DNA from: Octopus sinensis
Taxonomy: Eukaryota
Assembly (NCBI RefSeq): GCF_006345805.1
Contig: NC_043001.1
Span: 1,798,001 to 1,862,000 of the forward strand
Length of the DNA stretch: 64,000 bases
Direction: 5' to 3'
A model generated the notes under the pieces. That model saw nothing but the letters and a program-made list of their open reading frames with translations, was not told the DNA's origin and did not search any database. Of the stretch, positions 1 through 64,000 are shown in pieces. The position numbers and the translations under genes are program-made. The first letter of the stretch is position 1; each line of letters starts with the position of its first letter.

Positions 1-1254
1 CAAGCTGAAAGGAGAATGCTGTTTATGTGCCACAAAGAAATTGGCATGTTGCTCTCTTTCAGGTCAATTCCTGCTTTAATATCTGAACTTGTGTATGTAA
101 AAACCGAAGCCCATCTGCAAAAACTAAAAAAAGCAACAGACAACATGAACGCATAATCTGTTCATGGAACCTATAGCCAAATGAGAACGACATCATTCAC
201 ATGCTAACCTATACAGAACCCTCCATACAACACATAAAGCCAACAGCCTGTATTCTGTAGCACATGTTATAATATCCACAGTCTGAACAATTCAGTATAA
301 TACTGTCAACTAGAACCCCCCATAACCTATATTACACATTATAAACTCAAATGCCCTATTCTGAATTTTTGTCATCTATGCTTATAAGTTTCCAGATCTG
401 CTGATACTAAACATCTCATAATGTCACATATTAAACTGTTATTTCTGATAAGACCACAACTGCATAATAATAAATACAATAACATTATAACACCAATATT
501 TGTTGAATTGCACTTTTCCAATTTTTATACAAGTTTCAATTTCTAAAATCTTACAAGCACTATAATTATAAACTTCAACATTTAAACATTTGCCACAAAT
601 TTTAACTGATCCTCAGTTAATTCTTAAATAATTTCTAAATTATTTCCTGTGATTATCTACTGCAGCACACACACACGTTTGTGTATTATAGTGTGTTCAT
701 TATTTTAAAGCAATTTTCAGAAAACAATGGAGCCTTCACTGACTGGAGGGCTTAATACTGTGAGTAGAGTCAATTTCACAATACATTCCTGCACACAAAC
801 ACACACACACACACACACACCACACACACACACACACACAATGAATGTATATGGGGATTAACACCCAAATGGTTTATATTCATCTATTGATATATTCGTT
901 GCATAGAATGATTTGTATAACCTTATGAGCCTGAATATATTTAGATCTGTGTATATTATATTTTCTACAATTTTACCATTTTTCTAATTTTTTGTTTTCA
1001 TATATTTGCCTTTTATGTATTTCATATTTTTATCTGCTGTTCATGCACTGGTGCATGGCTACATGCACATTCACGTATCCATGCATAAATGGATACATTT
1101 ACATAAGTTTGTGTGCATGTTTAGATGCATGCTTGTGATCAGGCGAGGGCAAGTGTGTTTGTATATTCATATGTAAAATTTTCCTGAAAGCGTGTGTGAA
1201 TACGTCATTATGCAAGTGTGTGTGTGTGTATAATTATATATGCTTATAATTAAA

Positions 1255-1398
1255 TAAACATATGTACACATAGATATATATACTCATATATCTATCTATA
1301 TATATATGTGTATATATATATATATGAATATATATATATATATGTGTATATATATATATATATGAATATAGATGCATATATTTACACATACATATGCA

Positions 1399-1447
<49 letters not shown>

Positions 1448-1467
1448 TTATATGTGTTTACATGTGC

Positions 1468-1521
<54 letters not shown>

Positions 1522-1745
1522 CTACACAAACATACAAAAACACAGATGCGCATATATATTTACATGAATAGATGCATGCATATTTTTATGTATACATATA
1601 TTTGTATACATGTGTTTGTTTGTGTGTGGGTGTATGTATGCAATCATGCATAAACATGCATTTACATATGTTTTGCATTTCATTGCATTTAATTGTATAA
1701 GTGAGCATGTATGCACACATCTGTGTGTATGTGTGTGTGTGTGTA
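1255..1745. repeat. Compound (TA)n/(CA)n/(TATG)n microsatellite field, representative of many such fields (e.g. 2420-2650, 18550-19020, 41460-41720, 56500-56740)
   Basis: Direct reading; produces the spurious YI/HT/CV-rich ORFs. Confidence 0.95.
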
Positions 1746-2416
1746 CATTTGCACCCACAGGATATGAACTGATACAGCAGAGGTAATGAAATAACTCCCA
1801 CTTGTTTTATATTTGGATAAACTACCTTTGAGAGAAATATTCTGATCAATTCAGACAACCCAGTATTTACTAATTACAACACTAATTAAAACACTCACAA
1901 TTAATACTAGCTCCCATGAGTCCATCAATTATTTCCCTATTAAATAACTTTCAGTTTCTAAATATGTATCTTTACATGAAGTCACCACTGGCTCCCACAT
2001 GTGAATTCATCGTTGCTTCATATACATTTGTCCCTAAATAATTCTAGGTTGTTTTATCCATAAGTAATTCACTTTGGTGATTTCTGTAGACTTTGATATT
2101 TGTTATACAGTGTTGTATGCCCATATATGGGAACTTGTAATTCCTACCAAATGAATTTTGCCATGGCATGCACAGATTCAATCCGTGCATATATGAGAGA
2201 GTTTCTATTGGCATGAGACCAGTCGGCTGAGAAACATGACTGTTAAACTCCAAAGAGAGACGCATACAGTCCTGGCTTTGAATAAACATCATTCCACACG
2301 GAACTATTGATGCTTTCGTTCTCTTAATTGTATTTTCACACCAGTAAGGAACCAAAATACACATATAGATACATACACACCTACATGCATACATAGGCAC
2401 ACACACACACGCACTC

Positions 2417-2449
<33 letters not shown>

Positions 2450-2563
2450 TGTATGTATGTATATATATATATATATATATCATGATGATGATGATGATGA
2501 TGATGATGATATATATATATATATATATATATAAGGAAAGCGGACGTTAAATGATGATGATGA

Positions 2564-2601
<38 letters not shown>

Positions 2602-2763
2602 TGTGTGTGTGTGCGTGTGTGAGTGAAAGTGTGTGTTTTTGTGTGTGTCTGTGTGTTGTATCAATAGAGTTATGTCTAGAAATATTTGTTTAGTGTAATC
2701 TTATATATTTGTATTATTTACCTTCAACAACTTGTGTTGAAATTACTGGATAATCAAACACTT

Positions 2764-2794
<31 letters not shown>

Positions 2795-3240
2795 ACAAAT
2801 CTATCATCATCAACACCATCATTACAGTTATCATTTTCATCATAGTGACATTGTCTTCACTTTCTATTTCTTTTCATCATCATCATGGTCATCACCATCA
2901 TCGTCATCATCATCATGGTCACAATAAAAAAGTGTCTGTTTGTGTTGTTCTCTCTAGTGTTTGGTTAACCAATGATGACAATTCTGATGATGATGATGGT
3001 GATGATGATGATGATGATTATCATTGGTTTACACAAAACACTTGAAAGAACAGTGTAAACATATTCTCATACACAGACACACAAACACACAGACACAGAC
3101 ACAGACACACACACACATATTCACAAGCATAAACACATACCAAGGTGTCATCCTCACCAGATGTGTGCGAGTTCAAAAGCACACTGGCAAATGTATATAA
3201 TAATAATAATATAATAATAATAATGATAATAATAATAATA

Positions 3241-3272
<32 letters not shown>

Positions 3273-3281
3273 TAATAATAA

Positions 3282-3851
3282 TATGCCAACATTATGGAAT
3301 AACAACAGAAAAAAGATGGTATAGGCACACACCAAAAAGGTCACAGAAAACGAGAAAGCAACCATACTCTGGGATATGCCGATACACACAGATAGAGAAT
3401 TAAGGCCAACAGACCAGATATAGTTGTCAGAGATCATGAAGAAAAAAAATGCTTTTTAATTGATGTATCAATACCGGCAGATGACAACGTGTCTCTAAAA
3501 GAAATGGAGAAACTCTCAAAATACAAAGACCTGGATATAGAGGTAACTAGAATGTGGAATCTGAAAACAGAAACAATTCCTATCATAGTAGGTGCATTAG
3601 GCATGATAAAAAAATATTCAGACAAATACATAACAAAAACACCAGGACTTACAAACACATATAACATACAGAAAATTGCACTACTAGGCACTGCCCACAT
3701 CCTACGCAGAACACTTTCCATACAATAACCATCAAGCATCACAACAAATCACAGCACATACCCAAGGCACACAGAGCTGCGCTCGGTAGTGAAGAGAAAG
3801 CACGCTATAAAAATAAAAATAAAACTACTGAATAATAATAATAATAATAAT
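3282..3851 (+). mobile_element. 5'-truncated R4/Dong-like non-LTR retrotransposon (restriction-like endonuclease C-terminus + 3' UTR), family A copy 1
   Basis: Translates (with frameshift) to ILWDMPIHTDRE..RPDIVV..CFLIDVSIPADDNVSLKEMEKLSKYKDL..IPIIVGALG..QKIALLGTAHILR (PD..D..K RLE motif); (AAT)n on both sides. Confidence 0.85.
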
Positions 3852-3869
3852 AAGAAGAAGAAGAATATA

Positions 3870-4046
3870 AATTTTGTCACAAGGCCAGCAATTTTGGAGG
3901 AGGGATAAGTCAATTATATCGACCCTAGAATTCAACTGGTACCTATTTTATTGATCTTGAAAGAATGAAGGGCAAAGTTGACCTCGGCAGCATTTGAAAT
4001 ACCACTAAGCATTTTGCCTGGCATGCTAATGATTCTGTCAGCTGGT
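3870..4046 (-). mobile_element. SINE fragment with Nin/Deu-like core
   Basis: Reverse complement matches the gaggtcaactttgcc..ttc..atcaataaaataggtaccagtt motif shared with 6423-6630, 6665-6898 and other copies. Confidence 0.7.
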
Positions 4047-4343
4047 ACTAATAATAATGATAATGATAATAATAATCATCTCTTTTATTATCCACAAGGG
4101 CTTTGATGAGGGGGACATCACAAGGACAGTCAACAACTGAGTGGATTTTTAAATAAAAGATGAGGAGAAAGAAAAGAAAAAACAAAATGGTGAACTGCAA
4201 TAACAGTATGAATAATATAGAAAGTATGAGATGGATGCTGTGGTTCTCTTGATAAAGGAGAATCTCCAATTGCTGCTAAACTAGGAACCTCACAGATCCA
4301 CGATTATCTTAATCACTAAAAGCATGAGTCATCTCTCAACTGT

Positions 4344-4652
4344 GGAGGCACATGGCCTAGTGGTTAGAGCAGCGGACTCGCAGTCGAGGGATCGTGGGTT
4401 CGAATCTTAGACCAGGCGATGTGTGTGTTTATGAGCGAAACACCTAAGCTCCACGTGGATCCAGCAGAAGGTAATGGTGAACTTCTGCTGACTCTTTCAC
4501 CACAACTTTTTCTCATTCTTTCCGCCTGCATCTTGCAGCTCACCTGCGATGGACCAGTGTCCGGTCCAGTTGGGGAACCTGTACGCCAAGAAAACCGGGA
4601 AACCAGCCCTTACGAGCCAGGCATGGCTCGAGAAGGAACAATCAACAACAAC
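4344..4652 (+). mobile_element. Full-length tRNA-derived SINE with 14-bp target site duplication
   Basis: A box TGGCCTAGTGG, B box GGTTCGAATC, Meta/V-like core cctgcgatggac, (caa)n tail; TSD catctctcaactgt at 4330-4343 and 4653-4666. Confidence 0.9.
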
Positions 4653-4666
4653 CATCTCTCAACTGT

Positions 4667-4945
4667 TGATCTCTAATCTACAATCTTAGAGCAGTGCCAT
4701 ACACTCTCACCATTTTGGGTCTCAGTCACTCACCTTTTACCAAATTCAATGGGGTGGGGGGAACTTCAATCTCCATCCTCACTTTTTCTTTCCAAGTGGA
4801 ACTTAGAAGAGGTTGAGGGTTTGGCTGAAATGGAAGATGTCTTTCCTTAATCCCTTTAGCCTTGTCCACCTTTTTTGTCACAAGGCAGACAAAACACCAC
4901 CTGCCCTGCCTCATTAAAGGTGGGTGGTGGGTCAGTGCTAAGGAT
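4667..4945 (-). mobile_element. Degenerate L1/Tx1-like ORF2 C-terminal fragment (3' UTR probably continues to ~4080)
   Basis: Minus-strand FHLERK/KVRME-like C-terminal motif across a frameshift; interrupted by the SINE. Confidence 0.35.
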
Positions 4946-4952
4946 GGATTTG

Positions 4953-5345
4953 TCATCGTCATCATCGTTTAACGTCCGCTTTCCATGCTGGCATGGGTTG
5001 GATGATTTGACTGAGAGCTGGCGAACCAGATGGCTGCACCAGGCTTTAATCTTGATCTGGCAGAGTTTCTACAGCTGGATGCCCTTCCTAATGTCAACCA
5101 CTCCAAGAGTGTAGTGGGTACTTTTATGTGCCACAGGTACGGAGCCAGTCAGGTGGTACTGGCAACGACCTCACTCGAATCTTTTACACATGCCACCGGC
5201 ACAGGTGGCAGTGAGGCGATGCTGGTACCAATCATGCACGAATGGTGCCTTTTATGTGCCACCAGCACGGAGGCCAGATAGCCTCTCTGGCAATGATCAT
5301 GCTCAGATGGTGCTCTTAACACCCTACTAGCACAGGGCTCAAGTC
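4953..5345 (-). mobile_element. RTE 3' UTR/tail fragment
   Basis: (cat)n-cgtttaacgtcc..ccatgctggcatggg terminus and ~60-bp internal repeats, same family as the 3' end of the RTE at 34221-36076. Confidence 0.85.
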
Positions 5346-5349
5346 CCAC

Positions 5350-5885
5350 AGTAATCAAATTCATTCCATCATTGGATTCATCCCACATGTGATAACAGCT
5401 GTTTGACATAACCCCACAATTCAGCAATACTTGGTTACTGCTTGAGTGCCTGCAGAATGGCTTCATCATTCTGCATGCGTCTTGGACAGCACTGATTGGC
5501 AGCACTTCTATGCCTGTTGAGTTTATCTCAAATGGGCATTGCTCCTCAGTAACATTGCCAGGCCAAGGATTTCTGGCAGTTATGGTGGTACAAGGCATGA
5601 AGTCCTCTGATACAGACCAGATAGTTCATCTTTATCAGCACTTTGCATTTTCTTGATAATGTTTCAGCCTTACCCATCGCTAGATTTGTATATATGGCTA
5701 TTGTAGAACTCCCTCAAATCACATTGCCTGATTTGTTGAGGGCAGGGGGCACCTGATGATATTCTAGATGCCAGGCACTTAATCTTGTTCTTTTCTTGAC
5801 CCAGGATTGCAGATCCATCAAATGCTGCAGAAAGATATGTCTTACAAATGAAGACCACTCTGTAAAACTGGTAAATGGCATGGCA
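5350..5885 (-). pseudogene. Highly decayed Utopia/NeSL-like (R2 group) ORF fragment
   Basis: Minus-strand GQEKNKIKCLASRISS..QIRQCDLREF, then RKC..ITARN, resembling the QGK..C..S..RFCDWRF and CCHC..ITARHN motif order of NeSL/Utopia proteins. Confidence 0.4.
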
Positions 5886-6222
5886 ACAGTGTGTGTGTGT
5901 GTGTGTGTGCATTAGCAGCTATGGCATGCTAAGTCCACCTTCTCAGGGGCACTGGCAACTGATTGATCTTGCTTAAAGTAAACACTCCAGTCTGGCCAAG
6001 TGTGGACAATTTTTCTACTATCTGTGCAAAGTCTGAAATTTGGGGGAGGTGGGGATTGGTTGAAATTATTAACTGAAATATTTGACTGTTTATTTTACTG
6101 GCAGTAGAGGGGTATGAGATGCTAAGCTGATCTTGGAGGACTTTCGACTCAGAAAGGGAAGAGCTGAAAGAAATACCACAAAGCATTTTTCCAGATGCTC
6201 CATCAATTCAGCCAGCTCACAC

Positions 6223-6224
6223 TG

Positions 6225-6265
<41 letters not shown>

Positions 6266-6275
6266 GCTGCTGCTG

Positions 6276-6326
<51 letters not shown>

Positions 6327-6415
6327 ATGGTGATGATGATGATGACGACGACAACGATGATGATGATGATGACAATGATGATGATAATAATAATATCAAC
6401 AACAACAACAATAAT
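6223..6415. repeat. Compound trinucleotide microsatellite (CTA)n-(CTG)n-(ATG)n-(ACG)n-(ATA)n-(ACA)n
   Basis: Direct reading. Confidence 0.95.
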
Positions 6416-6422
6416 GGCTTAA

Positions 6423-6630
6423 TATTTCAGTACAAGGCCATTAATTTTGGGAGGGGGATAAGTTGGTCACTCAGACCCCCAGAGCTCAGATGGTATTTAT
6501 CCTATGAACACTGAATATGAAAGGCAAAGTCAGCTTCAGTGGGACTTGAACTCAGAATGTAAAAGGTGGATGAAATGCTGCTAAGCATTTTGCCTGGCAT
6601 GCTAACGATTCTGCCAGCTCACTGCCTTAA
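6423..6630 (-). mobile_element. SINE with Nin-like core
   Basis: RC: ggcagtgagctggcagaatcgttagcatgccaggcaaaatgcttagc..ttctgagttcaagtccc..tttgcctttcat. Confidence 0.8.
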
Positions 6631-6664
6631 TAATAATAACAATAATAATAATAATAATGATAAT

Positions 6665-6898
6665 TTCTATTTCTTTACTACCCAAGGGGCTAAACACAAA
6701 GGGGACAAACAAGGACAGACAAACGGATTAAGTTGATTAGATTGACTCCAGAGCATAACTGGTACGTAATTTATCGACCCCGAAAGGATGAAACGCAATG
6801 TCACCCTCTGCGGAATTTGAACTCAGAACATAACGGCAGATGAAATACAGCTACGCATTTTGCCTGGCGTGCTAACATTTCTGCCAGCTCACCGCCTT
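6665..6898 (-). mobile_element. SINE with Nin-like core (younger copy)
   Basis: RC: ggcggtgagctggcagaaatgttagcacgcc..gttctgagttcaaattccgc..tttcatcctttcggggtcgataaattacgtaccagtt. Confidence 0.85.
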
Positions 6899-6913
6899 TA
6901 TAATAATAATAAC

Positions 6914-6998
<85 letters not shown>

Positions 6999-8400
6999 GA
7001 TTATACAAAGAGGCAAAGTAGTGTTATCTGATGATGTAGAAATATCAAGGATATTGAGACTAATGGATATAAATATCTGGGGATTTTCGAACACGACAAA
7101 ATCAAGGAAAGTGAAATGAAAGAAGGCTTTAGGTGAGAATATTCCAGAACTAAGTTAATTATGGGAAGTTAGACTCAGTGGAAAAAACAAAATCAGAGCA
7201 ATGAATAGATGGGCTGTCCCCTTAATGTGGTAGAGTGCAGGTGGATAAAGGATGAGCTTGAGGGAATAGACAGGGAAACTAGAAAAGTGATGACAATTAA
7301 CAAGGAACTACACATCAAAAGTGATGCTGACAGACTGTGTGTGCCTAGAAACAGGGAAGGAAGAGGTCTCATAGGATGCAAGATCTGTGTTGTCAACGAG
7401 AAGAACAGTCTGTTATAGTACATGAGACAGCAGAGTGAATCCTTGCTTGCCGCTGTTAGAATTAAAAATATAGTACCTGCCGAAAATGTGATCCACCCAC
7501 AATCATTTAAGAAACAAGATGAAGAAGAAAAAGTAAACAATTGGAAAAATGAAACCACTGCATGGCCAATACCCCAGAGAAGTCGAAGGAAAAGACACTT
7601 GGAGGTGGCTAAGAAAAAGTGATCTGAAAGGATGCATTGAGGCATTGATATGCAACGCCCAGGAACAAGCTCTGAGAGCTAATTACACCAAGTTCTAAAT
7701 AGATAAAAGTAGTGAACTGACCCTTTGTAGGATATTGTGATTGTAGTAAGCTGGCCCAGAAGCACTAAGAGGGGGCATGATAACATGACAAAGTTCGTCC
7801 ACTAGAGGCTATGTGAAAAGTATGGCCTGGACGGAGCATGGAGGTGGTATGAGCATAAACCAGAATGAGTCGCCAAGAATAAGGAATATAAGATACTATG
7901 GGATTTTACAATCCAATGTGACTCCTTAATTGATGCTCGGAGACCAGATATTGTTGTGGCAGATTAAGGAAAAAAGGAAACCAAGATTATAGATATTGCA
8001 ATACCTGGGGATGCATGCATAGGTGACAAAGAACTAGAAATGATTGAAAAGTACAGACTTCTAAAAGACGAAATTGCAAGAATGTGGACTATGAGGAGAG
8101 TGTCTGTCATCTCAGTAGTTGTAGGGGCACTCAGAGCACTAAGAAACAGGTTCAAAAAATTGCGATTGATATGAGAGCAGAGCAAGCTCAAAAAACTGCT
8201 CTGCTGAGGACAGCTAGGATTTTGAGGTTGGTACTTGGATGTTGAATGCCTGCCACGATAATTAAAAAGCAGGTATCAAAGCATGCAATGTGTGGAAAGA
8301 GATCCTGTACGACCTCTGACAACAGTCTGCTGTCCGCTCTCACAGAATCAACCAGAATAAACAAGACTCTGAGAAGTAAAACAACAACAACAACAATAAT
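6999..8400 (+). mobile_element. 5'-truncated R4/Dong-like retrotransposon, family B (RT thumb, CCHC region, RLE), pseudogenised
   Basis: YKYLG..GKNKIRAMNRWAVP..IDRETRKVMT..DRLCVPRNREGRGL..AQEQALR..ILWDFTIQCD..RRPDIVV..IIDIAIPGD..EKY..VVVGAL..QKTALLRTARILR with stops and frameshifts; begins right after a long (AAT)n. Confidence 0.88.
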
Positions 8401-8854
8401 AAGTAAATATTTTGCTCAATACTAGAGATTTGCTTGTCACTTGTTTGACCTTCACCAGCTGAGCATGTCCCTTGGTGGCTGCCGATATGGGAATCTCTGA
8501 TCACTAGGAGAAGTAGTTGGGGAGCATCATAGTCATGTGTTGAGAGGAATTCTTTGGTGCTTGAATAATTCACCTCTGGAAACATGGGTGTTTCATTCAT
8601 CATCCTTAAGCAAACCTTATTCAGGGACCTTTTGAGCAGGATGGGCTACTTGACATGAAGAAAATTCTAAGTGGGCCCCCATCTGCAAGGTCTTGCACTG
8701 TTTATCTTGATATGAGATCACTATATCATACACATGTGGTTGTGATGCATGTGCCTGGTGTACGCTTATCAGCCGGGTAGTCATGATGGGTATACTGGGC
8801 TTTGTATATTTGTACCCTAGTGTCACTTTGATGGTTTGCACTGCTCTCTCACTC

Positions 8855-8855
<1 letters not shown>
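8401..8855 (+). mobile_element. Non-coding interspersed repeat ending in (AAT)n; second copy at 63437-63995
   Basis: Clear similarity to 63545-63995 over ~450 bp; ends ctctctcactc-aataataat. Confidence 0.75.
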
Positions 8856-8898
<43 letters not shown>

Positions 8899-8900
<2 letters not shown>

Positions 8901-9260
8901 CCCTGGGAATGATAGCGAAAGGAACTGATTGCTACCTAACTCAGATACCAGGAAACCACAAAATGGCAGAAATTCAAAAGATAGTGCTCATGGGAATTGC
9001 TCATATCCTACGCAAAATACTCTTTATGTAATCCCAAGGTTTAAAACAAACTTTTTTATTTTTATTTATTTTTTATGTTTTTTTATTTTATTTTAATTTT
9101 TTTTATGTATTAGACATTCACTAGTACAACACCAGAACCCCCCCCCCCAAATATATGGCACAGAACTTCCAACCTGTTGTCTCTTGAGGCCTCTGGGTGA
9201 GACTTGGAGCCAACTTGTACAGACATAAAGCAAAAGTCAAACATAGAATAATAATAATAA
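8899..9260 (+). mobile_element. Short 3' fragment of a third R4/Dong-like family
   Basis: ALGMIAKG..IQKIVLMGIAHILRKIL* plus 3' UTR; (AAT)n on both sides. Confidence 0.75.
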
Positions 9261-9329
9261 CAACAACAACTACAACAATAATAATGTCTTTGGTTGCCCA
9301 GTCCTGGCTGAGAAAGAATATATCCACAG

Positions 9330-9900
9330 ACACGATAGAGTTGGGACCTATATACGCTGCCAACACTATGAAATAACAACAGTAAAATGGTGATATATGC
9401 ATATCCCAGAAAAGGTCTCAGAAAATGACAAAGGAGCCATACTTTGAGATATGCCAATACACACAGATAAAGAATCAAGCCTAATATATTGGATATAGTT
9501 GTCAGAGATTATCAAGAAAAAATGCCTTCTAATCAACAGATGACAATGTATATCTAAAAGAAACAGGAGCTCTCAAAATACAAAGATCTGGAGATAATGG
9601 TAACTCGAATGAGGAGCCTAAAAACAGAAACAATCCCTATAATAACAGGTGCATTAGGTATAATTAAGAAGCATTCAGAGAAATACATAACCAAAACAGC
9701 AGGACTTACAAATATATATAACACACAGAAAATAGCACTACTAGGCACTGCATACATCCTACGTAAAACACTTTCAATACAATGAAAATAATGACACCAA
9801 AGCAAAAAACTACAGCACATACCGAAAGCCCACAGAGCTGCACTTGGTAATGCAGTGAAAGCACATGATAAAAATAAGGCTACTGAATAATAATGATAAT
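9330..9900 (+). mobile_element. R4/Dong-like family A copy 2 (older)
   Basis: KYKDLEI..TETIPIITGALG..QKIALLGTAYILRKTLSIQ* and 3' UTR homologous to 3730-3830, ending ctactg-aataat. Confidence 0.85.
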
Positions 9901-10149
9901 AATATAAATAAAATTGTATTAATTGGTGTCAGACATTGAGGAGGGAGCACAGGTGTTGTGAGAATGATAACCTTTCTTGTAAATAATTTTTTCTTTCATT
10001 TTACATAATTTTATTTGATTTTGTAAATGAACAATCAGGTATGTTTATTTTAATGGTATATCAATGTATACAGCAAATTTCTTTGCCCTAGGAGCCAGGA
10101 ACTCAGCAAGAAATGGAAAGAAAATTGAAAGAAGAAAAATATATAATAA

Positions 10150-10640
10150 TAATAATGATTTGTGGTTATGTGCAGATCCTTCTGATGTTTCCCATAATGA
10201 TGCACGCCAAGTTTCCAGAAACTCTGATCATTCTAGGAATGGTGAACAATGAAGGTCATGTCATGCCACCTCACATCTTTCCATAGATTCTTAGAATTAA
10301 TGCTGCTGGAGTCATTGAAGTGCTGGAGACAGTTGTTAAGCCTTGGATTGATGAAGTACACAGTAGAAGACCATATGTATTTCAACAAACCTCAGCACCT
10401 TCTCACAAAGCCAGCGTAGTCCAAGAATGGATGCCAGACAATCAGGATATTTATGTAGCACCAAACTTGTGGCCTGCAAACTTGAAAGATGTAAATATTG
10501 TGGCCTACTACAGTCCCACATTGAAGCAGTCATTGAAACTGAAGACTGATTCACCTAAAAATCTAATAAAAATGCTTACCAAGAAAGATATGAACTTACA
10601 TGACATGACCTTCATTACTCACCATTCCTAAAATTATTAA
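10150..10640 (+). pseudogene. Tc1/mariner-superfamily (DD37D/maT-like) transposase, catalytic C-terminal fragment
   Basis: NDLWLCADPS..NEGHVMPPHIFP..LETVVKPWID..RPYVFQQTSAPSHKA..QEWM..LWPAN. Confidence 0.75.
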
Positions 10641-11150
10641 GCTGTTGTAAATTTTGTGTGCATCACTCTGATGACAGCAGAAGGATCTGTATATTACTGT
10701 CTGTCATTTTGCTCTTAGCCTTTTGGTCTTCTTAAAGTTTGTCTAATCAGAGAAGAACTAAAGTAAACCATGTTTGTGACAGTTTTTAAGCTTGTTAAAA
10801 ACCATTTGATTAGCAAGAACCAAATGGTTTCCTTGTCTCTTATGCAGACATGAATTGTTCTCTTTTCAGTTTACAACTTGCATTGAATATTCTCAGGCAC
10901 AACACTTCGGATAGTCTACTCCAAAGTTCCTTAGATGATGGCCTTCACTGATTTTCTGGGATCACCATTAATAATAGTTTGAACCTGTTGGATGAATAGT
11001 TGGGTCCTGAAAGTATTCAACCATTTAGAATGTTTTTTTCCTCTTTGATCCTTGATTCAGTTGAAACAGTTTCACCAGAGGCTTCCGTTTCCTTCTGAAC
11101 TTTGTGTGCTGCACAAATGACAGCACGTCTTTCCATTGCTTGTGTTTATA
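10641..11150 (-). pseudogene. Same transposase family, N-terminal (HTH to first catalytic D) fragment in opposite orientation
   Basis: RC: HKV.KETEASG..RKKHS..FIQQVQTIINGDPRKSVKAI..TIRSVVPENI..QFMSA..FFSD..EDQKA..DPSAVIRVMHTKF. Confidence 0.7.
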
Positions 11151-11324
11151 TGTTGTCTGGAATGGAAGATTCAAAAGAAATAAAATCTTTATTATTGGTT
11201 CAAGGGCAATAATGAACTGATAATTAAATGCCCTGAAAGACCCTTCACAGCCTCTATATATTATCACACATTGCTATGGTAATTTTACATATAAAAACAT
11301 ATACTATCTGAATTTTATTTTTTA

Positions 11325-11590
11325 TCATTAATCAGTCCACTAGTTAACTAATTAGCTAATTAACTAATCAGTTGTCTGACAAATTGGCTGATCAATCAAA
11401 CAGTTGGTTGGTCACTGATCTTTCATCTCCATTGATAACCATTGTTCAGTAGATGATAGCCTGACATTGAAAAAGGTCGTAGCCTGGGCTGAAAGAACTC
11501 CTGCGAATTGATTGAGTGATCAAATGATGGATTAAACAATCGATTAGCTAATTAACTGATTAGTTAACAAGTCTACTTCTGATAATTAAA
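11325..11590. mobile_element. MITE-like element with long imperfect inverted repeats
   Basis: Left arm actagttaactaattagctaattaactaatcagttgt matches RC of right arm (acttgttaactaatcagttaattagctaatcgattgt). Confidence 0.6.
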
Positions 11591-11689
11591 AGAATCAACA
11601 TACAGCCAATGAGTGTGCTTTATTGGAAAAATGAGCCATCTAAGGCACAGCTGCATCCATATCGATGCTTGATTTTGCAAAAACAACCA

Positions 11690-11733
<44 letters not shown>

Positions 11734-11864
11734 TGAAAAGGTTGCAAGATGCAACGAAAATTTTAGGACAATAAAAATAAGAAAAAAGTGGAAATTTTAC
11801 TGGTTAGTGTGTTAAATTATAAGGAACAAAAAGAAAATGACTCTCCCCAGACACAACAGAATCC

Positions 11865-12129
11865 TCATCATCATCATCATCGTTTAACGTCCGTTCTCCA
11901 TGCTGGCATGGGTTGGACGGTTCGACTGGGGATCTGGGAAGCCAGAAGGCTGCATCAGGCTCCAGTCTGATCTGGCAGTGTTTCTACAGCTGGATGCCCT
12001 TCCTAACGCCAATCACTCCGTGAGTGTAGTGGGTGCTTTTTATGTGCCACCTGCACAGGTGCCAGGCGAGGCTGGCAATGGCCACAATCAGATTGGTGCA
12101 TTTGTGGTTTGTCTGCCTTTCTACTTATT

Positions 12130-12177
<48 letters not shown>

Positions 12178-13480
12178 ACACACACATGTATATATATACA
12201 TATATGTATGTATATATATATATATGTATTTTACGTGCCACCAGCACAGAAGCCAGTCGAGGTGGCGCTGGCATCGGCCAAGTTCGGATGGTGCTTTTTA
12301 CGTGCCACCAGCACAGGGATCACAACTGCAGTTTCCATTGATTTTGATGTTGGTGTACTTGACTCAATGGATCTCCTCAAGCACAGGGTTAAATTGGTGT
12401 TTCTTCACTTGCCACCTGCACAGGAGTCAGTCCAGCGGTCCTGGCAACTGTCGGGGGCCAGTCATAGGATTGGTTCAATTTCGATTTCACTTGCCCCAAC
12501 AGGTCTTCACAAGTAGAGTTTAGTATCCAATGAAGGGAGGTTGGCATGGGTGATGTCGTCAGATGAGGTTCGGTTTCGACTTTGCTTGCCTCAACAGGTC
12601 TTCGTGTGTCCAAGGGAGGAAAGGCATGCATAAGTGGGCTGGACTCACTTGTCCTGCCGGGTCTTCTCACGCACAGCATATTTCCAAAGGTCTCGGTCAC
12701 TAGTCATTGCCTCGGTGAGGCCTAAAGTTCGAAGGTTGTGCTTCACCACCTCGTCCCAGGTTTTCCTGGGTCTACCTCTTCCACGGGTTCCCTCAACTGC
12801 TAGGGATTGGCACTTTTTCACACACCTATCTTCATCCATTCTCACCACCTGACCATACCAGCGCAATCGTCTCTCTTGCACACCACACCTGATGCTTCTT
12901 AGGTCCAACATTTCTCTCAAGGTACTTACACTCTGTCGAGTATGAACACTAACATTACACATCCATCGGAGCATACTGGCTTCATTTCTTGTGAGCTTAC
13001 GCATGTCCTCAGCAGTCATGGCCCATGTTTCACTGCCATGTAGCATGGCTGCTTGTACACATGCGTCATACAGTCTGCCTTTTACTCTCAGCGAGAGGCC
13101 TTTTGTCACCAGCAGAGGTAAGAGCTCTCTGAACTTTGCCCAGGCTATTCTTACCCTAGCAGTTACGCTTTCAGCACACCCACCCCCGCTACTGACTTGG
13201 TCACCTAGGTAATGGAAGCTATCAACTACTTCTAGTTTTTTCCTCCTGGAAAGTGACAGAATTTGTTTTCTGCAGATTTTCAGTGTTTATTGCTCCTGAG
13301 CATCTGCCACATACAAAAACTATCTTCCCAGTTAGCCTTCCTTTGACATTGCTGCACCTCTTATGTGTCCATAGCTTACACTGGGTACATCTTATAGAGT
13401 TTCTACCTACGCCTTTTCTACAAATCTAGCAGGGCCATCTACCTGAAGGCATTTGTGGTTTGTCTACCTTCCTACTTATT

Positions 13481-13482
<2 letters not shown>
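11865..13482 (-). mobile_element. 5'-truncated RTE-clade LINE (PHD-like finger, RT thumb, C-terminus, long 3' UTR, (GAT)n tail); 3' UTR interrupted at ~12100-12228
   Basis: ORF 12645-13109 KGRLYDACV..MLHGSETW..MLRWMC..RRLRWYGQVVRM..GRGRPRKTW, typical of the RTE C-terminus; upstream LEVVDSFHYLG. Confidence 0.92.
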
Positions 13483-13547
<65 letters not shown>

Positions 13548-13580
13548 AATATATAAATGTGTATATATATATATATATAT

Positions 13581-14004
13581 CATCATCATCATCATCATCA
13601 TCATCGTTTAGCATCCGTTTTCCATGCTAGCATGGGTTGGACGGTTCTACTGGGGTCTGTGAAGCCAGAAGGCTTCATCAGGCCCAGTCAAATCTGGCAG
13701 TGTTTCTACGGCTGGATGCCCTTCCTAACGCCAACCACTCCGTGAGTGTAGTGGGTGCTTTTTACGTGCCACCCGCACAGGTGCCAGACAGAGCTGGCAA
13801 ACGGCCACGAACGGATGGTGCTTTTTATGTGCCACCGGCACAAGGGCCAGGCGAGGTTGGCAACGGACACGAAACGGGGCGGTGCTGGCAACGGTCACGA
13901 AACGGAAGGTTCTCTTACATGCCACCGGCACTGGTAACACATCTGCAATTTCCATTGATCGATTTCCATTTCTGATCCTCACTTGCCTCAACGGGCCTTC
14001 ACAA
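13581..14004 (-). mobile_element. RTE 3' UTR/tail fragment (young, CpGs retained)
   Basis: (cat)n tail, ccatgctagcatgg palindrome, tandem gtgccaccggcac units. Confidence 0.88.
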
Positions 14005-14209
14005 GTATATAGATATAGATATAGATATATACATATATATATAAATGTATATATATATATATATATACACACACACATATATATATACATATATGTATGT
14101 ATATATATGTATGTACATACAAGCATACATACACATTTTTTCATGTCTAAGTACATGGATGCAAAACCGGGTGAAGAAAATAGCATGCAAATACAAAAAG
14201 TAGAGAAAA

Positions 14210-14380
14210 CATGTTTTGTTGAAGCTGGAAAACTTCACAAGCTGTTACTCAGAGTTTCAATTTTTTTATGGTTTGCAAATGACAGTATTTTCTAGAAACT
14301 CACTTCTGTCTGATAAATAGGTATGCAAAACTCTGAGTAATGGTTTGTGAATCTTTTCAGCTTCAGTAAAACCAAACATA
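14210..14380. repeat. Inverted repeat / small MITE
   Basis: tgaagctggaaaacttcacaagctgttactcagagttt versus RC of right arm tgaagctgaaaagattcacaaaccattactcagagttt. Confidence 0.7.
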
Positions 14381-14471
14381 CACACACACACATACAGGTA
14401 CAAATATATTTCCAGGTAAGTTATATGTTTCACATATTTTGTTACCCTATGAGTTGATTATCTGCATATAC

Positions 14472-14748
14472 GTCGGCTGCGGGGGTTACTCCGAAAAGCT
14501 CTATCTGCGACCATTTCATCTCAATCGAAGGAGAGGGGCTTTCTCCGTCCGGGTTGCAGATCCGTGGAATAAGCTGCCGGACGAGATAGTGAAGATGCTG
14601 ACGACTGCTCGGTTCAAAGTCTCCCTTGACCACAAGTGGCCTGAACTCTTTACATGAACACCACCCAGTACATAACTCCATGTCCCCCTACATGGCCTTG
14701 CTTTTTGCTTTTTGAGCCAAAAAATCAACTAACTAACTAACTAACTAA
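14472..14748 (+). mobile_element. Short CR1 3' fragment with (AACT)n tail and 7-bp TSD
   Basis: Closely similar to 16760-17030; catatac at 14465-14471 and 14749-14755. Confidence 0.88.
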
Positions 14749-14776
14749 CATATACAGTTTGCAGTATGTATGTATG

Positions 14777-14890
14777 TCATTGTTCAGTTTTATTTCAAGA
14801 TTTCTTGCCAATAGAGAAAGAGCTGGTTTCTAACCTAGATCCAATGCTCCTTCATTGGAATTTGAACATGAACAACAAGTTATTTTTGTT
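14777..14890 (-). mobile_element. Probable 3' terminus of a (CATA)n-associated R4-like family
   Basis: Resembles termini at 55737-55810 and 56743-56815 (tt.(a/t)gtttt..ggtttc.aac..agat.caa); tatg repeats on both sides. Confidence 0.45.
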
Positions 14891-15269
14891 TGTATGTATA
14901 CACACACACATTATATACAACAGATGCAGATTTAGATTAAAATAGCACCCTGTATATTATACTTAAAACAACCATAGCATTCGTTTGAAGACATCTCTTA
15001 TAGACCTATTGTTTAAAACCACAAATACATCAGGCACAGAATGTAGTAATAAGAATGCTAGTCAGACATTTCTACTTCAATGGGTTTTGTCTATTGTAGT
15101 ATGCTTCTGCCAAACACTTGCTAAGAAAAATATCTGCCGATCCTGATAAAGGATAACAGTGCTCCAAAGATCACGGCCTTTGCAATTAGCTGCCTGGCTC
15201 AATACAAATCTGGATACACACAGAAGAAGCAGCATCAGATTGAAAATAATGATCTGTCTATTCTTTTCC

Positions 15270-15660
15270 ACTCTTTCAACCTTTCACTATGTTTCAGTAA
15301 TTAGGCTGTGGCCATGCTGGGGTACTGCCTTGCAGATTTTTTGCTGAACAAATCAATCCCAGAGATTATATTTTTTCAAGCCTGGTACTTATTCTATCGG
15401 TTTCGTTTGCCAAACAAGTTATGGTGACATAAACACACCGACAGTGGTTGTCAGGTGGCGGGGTGGGGGGAATGCAGAAATAAAGAAACACACACACACA
15501 TACATGTGACAAAATTCTTTCTGTTTCCGTCTGCCAAATTTACTCACAATACTTTGGCCAGCCTGACACTATAGTAGAAGACATTTGCTCAAGGTGCCAC
15601 GCAGTGGGGCTGAGCCCAGAACCATGTTGGTGGGAAGTAAACTTCATTCAGTACAACCAC
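15270..15660 (-). mobile_element. CORE-like tRNA SINE, decayed
   Basis: Homologous along its length to 37459-37872. Confidence 0.8.
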
Positions 15661-15699
15661 GTAAATATATTGTAAAAAGCGGCATCCTCTTATTTCTCA

Positions 15700-15860
15700 T
15701 CTGTATGGCTGTATTACCAGGCTGTTCTCTACTCCCTCATTGCAATATGCTTGCATTAAGTACGACATTAGAGTTTTGAAAAGTTTATAAACTCATCAAC
15801 CACTCTAACGTCAAGGTCAGTTACTCCTGCAATACATAACATCACTTCAAGCATTCCGTG
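15700..15860 (+). pseudogene. Penelope-like element linker fragment (5' part, split by CR1 insertion)
   Basis: YKLINHSNVKVSYSC, matching the PLE KIFNRNTVKVSYSC motif. Confidence 0.6.
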
Positions 15861-15864
15861 TTAC

Positions 15865-17031
15865 AGCAAATGTTGACATCGTTTTATTGGACTTTGCCAA
15901 AGCTTTGGACTCGGTTAACCTATTACTTGTCAAGCTTCAAGCATATAGTTTCCATCCGGATATTGTACGATGGGTTGGTGTTTTCCTCTCAGATCACTCC
16001 TTCCAAGTCCAAGTTAATGGTTCGCTGTCCAACGTCTCCAGTGCGAGCAGTGGTGTGCCTCAAGGTTCAGTGCTTGGGCCGTTATTGTTTTTAGTCTTCA
16101 TAAATGACTTGCCCGACGACCTCACACAACACACCCTTCTATTTGCCGACGATGTCAAACTGGTCGCTCCTCGCAGTGATATAGAGGATCTTCGTCGATG
16201 TCTCCACCAAATTTGGAGATGGTCTAATGAATGGGACCTGTGTCTGAACGTGTCAAAGTGCTGTCATCTGCCTGTTGGCTCCTCTCCTGCAGCTCAACTT
16301 GATTTTGAGCCGGGTGGTCTGCTGCTGGAGAGGACCGACCAGGTAAAGGACCTGGGTATCTTGGTGGATTCCTCCTTTTCGCCTTTGGCTCAGTGTGTCC
16401 ATGCTGCCAACAAAGCACACGGAATTCTGTTCTTGATTCGATGGTCATTCGGAATGCTCACAGCAGCCATATTCCTACCGCTCTATGTCACGCTGGTGAG
16501 ACCCATATTGGAGTACGGGATTCAAGCCTCTTCTCCTTATCTCCTCAAAGACATACATCATCTCGAAAGAGTCCAGAAGCTGGCTACCTGCATGGTTCTT
16601 GGTTTCAAGAATTTGTCTTATGAAGAAAGGCTGAAGACACTCAATCTTTATTCTCTAGAAAAGCGATGACGCTGTGCTGATCTCATTCTTGCTCACAACA
16701 TCATAAGCAGAAAGTGTAACCTCTCGAAAGAACTGTTCTTCACTCCTGCTCCAGAGTCTCGACTGCGGGGTCACTCCGAAAAGCTCTATCTGCGACCATT
16801 TCATCTCAATCGAAGGAAAGGGGCTTTCTCCGTCCGGGTTGCGGATCCGTGGAATAAGCTGCTGGACGAGATAGTGAAGATGCCAATGACCGCTCGGTTC
16901 AAAGACTCTCTGGACCAGAAATGGCCTGAACTCTTTGCATGAACACCCTCCCTGTACATAACTCCATGTCCCCCTACATGGCCTTGATTTTGCTTTTGGA
17001 GCCAAAAAATTAACTTAACTTAACTTAACTA
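15865..17031 (+). mobile_element. 5'-truncated CR1-clade LINE, reverse transcriptase
   Basis: DFAKALDSV..SGVPQGSVLGPLLFLVFINDL..LFADDVKL..KDLGILVD..LVRPILEY..LERVQ..SYEERL..LRGHSEKL; (AACTT)n tail; premature stop at 16667-16669. Confidence 0.95.
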
Positions 17032-18005
17032 ATTACATACCTACTATGTCTCTAATCCACGCCCCGACTTGTAACAGCCAAAATCTTACCAACTGCCCTC
17101 TGCTGGAAGGATCCTAACTCTCTAAGGCAGTACTCTATATGGTCATCCATTCTCTATACATTAGTATCACAAGGCTCTACACAGACATGACAGCCAATAA
17201 TCTTAAAAGAAGGTAAACACAGCACATGGATACCTTCAGATGCTGGGATGGGAAAAGTTTTGCTTCCCTTTCTCATTACATCTGGAGACTCCATGACCAT
17301 ATCAGAACCACTTCCCTTACAACAAAAAGAGCATCGTTGCTAGTTTCCCCCTTACTCAGCAGGAGCTCACAATTCCCACCTCTGTTTCTGTGAGAGACTA
17401 CACATACTCCACCAGTGTCCAGCGTTAATGAATGAGAAGGATAAAGTACTTTATTGTTGCCTCCAAACATACAACTTGTTAATGAACTTAAAGGCTCTGC
17501 CAGTTGATAACCCAGATATATAACCCTAGACTTAGCTGTCCACACACACATGGCTAGGTCATTATATCCTTGCTGCCCAACCACAATAGTAACAATGCAA
17601 CACCATCAAATTTATTTAGCCCCACATAAAGCCTGATGCTGCTAATGAGTTCATGCTCCCCTAACAATGACTGTGCCACTGAGCCACACCAACATCCCAC
17701 CTGACCAAGCGTGGCACTCGTTACTTGGAACTGATGTTACTGAATACACCATGCCGCAGCCTGCCACCAAAGTGATGTCAGTGCCCTGCCAACATCTTGT
17801 ACAAGTATGGGGGCCTAAAAATGAAAAAAAAATGAAGAAAAAAACTGGGGTCACTTTGACAGTTTTAATATCATTTGATTTGTGCTGACCAACAGAAGCC
17901 TAAACACCTAGCAACCATCTTGAATGTCTTTCAAAAGCCCCATTCTGTCCTCAGCATCTGATGAGATGGATGTGTTCTGTGTGTCCAAGTCACGTGCAGC
18001 TGAGT
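17032..18005 (+). pseudogene. Penelope-like GIY-YIG C-terminal fragment and 3' region with hammerhead-like relic
   Basis: CNS.NLTNCPL..QHMDTFR..SLSHYIWRL..PYSAG..HLCFCERLHIL..LMNEKDK, the order expected for a PLE C-terminus. Confidence 0.6.
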
Positions 18006-18601
18006 CAAGCTGTTAGTAAATATACACACACACACGCACTCACACATACATGCACACACACGTATGTTATTTAAAAATCTATAGAAATATTCAAATATAA
18101 TGATGTGGAATGATTTGATGCCAGGGGGGTGAAAATGCCATTTTCATGTACTTTGCATGCAAGCGTTTGTGTGTAGAATAATTTTTGCTTTGTTACTACA
18201 GTACAAAAGAACTTTTAAAAATATATCACCCATGCGTTTTTCTTATTCTTCCTATTCACACTTTAACTCTCTCTTCTGCATATACATATACATATACACA
18301 CATATTCCAACATATACACATATTTATACATTTGCATTCATGCAGCCATTTACACAGACTCCCACTCGATAAGGAAAACCTATTCGAATGTAAGACTGAT
18401 AGAAAGATGTATCTAGAAAATAAAATTGAAGAATGATATTAAGGTGATGGATGAATGGATTGAGTTGGATGACTAAAGAATAAAGAGTAAGCGGAAGTAG
18501 ATGAGGAATGGGAAAAGACAAAAAAAATATCTCCTTTGTATGCATGATTGATATACTTACTTATACGCATACATATCTATGCATTATATACATATGTATA
18601 C

Positions 18602-18633
<32 letters not shown>

Positions 18634-18656
18634 TATATATATATGTATATATATAT

Positions 18657-18691
<35 letters not shown>

Positions 18692-18723
18692 TTATGTATG
18701 TATATGTGTATATATAAATATGA

Positions 18724-18754
<31 letters not shown>

Positions 18755-18985
18755 TACATCTCTATATAAGATACATGCATGCATATATATGTAAATATAT
18801 ATATATATATTTATATATGTATCTATATATATATATATATATTTATATATGTATACATAAATATGAATATATATATATAGTTCATATTTGTATTTGGTTT
18901 GCAAGATTCAATAGTATATATATATATATATATATGCATCATTTATATGTTTATCTTATATGTGTGTGTGTCTGTACATACACAT

Positions 18986-19023
<38 letters not shown>

Positions 19024-20754
19024 CCATACGTATCTCCATTTCAAAACTCATTAAATTCTAACCGCAGGATACTGGCACGGTGATATCTTTGTATTGTTAT
19101 CATGTTTTCTTTGTGTCTAACTTTTCCATTTTCCTTATGCATTTCAGTTATTTATTTGGATTGCAAATTCCACATTACTTATCTAAAACCTGTTGGCGTA
19201 TCATATATTAAGGATTTCTTACTTTGGCAGAGACCTACAGAATTGTTGGGGCAGAGGCGTTATCAGTTCAACAACTTGCTGTACCTGATGGGTGCTTATA
19301 ACCACATCCAGAGATTGCAAGAAATTAGAATATAATCTGATAAAATTTCAACTCAGAATATGTAAGTGTGTGGGTGTGGGGGGGGGGAAGAAGTTCTACG
19401 TGGTTTTGGGTTCGGTCCCAGCATGTGAAAACTTGCACAAGTGTCTTCTACAATAGACTTGGACCAACCAACCAATGGCGGTGAGCGAAATTGGAAAATG
19501 AAACCCTGTAAAGATGCCTTTCATGTATGTGTGGGTGAGAGTATGTGTGTGTGTGTGTGCATGCACATGTGTGTGTGTGTGAGTTCATAGTGAAAGAGAA
19601 AGAGAGAGAGAGGTAGAGAGGTGTTTTCATGTCCTGGTCATGATAACAAGAAAGGAATGAATGTTAGAACTAGAGTAGATGTAATTAGATAACCTTCTCC
19701 TCCTCCTCCTCCCCTCCTCCTCTCCAACCATTTCCTCCCCCCCTCTTCCCCTTCCCTCTTCCCCTTCCCTCTTCTCAACATCATTTAAAGTCCAAGTTCC
19801 GTATCCGTAGCACGACACCTTTACTCCATGACCATGGTGTGTTTCCACCAAAGTGTTTTGGGTTAAGTTTCAGAATTTTGGTCGGAGCAGTAGAGAAAGA
19901 AGAAGAAAGAGGAAGGAAAGAAGCGAACAGGACGAATGAATGGGCGAGGTGGGGAAGGGGGAAGAAGAGAGGGGATGAAAGATGAATGAGAGAAAGTGAA
20001 GAGGAAAGTGTCAGGGGAGAGAGAGAGAGAGAGCATTAGAGAGGGAGAATATTTGGTTAAAGAATGAAAACAAGGAAGGAAGGTGAGAGAGAGAGAAGAG
20101 AGAAAAGAGAGAAAGAGAGATCCATTCAAAATGTTGAAGAGTGTCGGGACTTTAGAGGACAAGAAGGGAGGTTGGGGAAAGAAAGTACAAATTTTGGCCT
20201 TTGACCTCATAGTAAATAAAGCAGTAAGGGAGTATTAGTGATGGAGGCGGTGGTGGTGATGCTGGTAAGCAAAATAAAATGATCAGTTTATTGGGAGTCC
20301 AAAGAAATGAAGAAGCAAGATGAGCAAAAGTAAGAATAATGGTCTGGCATGTTGTGAGAAGCTGGTTGTTCGGCAGACAAGGACAAGTCCTTGTAAAATA
20401 GCATTAGTCTTTCTTATTTGCAACAACTCTCAGTTATGATTAGCAGAGGTTTTTTTTGGAATTTGTACAAAGCTGTTACTCTGTCGTCCTGTCTTTTGAG
20501 ATGTAAGCTGTTGGTAGCAACTTTTCCACAACATATAAGCACCATTAACTGCAATGATCCTGAGAAATGGGTTTTGAACTGCACAAGGTTTGTTCTGCAG
20601 GAAGCATTCATCCGGCATAAAAAGGCAGACTCCAGGAAGTCTACTTGTTAAATGTTGGTTCTTCCTTCTTCCTGGCTTTGCTTGGTGTCATCAATTTCTG
20701 TAGCACTCAAGCCTCTGCGTAGCTGTTTTCTATTGTGTGTGTGTGTGAGACTGT

Positions 20755-21188
20755 AAGCATGGCCTATGCCAGTCCAGCATAACCAGCCCATTTAAGGGCA
20801 CTCTTCATTCATTGGGTAATAAACTGTGCTTGCAAAGACTGTTGAGGCAAGTAAAGTTGTGCCGGTGGCACATAAAAAAAAACAATTCAAGCTTGGTCGT
20901 TGCCAGTGCCGCCCGACTGATCCCCATGCCGGTGGCACATAAAAAGCACCATTCAAGTGTCACTGATGCCAGTACCACCTGATTGGCCCTCGTGCTGATG
21001 GTACATAAAAGCACCCACTACATTCTCAGAGTGGTTGGTGTTATGAAGGACATCCAGCTATAGAAACTTTGCCAGATTTGAATGTAGCCTGGTGCAGCCT
21101 TCTGCCTTGCCAGTCCTCAGTCAAACCGTCCAACTCATGCCAGCATGGAAAACAGATGTTAAACGACAACGACAATGATGATGATGAT
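20755..21188 (+). mobile_element. RTE 3' UTR/tail fragment
   Basis: Ends catgccagcatggaaaacagatgttaaacgac..gatgatgat. Confidence 0.85.
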
Positions 21189-21247
21189 ATATATATATAT
21201 TATATAATATCTATCTATTTATATATATATTATATACATATATTATA

Positions 21248-21284
<37 letters not shown>

Positions 21285-21675
21285 ATATATATTATTATAT
21301 ATTATATATTATAGTACAATTTACTAGACCTTCAGATTTTAATATGTTAGACCACTGGTGTTAAATTGATGTTAATTTAATTTAATTAATATCCAATTTC
21401 TCACCGTCATTTTAAATAAAAATACATATGTATATATATACACATATGAATATATGTGTATATATTTATGCTCCTGTCTCACTCTTTGTATTCTTTTTCT
21501 TTTCTTCCCCCCTCTCTCTCTTTACTCTTTCGTTCTCTATGCTCTTTCTCTTTTCCCCTCCTTCTCGCTCTTCCTGTGTTAGTGTACGTGTGTCTATATA
21601 TGATTATGATGATATACATATATGTATGATATATATATATATATATATTATATACATATATTATATATATATATA

Positions 21676-21929
21676 TGTGCCGGTGGCACATTAAAAGCAC
21701 CAACCGATCGTGGCCGATGCCAGACTCCCCTGGCACCTGTGCCGGTGGCACGTAAAAAGCACCCACTACACTCGCGGAGTGGTTGACATTAGGAAGGGCA
21801 TCAAGCTGTAGAAACACTGCCAGATCTGGCTGGAGCCTGGTGCAGCCCCTGGCTTCCCAGACCCTGGTCGAACTGTCCAATCCGTGCTAGCGTGGAAAAT
21901 GGACGTTAAACGATGATGATGATGATGAT
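21676..21929 (+). mobile_element. RTE 3' UTR/tail fragment
   Basis: gtgccggtggcac units; ends ggacgttaaacgatgatgatgat. Confidence 0.88.
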
Positions 21930-22056
21930 ATATATATATTATATATTATAATACAGTTTACTGAACCTTCAAATTTTAATATGTTAGACCACTGGTGTTA
22001 AATTGATGTTAATTTAATTAAATTAATATCCAATTTCTCATTTTCATACATATACA

Positions 22057-22100
<44 letters not shown>

Positions 22101-22396
22101 TAAAACAAGAGGTAGAAGGGATTCATAAATCCAGGCAGATATCTTGAAGGCACTCAGCATTGAGTGAATTTGGTTAACTACATGAAACAATTGGATACCA
22201 GAATTGACATCCACGGTAATTGCCTGTGTATGATCTATAAATCCAAATAGCAGTCCGAAGAATTTCAAGAATCCAGTGTATGGAACACCATGAACTGGAA
22301 TGGAGAAAAACCACATCTTTAATTCATGATTATACCACACATTACCGACAGCCTATATATAGAACTCTACTATCTCCATCTATTTAACTCTCATAT

Positions 22397-22446
22397 CGTC
22401 TCTGATGAATGGATATCCTTCATATCCTTGAAACAGCTGTAAGGTT
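22397..22446 (+). ncRNA. Minimal type I hammerhead ribozyme motif in a probable PLE terminal repeat (22100-22510)
   Basis: GUCU-CUGAUGA-AU-GGAUAU(CCUUC)AUAUCC-UU-GAAAC-AGCU-GUA-AGGU: core intact, palindromic stem III ACAGCUGU, GUA cleavage triplet. Confidence 0.75.
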
Positions 22447-22564
22447 ACCTTTCTCTTTATAAATGTCCTAGAAATTTTGAACTGCCTTGGCTTTACTGTC
22501 TTATTTTATTTAACACACACACACATATATATACATACATGTATGTATGTATATATCTATATCT

Positions 22565-22595
<31 letters not shown>

Positions 22596-23009
22596 TATAT
22601 ATATTATCCATCGTAAATATTGGGTGGATTTCCACCATTTTACAATGAAGATTCAGTTGTTTAATTAAACTGAATTAATGTAAAGTGGCTGAGTACATCA
22701 CACACATATGTATGTTTTCCAACAATGCTGTACCTTTTAAAATTGCAGCCAATAGTTTGCAACTACTCAATTTCCCTCCCAAGGTTTGGTTTGAGGCTAG
22801 AGGAGTAGCCTTGGCCCAAAATGCTTTGCAGAAAGATCAAAGCTGTCACCTCTACTTCTAAAGTGAACTCCACAACCATTTAGCCAGACAGAGCCTACAC
22901 ATATACATGTGTGCATGCATGCTCCCACACTCATGCTTGTACACACATTAATGAACAGGATTTAACATGTATAGGGATAAGTTCATACACATTTGCATAC
23001 ATACATGGA

Positions 23010-23347
23010 AGGAAGGCCCCCTTTGGTCATGAATGCCCATGGGATTGCACCTAGAAAGTGCCCTTCCGAGGCACAAGTTCAAGCAAGGTCGTTTATGAAA
23101 GACCAGTGGTTGTCCATGCATACCACCCTCTTCTCTCTCCATGCCACCGATGCTATCCAAGGGAAAGGCAGAGGGGCCGATACAGCTTGGCACCAGTGAT
23201 GCTGCAACTCATTTCTACAGCTGAGTGAACTGGAGCAACGTGAAATAAAGTGTCTTGCTCAAGAACACAACACACAGCCTGGTCCAGGAATTGAACTCAC
23301 TACCTCATGATTGTGAGCCCAATGTTCTAACCCCAAGCCATACACCT
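23010..23347 (-). mobile_element. tRNA-derived SINE with Meta-like core
   Basis: RC: tggcttggggttag..gagttcaattcc..ttgagcaagacactttatttcacgttgctccagttcactcagctgtagaaatgagt. Confidence 0.8.
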
Positions 23348-24899
23348 TGATCAGTTGAAACCTTGGGACAGGATTAATCCCCATCCAGGCTGTTTGCATC
23401 TTGCTGTATGCCTTCACTCACAAGCCCATACTTATCTACCTACTGACTTACATACACACATACATACATACATACATATGCATGTATATGTTGATTTTTA
23501 TGTATATCTATTTTAATGTGTTGAGAGATAAGTTAAAACAAAAACTTGACATTATCTGATGAAGCACTCAATAGATAAAGTTAAATAATTACTTATTCAT
23601 GAAAATATTGATTGTGACTTTGAAGTTGCTCATAAAACAAGGCTTATTTCTGAGATATTAGAAAATAATATGAAACCCATTCATAAGGATCCCTTAAGAT
23701 GGGCGACTTTAAATAACTAATGTCTTGCATCCACCCCTTACGGATGGAGACACGAAAAACCATGGTAGGGCTAGGCAAAGCAAGGTAAGTGAATCAAAGT
23801 TCACAGGTGAGGGAAAGATTATCAAATTAGATGCAACAGGGAGAGGTTAAAAGTGTGTCGATGTAATTAGTGGCACTGGTAAACTTTCAATGAATTGGAA
23901 TCTTGAGAATAAGGATTCTTGCCTGAGCATAATCCATATTTATAGAAAGTGAAAGTAAATAACCATAAAATTGGATGTATTTTATGTCATTATTATAAAG
24001 ACAGGTATTGGAATTTAGAATGATCCTGTCATATTAATATGGTGAATTCCTGTATTAGGTTTTGATTTAAAGTTTGAGGAGGTAATGTTATTGCAAAATA
24101 GAAGTACTCTAAACATGTGCTTGTTAGTTATAAATTCTTGAATAGGGCTATTAATTGCATTGTTAATGAGAATTCTTACCTTATCCTTAATGGTAGCATC
24201 TCATAAATATAGCGCTGTTTTGGTTTCATATATATCTACAGAGTAGATATCTTGACTGTCATTATTTAATGCCATGTAAAAATAAACTGGTGAAGTAACA
24301 CTTTTTGGCCTATTTGAGATGTTAAAGAAGTGGGTTTGAATTGTAAGTTTCAGTTAACGTTAAAAATGGTCAGAGAATCGGTGGAGGAATTATAAATGTA
24401 GAAAGATAGTTATTTGTATTTGTCTACAAAGGTTGTTTAGGTTCATTCAAGTAAACGTGAAAGATTTATGTATTCAGGAACATATTATCAATTTAATGGT
24501 TAATAAATTAAAAAGTAGAAACTTTGGTTACAGACTTGATTAAAGTAAAATAATAGATTGGTTGCTGTAATGGAGGTTCAGAGGTATGTTCCTTACAGAT
24601 TTCAACAGCACTATCTTCAGATACATAAGTACTTACCTGCACAGTATTATTAAGATGTTTTTAGAAAATATTTCTTAGACCATCTACCCCCTCATCACAT
24701 ATATATAACAGGCAGAAGAAAGCACTCTCAAAAAGTGGATACTAAAAGGAGATGAAATACGTCCATAATACTAGATTAACCTTTAAAAAATAGCTTAGAG
24801 AAGTCAGGTTGTTTGAAATGTCCTTTAATCTTGGGATCACCCTTGTAATCAAAGTCTTAAAATTAAAGCATTTTCTCTAACTCACAAATACCACAAAAT

Positions 24900-25400
24900 A
24901 CTCAACCAATAAAAAATCATTAAACTTTCTGACTCAACAACTTACAACTTCAGACATATATCAACAAATTGGTATTGTTCTAAAATGTCAACAATTTCAT
25001 TACAAGAAATTCTATCAATCCTAATAATACTAACTCTTACCCACCTGTGAAAGATATTATATGCCAACATCAATTCAGCTAAAAGCCCTACATACGTTTA
25101 ATAACAAAAGCATTTAAAAACAAATTTCCTCAGCAGATCCACTCTTTTCTCATCCCCAGTCGAGAAGGTGACATTTTTGATTTGTATTTGAGCATTAAAA
25201 AACATCTTATAAAAATACTTGATTTTGCTAAATTCTTTCCCAATCACAAAATGCTATATCAGCTGCAGATTGAACATTTGTGGACTGTTGCCCTCAATAA
25301 GTTGAACTTGTTGAACAACCATTCCAAGCTTATTTCTTCACATAAACAGAATATATTTAAAATCCTGAGATATATTAAATTCATGCTATTTCCTAATCGA
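24900..25400 (+). pseudogene. Very decayed Penelope-like C-terminal fragment
   Basis: LNLLNNHSKLISSHKQN resembles the PLE terminal LLNKRSELIS..H motif. Confidence 0.3.
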
Positions 25401-26419
25401 GTAATCTTTTACTAATTTGTCGACAACAGTAAACAACCACCTCCTCCACCCTAATATTTAACTAAAGCCACACTTTTACTATAACACCCCACCCCACTAC
25501 TTAATGTCCAATCTTGAAGGAAATAAAGATCAGGATATAACTACTTAAGAACCCACGCCACAAACAATTGCCAAACCAATTACTACTATTACAATTCTTC
25601 ACAAATCCATTATGTAAATTCAGGACATTTAATTATATTCCAATTAGCTAGTCTAACAAACCTTTTTTAAAACTATGTGCAACTATTAGTGCAATAAAAT
25701 GTAAGTTTCAGGTACTTCTAGCCTTGTATTCCAAACAGATACAATCGTTATATCTTATCTCATTCTTTGATCGATATAGATTCCAAGAAGGTTTCTGCCT
25801 ATAAAACAGAAATACTTTGAAGATGCAGAATGCAGCAGTAACTATTAAAAGCTTCAATAAGACACAACAATTTGTGGGTGGGGGTGGGGGAGACACGGGT
25901 TCTCAATTAGTTTCCCTCTCAAATAAACTGGTTTGCACCAAAAGTTAAACAACATAAAATAATATTACATATACCTATATAATATTACAATTAAATATAG
26001 GATAAAATCTATATAAGAATTTATCAAGTAGTCAACATGAAAAACCATATAAGGGCAAAAGTTTATGATTATTCCCTTTAAATACATATATATATATATA
26101 TATACCGTTCAACCCATGCCAGCATGGACAACAGATGTTAGATGATGATGATATATATATGTATCTAATATCTACACAGCCTTGTTTTTTTTATCTTATT
26201 ACGCAAAAAATTCTTATATACACACGCTGACATAGAACCAATGTTGAACCCTTTATTTGCAACATCACCGAATCTGGAACTTAACTATGGTCTGTCTATA
26301 GCACTTATTCAGCATTACCTGACACCTTTGGGTTCAATGACACCATTATCTCTTACAACTTCAACTTTATTTATATATATATTTGTTTGTTTATTTATTC
26401 ATTCATTCATTTATTATAT

Positions 26420-27200
26420 TTTTACAAGAATGTTGTTGACAGTGAGTTCGAAGTTTCAGCCAGCTAAGCTATTGTTGGACTGCAGTGCATCAGAGTTAGT
26501 CTTGCCCTTATACAGTCTCTGTTGAGTTAAAATCATCTTTGAGTGTGTGGGTTTCAGTGCTGGTGGCAATTAGGTCTTTGTGTTTAGTTGTAAAGGAAAG
26601 GTATTCTGGAAATTTTTTTCGTTCCATTTGGGGTTTTGTTATTGCTTAGAACTTATTCTTGCATGTAGAACTTTGTCAACAAGTCTATAGGAGTTTCTCT
26701 TTTTTTCCCTTTTTTTTTAGGAAGGCACAAGTTGTGACACTATTTGTGTTGCTTTTGGTATTATTGGATTTAATCCTTTTTGCTTTGACAATATAAAGGT
26801 CAAACATATTAAGTCCTATATTTAAGCCCTTCGTAATTGGGTTTGTGAACTTTATTTCACAAAAGAATGTAGATGGTAAGTGTCAGTTGGTCCTGTTTTT
26901 ACTTGTTATTTATGGTATTTCTTGTTTGCATTTGCAAGGTTGGAGTTTATTAGGCAGGCTTTGTTAGTACAGAAAATTGTCTCTTTTTGATTTTCACAAA
27001 TATACTTGGGTAAAGGTTGCATGTCTATATGTTTCTCTCCAGGTGTTCAATGTTCTATAAAAAATCTGATTAGCATACAGAGTTTTTAAACCTCCTTTTT
27101 TTGTTGAGGTAGAGTTTGTTTAAAAAAACATCTTCAAATTCTGTTCTAGATATATGCTAAAGTGGGGCTGATATTGGTGTGTACGTATTCATGTGTAAAA
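26420..27200 (-). pseudogene. Very decayed Penelope-like GIY-YIG fragment
   Basis: RC: TYHLHSF..KGLNPII..HNLCLPKK resembles the PLE H..SF..CNLCL.EK motifs. Confidence 0.35.
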
Positions 27201-28739
27201 ATGGGAACAAAAAATATAATTTAATTTAATTTTAAAAAATGCTGTATACTCCTCATTCTAATCCTTTGTTTAACATCTATGAACCATTCTTGCATAGATT
27301 GGTTGATTTGGAACGAAAGAATCGGTCCAAAAACTGCCTCCAACTCCACATCTACTTTGATATGGTTTCTGTAGCTGCATGGCCTTACTAATGTCACCCA
27401 TTTTATTGCCTGTGCTGGGTGCTTTCTTCTTGCTACCCGTACTAGAGAGATCGCCATGCAGTTTGTAGGGTTACAAACCCGAGAAAAAAGTAGCTTTTTT
27501 GCAGGGAGATGAGAAATTGATGTATGAGAGAAAGGACCAGAGCAGAACAACTATCATGCTGTAAGAGGGCCACATGAGTACTCACATTCTAGAAAAGGGA
27601 ATAGGAGCGATTAAGGTGGAGTGGGGGAAAAGATGAAGATGGTGGTGATGAGGTGTTTGGGTGGAAAGTCGAGGTTCGAGGTGAACTGAAGAAAATGAGG
27701 CCTGAAGAACTGGAACTCTGTGTGTGTGTGTGCATGGGAGGGTTATGCAAGTTGTCCATTAATTTTCTTGGAAATTTGGGTAAACTGTTTCACACGGATT
27801 CTGCTTGACAGTTATGGTAATGTTGCCACATGTCTGTGGAATACTCAACTACTTATGCATTAATTCAGGAGCAGATAATTCAGTTTATTGAAGTCTGGAA
27901 ATCCTGCTTAAGTATTTATGAGTGCTTACACACACACACACTCACACACACACACGCATGCATATACTTACTCATCTATAGTAAAGTTACTTTTAGAGAC
28001 TTTTACAGCAAACCTTTGTTTACATTAAAAAAGCAATTTGTTGGTTGGAAATGAATTGTTTGATTGCTAAATATGAAATAATTTGAAATATAATTTGCCA
28101 AATATTAATTAAAAAGCGTCATCTGCATCTTACAGTTATTAACTTTGGGAATTTCAAGTAATTACCAATTTCTTATTAATATATTCAACCTAGAATACTG
28201 AAGAAATTAGTATAGTTTTTTTGGTTTATGTTTTTGATAAACGCAAGGTTTTTTTTCCATAACATTCATAAAAAATATATGATCATGCACACAAGTTTTT
28301 GCATAAAAATGTTGTATTCACATATATATATATATATAAATATATATATATATAGCATGAGCATTGCGTGTGTGTATGTATATACACACACATATGCACA
28401 CCCACCCACACACACCTATATATATATGTATGCATGTATATTTATATACGTGTGTGTGTGTGTGCAAGTATGCTTACGTATGTGTGTATGAGCATGTGTT
28501 TGCTTGTGTGCATACTGCTAAAATGGTTATAGCATGCCTGATTAAGAAGAGAAATACCATAGACAAGTGTCAGCTGATATTTGATCCATAAAGAAGTTCT
28601 GTGAAAGCTAAATTCCTTATGAGACAACTCTAAGAATCCTTCGCTGGAATTAAACTATTCTACTTAGTATGTGTCATCCTACCAAAGCCTTTTTTGATGT
28701 TGTTCTCTTTACTCTATACTGGTTGCTTTTACAGAAACT

Positions 28740-29050
28740 AGGACAAGATGAATGGCTATTAAAGGCAATGCAAGCCATATAGTAAGATGTGGTCAGTATC
28801 AAGAAAATTCATTCCTAGTATTATGAGGAACGAAGCTTAGTGGTTGGTGCCCACCATAGGTTTAGTTTTAACCCATCCCTGTATCTTGTAGCCATGCAGA
28901 CCACGAGAGAGTTCTTTCAGAGCTGTTTCTCTTGATAACTGCAATATGTTGATGACTTATTAAGAAAATCTGTAAAATATTTTTGATAAATAATTCCAAA
29001 CCTGAATGCAAAACTTTGACTTGAAAGGTCTGAAATGGTTCAAGGCCCTT
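28740..29050 (+). pseudogene. Decayed RTE reverse transcriptase fragment
   Basis: VGAHHRFSFNP..LQYVDDLL..DLKGL resembles VGVHQGSVLSP..LLYADDL..SKGL. Confidence 0.5.
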
Positions 29051-30552
29051 TAAAGGTCCTCCGAGATGGTGAGAAGGCAAGAAGAAACTATCCTCAAAGT
29101 GGAAACTTGGAGGCTTTCGCTGCAGTGTTGTCCTGACAAAAGGTATTTAGGGTATGAAGTGATGGTGTTAAACCAGATAAGGGTTTAAATTTATCACTCA
29201 CATAGGCCATAGCAAGATTTGAACTCATAATATAAGGGTCCAGAATAAGTAATGCAGGGCGTCCATCCAACATACAGTTCTGCTAATTCACCACTTTTGA
29301 TTATTGACAAATGGAAGTCAAAACTGACTTTGGTGGAATTTGAACTCAGAGCACTGAACATCAGAATGAATACTGTGGATACATTCTATCAGACACTGAT
29401 TTTTAATTCATCAGACTTAGCAAAGACCAAAGTTTAGTAAGTAAGAAAAAAGATAGGATCCTTCTAGCATCAGAGAAATAGCTGTGCCAAACGTTACAAA
29501 AGTGATGACAAAGGCCTATGACAAGAGGTGGTCATTGTGATTAAGAAGACCAAACGACCTAGGTGTCCTGCTCTCCTCATCTCATCCATATTTCTTCATC
29601 TATTCCACAACCCTCTTTCTATCAATGGATGAGGCATCCCTGTGTAGTGAGGAATAGTTTTGGATTTGTCTGTACACAACACCTCACCCCTATCTTTATT
29701 GCTGTCCACCACTCTCTTTTTTTTTCACCAATCTTAATTGCTAGTCATCACTCTCTCTTTTTACCAATCTCCTTCTCATCACATCTCATTTGTGTGTCAA
29801 AGGTTTTCATTAGATTTACCCATATGCACTAAACTCTAACCACTTTTCATTGTTCACCATCACCATCTCTCTTTCTCTGAGCATTTATTATCAACATCCA
29901 TCACTCTCTCTCTCTCTTACTATCATCTTTTTTTTCTAGTCCATCATACATTTTTTAACATTACCCAGCCTCTGTCATTCATTGACATTGCTTTCTATCT
30001 TTCACCACTCACTCTTACATTGCTCTATCTCTCTTCTATCACTTCTTTCTCTTCCATTACTACTCAAGCTAGTTTTCTAATCAACCTCCTTACCAACAAA
30101 CAACATGTAGCTGTCTATCATTGCCTTTTTATCAATCCATTCTTTATCGTATCCTTTTCTCCTATAAATTTGTTTTTCTCTATTATTCTTTCACTCTCTC
30201 CTATACTCACTGTTCTTTCTCTTTTGTCCTTTTCTCTTCTTTTCATACTTTTTGCCTTGCAAGGAGTTGGCTCTAGAACATATGAGTAAGATGTGATCTT
30301 TAAACCAACTAGAAAGGCAGTAACACCAAATAAGAACTGATATGGAACATTACATCTAACCCATGCCAGCATGAAAAAACAGATTTAGAATTCAGCTGAT
30401 GAGGTTAATTTATAAAAATAGTATAAACTTTTTGACATGAAGCAAATAAGTTAGATTATACATACATTGGAAAAGGTGTATATTCTCTATATATCCAGAA
30501 TCCCTGGACAAAGAACAGCAGTGATAAAACTGATCGTGTACCATGTGCTCAC

Positions 30553-30625
30553 CTTCGTTTCCTATGAACGAGTGTTATCAGGCTGCTACCTTTTGATGGC
30601 TTTGTCGCTCTTTCAGTCTCAATGA
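30553..30625 (-). CDS. Candidate internal exon of an unidentified gene (xIETERATKPSKGSSLITLVHRKRx)
   Basis: Acceptor atatttttag, donor AAG|gtgagc, open frame, non-repetitive; no homology recognised. Confidence 0.25.
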
Positions 30626-31063
30626 CTAAAAATATGTATGATTATCTGCTTTCCTTTTTTTACTTTTATCTCTTGCTCTGTCTTTCTCTTCCTGATCTAG
30701 AACGAATGCTTTGAGGGAAATTTATCATAAAGTACTGTTTATGAAAATTATTCAGCACTGATAATGCATAAATATGTGGACACAGGCTGTTTATGGATAT
30801 AGATATAGAAGAAATAAGAAATGAATTAAATTCCTTTCTATAAACATAACATTTTACTTTAGTTGAAAGAAAAACAGAATCATTTTTTTAGTCCTCCTTT
30901 TACTCCTCTCCCTTATATAAATAAGAACCCCCTAATCAAGGGGCTGCTTTTATGATAAATGAAAAAAACTAGCAACATTCACAGTCTATAACAATGGTCA
31001 AAATGAGTTAAATTGTTATAATTCTACTTAAGAATAATGTGTGTGTGAGTGTGTGTGTGTGTG

Positions 31064-31096
<33 letters not shown>

Positions 31097-31146
31097 TGTG
31101 TGTGTGTGTGTGCGTGTGCGTGTGTGTTTGTGTGTGTGTGTGTGTG

Positions 31147-31185
<39 letters not shown>

Positions 31186-33489
31186 ATATTTTAAATAAAA
31201 AGCAAAATGCTCTTACCTTATAAGGAAATCTATACTCCACCAGGATCAGAAAAAACTTGATGCACCAACCTAAATTCTGACCAGAACCTTTTGCCTCCTT
31301 GAATTCATTTCACCCAGCCATTCACCTTGGATACTTGAAAAAGAAAGAGGCTGATGGAATCCCTCACTTCCAGTTCTGACATCTTCCTCCAATCCTCTTC
31401 AATTTTCTATATATTTTTTAAAGTTTTGCAAACCTATTGGTGAACAATAAGGTCTTTAGTTGAAGATTTTCAATAAACCAATTTCGTATTCCCTACATTT
31501 CTGATGGTAAGTGTGAAAGGGAGTGTCTTTAATGTGGGGAGAACAAATATCACAGTGGATGTTGCTCAAAGTGCATTTTTTCCCAGTGATGTCTACATAC
31601 CTTCATTGATTTACATTTAAGAAAGGTATACAAATACCAATTCTATTACAGACATCTTCACAGTTTCTGCCAACCAAATTTCACCCACAAAATATCCATC
31701 AACCCAAATGTATATTAGAAAATACTTGTGCATTTGGCAAGTGGCATTGAGCTGGATACCTCACGGCTGCAGGTATGAGTGTGTAGATAAGAGGTTTTGA
31801 TCTACAACCATGTGGTTTTGTTTTAGTCCCATTGTACAGCATTTTGGACAAGTGTCTTATGCTACAGTCTTGAGACAACCAAAGTTATATTGGTGGATTT
31901 AGCTGGAAACTAAAAGAACCCAGAAGTTTTCAATGTTACAGAATGTGAAAAAGTATTTTCAGTTAAGAATATCAGGAATGGGAAAAAGAAAATCAATTAG
32001 CCTAAATGCAAGACAAAAATTTAGAAGGAAGGAAAGGAAGAAGAAAAAAACAGAAAAAAGAAGGACAAAGAAAAAATTATGGAAGATAGAGAGAAGGAAA
32101 ACAACGCCAAGTAAAAGAATATCATCTTCAATTAATATCTGGAGTTGTATGTCTCACAGATTCCACTGCTTGATATTGGTAAAGCATAATGCTACAGTTC
32201 CACTGTAGAATACAACGAGATAAAGTAGAGATCAAACTGATAAAAGCAATTATGGAGATTTTGGCCAGTTTCAAATTGATTCAATAATAAGCATTGCTTC
32301 CATTTCTGTTATACATTCTGTAAATAAAAATTGGTGCCAATGTGTGTCCTTCTTCATTGTTGAGGATTGTAATCCAACATAGTAATTTGGTCTGTGTCGA
32401 TGGGTTGCTATCATACAGAAAAACTACTTGTGTAAACAATTTTTGGTTTTACTAATGAAATTAATTGGCAGATAAAAGCTTGTTCCAATGACACACTGGT
32501 TACCATTATGGCTTTCTGCTTGCAGAACCTAATTGGTTTATTATTTGATTTATGCAATATATGGTAATAACCCTTCACCTCTGTTCTCTAATTACTTCTG
32601 TTTGAAATACAACATTTCTGCTCCAACACAAACAAATAGCCATAATGTAGAGATCGTACAAATGTTCAAGTGTTACTCAACGATTATTTGAAATGGCTGA
32701 AAAAGACATGAAAATTTTTTTTCTTTATTTCGTTTTATGAACAATGGCATTGGTGATTGCAGGTTTCTAGCAAACCAGTCATTGGTTCAATGAATTTATG
32801 ACAGTCACAAAGATAAGGGCCAACGTGTATCTCAGTGCAAAATGCTCCAATCTCATCTCGCAGAAGACCTTTCCCAAAGAGAATTCTTCTTTTGCATCAA
32901 AGTTGATGGTTCTTTGGTGAAGGTGTCTTCTACTTTCTCTCCAGGTCAACCAATGCCTTGTGAGGGAATTTAAGAAATGAAAACTGAATTACGCCTGTTG
33001 TATACACACATATACACACAAGTGTGCATGCACAACACATATACATACAAATATACAAATACATATGCATACGCATATACAAATACTTTTACATGTGAAA
33101 GCTTGCCTATGTGTCTCTGTTTGTGTTTGTGTGTGTCAGTGTGTCCAGTGTGTAAGAATAGTATTACTTTTTGTCATCAAAGGTTCACATCCTGCCCTCC
33201 TGATGCCTCATCAGCCAAGAGGTGGTGGAAGCTTTATTAAAAGAGTTCTTCACTTTTGAAGCACAAGAACTGGTACCAGTATCGGATCAAAGAATGGGCA
33301 GAAAAGATGGCTTCAAACCAAGCAACACGATGCTTTCTATTTGGAATAGTTGGTTGTTTTTGTTGCAACTTGATGAATTAAGCAAATAAGTTACCAAAAT
33401 ATTACAAAACTTGAGTCAACACAAGTGTTATTGTTCTTCTTATTGTTGCTGTAGCTGTAATTGTATTTCATTGCACATCTGAGCGGCTA

Positions 33490-33813
33490 TCTGGGGTCCG
33501 TTCCGGTGACATGTAAAAGACACCATTTGAGCATGATCGTTACCAGCATTGCCTTACTGGCACCTGTGCCAGTGGTATGTGTAAAAGATTCGAGCGAGGT
33601 CGTTGCCAGTACCACCTGACTGGCCCTCATGCTGGTGGCACGTAAAAGCACCCACTACACCCTCGGAGTGGTTGACGTTAGGAAGGCATCCAGCTGTAGA
33701 AACTCTGCCAGATCAAGATTGAAACCTGGTGCAGCCATCTGGTTTGCCAGCCCTCAGTCATTCGTCCAACCCATGCTAGCATGGAAAGCGGACGTTAAAT
33801 GATAATGATGATG
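33490..33813 (+). mobile_element. RTE 3' UTR/tail fragment
   Basis: Ends ccatgctagcatggaaagcggacgttaaatgataatgatgatg. Confidence 0.88.
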
Positions 33814-33906
33814 AATACAAATCAGCAAAAATCAGAAGATAAAGTACGGGTTTTTTTCCTTCTTCATGTTAATTGTGAAGCCTTAACAAAAGACCTTAGA
33901 CAGAAA

Positions 33907-33978
33907 GAATATTGGCTATTTAAGAATATTCTATTTAAGAATATTGGCTATTTAAGAATATTCTATTTAAGAATATTA
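33907..33978. repeat. Short perfect tandem duplication (32-bp unit built of 17+15-bp subunits)
   Basis: gaatattggctatttaagaatattctatttaa twice. Confidence 0.9.
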
Positions 33979-34134
33979 GCTGTTCTGAGGAAGGATGATT
34001 TTTAGAGCACTTGCATGTCTCCATCTGAATGTGCATCTCTTCCTAATGGCATATCAGTGATTTTAGGAGTCTTAAGCTTAATTCCCCACCAATATCTGAA
34101 CTGCGTCCATTTAGTGATTTTTTTCTGTTGTCTA

Positions 34135-34220
34135 CAATGGCGTAGTGGTTAAGAGCATGGGCTACTAATCCCAAAATTCCAAGTTTGATTCCAGGCAGTG
34201 ACCTGAATAATAATAATAAT
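34135..34220 (+). mobile_element. tRNA-derived SINE head (pol III A and B boxes) followed by (AAT)n
   Basis: A box TGGCGTAGTGG 34138-34148, anticodon-like arm ggg-ctactaat-ccc, B box GTTTGATTCC 34183-34192. Confidence 0.75.
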
Positions 34221-36076
34221 CATCTTCATCGTTTAACGTCCACTTTCCATGCTGGCATGGGTTGGACAGTTTGACTGAGGACTGGCGAACCAGATGGCTG
34301 CACCAGGCTCCAACGTGATCTGGCAGATTTTCTACAGCTGGATGCACCTCCTAATGCCAACCACTCCAAGCGTGTAGTGGGTGTTTTTACGTGCCACTGG
34401 CACGAGGGCCAGTAAGGCGGTACTGGCGATGGCCATGCTCAAATGCTGTTTTTTATGTGCCACCTGTACAGGAGCCAGTCCAGCAGCACTGGCAACGATC
34501 TCGGTGGAATGTTGTTTTTCACTGGCCACCGGCACAAGTGCCAGTAAGGCAACGCTGGTAACGATCACACTCGAATGGTGCATTTTATGTGCTACTGGCA
34601 TGGGAGCCCGTCAGCAACCCTGGCAACAATCATACTTGGATGGTGCTTTTAACGTTCCACTGGCAGAGGTGCCAGTCAGGCAGTGCTATCATCGGCCACA
34701 TCAGCGAATTTGATTTTGATTGTGATTTCACTTACCTCAACAGGTCTTCAGAAGCAAAGTTTAGTGTCCAATGAAAGAAAGGTATGCATAAGTAGGCTGG
34801 TTGCACCCCTGGCATAGGCCACAGGTTATGTTCCCACTTGGCTTGTTGGGTCTTCTCAAGCACAGCATATTTCCAAAAGTCTCGGTCACTAGTCAGTGAG
34901 GCCCAATGTTCGAAGGTCGTGCTTCACCACCTTATCCCAGGTCTTCCTGGGTCTACCTCTTCCACAGTTTCCCTCAACCACTAGGGTGTGACTTTTTGAC
35001 ACAGCTATCCTCATCCATTCGTACCACATGACCATACCAGCACAGTCGTCTCTCTTGCACACCACATCTGATGCTTCTTATGTCTAACTTTTCTCTCAAG
35101 GTACTTACACTCTGTTGTGTATGCACACTGACATTACACATCCAGTGAAGTATACTGGCTTCATCCCTTACAAGTTTGGGCCCATGTAGCATGGCTGTTC
35201 ACACACATGCATCATACAGTCTGCCTTTTACTCTGAGCAAGAGGCCCTTTGTCACCATCGTAGGTAAGAGCTCTCTGAACTTTGCCCAGCTATTCTTATT
35301 CTAGTAGCTACACTTTCAGAGCATCTACCCCCACTACTGACTTGGTCACCTAGGTAATGGAAGTTATCAACTACTTCTAGTTTTTCTCCCTGGAATGTGT
35401 CGGAAGTTGTTCTCTGCACATTTTCAGTGTTTATTGCTCCTGAGCATTTGCCACATACAAAAACTATTGTCCCAGTTAGCCTTCCTTTGATATTGCTGCA
35501 CCTCTTATGTGTCCATAGCTTACACTGGGTACATCTTATGGAGTTTCTACCTATGCTTTTTCTACAGATCCAGCAGGGCCATCTACCTGAAGGGACTTGT
35601 GGTTTGCCTGCCTTACTACTTATTAGGACTTTGGTTTTAGTTACGTTGACTCTAAGGTCCTTTGATTCTAATCCTTGCTTCCACACCTGAAACTTCTCCT
35701 CTACTTCTGATAGTGACTCAGCAATAAGAGCAAGGTCATCAGCATAGAGGGGCTCCCAGGGGCATCCTGTCTTGAATTCCTCTGTTATTGCCAGGGGGAC
35801 TATGATAAATAGGAAGGGGCTGGCACAAACCCAAACTGCATCTGTAATTATTTGTATCTAATGCATCACCTTTACCCTTGTGGCAGTTGACTATAGTGCT
35901 GCCACACCAGTCATTGGGTATGACTCCTTTGTGTATCACCCCGTTAACTGTACGGATGACTAAGCTATAGCCGACACTGCCAGATATTTTGAGCATCTTT
36001 GCAGTGATTCCTGATGGGCCGGGGGCTTTCCCTGTCTCCATACCCTTAATTGCTTTATCTTTATCTACCAAGGCAC
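34221..36076 (-). mobile_element. 5'-truncated, internally deleted RTE-clade LINE
   Basis: GKAPGPSGIT..IPNDW..KGKGDAL..NYR | deletion | LLYADDLA..VNVTKTKVL-PHD-LEVVDNFHYLG..RRLCWYGHVVRM; taataataataat at 34208-34220 and 36077-36089 is compatible with a TSD. Confidence 0.92.
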
Positions 36077-36231
36077 TAATAATAATAATATCGAAAAATA
36101 CCTTAGGAATGAGAACCCAGGTTCAAAATGTCCCCAAGACAGCTGATGAAGGCTGGAGGGTATATCAGCTGAAATGTTGTGCTAACAACAAGCAAGAAGA
36201 GAACATTTATCTGTCAAATGTAAATAATGTA
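36077..36231 (+). ncRNA. Short repeat tail containing a degenerate minimal hammerhead motif (36138-36183)
   Basis: CUGAUGA-A-GGCUG(GAGGGUAUAU)CAGCU-GAAAU-GUU-GUG; core present, stems I and III partly mismatched. Confidence 0.6.
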
Positions 36232-36824
36232 GAATATTTTTGTCTGAAGGACTTACAGCACTTGTTAGAAACCATTCTCCTTTTTATATCCTCTATAATG
36301 ATATCTCGTCTTTGGTTCCACGCCACAATCCAGGTATGGTCTCTGGTGTCTGCCTGGATTCCAAAATCTTACTTCAGTCTATTTGCTGGCATAGTGTATC
36401 AAGAACAACATAATTCAAGGTATCTTTTCTTTTTGAAGTGTATAGAGAGAAATCAGAGGATCTAATTGCAATGTCTTGGAGATCAAGGAATTCCATAGAA
36501 TATCCTCCCTCAACACAAGCATTTTTGTTGGCTCATGTCCATCGTTGCTGCTGATCTGCTGTTGTGGATGATGAGGATGCTGATGATAGTGGGAGGCATT
36601 GGTTGTGGGCAATGAGGAAGAGCTTAACAGTTGGCAATGATGACAGGGGTGGTGGTGGTGGTTTGGCGTTGTTGTTGTTGGTGTAAGGTGGGGATGGTAC
36701 AGGTGTTGGTGATGATGATGATGAGGAAAGGAACAAAGTGGAAGAAGTGGTGGTTGAGGGGGAAAATGATTGATGATAGATGACAATTTTGTGATGGCAT
36801 TGACAGGAATAATGCTGCTGACGA

Positions 36825-36851
36825 TAATGATGATGATGATGGTGATGATGG

Positions 36852-36912
<61 letters not shown>

Positions 36913-36935
36913 GATGATGGTGATGATGACGATGG
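36825..36935. repeat. (GAT)n microsatellite
   Basis: Direct reading. Confidence 0.95.
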
Positions 36936-37172
36936 GGTTTATGACAATTATGTTGTGTGAAAAATTTCTTTCTTTCTTCTTCTTGCTACCGACAAACTGT
37001 AACTGTCAACTCGTATGTACCATTTAAGAGAAATAAGAGTCACCTTGATTCTATTAGTTTCAAGAATATTTGACAGAAATAGGGGGGAAAATATATAACA
37101 GAACAATCGTAATAAGTGATATAGTAAAAAACAAAAAAAAAACCCACAAAACACACCAAGCAAATATATGCT

Positions 37173-37217
<45 letters not shown>

Positions 37218-37458
37218 AGTTTTATAGGACAAACCAGGATAAACAGAAAGCAAAACATGAGTAACCAAAGGAATTTAGAAAGTGACTTGCATCTGTTTCT
37301 GGGGTTTGGTGTTCTGTAAATGCAGCAAAGTGCATTGTGTGTTCATATTACATGAAGTAGATTCGTGTAAGAGAATGTATATGGAATAATGCAAGTTGAA
37401 ATTCTATGATCAATCACTCAGTCTTCTGAAAGGAAATAATGGTTAAACAACGAAAGGT

Positions 37459-37872
37459 ACTCTTTTACTCTTTTACTTGTTTCAGTCATTTGACTGCAGC
37501 CATGCTGGAGCACCACCTTTCGTCGAGCCAATCGACCTCAGGACTTATTCTTTGTAAGCCTAGTACATATTCTATCGGTCTCTATTGCCGAACAGCTAAG
37601 TTACGGGGATGTAAACACACCAGCATCGGTTGTGAAGCGATGTTGGGGGGACAAACACAGACATACAAACATATACACACACATACATATATATATACAT
37701 ATAGACGACGGGCTTCTTTCAGTTTCTGTCTACCAAATCCACTCACAAGGCTTTGGTCAGCCTGAAGATATAGTAGAAGACATTTGCCCAAGGTGCCACA
37801 TAGTGGGACTGAACCCGGAACCATGTGGTTGGTAAGCAAGCTACTTACCACACAGCCACTCCTACGCCTATA
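37459..37872 (-). mobile_element. Full-length CORE-like tRNA SINE (resembles octopus OR-type SINEs)
   Basis: RC: ggcgtaggagtggctgtgtggtaag (A box), gggttcagtccc (B box), accttgggcaaatgtcttc (CORE-like), central microsatellite, (agtaaaag)n tail. Confidence 0.88.
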
Positions 37873-39888
37873 GTTAATATGTAATATATATTGTTAATTA
37901 GCCGCAAGTCATAAGGAGAGAGGAGGGAGGAGGGAGGGAAAGGCAGGAACAGGAAGGGAGAGAGGAAGAGGAGAGAGAAGAGAGGAAGAGGAGAGAGAAG
38001 AGAGGAAGAGGAGAGAGAGAGCAATAATCTAGGTACTGGATGGAGGGCATGGAGAGAAAGGTAAGACCAAAATAGAGTTGGAAGTGAGGGAAAAAGTCAA
38101 GAGAAGGAGATGTAGAGCAAAAAGAGAAAAGGGGAATAAGAGAGAAGGCAGAAGATACAAGGGAAAGATGGGGTGGGTCTATAATATCAATAAAATGGCC
38201 AGTTGTTCCAAAGACCGAGTCTCCTGGTTTGCTTGTCTGTCTAGTTTCTGGGAATCCCCCACATGTGTAAAAAAGCCAATCCCAGAAGAACATTAAAAGA
38301 AGGATGTAAATACAAAGGAGAAGCAAAGGTGGAATAATAAATGCTGGTGGGAGAAGCTAAAATAGGGGTAGGAGAAGTAATTACATAACTAATTAATACT
38401 TTTAATCATGTAGATATATATTAGTTAATTGTTAAACAAGGTCTAAAGAACATAAATGCATATAGTTATAAGGTTTGGTAATTGACTATGTTAGGTGTAA
38501 AGCCTAAGAATTAAAAGCCTCACCAAAGCAGGTGAGTAAAAAAGAAGGAGCACGCATAGGTTATTATCTCATTCAGGTGGGACATATCCAATATATTGTC
38601 AAAATATAAAAAAAAAGCAGAAGTAATGTTGTTAAAAGGTGATAACCTCCTCTAGGCAGTTCCGAAGACAGTTGGAGCTTCATCTTAAAGTCTTGATGTT
38701 GTTATCGAGAGTCACCGGGATAGAGAGTACCTCATAACTAAGAAGTGGCATTCTTAGCAGAGGGTAATGTAATCTCTTAAGGAAATTGAGAAATTATCTA
38801 AAAATTGAAATTTGGAAATAATAGAAACAAACAGAATGCAGTGATTGGAAACTAAAACTAATTCCATAAAATGAAGAAGGCTTAGAAATCGTTAACGAAG
38901 TCTGAAAACAAACATAAATCAAATGGCAAACCTTACTCATATTCATTCAAGAACAGCACTGCTAAATATTGCAGCCATACGATGCAGGGTAGTTGCAATA
39001 TAATAGAAAACGACAACAAAAGAAAACACTGTGTGAAGTAAGGCAGGGAGAAATGGGCTTTGCTAAGGTAAGTGGGGAAGCAAAAATAAGGCCCCAGAAA
39101 GAATAGTTATAAACTATGTGATTCAAAACAATAAATCTTATGGATGGAATGTGCTAGGATCACAGTATGCTTTTTTAAAAAAAGAAAAGAGTAAAAAAGA
39201 AGAAATTGGTAACAAGACAATCACAATGAGGTTCCTGATGACAAAAATGATGACGATAACCACGACCATGATAATGGTGGTGGAGATGGGGATAATGATG
39301 ATTACATTGATGACATCAATGTTGATAGTAATGAACAATATTATAACCCTTTTTGAATATTTTGCGATAATTCATCGAAATAATAAAAGTGCAACCTGCT
39401 GGAGAAAGAGGAAGAATTAAGGAAAAAAATATGCAGCATGAGGGAGAGAGAGAGAAAGAGAGAGGAGGGAGAGGGTAAATCTGCTGGTTCAGTTTCAAAA
39501 TGGAACAAGCATTTAGAGAAAACAGTACCATACAGAGAGAAAGAAACAAATCTATAGAAGAAAAAAAAAACGACAACTTACAAGCAGGTTGATAAAGCAG
39601 GAAGTTCGATACAAATGAAGAATGATGTGATATTTTACTGAAAGAAAATTTGGAACGCTAAAAAAAAAGAGAGAAAAAAAGGTAAGTTATTTCGAATGCT
39701 GCAAGAAGAGTGGATTAAACAGCAGGAAATCTTGAAAAAAAGTGAGAGAATGTAAGGACAAATCCGGACATGACTGTCAGTGACGATGGTGAGTACATGA
39801 TGGCCTGGTTGCATTAGCATTCAAGGACACCGAAAGTAAAAGAAGAGAATATAGAAACAAAAAATACACAGCAAAAATGACATACGTA

Positions 39889-39920
<32 letters not shown>

Positions 39921-39928
<8 letters not shown>

Positions 39929-40682
39929 CATATATATATGCTTGCATTTGTATGTGTATATATATATATGCATCTCTGATACTGTGGTATATGTGGAAGC
40001 ATTTCCATAAGAGGCTGCTAAATGAAGAATTTGAATGGAGTAAAGATTAGCTAACCTAGTTTGAGTTGGTTGAGATGCAAGCTCGATAGATCACAGCAGT
40101 GTCTGTAAATAAGTCTATCCAAGGAGATAAAAGCCGGGCAAGCTGCCAAGCCCTCTGGTGTTGTTGAGATAGTCTACAGGTAGAATTAGTAACACAGTTA
40201 AAAGAAATCACTACTAAAATGGACTTATCACGTGTCACAGGTATTGTTAATTTCCATAAAAAGATATAAACGCTACGTTATGATTTTATTTTAGGAAATG
40301 GCTTATTGGCTGAAAAGTGGTCTGGTGAAGATATTTTTGAAGATTGAACAGAACAAAGGAGGAAAAAAAAGTGTTCACGGTTATGCGTAATGTGTGTGTG
40401 TGCATGCATGCATGCATGTGTGTGTGACACTTTTAGTGTGTATTTGTGTGTGTGTATATATCCCCTTCCTCCTCCCCTTATCATTCTGCATAAGTTTCCA
40501 TGCATGCAGAGATCAGATATATATGTATGTATATATCTATATATGTGTGTGTGGGTGTATGCGTGTGCATGTATATATATATATGAGCACATGCATATAC
40601 ACACACACATATGTTTATATGTGCATGTATATATACATATATATACATCCATCCATCCATATATATATATATAATATATATA

Positions 40683-40726
<44 letters not shown>

Positions 40727-41470
40727 TATATATACATGTACATATATATATGCTTGCATTTGTATGTATATATATATATATGCATCTCTGATACTGTGGT
40801 ATATGTGGAAGCATTTCCATAGGAGGCTGCTAAATGAAGAATTGAATGGAGTAAAGATTAGCTAACCTAGTTTGAGTTGGTTGAGATGCAAGCTCGATAG
40901 ATCACAGCAGTGTCTGTAAATAAGTCTATCCAAGGAGATAAAAGCCGGGCAAGCTGCCAAGCCCTCTGGTGTTGTTGAGATAGTCTACAGGTAGAATTAG
41001 TAACACAGTTAAAAGAAATCACTACTAAAATGGACTTATCACGTGTCACAGGTATTGTTAATTTCCATAAAAAGATATAAACGCTACGTTATGATTTTAA
41101 TTTTAGGAAATGGCTTATTGGCTGAAAAGTGGTCTGGTGAAGATATTTTTGAAGATTGAACAGAACAAAGGAGGAAAAAAAAGTGTTCACGGTTATGCGT
41201 AATGTGTGTGTGTGCATGCATGCATGCATGTGTGTGTGACACTTTTAGTGTGTATTTGTGTGTGTGTATATATCCCCTTCCTCCTCCCCTTATCATTCTG
41301 CATAAGTTTCCATGCATGCAGAGATCAGATATATATGTATGTATATATCTATATATATGTGTGTGTGGGTGTATGCGTGTGCATGTATATATATATATGA
41401 GCACATGCATATACACACACACATATGTTTATATGTGCATGTATATATACATATATATACATCCATCCAT

Positions 41471-41474
<4 letters not shown>
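39921..41474. repeat. Near-perfect tandem duplication, period ~812 bp
   Basis: 39921-40660 repeated at 40733-41474; both begin and end in (TA)n; the ORF track shows an identical 60-aa ORF twice. Confidence 0.95.
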
Positions 41475-41519
<45 letters not shown>

Positions 41520-41549
41520 CATACATACATACATACATACATACATACA

Positions 41550-41580
<31 letters not shown>

Positions 41581-41974
41581 GTACATACACACATACACAC
41601 ATACACACATACATACATACATACATACATACATACATACATACATACGTATGTACATACATACATATGTACATACATACATGCTGACGTATATATATAT
41701 ATATATGGACACACACATATATAATCATCATCATTTAATGTCTGTTTTCCCTGCTGACATAAATGGGATGGTTTGACAGGGCCTCATGGGCTAAGAAGAC
41801 CAGACCAAAACTCCAGTGTTTGTTTTGGCAGGCTTTCTATGGCTGGATGATTTTCCTCATACCAATTACTTTACAGAATGTACTTATGTCCATGTATGTA
41901 TATGATATATATATATACCCATATATATGCCTATGTATGTATATTTACACACATACACCTGCATGTACACTAAC

Positions 41975-42291
41975 ACATAATGGATTGAAAGTCCCACCAA
42001 CATTTGCAACACTTGTAATGGGATTCCTGAAAGGAAAAAAAATCTCTTCCCTGTCTGGAATTACTTTTGATCAACATTTCCAATCTTATTTAATAGGAAA
42101 TGATTCCGGATGACTGCTTTATATTTAGGAACGAAAGTAAAGAGGACCTTCTGACATTCCTTAAATTAATAAATTGCATTCATAAATCAATCCAGTCTAC
42201 CATGGGAGTGAATGAAAGTTGACTTCCTTTCCTGGACATTCTGTTAATTAAAGAAAATTAGACAGTTATAACAGAGCTCTAGTACAAGATA

Positions 42292-42339
<48 letters not shown>

Positions 42340-43020
42340 AATATTTAGATTTTAGATCTTGCTGCTCATCCCACACAAAAAGGAACATACCATTCAATAT
42401 GGCAAGACATACATGTTCAATAGTTACAGACACAAATCGATGATAGAAGCGATTGGTTGAACTAAATATGTTGCTTCAGAAACAAAAATATCCCCAAAAT
42501 TTAATAAATCAGGCCAGAATGAAAGTAAGAGAAATTCTAATATTCATCTTATGGAGAAACGCACTGAGAGTGAAAACAAAAAACACAAATGTAAATATTT
42601 CATTTGTAGTCACCCCTAACCCTTAAGGTCCATGACATCTTGTATTCAACCAAATGCCATCTCCAAATTCTACATCAAACATTGAATCTCTGACAGATAA
42701 TTAAAGAACTACAAATAACCAGCAGCCACAAACCACCACAGAATCTCAAAAGTCTCCAAACAAAGGCAAGATTCCCATCACAAAAAGTAATAATGTGGGT
42801 AACAAATTGTGGAAACCCTTGTTGCAGAATGGGTGAAATAAATGAGCAAGAAAAAGATTCAAGAATGGGAAGGAACTGAAGGGGAACGAAAACATGAATT
42901 TCCAAACCAAAACTCTCATCCACTGTGTCACCTGTCCACAGAGCAATGGGAACCAGGATCAAATTTAACCAGGTGTGTGAGAATGCACAAACAACAAATT
43001 AAAGACTCATGTCTCAGAAG

Positions 43021-43070
<50 letters not shown>

Positions 43071-43160
43071 AGACCTGTGCCAGTAGATGGTTGGAACTAT
43101 TTTTCAGTGAATTAAACTGAGAACTGTGAAATGAGACATTATTCATAGGCATATCAGGCA
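41975..43160 (+). pseudogene. Penelope-like element RT + GIY-YIG region, heavily decayed
   Basis: PTFATLVMGFL..DDCFI..LPFLDILLIK..HQYLDFRSC..HTKRNIPFNMARHICSIV..QKYPQNLI..KPPQNLKSL..RMHKQQIK. Confidence 0.85.
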
Positions 43161-43596
43161 GTATGGTTCAGGATTTGAACTCATGACTTTTGTTCACAAC
43201 TCTGAATCTTCTTACTGTTACCCTTTTATTGAGCATTTCTGATATTATGCCTCAAATGAAAATGGTTGGAATGTGTTGCAGCCAACTCACAGATGCTTCA
43301 TTTCTATCAAAAAATAATCCTGAGTAAATTTCCTTTGCGACCACTCAAATTCTCTGTGATTAGTTTTAACTGAATATTGACATGTACAACAACATGTACA
43401 ACAACATGATTTTTCATTTATTTCATTTTGATGTGTTAAAACATTATAACTGTGAGGAAATATTAAATGATGATTGTTGTCTCTTGTTAAAGCTGGATGA
43501 CAAAGCAGATAATGAATTTGGTTCAAGTAAACAAGATTTGTCTCAGAAAGTAGGTTCTCTAGCATGGCTTGCTGAATTTTGAACCATCACTTTCAG

Positions 43597-43640
43597 ATTC
43601 TCCAGTTCCGGAGCATGGCCGACTATACTTCCGTGAAAAG
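43597..43640 (+). CDS. Candidate short internal exon (ILQFRSMADYTSVK or DSPVPEHGRLYFREK)
   Basis: Acceptor catcactttcag, donor AAG|gtaaga, CpGs retained, two open frames. Confidence 0.3.
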
Positions 43641-44777
43641 GTAAGAGTCAGATGGGAAAAATTGTGTCACCATAAAATGCATTCATTGCGTACACGAATA
43701 TGGCTTGACCGGTCCCAGTATTGGCTGATTTGTAACTATTGAAGCTGGAAACTTCCTAAGAAGTGTATTAGTTTCTTCACTAAATAGCTTGATCAAAAAT
43801 AAGTTCCAGAGAGTTTTGCTTGCACTTATAAAAGGAAAGGAATTTAAACACTGGACCAGAGACATAGTAGATAAGTCCATAAGGAGCTCTGTCAATTTGT
43901 TTAATGCAATGGTCTCACACCTACTTCTACTTTTCCTTATTTAGCAAGCTCCCATCTTTACATTCTGAGATCAAATCCCACCAGGATTGCCTTTGCCTGT
44001 CATTCTTTTGGGGTTGATATAAGCACCCATTGAATACTGGGGTCAATATAATTGACTTACCCTTCCTCAAAAACTGCTGGCCTTGTGGTAAAATTTGAGA
44101 ACCTTATTTAGCAAGCTTGTGTCATGTTTGACAGAAAGTTTGGGCATCGAATAGTGTCAAGTCAGGCACACATTACTTACAGGCAGCAGTTTTTACCATT
44201 TTTTTCTTTGACTTGTCTTCAATAACTATAATCTACTTTCATCATATTATCTAGCATTTTGTAATTCAGTAAACTTATCACTGTTCCATTTGTTATTGCA
44301 TGGATATTGTTCCATTCAATCAAATATTTGTTTACAGGTAAATATAAATGCTTTGTGTTAATGAATATATATGAAAATGCAAATAGATATTAATGTAGTT
44401 TTACCTTCACATGCAGCCTTCCTAATTCTGTGTGCAACCAACAACGAAGTAACGATGAAAACCCACACTAAAGTATTTTTACACGAGGTTATTCCAACTA
44501 ATTATTCTGAGTTTTAAAGTCTCAGATTTGTTGCATAATTGTCATTTAGACTAACGTCACAGCTATTAATATCAGAGCTTGTTGTTGTGGCTTATTGTTG
44601 TAGCTGTATATTGTTACGTTTTACAATAACAACACATACAAATATCTTGGCTTATTGTTATTGAGTCACCACATCTATAATGTAGTGTTATGCTTCAGAA
44701 CGTGTTGTGCTTAACACACATAATTCAAATTCTTATGTAAAATGTTTGTGTGTGCACACATGTGTTTTGTATGCAAG

Positions 44778-45135
44778 AATGTATATATGTGTAAGTGTAT
44801 ATATATGTAAGTATATATATATGTGTGTGCCAGTGTATATATGTGTGCCAATGTATATATGTGTAAGTGTCTATATATGTAAGTATATATATATGTGTGT
44901 GCCAGTGTATATATGTGTGCCAATGTATATATGTGTAAGTGTCTATATATGTAAGTATATATATATGTGTGTGCCAGTGTATATATGTGTGCCAATGTAT
45001 ATATGTGTAAGTGTCTATATATGTAAGTATATATATATGTGTGTGCCAGTGTATATATGTGTGCCAATGTATATATGTGTAAGTGTATATATATGTAAGT
45101 ATATATATATGTGTGTGCCAGTGTGTGCCATGTGT
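44778..45135. repeat. Minisatellite, 72-bp unit, ~5 copies
   Basis: Unit starts at 44778, 44850, 44922, 44994 and 45066; near-identical. Confidence 0.92.
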
Positions 45136-46755
45136 ATATATATTTATATATGTATGTACATACATATACCTGCATATACATATGCATGTATATCCACCTG
45201 TCTATGTATAAATAGTTATGCACAGTTACATATATACACATACTGATTGTATACATGTCCACATATACACCTATACATATATATATAGATGTATATGTAT
45301 GTTTATTCATGTATCTGTCAATGTATATCTTTATATGCATTTATATATATAGATGTGCATATGAATACATATATATACACACACACATGCATACGCATCT
45401 ATACACACACACACATTCATATACATGAATCAATTTAAAAGCATTGACAGCGAAGTAACCCATTAAAAGTAAAGAGACTCTGGAGAGAAATTCCTCCTCC
45501 CCCTTCCTCCCCTTCCCCTTCCCAATAATAATGACTGTAATCACAATACAGAGTTGTTAGAATCTAATGACTTGAAGGATCATTATGAGAAGCTAAGATG
45601 TAACTTTTCTAAAAACAGATTAACAAAACTAAATAACAAAATAAAAGTAAAAACAAAGAACAAAAAAAAACAACAGAATATTCTATGTTGAGAACGAACT
45701 ATTGGCCTTCTTTTACTCATTACAGATTTTATAAACACTTAACAATGCCAACTAATTAATCAGTCTCATCAAATGTAAAATCGGAGTATTCTAGCTGCAT
45801 AAAACTTTTCTGTTCATGTGTATTCTATTGTTAGCAATCACAACGAAGATATGTCTGTCTGCTGGGTTTCGTGGACTAATGCACGAAAAGTACAGTCATT
45901 TCTTACATTATTAATGGAGAGCGAAAGCTATATTAAAGGAAACGAAATCAATTCGTTAAAATGTATTATTGGTTGAAAAATATGTATTTACTTCAGTAGA
46001 GTTAAAAATAAATGCTTTTATATAATTTTATAGCTTAGAGAAAATATACACTAGGCGCAGAAGAAGAGAGGGAAAAATATACAGAACAAAAATGTCTGAC
46101 AAAAACTTAATGGAATGGACAAAACGAATGTGCAGCTAAGCTTGAAAATTTCCAAACTAAATTATATGCAAGAATAAAATAAACACAACCAAGATTTTTG
46201 TTGTTGTTGTTGCTGATTTGATTTTACATGTTGTTGATGATGGTGTTAATGTTCTTATATATATATGCTGTTTGTTTTTATTTGTTGCATGGAGGCAAAT
46301 GGAAGAAAGAAATGCCCAGAGAGAGAAAAAAGAAAGTCACATGGAAGAGAATTAAATGGAATAAAGTAAATTCAGCGAAAGAGAAAGTAATGATAAGCAG
46401 AGTTAACTTTTAATGTAAGAAAAGTAAAACTGATTATGTGAATAGAAGATAGACACATAAATTGGTTAATAAAATTTACAAATATGCAGCCACACACAAA
46501 CCTGCCCCTTAAAAACGAAAAATAATGAAGTGAGAGGCAGAGAGCAAAGCAAAGATGCTTGTTTGCATATGTATGGACACATAGATGCTTGTACGTGAAT
46601 GTGTATACTTACGAATATATATGTGTGTGTTTGATATGTTGCATTGAAGATAATAAATGTAAGAAAAAATGTACTCAATACTGGAAGTAGAATTTAAAAA
46701 ATTGAGTTCACTCAGCCAGAAACTAAACTGACTGCTTGCATGTGTGTGTGTGTGT

Positions 46756-46799
<44 letters not shown>

Positions 46800-47227
46800 C
46801 CATAACATTTGCCAAAAGAATATTCAAAACAGTGCATTTCAACTCATCTGAGTGATGTGTTACTCATTAAAATTGCTCAACAGATAGAAATTACTCAGTA
46901 TTATAGCATGTCTAAAATGAAGTAATAAAAAAGGGAAGAATGGATCTCTAATAGTCTCTATCAAAGAAATATGAGTTCCGAGATTCCATAGCTCCCTCTC
47001 TTCTGCTTCTGTAAGCAGTCACTTCATCAATCAGTGTTAAAAAAAGCAATGGCCATATAGCAGTCAGTCATGGTGAGGTGGAACTAAACAGGAATGGTTC
47101 AGCCAAATCTAGCATATTAATTAGACTCACAAAAGCTCAACTGAGTCTATCTGGCCTAATCAAAACATGACTCCTTCACACTACTCAACGAGTATAATCA
47201 TAAATTATGCTCAGTTATGGTATACAT

Positions 47228-47258
<31 letters not shown>

Positions 47259-47303
47259 CACACAAACACACACACACATATATATATACACACAAACACA
47301 CAT

Positions 47304-47358
<55 letters not shown>

Positions 47359-47372
47359 TATATGTATATATA

Positions 47373-48192
47373 CTAGCTTACGTACCCGGTAATAACTGTT
47401 TTGCTAATGCAATAGCAACAGTACAAGGTATGTAGCCCTTAAAATGGTTTTTGTGCATTTACAGGGAATACCGAATCATCTTGCAGAGGACCTTGTATCT
47501 TGTTTTTAGGAAATCCCAATAAGTTATGAATACCAAAATCATGAAATCAGTTACGTAATAGCACGCAAATTAACAGTACAAATACTAAGAAATAAACATA
47601 CTCAACTTGATTTATACCAAATGAAATGTAATATTTTGAAAAATTTTTGCATGGTTGCCATGGAAACAGTATGTTAATGGTAAAATTTGCAAATAAGTTG
47701 TGGCATTGATATCTCCATGACCCCTGGTGAGGTTTTACTCATTTTTGTTTTAAATGAAAGATCTTTGGTAGGTCTATGAAATGTCGTTAAATTTATATAT
47801 TGACTTCAGACAGGGGTTAGATTTATAGTATCCCTGACCTTGTTTGACTACTTCTTGTAAGAAAGTCCATGTAATATAGAATGCACACATATTTATACAA
47901 CTTAACCACTGGCAACTGGTCACTCTAATGATATTGTTTCTCTAATAAATGGAGGGGAAAATGACCAGTGGGCAAAAGAGAAAAACAAAAGGGTAATTTC
48001 CCCTTAGCCATTAAAGGAAAATAGAAGGATAATATCTGGACCCATTCTAGGGGCTCTAGCCATCCAATTATGGATTTTTATTAAACTGCATTGAACCTAG
48101 TAACAAACTGGATGTTGGTTTAGCATGTATGCAAAGTTTCATGAAGATTTGTTGACACAAACAAACAGACTGCTATTTATATATGTATAGAT
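47373..48192 (+). mobile_element. Non-autonomous Helitron/Helentron-like (DINE-1/Lep1-style) element
   Basis: Starts (ta)ctagc..acccgg; near the end gcaaagtttcatgaagat, (acaa)n/cagac microrepeat, then atttatatatgtatagat. Confidence 0.5.
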
Positions 48193-49768
48193 ACATAATA
48201 TGAGTGACGTTAGATAAGGCTGGTTTATGGGATTATCCTGGGTTGCACATCAATAAAGCACTTAGCTTTACAGTGTATCATCAGATCCCAAAACCTGTTA
48301 GCTTTAAGGCTTCTCTCTATATAAATGAACTTTAGGTTAGTTCAAATATGTTTGTGACATACTTCAACTTCTAAAGGTAAATTCACTGTAAGTACCATGG
48401 AGTAAAAATTCTCTCCTATGGTAAAAGATACAGAAACGCCCATACCGTCGAGCAGAATCCCAGATATGCATTTCTGGCTTTTTAGCCTTCCTCAGTGGGA
48501 AATACTATATGTGTATGTGTGTGTGTTTGTAGGTATGTATAAATAGCTGTCAGCAGGGGCTGATTGTAGCTAAGAACCATTTATACATCAAGTGAATGAG
48601 CTAGTTGGCTTGTAACAGCCTTTAAATATAAGGTCCATGGAAAGTCAGGAATATTTCTCTCTCATAATATTACGTTTGTTGTTATCCGTCATGAATCTGC
48701 TGCTAATAATGACAATTTCAGTTTCTTGGATTTATCAAATCAGTTGCAGCTTTCTTTTATTTCACTGCTTTCTCAACCTGGTTATTCCTTGTAGCTGTTT
48801 GCCAACAAATATGGTGTTAATTCTCTTGAGAGAGGCATTAACATCAAATAATCTCAACTGTTCCCTTTGATAACGAAGACATTTTCTGCCTCTCTATGCA
48901 TTTCTCATTGTTGTTATTCTCTCAGCGATTGAAGTCCACTGAAAGATCAGTTGGACCTAATTCACTTCAATTAAATCTATGAGGTCACAGAGAAAATCTA
49001 AAACCCTGCAACTTAGCATTTACTCTCTCCTCTTTCAAATTTAATTTGGTTCATGTATGGCATTTAAACATGAGAAATAGAATATTAAATATATTTTATA
49101 GAATTATGGTGATAAACTTAATAGTATGATATTTAATATTATTGGTCTTTCAGTTCCTATCAATTAAACTTTATTTCTCTCTTTATATTGCCCTGAATCA
49201 AACAATTCTAACTAACCTAACATGTAACCCTGAACAAAGTTGAAAGATTTATCAGCTCTTATCTCTTACAACAAAACAGGACAAGAGAAGACATGATGCT
49301 AAAGCCTCAAACTTAAAGCTTTCTGGTGACTTGTTCAAATTTTCATTATTCCATGTTTATTGCTGGCAGAATCAGCAGAATGATGGAAGAATGCATCCTT
49401 TTGGAGGGGATCAATAAAATAAAGTGCCAGTCAATTTTATGGCATCAACTAACACCCTCCCCTCAAATATGCTGACCTTTTTACCTAAATCAGAAACCAT
49501 CATTTATATTCCTGCTCTGGTTCATTTTGCATTTTATCTTTCTTGGTTCCAATAATATTCCTTCAAATACTTTGCAGCATGTACGGCCTAAATATTACTT
49601 TCTGTGTCATTGCTTTTTGCAGTATGATTGTATTTTTCCAAATTCCTTTGCCATTCATCCTTCCAGGGTCAATAAAATAATGTATGAGCAAATTATTGGA
49701 ACCAATGGCATTGACCATTTCCCTCCTCTAAAAAATTTCAGGTTTTGTGTTTATGTGAGAAACAGCTA

Positions 49769-49996
49769 CTAACCCGTTAGCATTTAAAATAGTCAGGTAT
49801 GACCCAAATATTTTAATTGTTTTACATTCAAACTGGCTACATCCAGCTTATCACACCTGACCCACAATGTTGTTTAAAAATAAAGGGTCACATCACTGAA
49901 CTCTCAAAACTATGAGACAATGCAAAATTAATTCAAAACAATCTAAATAAATAAGTATTGCATTCCACAGAATAATGTGAATGCTAAAGGGTTAAG
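49769..49996. mobile_element. piggyBac-like MITE
   Basis: Termini taacccgttagcatt / aatgctaaagggttaa (TTAA-CCC..GGG-TTAA type). Confidence 0.7.
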
Positions 49997-50854
49997 GGTA
50001 GGGAGCTGGTGGAACCATTCATGCACTGGACAAAATGTGTGGCAGCATTTCATTTGGCTCTTCACAATGTAAGTTCAAATGATGCTGAGGTCAACTTTAC
50101 CTTTCATCTTTTTGGGGTACCGGTTTAGTATTGGATTCCCTATAATAGATTTGCCTGCTTCCCTCAAAATTACTGGTTTTGTACCAAAATTGGAGAAAAT
50201 GAATTGGTGAATCAAATTAGTCTAAACTCTGCTCCTTCAAGGAGATTTCAAAACTAGCTTTTATTTGTTGATGTTCTTAGAGGAGACCAACAGCATTGTT
50301 TTGAGGACATTGCTTCCTCCAAGGAGAGAATCTGTAGAGATATTCCATCACTATGATATTTATAGAAGCGTAAATTTGTTGCTCTCTAATGATATCCTTT
50401 ATTTTCCTGTGTTTAAAGTCCATTTATGATATTACTGATTTCCATTTTCTGAACTCATTTACATTGCTTCAGCTGAATTATTTCTACATTATTTGTTGAA
50501 TTAAAAATGATGTTGTGTCTAGGGATAATGCATTATCTGCTGTCAGTGCAAGAGGAATAAGCCGTATGGTTAAGATCTCACTGAAGTTATATACAGAGTA
50601 CAATGGAAAAGAAAAGAAAAAGCAACCTCCCACATCCATAGGAGCAGGGGCTTCAGGGTTGTAAGTGCATCCCTGAAAACGTTTTTGGTGGAAAGGTGTA
50701 ATGAAAACGCTTTGAACATTCTCCTGAAAACCCTCGTTGCCAAAATGAATGAACATAGAAACATTTTGAGACTGATTTGAAATATTACTTTCCTCTGATT
50801 GTATTTATCTGATTTAACTGATGGTCAAATATAATAATATCATCCCCCTGTGTT

Positions 50855-51050
50855 TAGGGCAGCAAGCTGGCTTGGTAGCATTTCACCCATCTTTACATTG
50901 AACTTCCACTGAGGTTGACTTCACCGTTCATCCTTTTGGGGTTGATAAAATAAGCTGCCAATTGAGAACTGAGATTGATGTAATCAACTCACTCACCATC
51001 AAACAAGAAAAAAGAAAATGCTGGCCTTGTGCCAAAATTTGGACCCATTA
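50855..51050 (+). mobile_element. Nin-like SINE (further decayed copies at ~43940-44100, 49365-49500, 49640-49765, 50000-50195, and minus at 53265-53390)
   Basis: gaggttgacttcaccgttcatccttttggggttgataaaataag..gctggccttgtgccaaaattt. Confidence 0.7.
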
Positions 51051-51267
51051 TTATACTTGCATTTGTTTTGATATTAATATTGCAAAAATTGACCTCGTTT
51101 GTGAAATAATTTGGACCTGGGTTTGCAACCCCTAACTAGGTTTTATTCCTGCACTTATGGCCCTCATAACAAGTCTGGATAAAACGTTTCCACCACAGAT
51201 GCCAGATGTGCATCACCACAAACCATAACAGTTAAAAAAATTAAAAAATAAAGATCGGACACTTTAC

Positions 51268-51310
51268 CATCCTTGCTGCTTCCTTGACTTTGCAAGTTCC
51301 TCATCAATGG
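51268..51310 (-). CDS. Candidate short exon (PLMRNLQSQGSSKD or AIDEELAKSRKQQG)
   Basis: Acceptor ttttcatag, donor ATG|gtaaag, open frames. Confidence 0.18.
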
Positions 51311-51633
51311 CTATGAAAACTATGGGACCATTTTCTGCACAAGTCTGTTTTATTAGCCATTATAATGTCAGAATTTAAGTTCATCACGTTTTAATTACTC
51401 CTTTGTCACTTCTTTCATTGTTTTTTTTTTAATTTTTGGCATTATCTCTTGTGATAGGATTTATTTTTTAGGACAACAGTGTGAATGAATGCTACAACGT
51501 GTGTATGTATTTGTGAGTGGATACGTGGAAGTGTGTGTGTATGTGTGTTCATGTGTGTATGTCAGTAATGTCAGGTATTACAGGCAGATAATGACATAAT
51601 AACTGTGTTCCATTCTGTCTGTTACTTCTCTAG

Positions 51634-51726
51634 ATGTTTGAGCCTCTTGGTTGGGAGAAGGTACTGGTTCAAGTCTACTATGTTACCTCATTACAGGTTG
51701 GTATGGCTCAGATTACTCAGTCAAAG
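51634..51726 (+). CDS. Candidate internal exon (MFEPLGWEKV.. or CLSLLVGRRYWFK..)
   Basis: Strong acceptor ctgttacttctctag, donor AAG|gtaatg (alternative CAG|gttggt); phase-compatible with 43597-43640 in both open frames. Confidence 0.3.
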
Positions 51727-51795
51727 GTAATGCTTATTCTACTAAAATTGCTTTCAGTTGATTATGTATTATGTTGTAGCTTGAAGATTTCAATG

Positions 51796-52068
51796 ATGAT
51801 GACGATCATCATCATCGTTGTTTAATGTCTGCTTTCCATGCTGGCATGGATTGGATGGTTTGACTGACGGCTGGCAAGCTAGAAGGCTGTGCCAGGCTCC
51901 AATCTAATTTGGCAAGGTTTCTACAGCTGGATGCCCCACCTAACACCAACCACTCCAAGAGCGTAGTGGGTGCTTTTTACATGCCGCTAGCATGAGGGCC
52001 AGTCAGGCTGTGGCATCGGCCATGCTTGAATGGTGCTTTTTATGTGCTACCAGTGCAGGAGCCAATCA
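51796..52068 (-). mobile_element. RTE 3' UTR/tail fragment
   Basis: catcatcatcg..ccatgctggcatgg..ctacagctggatgcc family sequence. Confidence 0.85.
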
Positions 52069-52174
52069 CTCACATACATACATATATATACACACACATA
52101 CATACATTCATATATATGTATATATATGTGTGTATATATACATACATACATATATATAAATATATATATATATT

Positions 52175-52510
52175 GAGGGATCAGAATTCTCTTTAAAACA
52201 GGGGCAATGATTCACAGTGAAAAGCAACTTCACATATGCTTCAGAGAGCCTGCTCTGTGCATTGAGAGCAATACATAGGCCAAACCAAAAACAGTCTCTG
52301 TCAAAGGATGGCTCTGCACATATCCCAGTTCAAAATTCTGTGAAACAGAAAAATAGAATTTAGCAAACACATCAACATTTGCACCGATAACAAACAACCC
52401 AGCCTCAGAATTTTTCCCCTCTCTCAATTCAGGGACAATACAACCTGTTATCACTGCATTAGTAAAGAGTCATTCTTTATCACAAAATATAAACCCCTTT
52501 TGAATGCATC
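52175..52510 (+). pseudogene. Penelope-like GIY-YIG endonuclease C-terminal fragment
   Basis: EQYIGQTKNSLCQRMALH..SKHINIC..RIFP..KESFFITKYKPLLN. Confidence 0.8.
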
Positions 52511-53037
52511 CACCACAAATCACACTATCACCAGGGCCTTAGAATAATATCCATGCAAATATTGAAAACGACATATTCGAAACAGTCACTTCACAAGAAT
52601 TTATTCAGAACAATTCCAATCACTACTATTACAACCACAATGGGTACTTTTAGGTCACTTGACCATTTAAGAGGATTCCACCAACATTCTGCTACTGTCA
52701 TACCACTCCTGCATTCTTCTTCTTCGTTTTCTTCTTCTTCTTCTTCTTTACCTCCTTTACTACTACTGCTGCTTAAACAATCAAAGACAAGAATTCATAT
52801 GGAACTAGCTGCTGCTAACTACCTAGAACCCACAAGAGCAAAAAAGAGAGACAAAGACAGGCAGAAAAATAGAAAATGTCTCTTGCATTTGAAAACAATA
52901 GAAATATTTTTTAAAAACATTTCATTTAATTTTTCCACAATTTAATTGTTTTTCATGCTTTACTCTAAGACTGAAACTGGTACTAAAGTGTTCTTCATGA
53001 TAAAATTATTTTAGCATTTTCTACCTAGTCTTATTTT

Positions 53038-53075
<38 letters not shown>

Positions 53076-54594
53076 AATATAAGGGTAGCAAAAAATTCTA
53101 GAAAAAATTCTCCGCTACCAGTGGTCTAGCGAGAAAGGAAAGATAGTCAAAGACTATATAATATACATTCAACAATATAAGGAATGGCCATAATAGGACA
53201 TTCGACTCACTAGAAAGAGCAGCCAAACTCAAACCACTAATAGTTGTAATTCTGAAATTGAATCGATCTCAGTACGCATTTGGTACTTATTTATCAACCC
53301 TGGAAGGGATGAAAAACAAAGTAGACCTCAGTGGGATTTGAACTGAGAATGTGAAGACAGACGGAATGCTGCTAATTATTTTGCCTCACATGATATTGAA
53401 TGATTTTAACGCTGGCCTTACTGTTCCAACTTGTGCTTTTATTTCATGTTCTCTGTCTTCTTATTGTTCTTTGATTAACTAATGTAAATTAAAATCTTTC
53501 TTGAAAAGTTCATGTTAATTTATATTCTAAACATCAGATTAATAATATCAAAACTATTTTGATAATTTCTTCTGTGTTTTCAAAATTAATTATTGCAACA
53601 ACAATATATTTCAACAAATATATCTAAATAAAAAGATCAAGGAAAATGAAGTGCATGGGTGTGTGTGGGTATAATGTAAAGAGAAAGAAAGATTAAAATA
53701 TTTTGCATGCGTTCTTTTCTCAGCGATGAAGAAAGATGCTTGGAGACAGAGTCTCTGCTTAGTATTTGCAATTTCATTTCACCCCAAGGAAAACTAATAT
53801 GCAGTTAGTTTGCTTCCATTTCCAACTCATTCCATGCCAACAGACAACCATCATTAATCTACCAATTCTGTTTAGCCCCGAGTCAGACCTGATAGAGCAA
53901 GCTTATAAATAAAAACATTCCAGCTTTGATCAGCCAATCTCTTATTCAGTTATTATCCAATACATAATGTTCTTTAACAAAGATTTGGTTACCATTTCTC
54001 TGTGACTGTGGACTACATTTCATTTTTCACCATTTTGAACGCTTCTCTCTCTTTCTTGCTTTGCTTTTCTCATCTTTCCTTCTCTCTCATTTCTCTTTTT
54101 GCACTGTTTCTTTTTCTTTTTCTTTTTCACTTCTCTCTTTCCCATTTCTCACCTTTTATTCTCACCCTCTCTCTCTCTCTCTCACTGTTTGGACAACCTG
54201 TGATGTTCTCACTTCCTCAAGCCTTACTTTGTTCATTCCAGTTCCAAAGACGGTAAACTTTTTGCCACACGTCTCATGAATTATTCTTGGAACCAACAAA
54301 ATTTTTTGAAGACATTAAAATGATGACAGAATGAAATGACACACACTCACAGACCAAATGGATTTAAATTGGCTTTGGGCTTATATTTTTATAGTTGCTC
54401 CATTGTGTCAATAGATAAGATTTATTTCAAACCCAGCATTAACATTAATATGTCTAGCCAAAAGATTAAGCTAGACTTGCTAAAACATTGTGATCTCTGA
54501 CTCTGTCTGTCTGCCTGCCTGTTTTTCTGTCTGTCTGTCTGTCTCTCTTTCTCTTTCTTACTTACACATACTAAGATTAGTTCAAACATACAAG

Positions 54595-54757
54595 CAACAG
54601 GCTTGGCTGTGTGGTAAGAAGCTTGCTTCCCAACCACATGGTTCTGGTTCAGTCTCACTGCATGGAACCTTGGGAAAGTGTCTTCTACTATAGCCTCAGG
54701 CCAACCAAAGCCTTGTGAGTGTATCTGGTAGACGGAAACTGAAAGAAGCCTGTCATG
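54595..54757 (+). mobile_element. CORE-like SINE 5' half (3' half resumes at ~55440-55520)
   Basis: tggctgtgtggtaag..ggttcagtctc..accttgggaaagtgtcttc..gaaactgaaagaagcc; resumes tgtttgtcccccc..gttggtgtgtttacatccc. Confidence 0.85.
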
Positions 54758-54775
54758 TATATATATATATATATG

Positions 54776-55360
54776 TATATAAATTTATATATGAGGATAA
54801 TATCGATATTTAAGTGTCGAAATTATCAAGTGGCCAGCATGAAAGAAATACCTTACAAAGGTAAAAAAATTTTTAACAATTAAAAATGAGGGTGTCTAAA
54901 AGACACCAACATGCCGAAATAGCAGTCGAAACACTGACTATAGTACCACGTTAAATGTTCATATCGCACCATGAGGTAAAGCGGAGGGACAAAACATACA
55001 AGCAAAAATTATTGAATAATTCAAGATCCAAGGATTTCTGTTCTGCTTTAGATAAGCTTTACCGTCATCAGTTGAATATATCAAGGGTACATAATACAGA
55101 TATATATATGCACAGCAAACGATATACTTACATATACGAGCGTCGCACATACATACATATGCACGTATGGACACAGCCAGTCTGAATCGCCCGCCGAATC
55201 ACCGCATAAGTACGATATGGTTAAAATAAGCACCGCAGTGAATATAATAACGAGTTATATAAATTTATATATGAGGATAATATCGATATTTAAGTGTCGA
55301 AATTATCAAGTGGCCAGCATGAAAGAAATACCTTACAAAGGTAAAAAAATTTTTAACAAT
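54776..55360 (-). mobile_element. Non-coding retrozyme-like / PLE pseudo-LTR unit: 480-bp period with 105-bp identical direct repeats
   Basis: 54776-54880 identical to 55256-55360; hammerhead between them; inserted in the (TA)n of a SINE. Confidence 0.75.
55019..55077 (-). ncRNA. Type I hammerhead ribozyme motif
   Basis: RC: AUUCAA-CUGAUGA-C-GGU-AAA-GCUU(AUCUA)AAGC-AGA-ACA-GAAA-UCC(UU)GGA-UC-UUGAAU; 6-bp stem I, intact core, AUC cleavage triplet. Confidence 0.8.
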
Positions 55361-55405
55361 ATATGTATATATATAAAATATAAATTAGAGATAAAACCAC
55401 TATTA

Positions 55406-55443
<38 letters not shown>

Positions 55444-55695
55444 CATGTATATGTTTGTCCCCCCACTATCACGTGACAACTGATGTTGGTGTGTTTACAT
55501 CCCTGAGCACTGGTTCATGAAAAAAGTACCCAGAATACCCTGTAAAGTAATTGGTGTTAGGTATGGCATCAATCCATAGAAACCTTATCAAAGCAGGTAT
55601 TAGAGCTCAACACAGTCTACTGGCTTGTTAGACCTTGTCAAACCATCTAACCCATACTAGCATAAAGACAAATGTCAAACAACAAGGATAATGAG

Positions 55696-55729
<34 letters not shown>

Positions 55730-55736
55730 GTGTATG

Positions 55737-56497
55737 TGACTTCTGTTTTTTATTTATTATAGTCTTCCCCTGTGGAGGGAACCGGTTTCCAACAAAGATA
55801 CAAGACTCCATCTTTGGGATGTAGTTAACTGAGACAAATTCACACTTGGAACTTGAGAAAAGTCTTGCAAATTTTTACTGTTCCACTCACAGATTGCACT
55901 TGTAATGTACAGATCAGCCAGTCAATTTCTCTTTCTGAAAATCCCAGTTTATCCAGATTCTCCTTTAAGCATTTACTAACAAAACTTAGTGCTCCAATTA
56001 TTATTGGTATGAATATGAATTTATAGTCTGGATTTAGAAGGTGGAAATTTCGAACCAGTTGTCTATAGATATCCTCTTTTTCTTTGATTTTCAAAGGGAT
56101 ATTTATATCTGCAGGGCACCTAACCACTATGATGGTACATACCTTTGCCCCTGTGCCCCAAACAACAATATCTGGCCAGTTACACTTACTTTTGACAGAA
56201 GGTTTGATGGGAGTATTCCACCAGTATTCCTTGAATTGGTGTTTATGAATGTATTCCATAACAGAGGAATATTCTAAGTTTATTTCAGGACAGACATTTT
56301 GTGATGGCATTGTAAATTGTTTTAGCAATGGCATCGTGCTGAATAGGGTAGTAGTAGTAGTGTGACGACATATTAAGATAGCTGCTTATCACATGCGTAA
56401 TGTCTTCCACAGAAACATGACACAGCCGACACCTGTGGTTGCATCTCTTATTCACCAGGTACTTTGTGGCAAACTCCTGTTCCTGGATTACAAACGC
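55737..56497 (-). mobile_element. 5'-truncated R4-like retrotransposon (CCHC + RLE) flanked by (CATA)n
   Basis: IQEQE..CRLC..EDITHVISS..HDAIAK..YWWNTPI..WPDIVVW..CPADINI..KEKEDIY..IPIIIGAL..GTVKICKTFL*. Confidence 0.85.
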
Positions 56498-56592
56498 ATA
56501 TGTATGTCTATATGTATATATGTGTGTGTGTATGTATGTATGTATGTATGTATGTATGTATGTATGTATGTATGTATGCATGTATGTATGTA

Positions 56593-56636
<44 letters not shown>

Positions 56637-56742
56637 CCTGTATGTATGTGTGTGTGTATGTATGTATGTATGTATGTATGTATATATTAATGTATGTATG
56701 TATGTGTGTGTGTGTGTATGTATGTATGTACATCTGTATGTA

Positions 56743-57350
56743 TGTTCTCTTCTGTTTTTAATTATTGAAATTCTTCCTCTGGGAAAGGAAGTGAGTTTCT
56801 AACAAAGACACAATGTAGATATCAAAAACAATGTCAGATTCTTTTAAAACTTTTAAAACTTTACTGTTCCACTTACAAATTGTGTTTGCAATGTGCAAGT
56901 TAGTTGGCTGTTTTGTTTTTCTGAAAATCCAGGCTTATCCAGATTGTCAGTTTGGTATTTACTGACAAAACCAATTGCACCAATTATTATTGCCTGTGTA
57001 AATGTGAATTTATAATCTGGATATCGAAGAAGCTAGACGTTTCGAAGCACTTATCCATAGCTATGCTCTTTGTCTTTGATTTTCAAAAGAGATAATTACA
57101 TCAGCAGGACTGCTAACCTTTGTAAGGATACATAATTTTACTTGTCTGTCCCAAATAACAATATCTGGCCTGTTATGTTTATACTTGACAGATGTTTTGA
57201 TGGGAATGTTTCTACAATATTCCTTGTGTTGATGTTTGTGTATATATTCAATATATTCAACAACAGGGGGGTTCTCTGTATTTATTCCAGGGCAGTTTTT
57301 TTTCCAAGTGGGTATGTATCCAGTGCAAGTCCTGCTGCTGTAATTTGTCA
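56743..57350 (-). mobile_element. Second, older copy of the (CATA)n-associated R4-like family
   Basis: EYIHKHQHKEYCRNIPIKTSVKYKHNRPDIVIWD..SSPADV; 3' terminus abuts catacatac. Confidence 0.8.
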
Positions 57351-58454
57351 AAAGTTAAATGTAATAAATTGAATCCTGCAGTTGAGCTTACAACATTTCA
57401 AGCTAATCTGTTCTTCAATGAAGAACATAATTTCTATAAAGGGTGGAAGAGATTATTGCCCAGTTGAACAGCTCGATTGGAACTTGTGTGTCTTTAGTAG
57501 AAGTCACATTCTTGTAACCATTTTGGCTCACTTTGGACTCCAGTCTGGCATTATGTCTCAGAAACCCCTAACGAGATCTTAATCAGTGTTTCTCCTCCTC
57601 TAACTAAGACAAGAAACTGCTGTAAGTTGAGATTCAGTCTTTTGGTAATTAATTAATTAATGATAATTGATGTAAATCAATTGTTATTCGTCAACTGCAT
57701 CTCCATTTTCTGTTTTCTTGAGTCAGAAAACGATTTACAAGTGAACTAAATCAGATAAATAAAGACATGAAACCCTGCAGCAGATTTTTTTTTTTTTTGT
57801 TTTTTTTTTTTTTGCTTCGTCTGTTTAAAATGTGTTGTGGTATATATTATAAGAGTGTGTCTAGAAACATCACTAAAGCAATGTTGAGGATCTCAGAACA
57901 TTTGAAACTGATCTGCTCGACTATGAAGCTCATCCAGTTTTTAATGTGGTGGCAAATGGAAATGGATAGCAAGACAAATATTATTACAATATTTAATGCC
58001 TTAACGCTCATTTAGCATTCTCAGATTCAGAGAATTAGTCACAAAAACAAAAAAAGCATTAAAATCTGAAACATTCCATTAAAATTTTCGTTTGGGAAAT
58101 TCAACTATTTAACCATCATCCATTTCAATTCATTTGAAAAATCTATATTTACGGGTTTCTTTTTAGCCACTTTTACTTTCCTAATATAGCATCGGCTATT
58201 TTTGTTTGTTGCTGAGTGCAAATTTATGCTTACGACATGTCTTGAAGTGAGTGTGAAGAGGAAATTCACGGAAATGTACATTTCTGGAATAGTTTTCTGA
58301 CCAAACTGTTTATTAAAACAATCTGAAACCAATACATGCTAGTTACAAAGGACTGTTGCAGTAAGACACACACAACTGTCCATGGGTCATAGATATTGCA
58401 CACCAATTCAGATAATATTTACGGTGATCATATATAATTTCTCTCTTTATGAAA

Positions 58455-59697
58455 TATTGGGTCATCTTATAAATAATGTGGTTTTATCAATTACATGAAC
58501 CAAAAGTCGGAGTCAGATGGGATAAACTACCTGCATCAACTTCCAATAAAAGCAGGTAGTAATTTTACCTTGTACTTATTCTTAGTGCAAGATTTGAAGA
58601 GTGCAGTTCGATTTAAACAGTTATGCTTTCAAAGCTATGAAAGTGACAAAAGAGCATATTTTGCTTTATGAGTTCAATGAAGGCAACAACGCAATAAAAA
58701 GTGTGAGAAATATTAATGCAGTATATGGGGATAGGACAATAAGTGTAAACCAGTGCCAACAGTGATTCCAGAAATTCCGAACCAGAATCTACAGCCTAGA
58801 AGACAAGCTTCATTCTGAAAGATCTGCAGAGTTCAACAAGGACGTCCTGCAAAATCCTGGTGGAACAAAATCCCATTGTAACTGTTGAAGAACTAGTAGA
58901 AACGCTTGGATTTGGTCATTCAAGATTCATCAACACCTGTGTGCCATTGGAAAAGTGAGAAAATTGGGTCAATGTGTTCCAGAGTGTGAACGTGTGCTCT
59001 TCTTTGCTGTCACATCTCATGAATGAACCTGTTTTGGACTGAACAGTGACTGGTGATGAGAAATGGGTTCTCTATAAAAACGTAAAGTGCTGAAGACAGT
59101 GGATAGGGAAAGGAGAAACATTGGCACCCCAGGCTAAAGAAGGTCTTCACCTATGTAAGGTGTTGTTATCTGTTTGATGGAATATGAAAGGTTTAGTCCA
59201 TTTTGAACTTTTAAACCCAAACCAAATGATAACAAAGGAAAGCAACTTGAGTGGTTTAAGTTAGCACTGGAAGAAAAACGACCATCTTTGGTTTCAAGAT
59301 GAAAAGAATTCTTCCCTCAGGATAATGCTTGGTCACATGCAGAGAGGATGACATTCCAAAGGCTGGAGCAGTTTGAATGGGAAATGATGCTCCATCCATC
59401 ATATTTGCCTGATATTGTCCCATCCGATTATCATTTATTGTGCAGTCTTCAAAATCATTTGAATGGAAAAAAATATGAATTCTGTTGATGAGATCAGAAC
59501 ATTCCTGGAGGAGTATATTTCTTCATGGACAACTGAATTTTGGAAGAGGGGCCTTGTGAGTCTACCAGAGAGATGGAAGAGCATTGTAGAAAATGAAGGA
59601 GAGTATATTTTAGATTATAAAAGAATTTTGTTTATCTTAATTTGGAAAAATAAAAGAAGTACAAAAAAAAACACATTATTTATGGGATGACCCGATA
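58455..59697 (+). mobile_element. Full-length but dead mariner (DD34D-type) transposon
   Basis: ~30-bp TIRs TA-ttgggtcatcttataaataatgtg / cacattatttatgggatgacccga-TA; transposase relic VTGDEKWVLYKN..QDNA..HPSYLPDIVPSDYHL..GEYILD with stops and frameshifts. Confidence 0.93.
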
Positions 59698-60292
59698 CAT
59701 TATTTGGATTATAATAAAGTACTACACTAACACTACCAGGAATAATGTTCTTCAAAATTATTGCAGTTTCATGTAGAATAGAGATGTAAGATTCAATTAG
59801 TGATAATGGACTTCATAACATGCTTTTTGTCATTTAACATTAAAGACAATTTAAAAAAACAAACAATACAAATATCTTTCTTTTAAACCAACACCAATGT
59901 AAGATGAACTTGTTAATTTACGAGAGAAAAAATAAACAAGTAAACATCAATAATTGAATTTATTTCTCTCAAGAAAAGAAACGGACATCTTTGTGGATGC
60001 ACATATTTTCTTCTTATATTTACCAATATTGTTCTTTCTTTTGATCAAATAATGAAGTTTGTAAAACAATGAAAATCATTTCAATTGAAGAATATTTATT
60101 TACATAAATTTTAATTTATTGTACAAAAATCAACCAATTTATATAAATTTATAATCATTTAACAAAAACCAACAACAATATTGTTCTGTTTATACTAATA
60201 ATTTCTTTAAATTCATTTAGATTATGGATAAATTTGTAACAAAATATAAAAGAAAATTAAAAGTCCATTACTGCTGTAGTAATATTAAATAC

Positions 60293-60366
60293 CATCGAAC
60301 TTAAACAAATGTTCTTGTCAGAATTATACTCCAAGAAAGACTCTACCACTGCTCCAGGATCTTCAT
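60293..60366 (-). CDS. Candidate internal exon (DEDPGAVVESFLEYNSDKNICLSSM)
   Basis: Acceptor ttgttaattttag, donor ATG|gtattt, open frame, island of higher complexity in very AT-rich flanks. Confidence 0.22.
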
Positions 60367-60587
60367 CTAAAATTAACAAGTTACCTAGTTATCCAATTTT
60401 CAATCTGAAAAATAAAAACTGGATAATCATTCAAAAAATGGTTAGAATATTCAATTATTAGAGATGCCACTTTCTGTTTCTTTGAAGAGATTTTAATTGT
60501 GAATGTTCAAACGAAAGTGTTTATGCAATTAATTGGTTACCTTGATTGGAATCATGCAAAAGATTCATTAAATAGAGATGTCCCACC

Positions 60588-60811
60588 ACATGAAGTAAAC
60601 TCAGGTAGATTATAGCCATACCTGCCTACAACATGAAGCAAACTCAGGTAGATTATAGCCATATCTGCCTACAACATGAAGTAAACTCAGGTAGATTATA
60701 GCCATACCTGCCTACAACATGAAGTAAACTCAGGTAGATTATAGCCATACCTGCCTACAACATGAAGCAAACTCAGGTAGATTATAGCCATATCTGCCTA
60801 TAACATGAAGC
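60588..60811. repeat. Minisatellite, 43-bp unit, ~5.2 copies
   Basis: acatgaagYaaactcaggtagattatagccataYctgcctaca repeated without spacers. Confidence 0.95.
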
Positions 60812-60896
60812 AAGCACTAGTCTTATTGGATGCATGTTTTGCCATGACCTGAAGCAAGTGCAGTTGTAGTCATGTCTTTTCACAGCATGAACCAAG

Positions 60897-61141
60897 TTGA
60901 CCCTTTTGATACCAACCTGGCCGAAACCGCCTCTGGCTCTATAATACAAATGTCTTGTTTTCATGTGTATCAAATTAAAATCTTCCACCAAACCTTAGTC
61001 ACAATTTATGTTCCTAACACTAGCTTAATGATAACCAAGTTATTTTACTAAATTCTTTGTTATATTTAAAATTACTTGATTCCAACCCGGCCGAAAGAAA
61101 CACAGAGCATCTCAACAGAAATACAGTAACGAAAGGGTTGA
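60897..61141. mobile_element. piggyBac-like MITE (second family)
   Basis: Termini ttgacccttttgatac / gtaacgaaagggttga, degenerate TTAA-CCC..GGG-TTAA. Confidence 0.6.
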
Positions 61142-61899
61142 GGCCATATTGAAGCAACATATTTCTGTAGTTTGAGACAAGCTTGTGACTTTTAGTATTT
61201 TCTTTGGAGAAAGCAAGCTAAAGTCATATAAATAGTTACGTCTGTGAAGAGAATATGGGATTTGCAGTTCTTCTGATCTTTTGGTATTAAAATTAACATC
61301 AGAAAAAACTGTTAAAATGAAATAGATCTTATTTTATATCACTCGTAAAGTAATCCACGTTTTAGTATCAAGTGATTTGTGATTGTGAGTTGATGAATGA
61401 TATTTTGAAAAAAGAAACAGCCTCCACTTCTGCATAAAAAGCATGGGCAATGGGTGAGACACCCACTCCCTAATCATGATGTCTCACGGTCAATCCCACC
61501 GCATGACAACTGGGACAAACGTCTTCTGTTGTAGCCCAGGTCAACGAAATCTCTGCGAGTGGATTCTGTAGACATAAACAAGAAGCGTGTTGTGTGTGTG
61601 TGTGTGTGTGTGTGTGTGGTGTGTATGTACCCTTATTTTTGGAGAACATTATCTTAGTAAACGAGCATCATCACCATCATTCAACAAAGTTGTTTGTTTC
61701 CAGTTTTCCATGCCCTGGGGTAATATTACTTTGTTTGGAAAAAGACTAGTGATGGCAACAGGAAGGCCACCTGACCATATAAAAACTGCCTCAATAAATT
61801 CCTCTGACCCATGCAAGCATTGGAAAGTGGACGTTGCATTGATGACAATACTCTACAAAAAGTGGAAAAGCAACTGAAATTTACTTGATAATTTTAAAG

Positions 61900-62140
61900 A
61901 ATGTTTCAAGCTGTTTGACAGAAATGTAAATGGAAACCATAGAAGCTTTAGAAAAAATGATTAAAGATAATGAGATTACGGGCATAATGGACAGGACATC
62001 CTCAAAGCCAGCTCTTTTGAAATTACTGCATGAAACTTGACAAGAAATTCGTCAAGAGAATATTCCTCATCTGATCAGTAACATGCCTAATAGGGTCCTT
62101 GCATTGAAAAATGTAAAGAGCATGTCTACTAAATACTATA
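61900..62140 (+). pseudogene. Tc1-like transposase C-terminal relic
   Basis: QEIRQENIPHLISNMPNRVLALKNVKSMSTKY resembles the Tc1 terminal LI.SMP.R..A...KG..TKY motif. Confidence 0.5.
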
Positions 62141-62989
62141 TAATCACATTATACTAATTAATATATAATGTGAATGTATAAATTTCAGATTTAAATGAAT
62201 TTTAATGATTATAGTGGTGTCTATTTACTTCTGTGTCTTGAAATACTCAATGCACTCATGGAATGGGTGGAGAATTCTGTCGATAGAACAATTGGATCCT
62301 CCTTATTGAATCTGCTGCAACCTAACCATCCATCCATACACACACACATGGGCACACACAAACACACATGCATCTCAGCTACATGTGTGTATACCTCTGT
62401 CTATAGCATATCTCTCTACATGTGGTGAACACTCCACACACACACACGCATATACACACATCTAAAGTAATGTTAGAAGCAATGTTTGATGTGTTTTCAG
62501 AGAGGCCACTTTTCCTCAACATTTAATGAATGTTTTAAAACAATTCTTGCAGATACCTGAATGGCTAGAACCAAACCAAACGTTAACAAGTTCTTCTAAC
62601 AGATTATTGTCTTGTACCCATTTCCCAAAGCATAGCAGCATTCCTTAATAGCAACCATTTCCATAACCAAGACACTCTGTGAAGTTAATGCACATGTCAG
62701 CGGATGGTGAAAGATAAGAATTGAGTTTCTTGCTTAATTCTGGGAAAATGACAGAATTACAGTTCTTAAAAGCTGCTATCAGCAGGCTGTTATCAAATTG
62801 ATTACAGTGTTGCAGAGTCTGCTGCATTTATTAAACTAATACTGTATAAGTCTTCAGATCATCTTAAACATTTTCGCATTGGCAGAAAATATTTGCTGTA
62901 AGATTTGGAAATGGCTGTGATGTGTTGTGACTTTGTCTTCATTTCTGTGCAGGAAATAGTTGCAAAGCGTTATATATCTCTTTTCCGTC

Positions 62990-63388
62990 CTGTTTTATTC
63001 TTTTATTTGTTTCAGTTATTTGACTGTGGCCATGCTGGAGCACCGCCTTTTAGTCGAGCAAATCGACACCAGGACTTATTCTTTGTAAGCCTAGTACTTA
63101 TTCTATCATTATCTTTTGCCGAACTGCTAAGTTACGGGGATGTAAACACACCAGCATTGGTTGTCAAGCGATGTTGGGGGGACAAACACAGACATATACA
63201 TATATATATATATACATATATACGATGAGCTTCTTTCAGTTTCCGTCTACCAAATCCACTCACAAGGCTTTGGTCGGCCTGAGGCTATAGTAGAAGACAC
63301 TTGCCCAAGGTGTCACTCAGTGGGACTGAACCCATAACCATGTGGTTGGTAAGCAAGCTACTTACCACATAGCCACTCCTGCACCTAT
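62990..63388 (-). mobile_element. Full-length CORE-like tRNA SINE
   Basis: Closely similar to 37459-37872 throughout. Confidence 0.88.
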
Positions 63389-63436
63389 TACTATTATAAA
63401 TGAATAATAGTTCTCATCAATAATAATAATAATAAT

Positions 63437-63995
63437 AAATGCCCCAATGCAGTACCAGGCAGTGAATTTCGTGGCATCTGATCTTAACTGATTGGAGGTG
63501 TTATCATGTACATTGTTTTGTCTTGGTATAAAAGATGGGCTACAGCAAATATTCTGCTGAATACCACAGATTTGCTTGTCAATTATTTGACCGTAACCAA
63601 TTGAGCATGTCCCGTAGTGGTTGATGATATGTGCATCTCTGATCATGAGCAGAAGTAGTGGGGGAGCATCATAGCCATATTTTGAGGGGAATGCTTTGGA
63701 GTTTGGCTAATTCACCTTTGGAGACGTAGGTGTTTTGTTCAACATCCTCAAACAACCCTTATTCAAGGACTTTTTGAGTGGAATGGGCTACTTGATCAGA
63801 AGAAAATTCTAACTGAGCCCCACCTGCAATGTCATGCGCTGCTTACCTTGATATGAGATCCCCATGTCATGCACATATGGTTGTGATGCATGTGCCTGGT
63901 GTACCCTTACCAGATGGGTAGTCATGATGGATATACTGGGCTTTGTATATTTTATCCCAGTGTCAAATGATGGCATGCACTGCTCACTCACTCAG
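63437..63995 (+). mobile_element. Non-coding (AAT)n-associated interspersed repeat, longer copy of 8401-8855
   Basis: Starts after (aat)n; alignable to 8401-8855. Confidence 0.75.
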
Positions 63996-64000
63996 TATGT

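Follow-up and report, generated by a model that had tools for sequence, protein, structure and literature searches.

A tRNA-headed, hammerhead-bearing octopus repeat as the very probable pseudo-LTR of a Penelope/Poseidon-type retroelement

The window analyzed here is a stretch of 64,000 nt from Octopus sinensis (contig NC_043001.1, positions 1,798,001 to 1,862,000). At 34135–36231 it contains a tRNA-derived head, an AAT tract, a minus-strand fragment encoding reverse transcriptase (RT), a repeated 13-mer and a hammerhead core, all of which were found in the sequence as the preliminary description had listed them (Table 1). The A and B boxes of the head are separated by a 33-nt spacer. The insert at 34221–36076 encodes the end of an RT domain (RVT_1) and a PHD/C1 finger, and has a 66-bp tandem repeat in its 3′ UTR and a microsatellite at its 3′ end. 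Its nearest protein cluster is labelled Mollusca, the RT end and the PHD finger are the parts seen, and 'RTE' is a putative clade name for it. Copies of the 13-mer lie at 34208–34220 and 36077–36089, on either side of the insert; because uninterrupted AAT tracts span 12–204 nt (60 copies), the 13-mer is not provable as a target duplication as opposed to a simple split of the tract. The tract is likewise split by other repeats in L143, L150, L122, L024 and L020, and since such interruptions are frequent it seems to be a favored target of LINE-type insertion. The same RT-PHD LINE family has left more pieces at 33500–33810, 4959–5336, 11872–14292, 20857–21921 and 51810–52067 of the window, most of them 3′ ends bearing a 63–66-bp tandem repeat. 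To the right of the element, short broken frames on the minus strand (36293–36532) resemble a decayed coding fragment. Elsewhere in the window, an identical stretch occurs at 40539–40609 and 41353–41423 (814 nt apart), and two young minisatellites have units of 72 bp (44778–45124, 99% matches) and 43 bp (60588–60810, 96%).

Table 1. Features of the repeat in the window (positions of the window, strand and remarks)
Feature	Position	Strand	Remarks
tRNA-derived head of the pseudo-LTR	34137..34206	+	span of family homology; 5′ end clipped by 6 nt
Pol III A box, TGGCGTAGTGG	34138..34148	+	matches the SINE consensus in the cited part of PMC8969392
Pol III B box	34182..34192	+	one CpG-type change in the window copy
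(AAT)n tract, left part; 5′ leader of the next ORF	34207..34220	+	
Later, unrelated insertion: 5′-truncated, broken LINE-type fragment	34221..36076	-	
(AAT)n tract, right part	36077..36089	+	possible 13-nt target duplication
'Tail': end of the leader and first 123 nt of the Penelope-type ORF	36090..36231	+	short-class 3′ end
Predicted ATG of the 835-aa RT + GIY-YIG frame	36109..36111	+	majority-column frame open from this ATG
Minimal type I hammerhead within the ORF	36138..36183	+	damaged in this copy; predicted cut between 36178 and 36179

The hammerhead of the window copy differs from the common form of the family by four changes: two mismatches in stem I, GAAAU in the core and a G-U as the first pair of stem II. 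Neither the head nor the ribozyme of this copy was called by ARAGORN or Rfam; for a better family copy, Rfam gave a tRNA match of only 14.4 bits (E 3.8, below threshold) and did not match the hammerhead. The 3′ end falls at position +123 of the ORF, in the shorter of two end classes, and in many other insertions the tail extends about 30 nt further. The match of this copy to P0003, a protein relative of the family, is only a weak pairwise one (E 0.065). The window copy is probably a dead short insertion that was hit afterwards by the LINE fragment, and the damage to stem I and the GAAAU core agree with the earlier judgment that it is probably inactive.

In the 2.72-Gb genome assembly, the head, (AAT)n and the hammerhead tail make up a single dispersed unit about 250–290 nt long. 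Among loci taken from the best 40 of about 2,000–2,500 candidates per search, head and tail were linked in 27 of 29 cases anchored on the head and in 24 of 29 anchored on the tail, which upholds the earlier proposal of a single unit and opposes a chance co-insertion of two repeats in an AAT tract. An intact 46-nt hammerhead has 761 exact copies in the genome (0 for the reversed control), and exact 25-mers number 735 just upstream of the head, 2,447 at the head start and 6,092 at the tail start. Calibrated copy numbers are about 1,700 for the upstream sequence, 14,000 for the head (8,000–31,000) and 18,000 for the tail (14,000–24,000). Short, SINE-like copies are estimated at 15,000 (estimates 14,000–18,000), and solo short copies outnumber ORF-bearing ones by about 10:1. 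The flanks of the insertions are AT-rich (75% AT). Contig runs of three further coded species labels also contain pieces of pseudo-LTR and ORF. Some loci (L217, L218, L219 and L233; L366 and L367) are near-identical and lie on different contigs or 39 kb apart, representing segmental duplications or assembly redundancy.

The sequence upstream of the head, common to nine early loci, translates as the end of a GIY-YIG endonuclease, and in coding copies the head starts about 30 nt past the GIY-YIG stop codon. Head or tail lay directly downstream in 28 of 30 GIY-YIG-anchored loci (one of them the query), and the tail lay directly upstream, in the same direction, in 25 of 30 ORF-start loci, a set that includes duplicates (L209 repeats L205, and four loci are near-identical). 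Walking upstream revealed RT motifs and, in L179, a natural open frame of 551 aa. GIY-YIG was read from motifs and homologues; searches with L179 gave no match in the local Pfam, a weak RT-only match in NCBIfam and none in the PDB. Units of pseudo-LTR, ORF and pseudo-LTR in direct orientation are present at L174, L388/L192, L397 and L399, and the order of elements is ORF stop, head, (AAT)n, ATG, hammerhead and the rest of the ORF. In the majority columns the frame is open from the ATG in the tail for 835 aa (full relatives have 781–855 aa), and the 'tail' corresponds to the first 123–154 nt of this ORF; P0003 aligns from residue 11, across the peptide encoded by the hammerhead. The protein carries a YVDD motif and has 1,703 homologues, which have RT and two other Pfam domains in common. 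Its closest relatives (P0001–P0013) are 54–68% identical. The zinc-finger linker between RT and endonuclease of Neptune type, present in L091 and L095, is absent.

Because the ORF stop precedes the head and the ORF begins in the tail, the repeat is not a separate SINE with the tail of a partner, as had been supposed. Almost certainly it represents a pseudo-LTR belonging to a Penelope/Poseidon-type element, with the tail forming the 5′ coding end of the ORF. Two other suggestions of the preliminary description are borne out: an autonomous Penelope-like element (PLE) with the tail exists, as the ORF-bearing element adjoins both head and tail, and the GIY-YIG linkage, RT frame and insertion structures point to Penelope rather than LINE machinery. 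No intact copy was found, with a full open frame in 0 of 58 matches to a distant relative under the stricter criteria of a first look, and copies differ from the majority columns by 5.7% on average; for both reasons the family looks inactive as far as seen. A sister family of the same clade was not found in the genome, all 30 loci fetched belonging to the family itself.

Neptune-type families, identified by a Pfam GIY-YIG scan of the genome, were rejected as partners of the unit, as none of 30 + 20 loci has the tail. As a separate observation, L091–L110 comprise several such families, which are young, have intact ORFs of 760–880 aa in many equally scoring copies and each carry a minimal hammerhead of their own; in L091 a 479-aa open frame lies just upstream of the RT ORF.

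The insertions have a characteristic structure. Of 88 loci, 52 have an inverted arm upstream, arranged head to head, and none has one downstream. Among 127 3′ ends, 69 lie in the ORF between about +115 and +132, 50 between about +146 and +155, and 8 are shorter, so that two classes about 30 nt apart hold 119 of them. Of 41 inverted pairs, 37 could be classified, and 32 of these combine a long end with a short one (Fisher p = 7e-6). Inverted arms and end extension match the Penelope hallmarks described in the cited part of PMC8557442. In the anole Poseidon, according to the sections of PMC11167929 drawn on here, such hallmarks arise from two internal RT start sites, one 111–118 nt into the ORF and the other 30–40 nt further on, and the template needs the first 172 nt of the ORF; the equivalent ORF-start region of the octopus family contains a predicted stem-loop (z −2.15). 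The Poseidon element PAc of Anolis carolinensis, as presented there, shares with the octopus element a single ORF with RT and C-terminal GIY-YIG, a pseudo-LTR that covers the ORF start, a hammerhead that overlaps the ORF 5′ end, two ends 30–40 nt apart at about 110–160 nt into the ORF, and AT-rich flanks. The distance from ATG to cut site differs (70 nt here, 26 nt in PAc), and the octopus head has a probable tRNA-derived promoter, whereas none is described for PAc in those sections of PMC11167929.

These structures bear on the reading of the repeat as a classical LINE-dependent SINE, driven for example by an RTE element and carrying Penelope sequence by chance. Such a SINE would have a tRNA head with A and B boxes, a length of 250–290 nt and a high copy number, as observed, and duplications of 8–9 nt, possibly of the target site, do flank 3 of 14 solo copies, a set in which some copies are misclassified as solo. 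However, the 3′ ends are internal to the Penelope ORF and bimodal, with no LINE-shared end, microsatellite or other simple-repeat tail encountered among them, the inversions are head to head, and the GIY-YIG ORF continues seamlessly on both sides. This reading is largely refuted, and we consider it the least credible of those discussed here.

The hammerhead named in the preliminary description holds up in the family form, which makes a 5-bp stem I, a 5–6-bp stem II preceded by an unpaired A, and a palindromic, loop-less minimal stem III, with GUU as the cut triplet. The isolated 46-mer folds stems I and II; in a context of 101 nt, the predicted fold lacks stem I (z −0.33). Among 107 copies that were not chosen for the hammerhead, the majority letter is intact at 46 of 46 columns and the whole core is kept in 21, the sole common non-CpG substitution being at the free core position 7 (17%). 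About one-fifth of copies (e.g. L045, L056 and L144) have an in-frame 3-nt deletion at hammerhead positions 39–41 that takes out the predicted cut site, which suggests either recurrent slippage or a subfamily whose spread needed no cleavage. The ends of the insertions are not determined by ribozyme cleavage: the 56 5′ ends within the tail are evenly spread, with no pile at the predicted cut site, and the 3′ ends lie 50–85 nt past it. This agrees with the insertion of Poseidon in vitro, which works without cleavage in the account cited (PMC11167929). The self-cleavage named in the preliminary description is a putative activity of the family hammerhead.

The family form resembles the minimal hammerheads of metazoan PLEs, as given in the cited portion of PMC4209133, in its 5-bp stem I, the unpaired nucleotide before stem II, the G10.1–C11.1 pair, the palindromic positions 15.2–16.2 and the absence of loop III, and in both sets most motifs are solo and some form close pairs on opposite strands. 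That portion of PMC4209133 takes the solo motifs as truncated elements and describes no pol III head upstream. In this genome, A and B boxes were found upstream of none of 10 other hammerhead sites, and in metagenome relatives (mostly one family) upstream of none of 8. Four metagenome contigs with distant relatives (L274, L281, L292 and L339) contain the hammerhead core GAAACGUU with different stems; these also have no A and B boxes upstream of the hammerhead.

The likeness to the Schistosoma Sm-alpha repeat, proposed in the preliminary description, fits only partly. Sm-alpha and Sj-alpha are short repeats in which a pol III promoter is followed by a type I hammerhead (PMC6765202, PMC6155905, as far as cited), and this combination of sequences is also found here. 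Sm-alpha is a tandem, non-coding repeat whose hammerhead is canonical and which is processed by cleavage (same sources), whereas the octopus unit is dispersed or head to head, carries a minimal hammerhead and belongs to an autonomous element; head-to-tail arrays are absent among 308 tail matches. Non-LTR retrozymes and non-autonomous Chlamys elements such as MRC1 are likewise short, non-coding and Penelope-related (PMC7229834, PMC8557442, bioRxiv 10.64898/2026.07.22.740005, in the parts cited); they are related to pseudo-LTRs or 3′ ends and are thought to use the Penelope protein (PMC7229834, PMC8557442). They form head-to-tail tandems, which the octopus unit does not, and no tRNA promoter is described for them in these parts. 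A retrozyme- or Sm-alpha-like cycle, in which hammerheads would cut multimeric RNA to monomers or circles that are then reverse-transcribed, could draw on the dimer-type hammerhead of the family, on the proposal that retrozymes are Penelope derivatives (PMC7229834; bioRxiv 10.64898/2026.07.22.740005) and on the joining of a pol III promoter and a hammerhead in Sm-alpha (PMC6765202, PMC6155905). We regard it as highly improbable here. The missing tandems, the 5′ starts that do not gather at the cut site, the copies with the cut site deleted and the 3′ ends well beyond it all speak against such a cycle.

Near the 5′ end of the family head, a consensus A box is followed after 33 nt by a B box, a spacing within the SINE-type range of 30–35 nt. 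The best match of the head is tRNA-Arg(TCT), with a score of 14 versus 9 for the next, in a comparison that covered the 6 isotypes retrieved from the genome, many isotypes lying outside this set. A different tRNA-derived repeat head, 68% identical to this one, occurs at L092:5357–5422, and is a possible source or sister of the captured promoter. Of 57 copies extending as far as the head, 50 end at its 5′ edge. The share was 24 of 27 in sets assembled without regard to the head and 26 of 30 in a set taken in genome order, and about 1 in 8 copies start upstream of the head. Seven head-plus-ORF copies were present among 15 regions fetched; five begin at −7 to +3 and extend 0.3–2.4 kb into the ORF, one of them reaching a second head, and two begin further upstream. 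A pol III start would be expected to leave a discrete RNA 5′ end some 13 nt ahead of the A box (PMC8969392, part cited). Raw RNA-seq reads of a related species label covered both strands equally, with no piles of starts or ends at the unit, and 78–89% of them continue into unlike sequence; the symmetric, pile-free pattern is explained by reads that reflect embedded copies. From the boxes and the 5′ ends we consider it likely that short templates are initiated by pol III at the head.

Alternatively, the element may be transcribed by pol II or by read-through, its 3′ UTR passively keeping an old tRNA or SINE fragment, and the short copies may be truncation products that result from a stop or fold-back at a small hairpin on the 5′ edge of the head. 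Penelope elements are heavily 5′-truncated (PMC8557442, part cited), some copies continue from the ORF into the head, and the use of the head by pol III is deduced from its letters. A 5-bp hairpin does lie exactly on the head boundary (−7 to +4), where longer RNA could fold back, and this coincidence accounts for the perfectly palindromic junctions. However, so short a hairpin would have to account for 50 of 57 stops falling within about 25 nt, with truncation points evenly spread elsewhere, and many copies begin at −4 to 0 without an inverted arm. The intact A and B boxes at SINE spacing also count against a passive head, as does a lack of TTTT that it does not predict. We regard this alternative as unlikely, although better placed than the retrozyme-like cycle or the LINE-dependent SINE.

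Pol III terminates at runs of at least four T residues, a general threshold that may not be the one in molluscs. In the majority columns, which represent one master sequence (a 2,356-nt ORF region and 569 nt of pseudo-LTR and ORF start), TTTT occurs 0 times on the coding strand versus 5.0 expected with the amino acids fixed (P = 0.002–0.005). Its frequency is 0.30/kb in natural copies (103 segments, not independent), 3.56/kb in metagenome relatives (30 of 80, chosen for long matches; none has zero) and 2.1/kb in 13 relatives of comparable T content. Each of four Neptune-type ORFs from the octopus genome contains 9–13 TTTT. The depletion is not confined to TTTT: A4 runs are also below the null (29 versus 38.7, P = 0.006), T3 runs are reduced, and G4 is absent as well, not significantly. 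A single decayed copy contains 2 TTTT versus 2.8–3.5 expected, which is too weak as a test, and short pieces of other elements have only 1–3 T4 runs (2 in 1.9 kb for the LINE piece of the window). The lack of TTTT fits selection on a full-length template made by pol III.

We propose that the tRNA-derived A and B boxes of the pseudo-LTR are probably an internal pol III promoter, and that RNAs started at the head are copied by the element's own RT/GIY-YIG protein. Pol III would start about 6–8 nt before the tRNA-like 5′ end of any intact pseudo-LTR, solo or terminal. The RNA would span at least the first 150 nt of the ORF and, by analogy with the anole Poseidon, would include the protein-binding site and two internal RT start sites, predicted here at about +125 and +154. 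Short RNAs would be complete templates, and a LINE-like 3′ end would therefore not be needed. Two RT starts per event would yield head-to-head pairs whose arms differ, one having the long end and the other the short. The ribozyme probably depends on dimer formation or on protein, and insertion would not require it. With no internal terminator, pol III could read from the upstream pseudo-LTR through the ORF and make a full-length template. That the coding element as a whole is transcribed end to end by pol III, from a captured tRNA promoter and on a strand purged of terminators, we advance only tentatively, with some doubt prevailing. Against pol III transcription stands the need to translate an uncapped RNA. 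The predicted 5′ leader (window 34207–34220 and 36077–36108) consists of an (AAT)n/(AAC)n tract that varies greatly in length. A/C-rich leaders aid cap-independent translation, and the tract recalls these, although this is speculative.

Octopus tRNA-derived SINEs named OK, OR1 and OR2 were reportedly described by Ohshima and Okada in 1994, with lengths similar to that of the unit. Some are said to be related to tRNA-Arg, and the work predates the links to Penelope and hammerheads. The short unit may, we presume, be OK, OR1 or OR2, beside which it is set here by description only. OR1 is listed as a CORE-SINE in the cited part of PMC4824008. Non-autonomous derivatives of Penelope elements are already known (PMC8557442 and PMC7229834, parts cited). 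A full-text literature search, seen as titles and starts of abstracts and covering few subscription journals, returned neither a Penelope element with a tRNA-derived promoter nor a hammerhead in an octopus SINE. The combination of a tRNA promoter and a hammerhead inside an autonomous element appears to be new.

By definition, SINEs are pol III elements dependent on LINE machinery; for Penelope elements, the promoter is presumed to lie in the pseudo-LTR of a partner in tandem. The octopus family joins a SINE-type pol III head with Penelope machinery and shows a way in which a SINE-like family can exceed 10,000 copies without a LINE. It bears on the choice of promoter in Penelope elements, on the role of their hammerheads and on their minimal RNA template, which here would be a natural one of about 250 nt with both predicted RT start sites. 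Annotators are warned that a tRNA-headed repeat showing head-to-head inversions may be a Penelope pseudo-LTR. The family also suggests that pol III can produce a coding retroelement of 2.7 kb. If transcription by pol III from end to end is true, the SINE and its autonomous partner would be one element, and a Penelope-driven SINE would have arisen from the terminal repeat of its parent.
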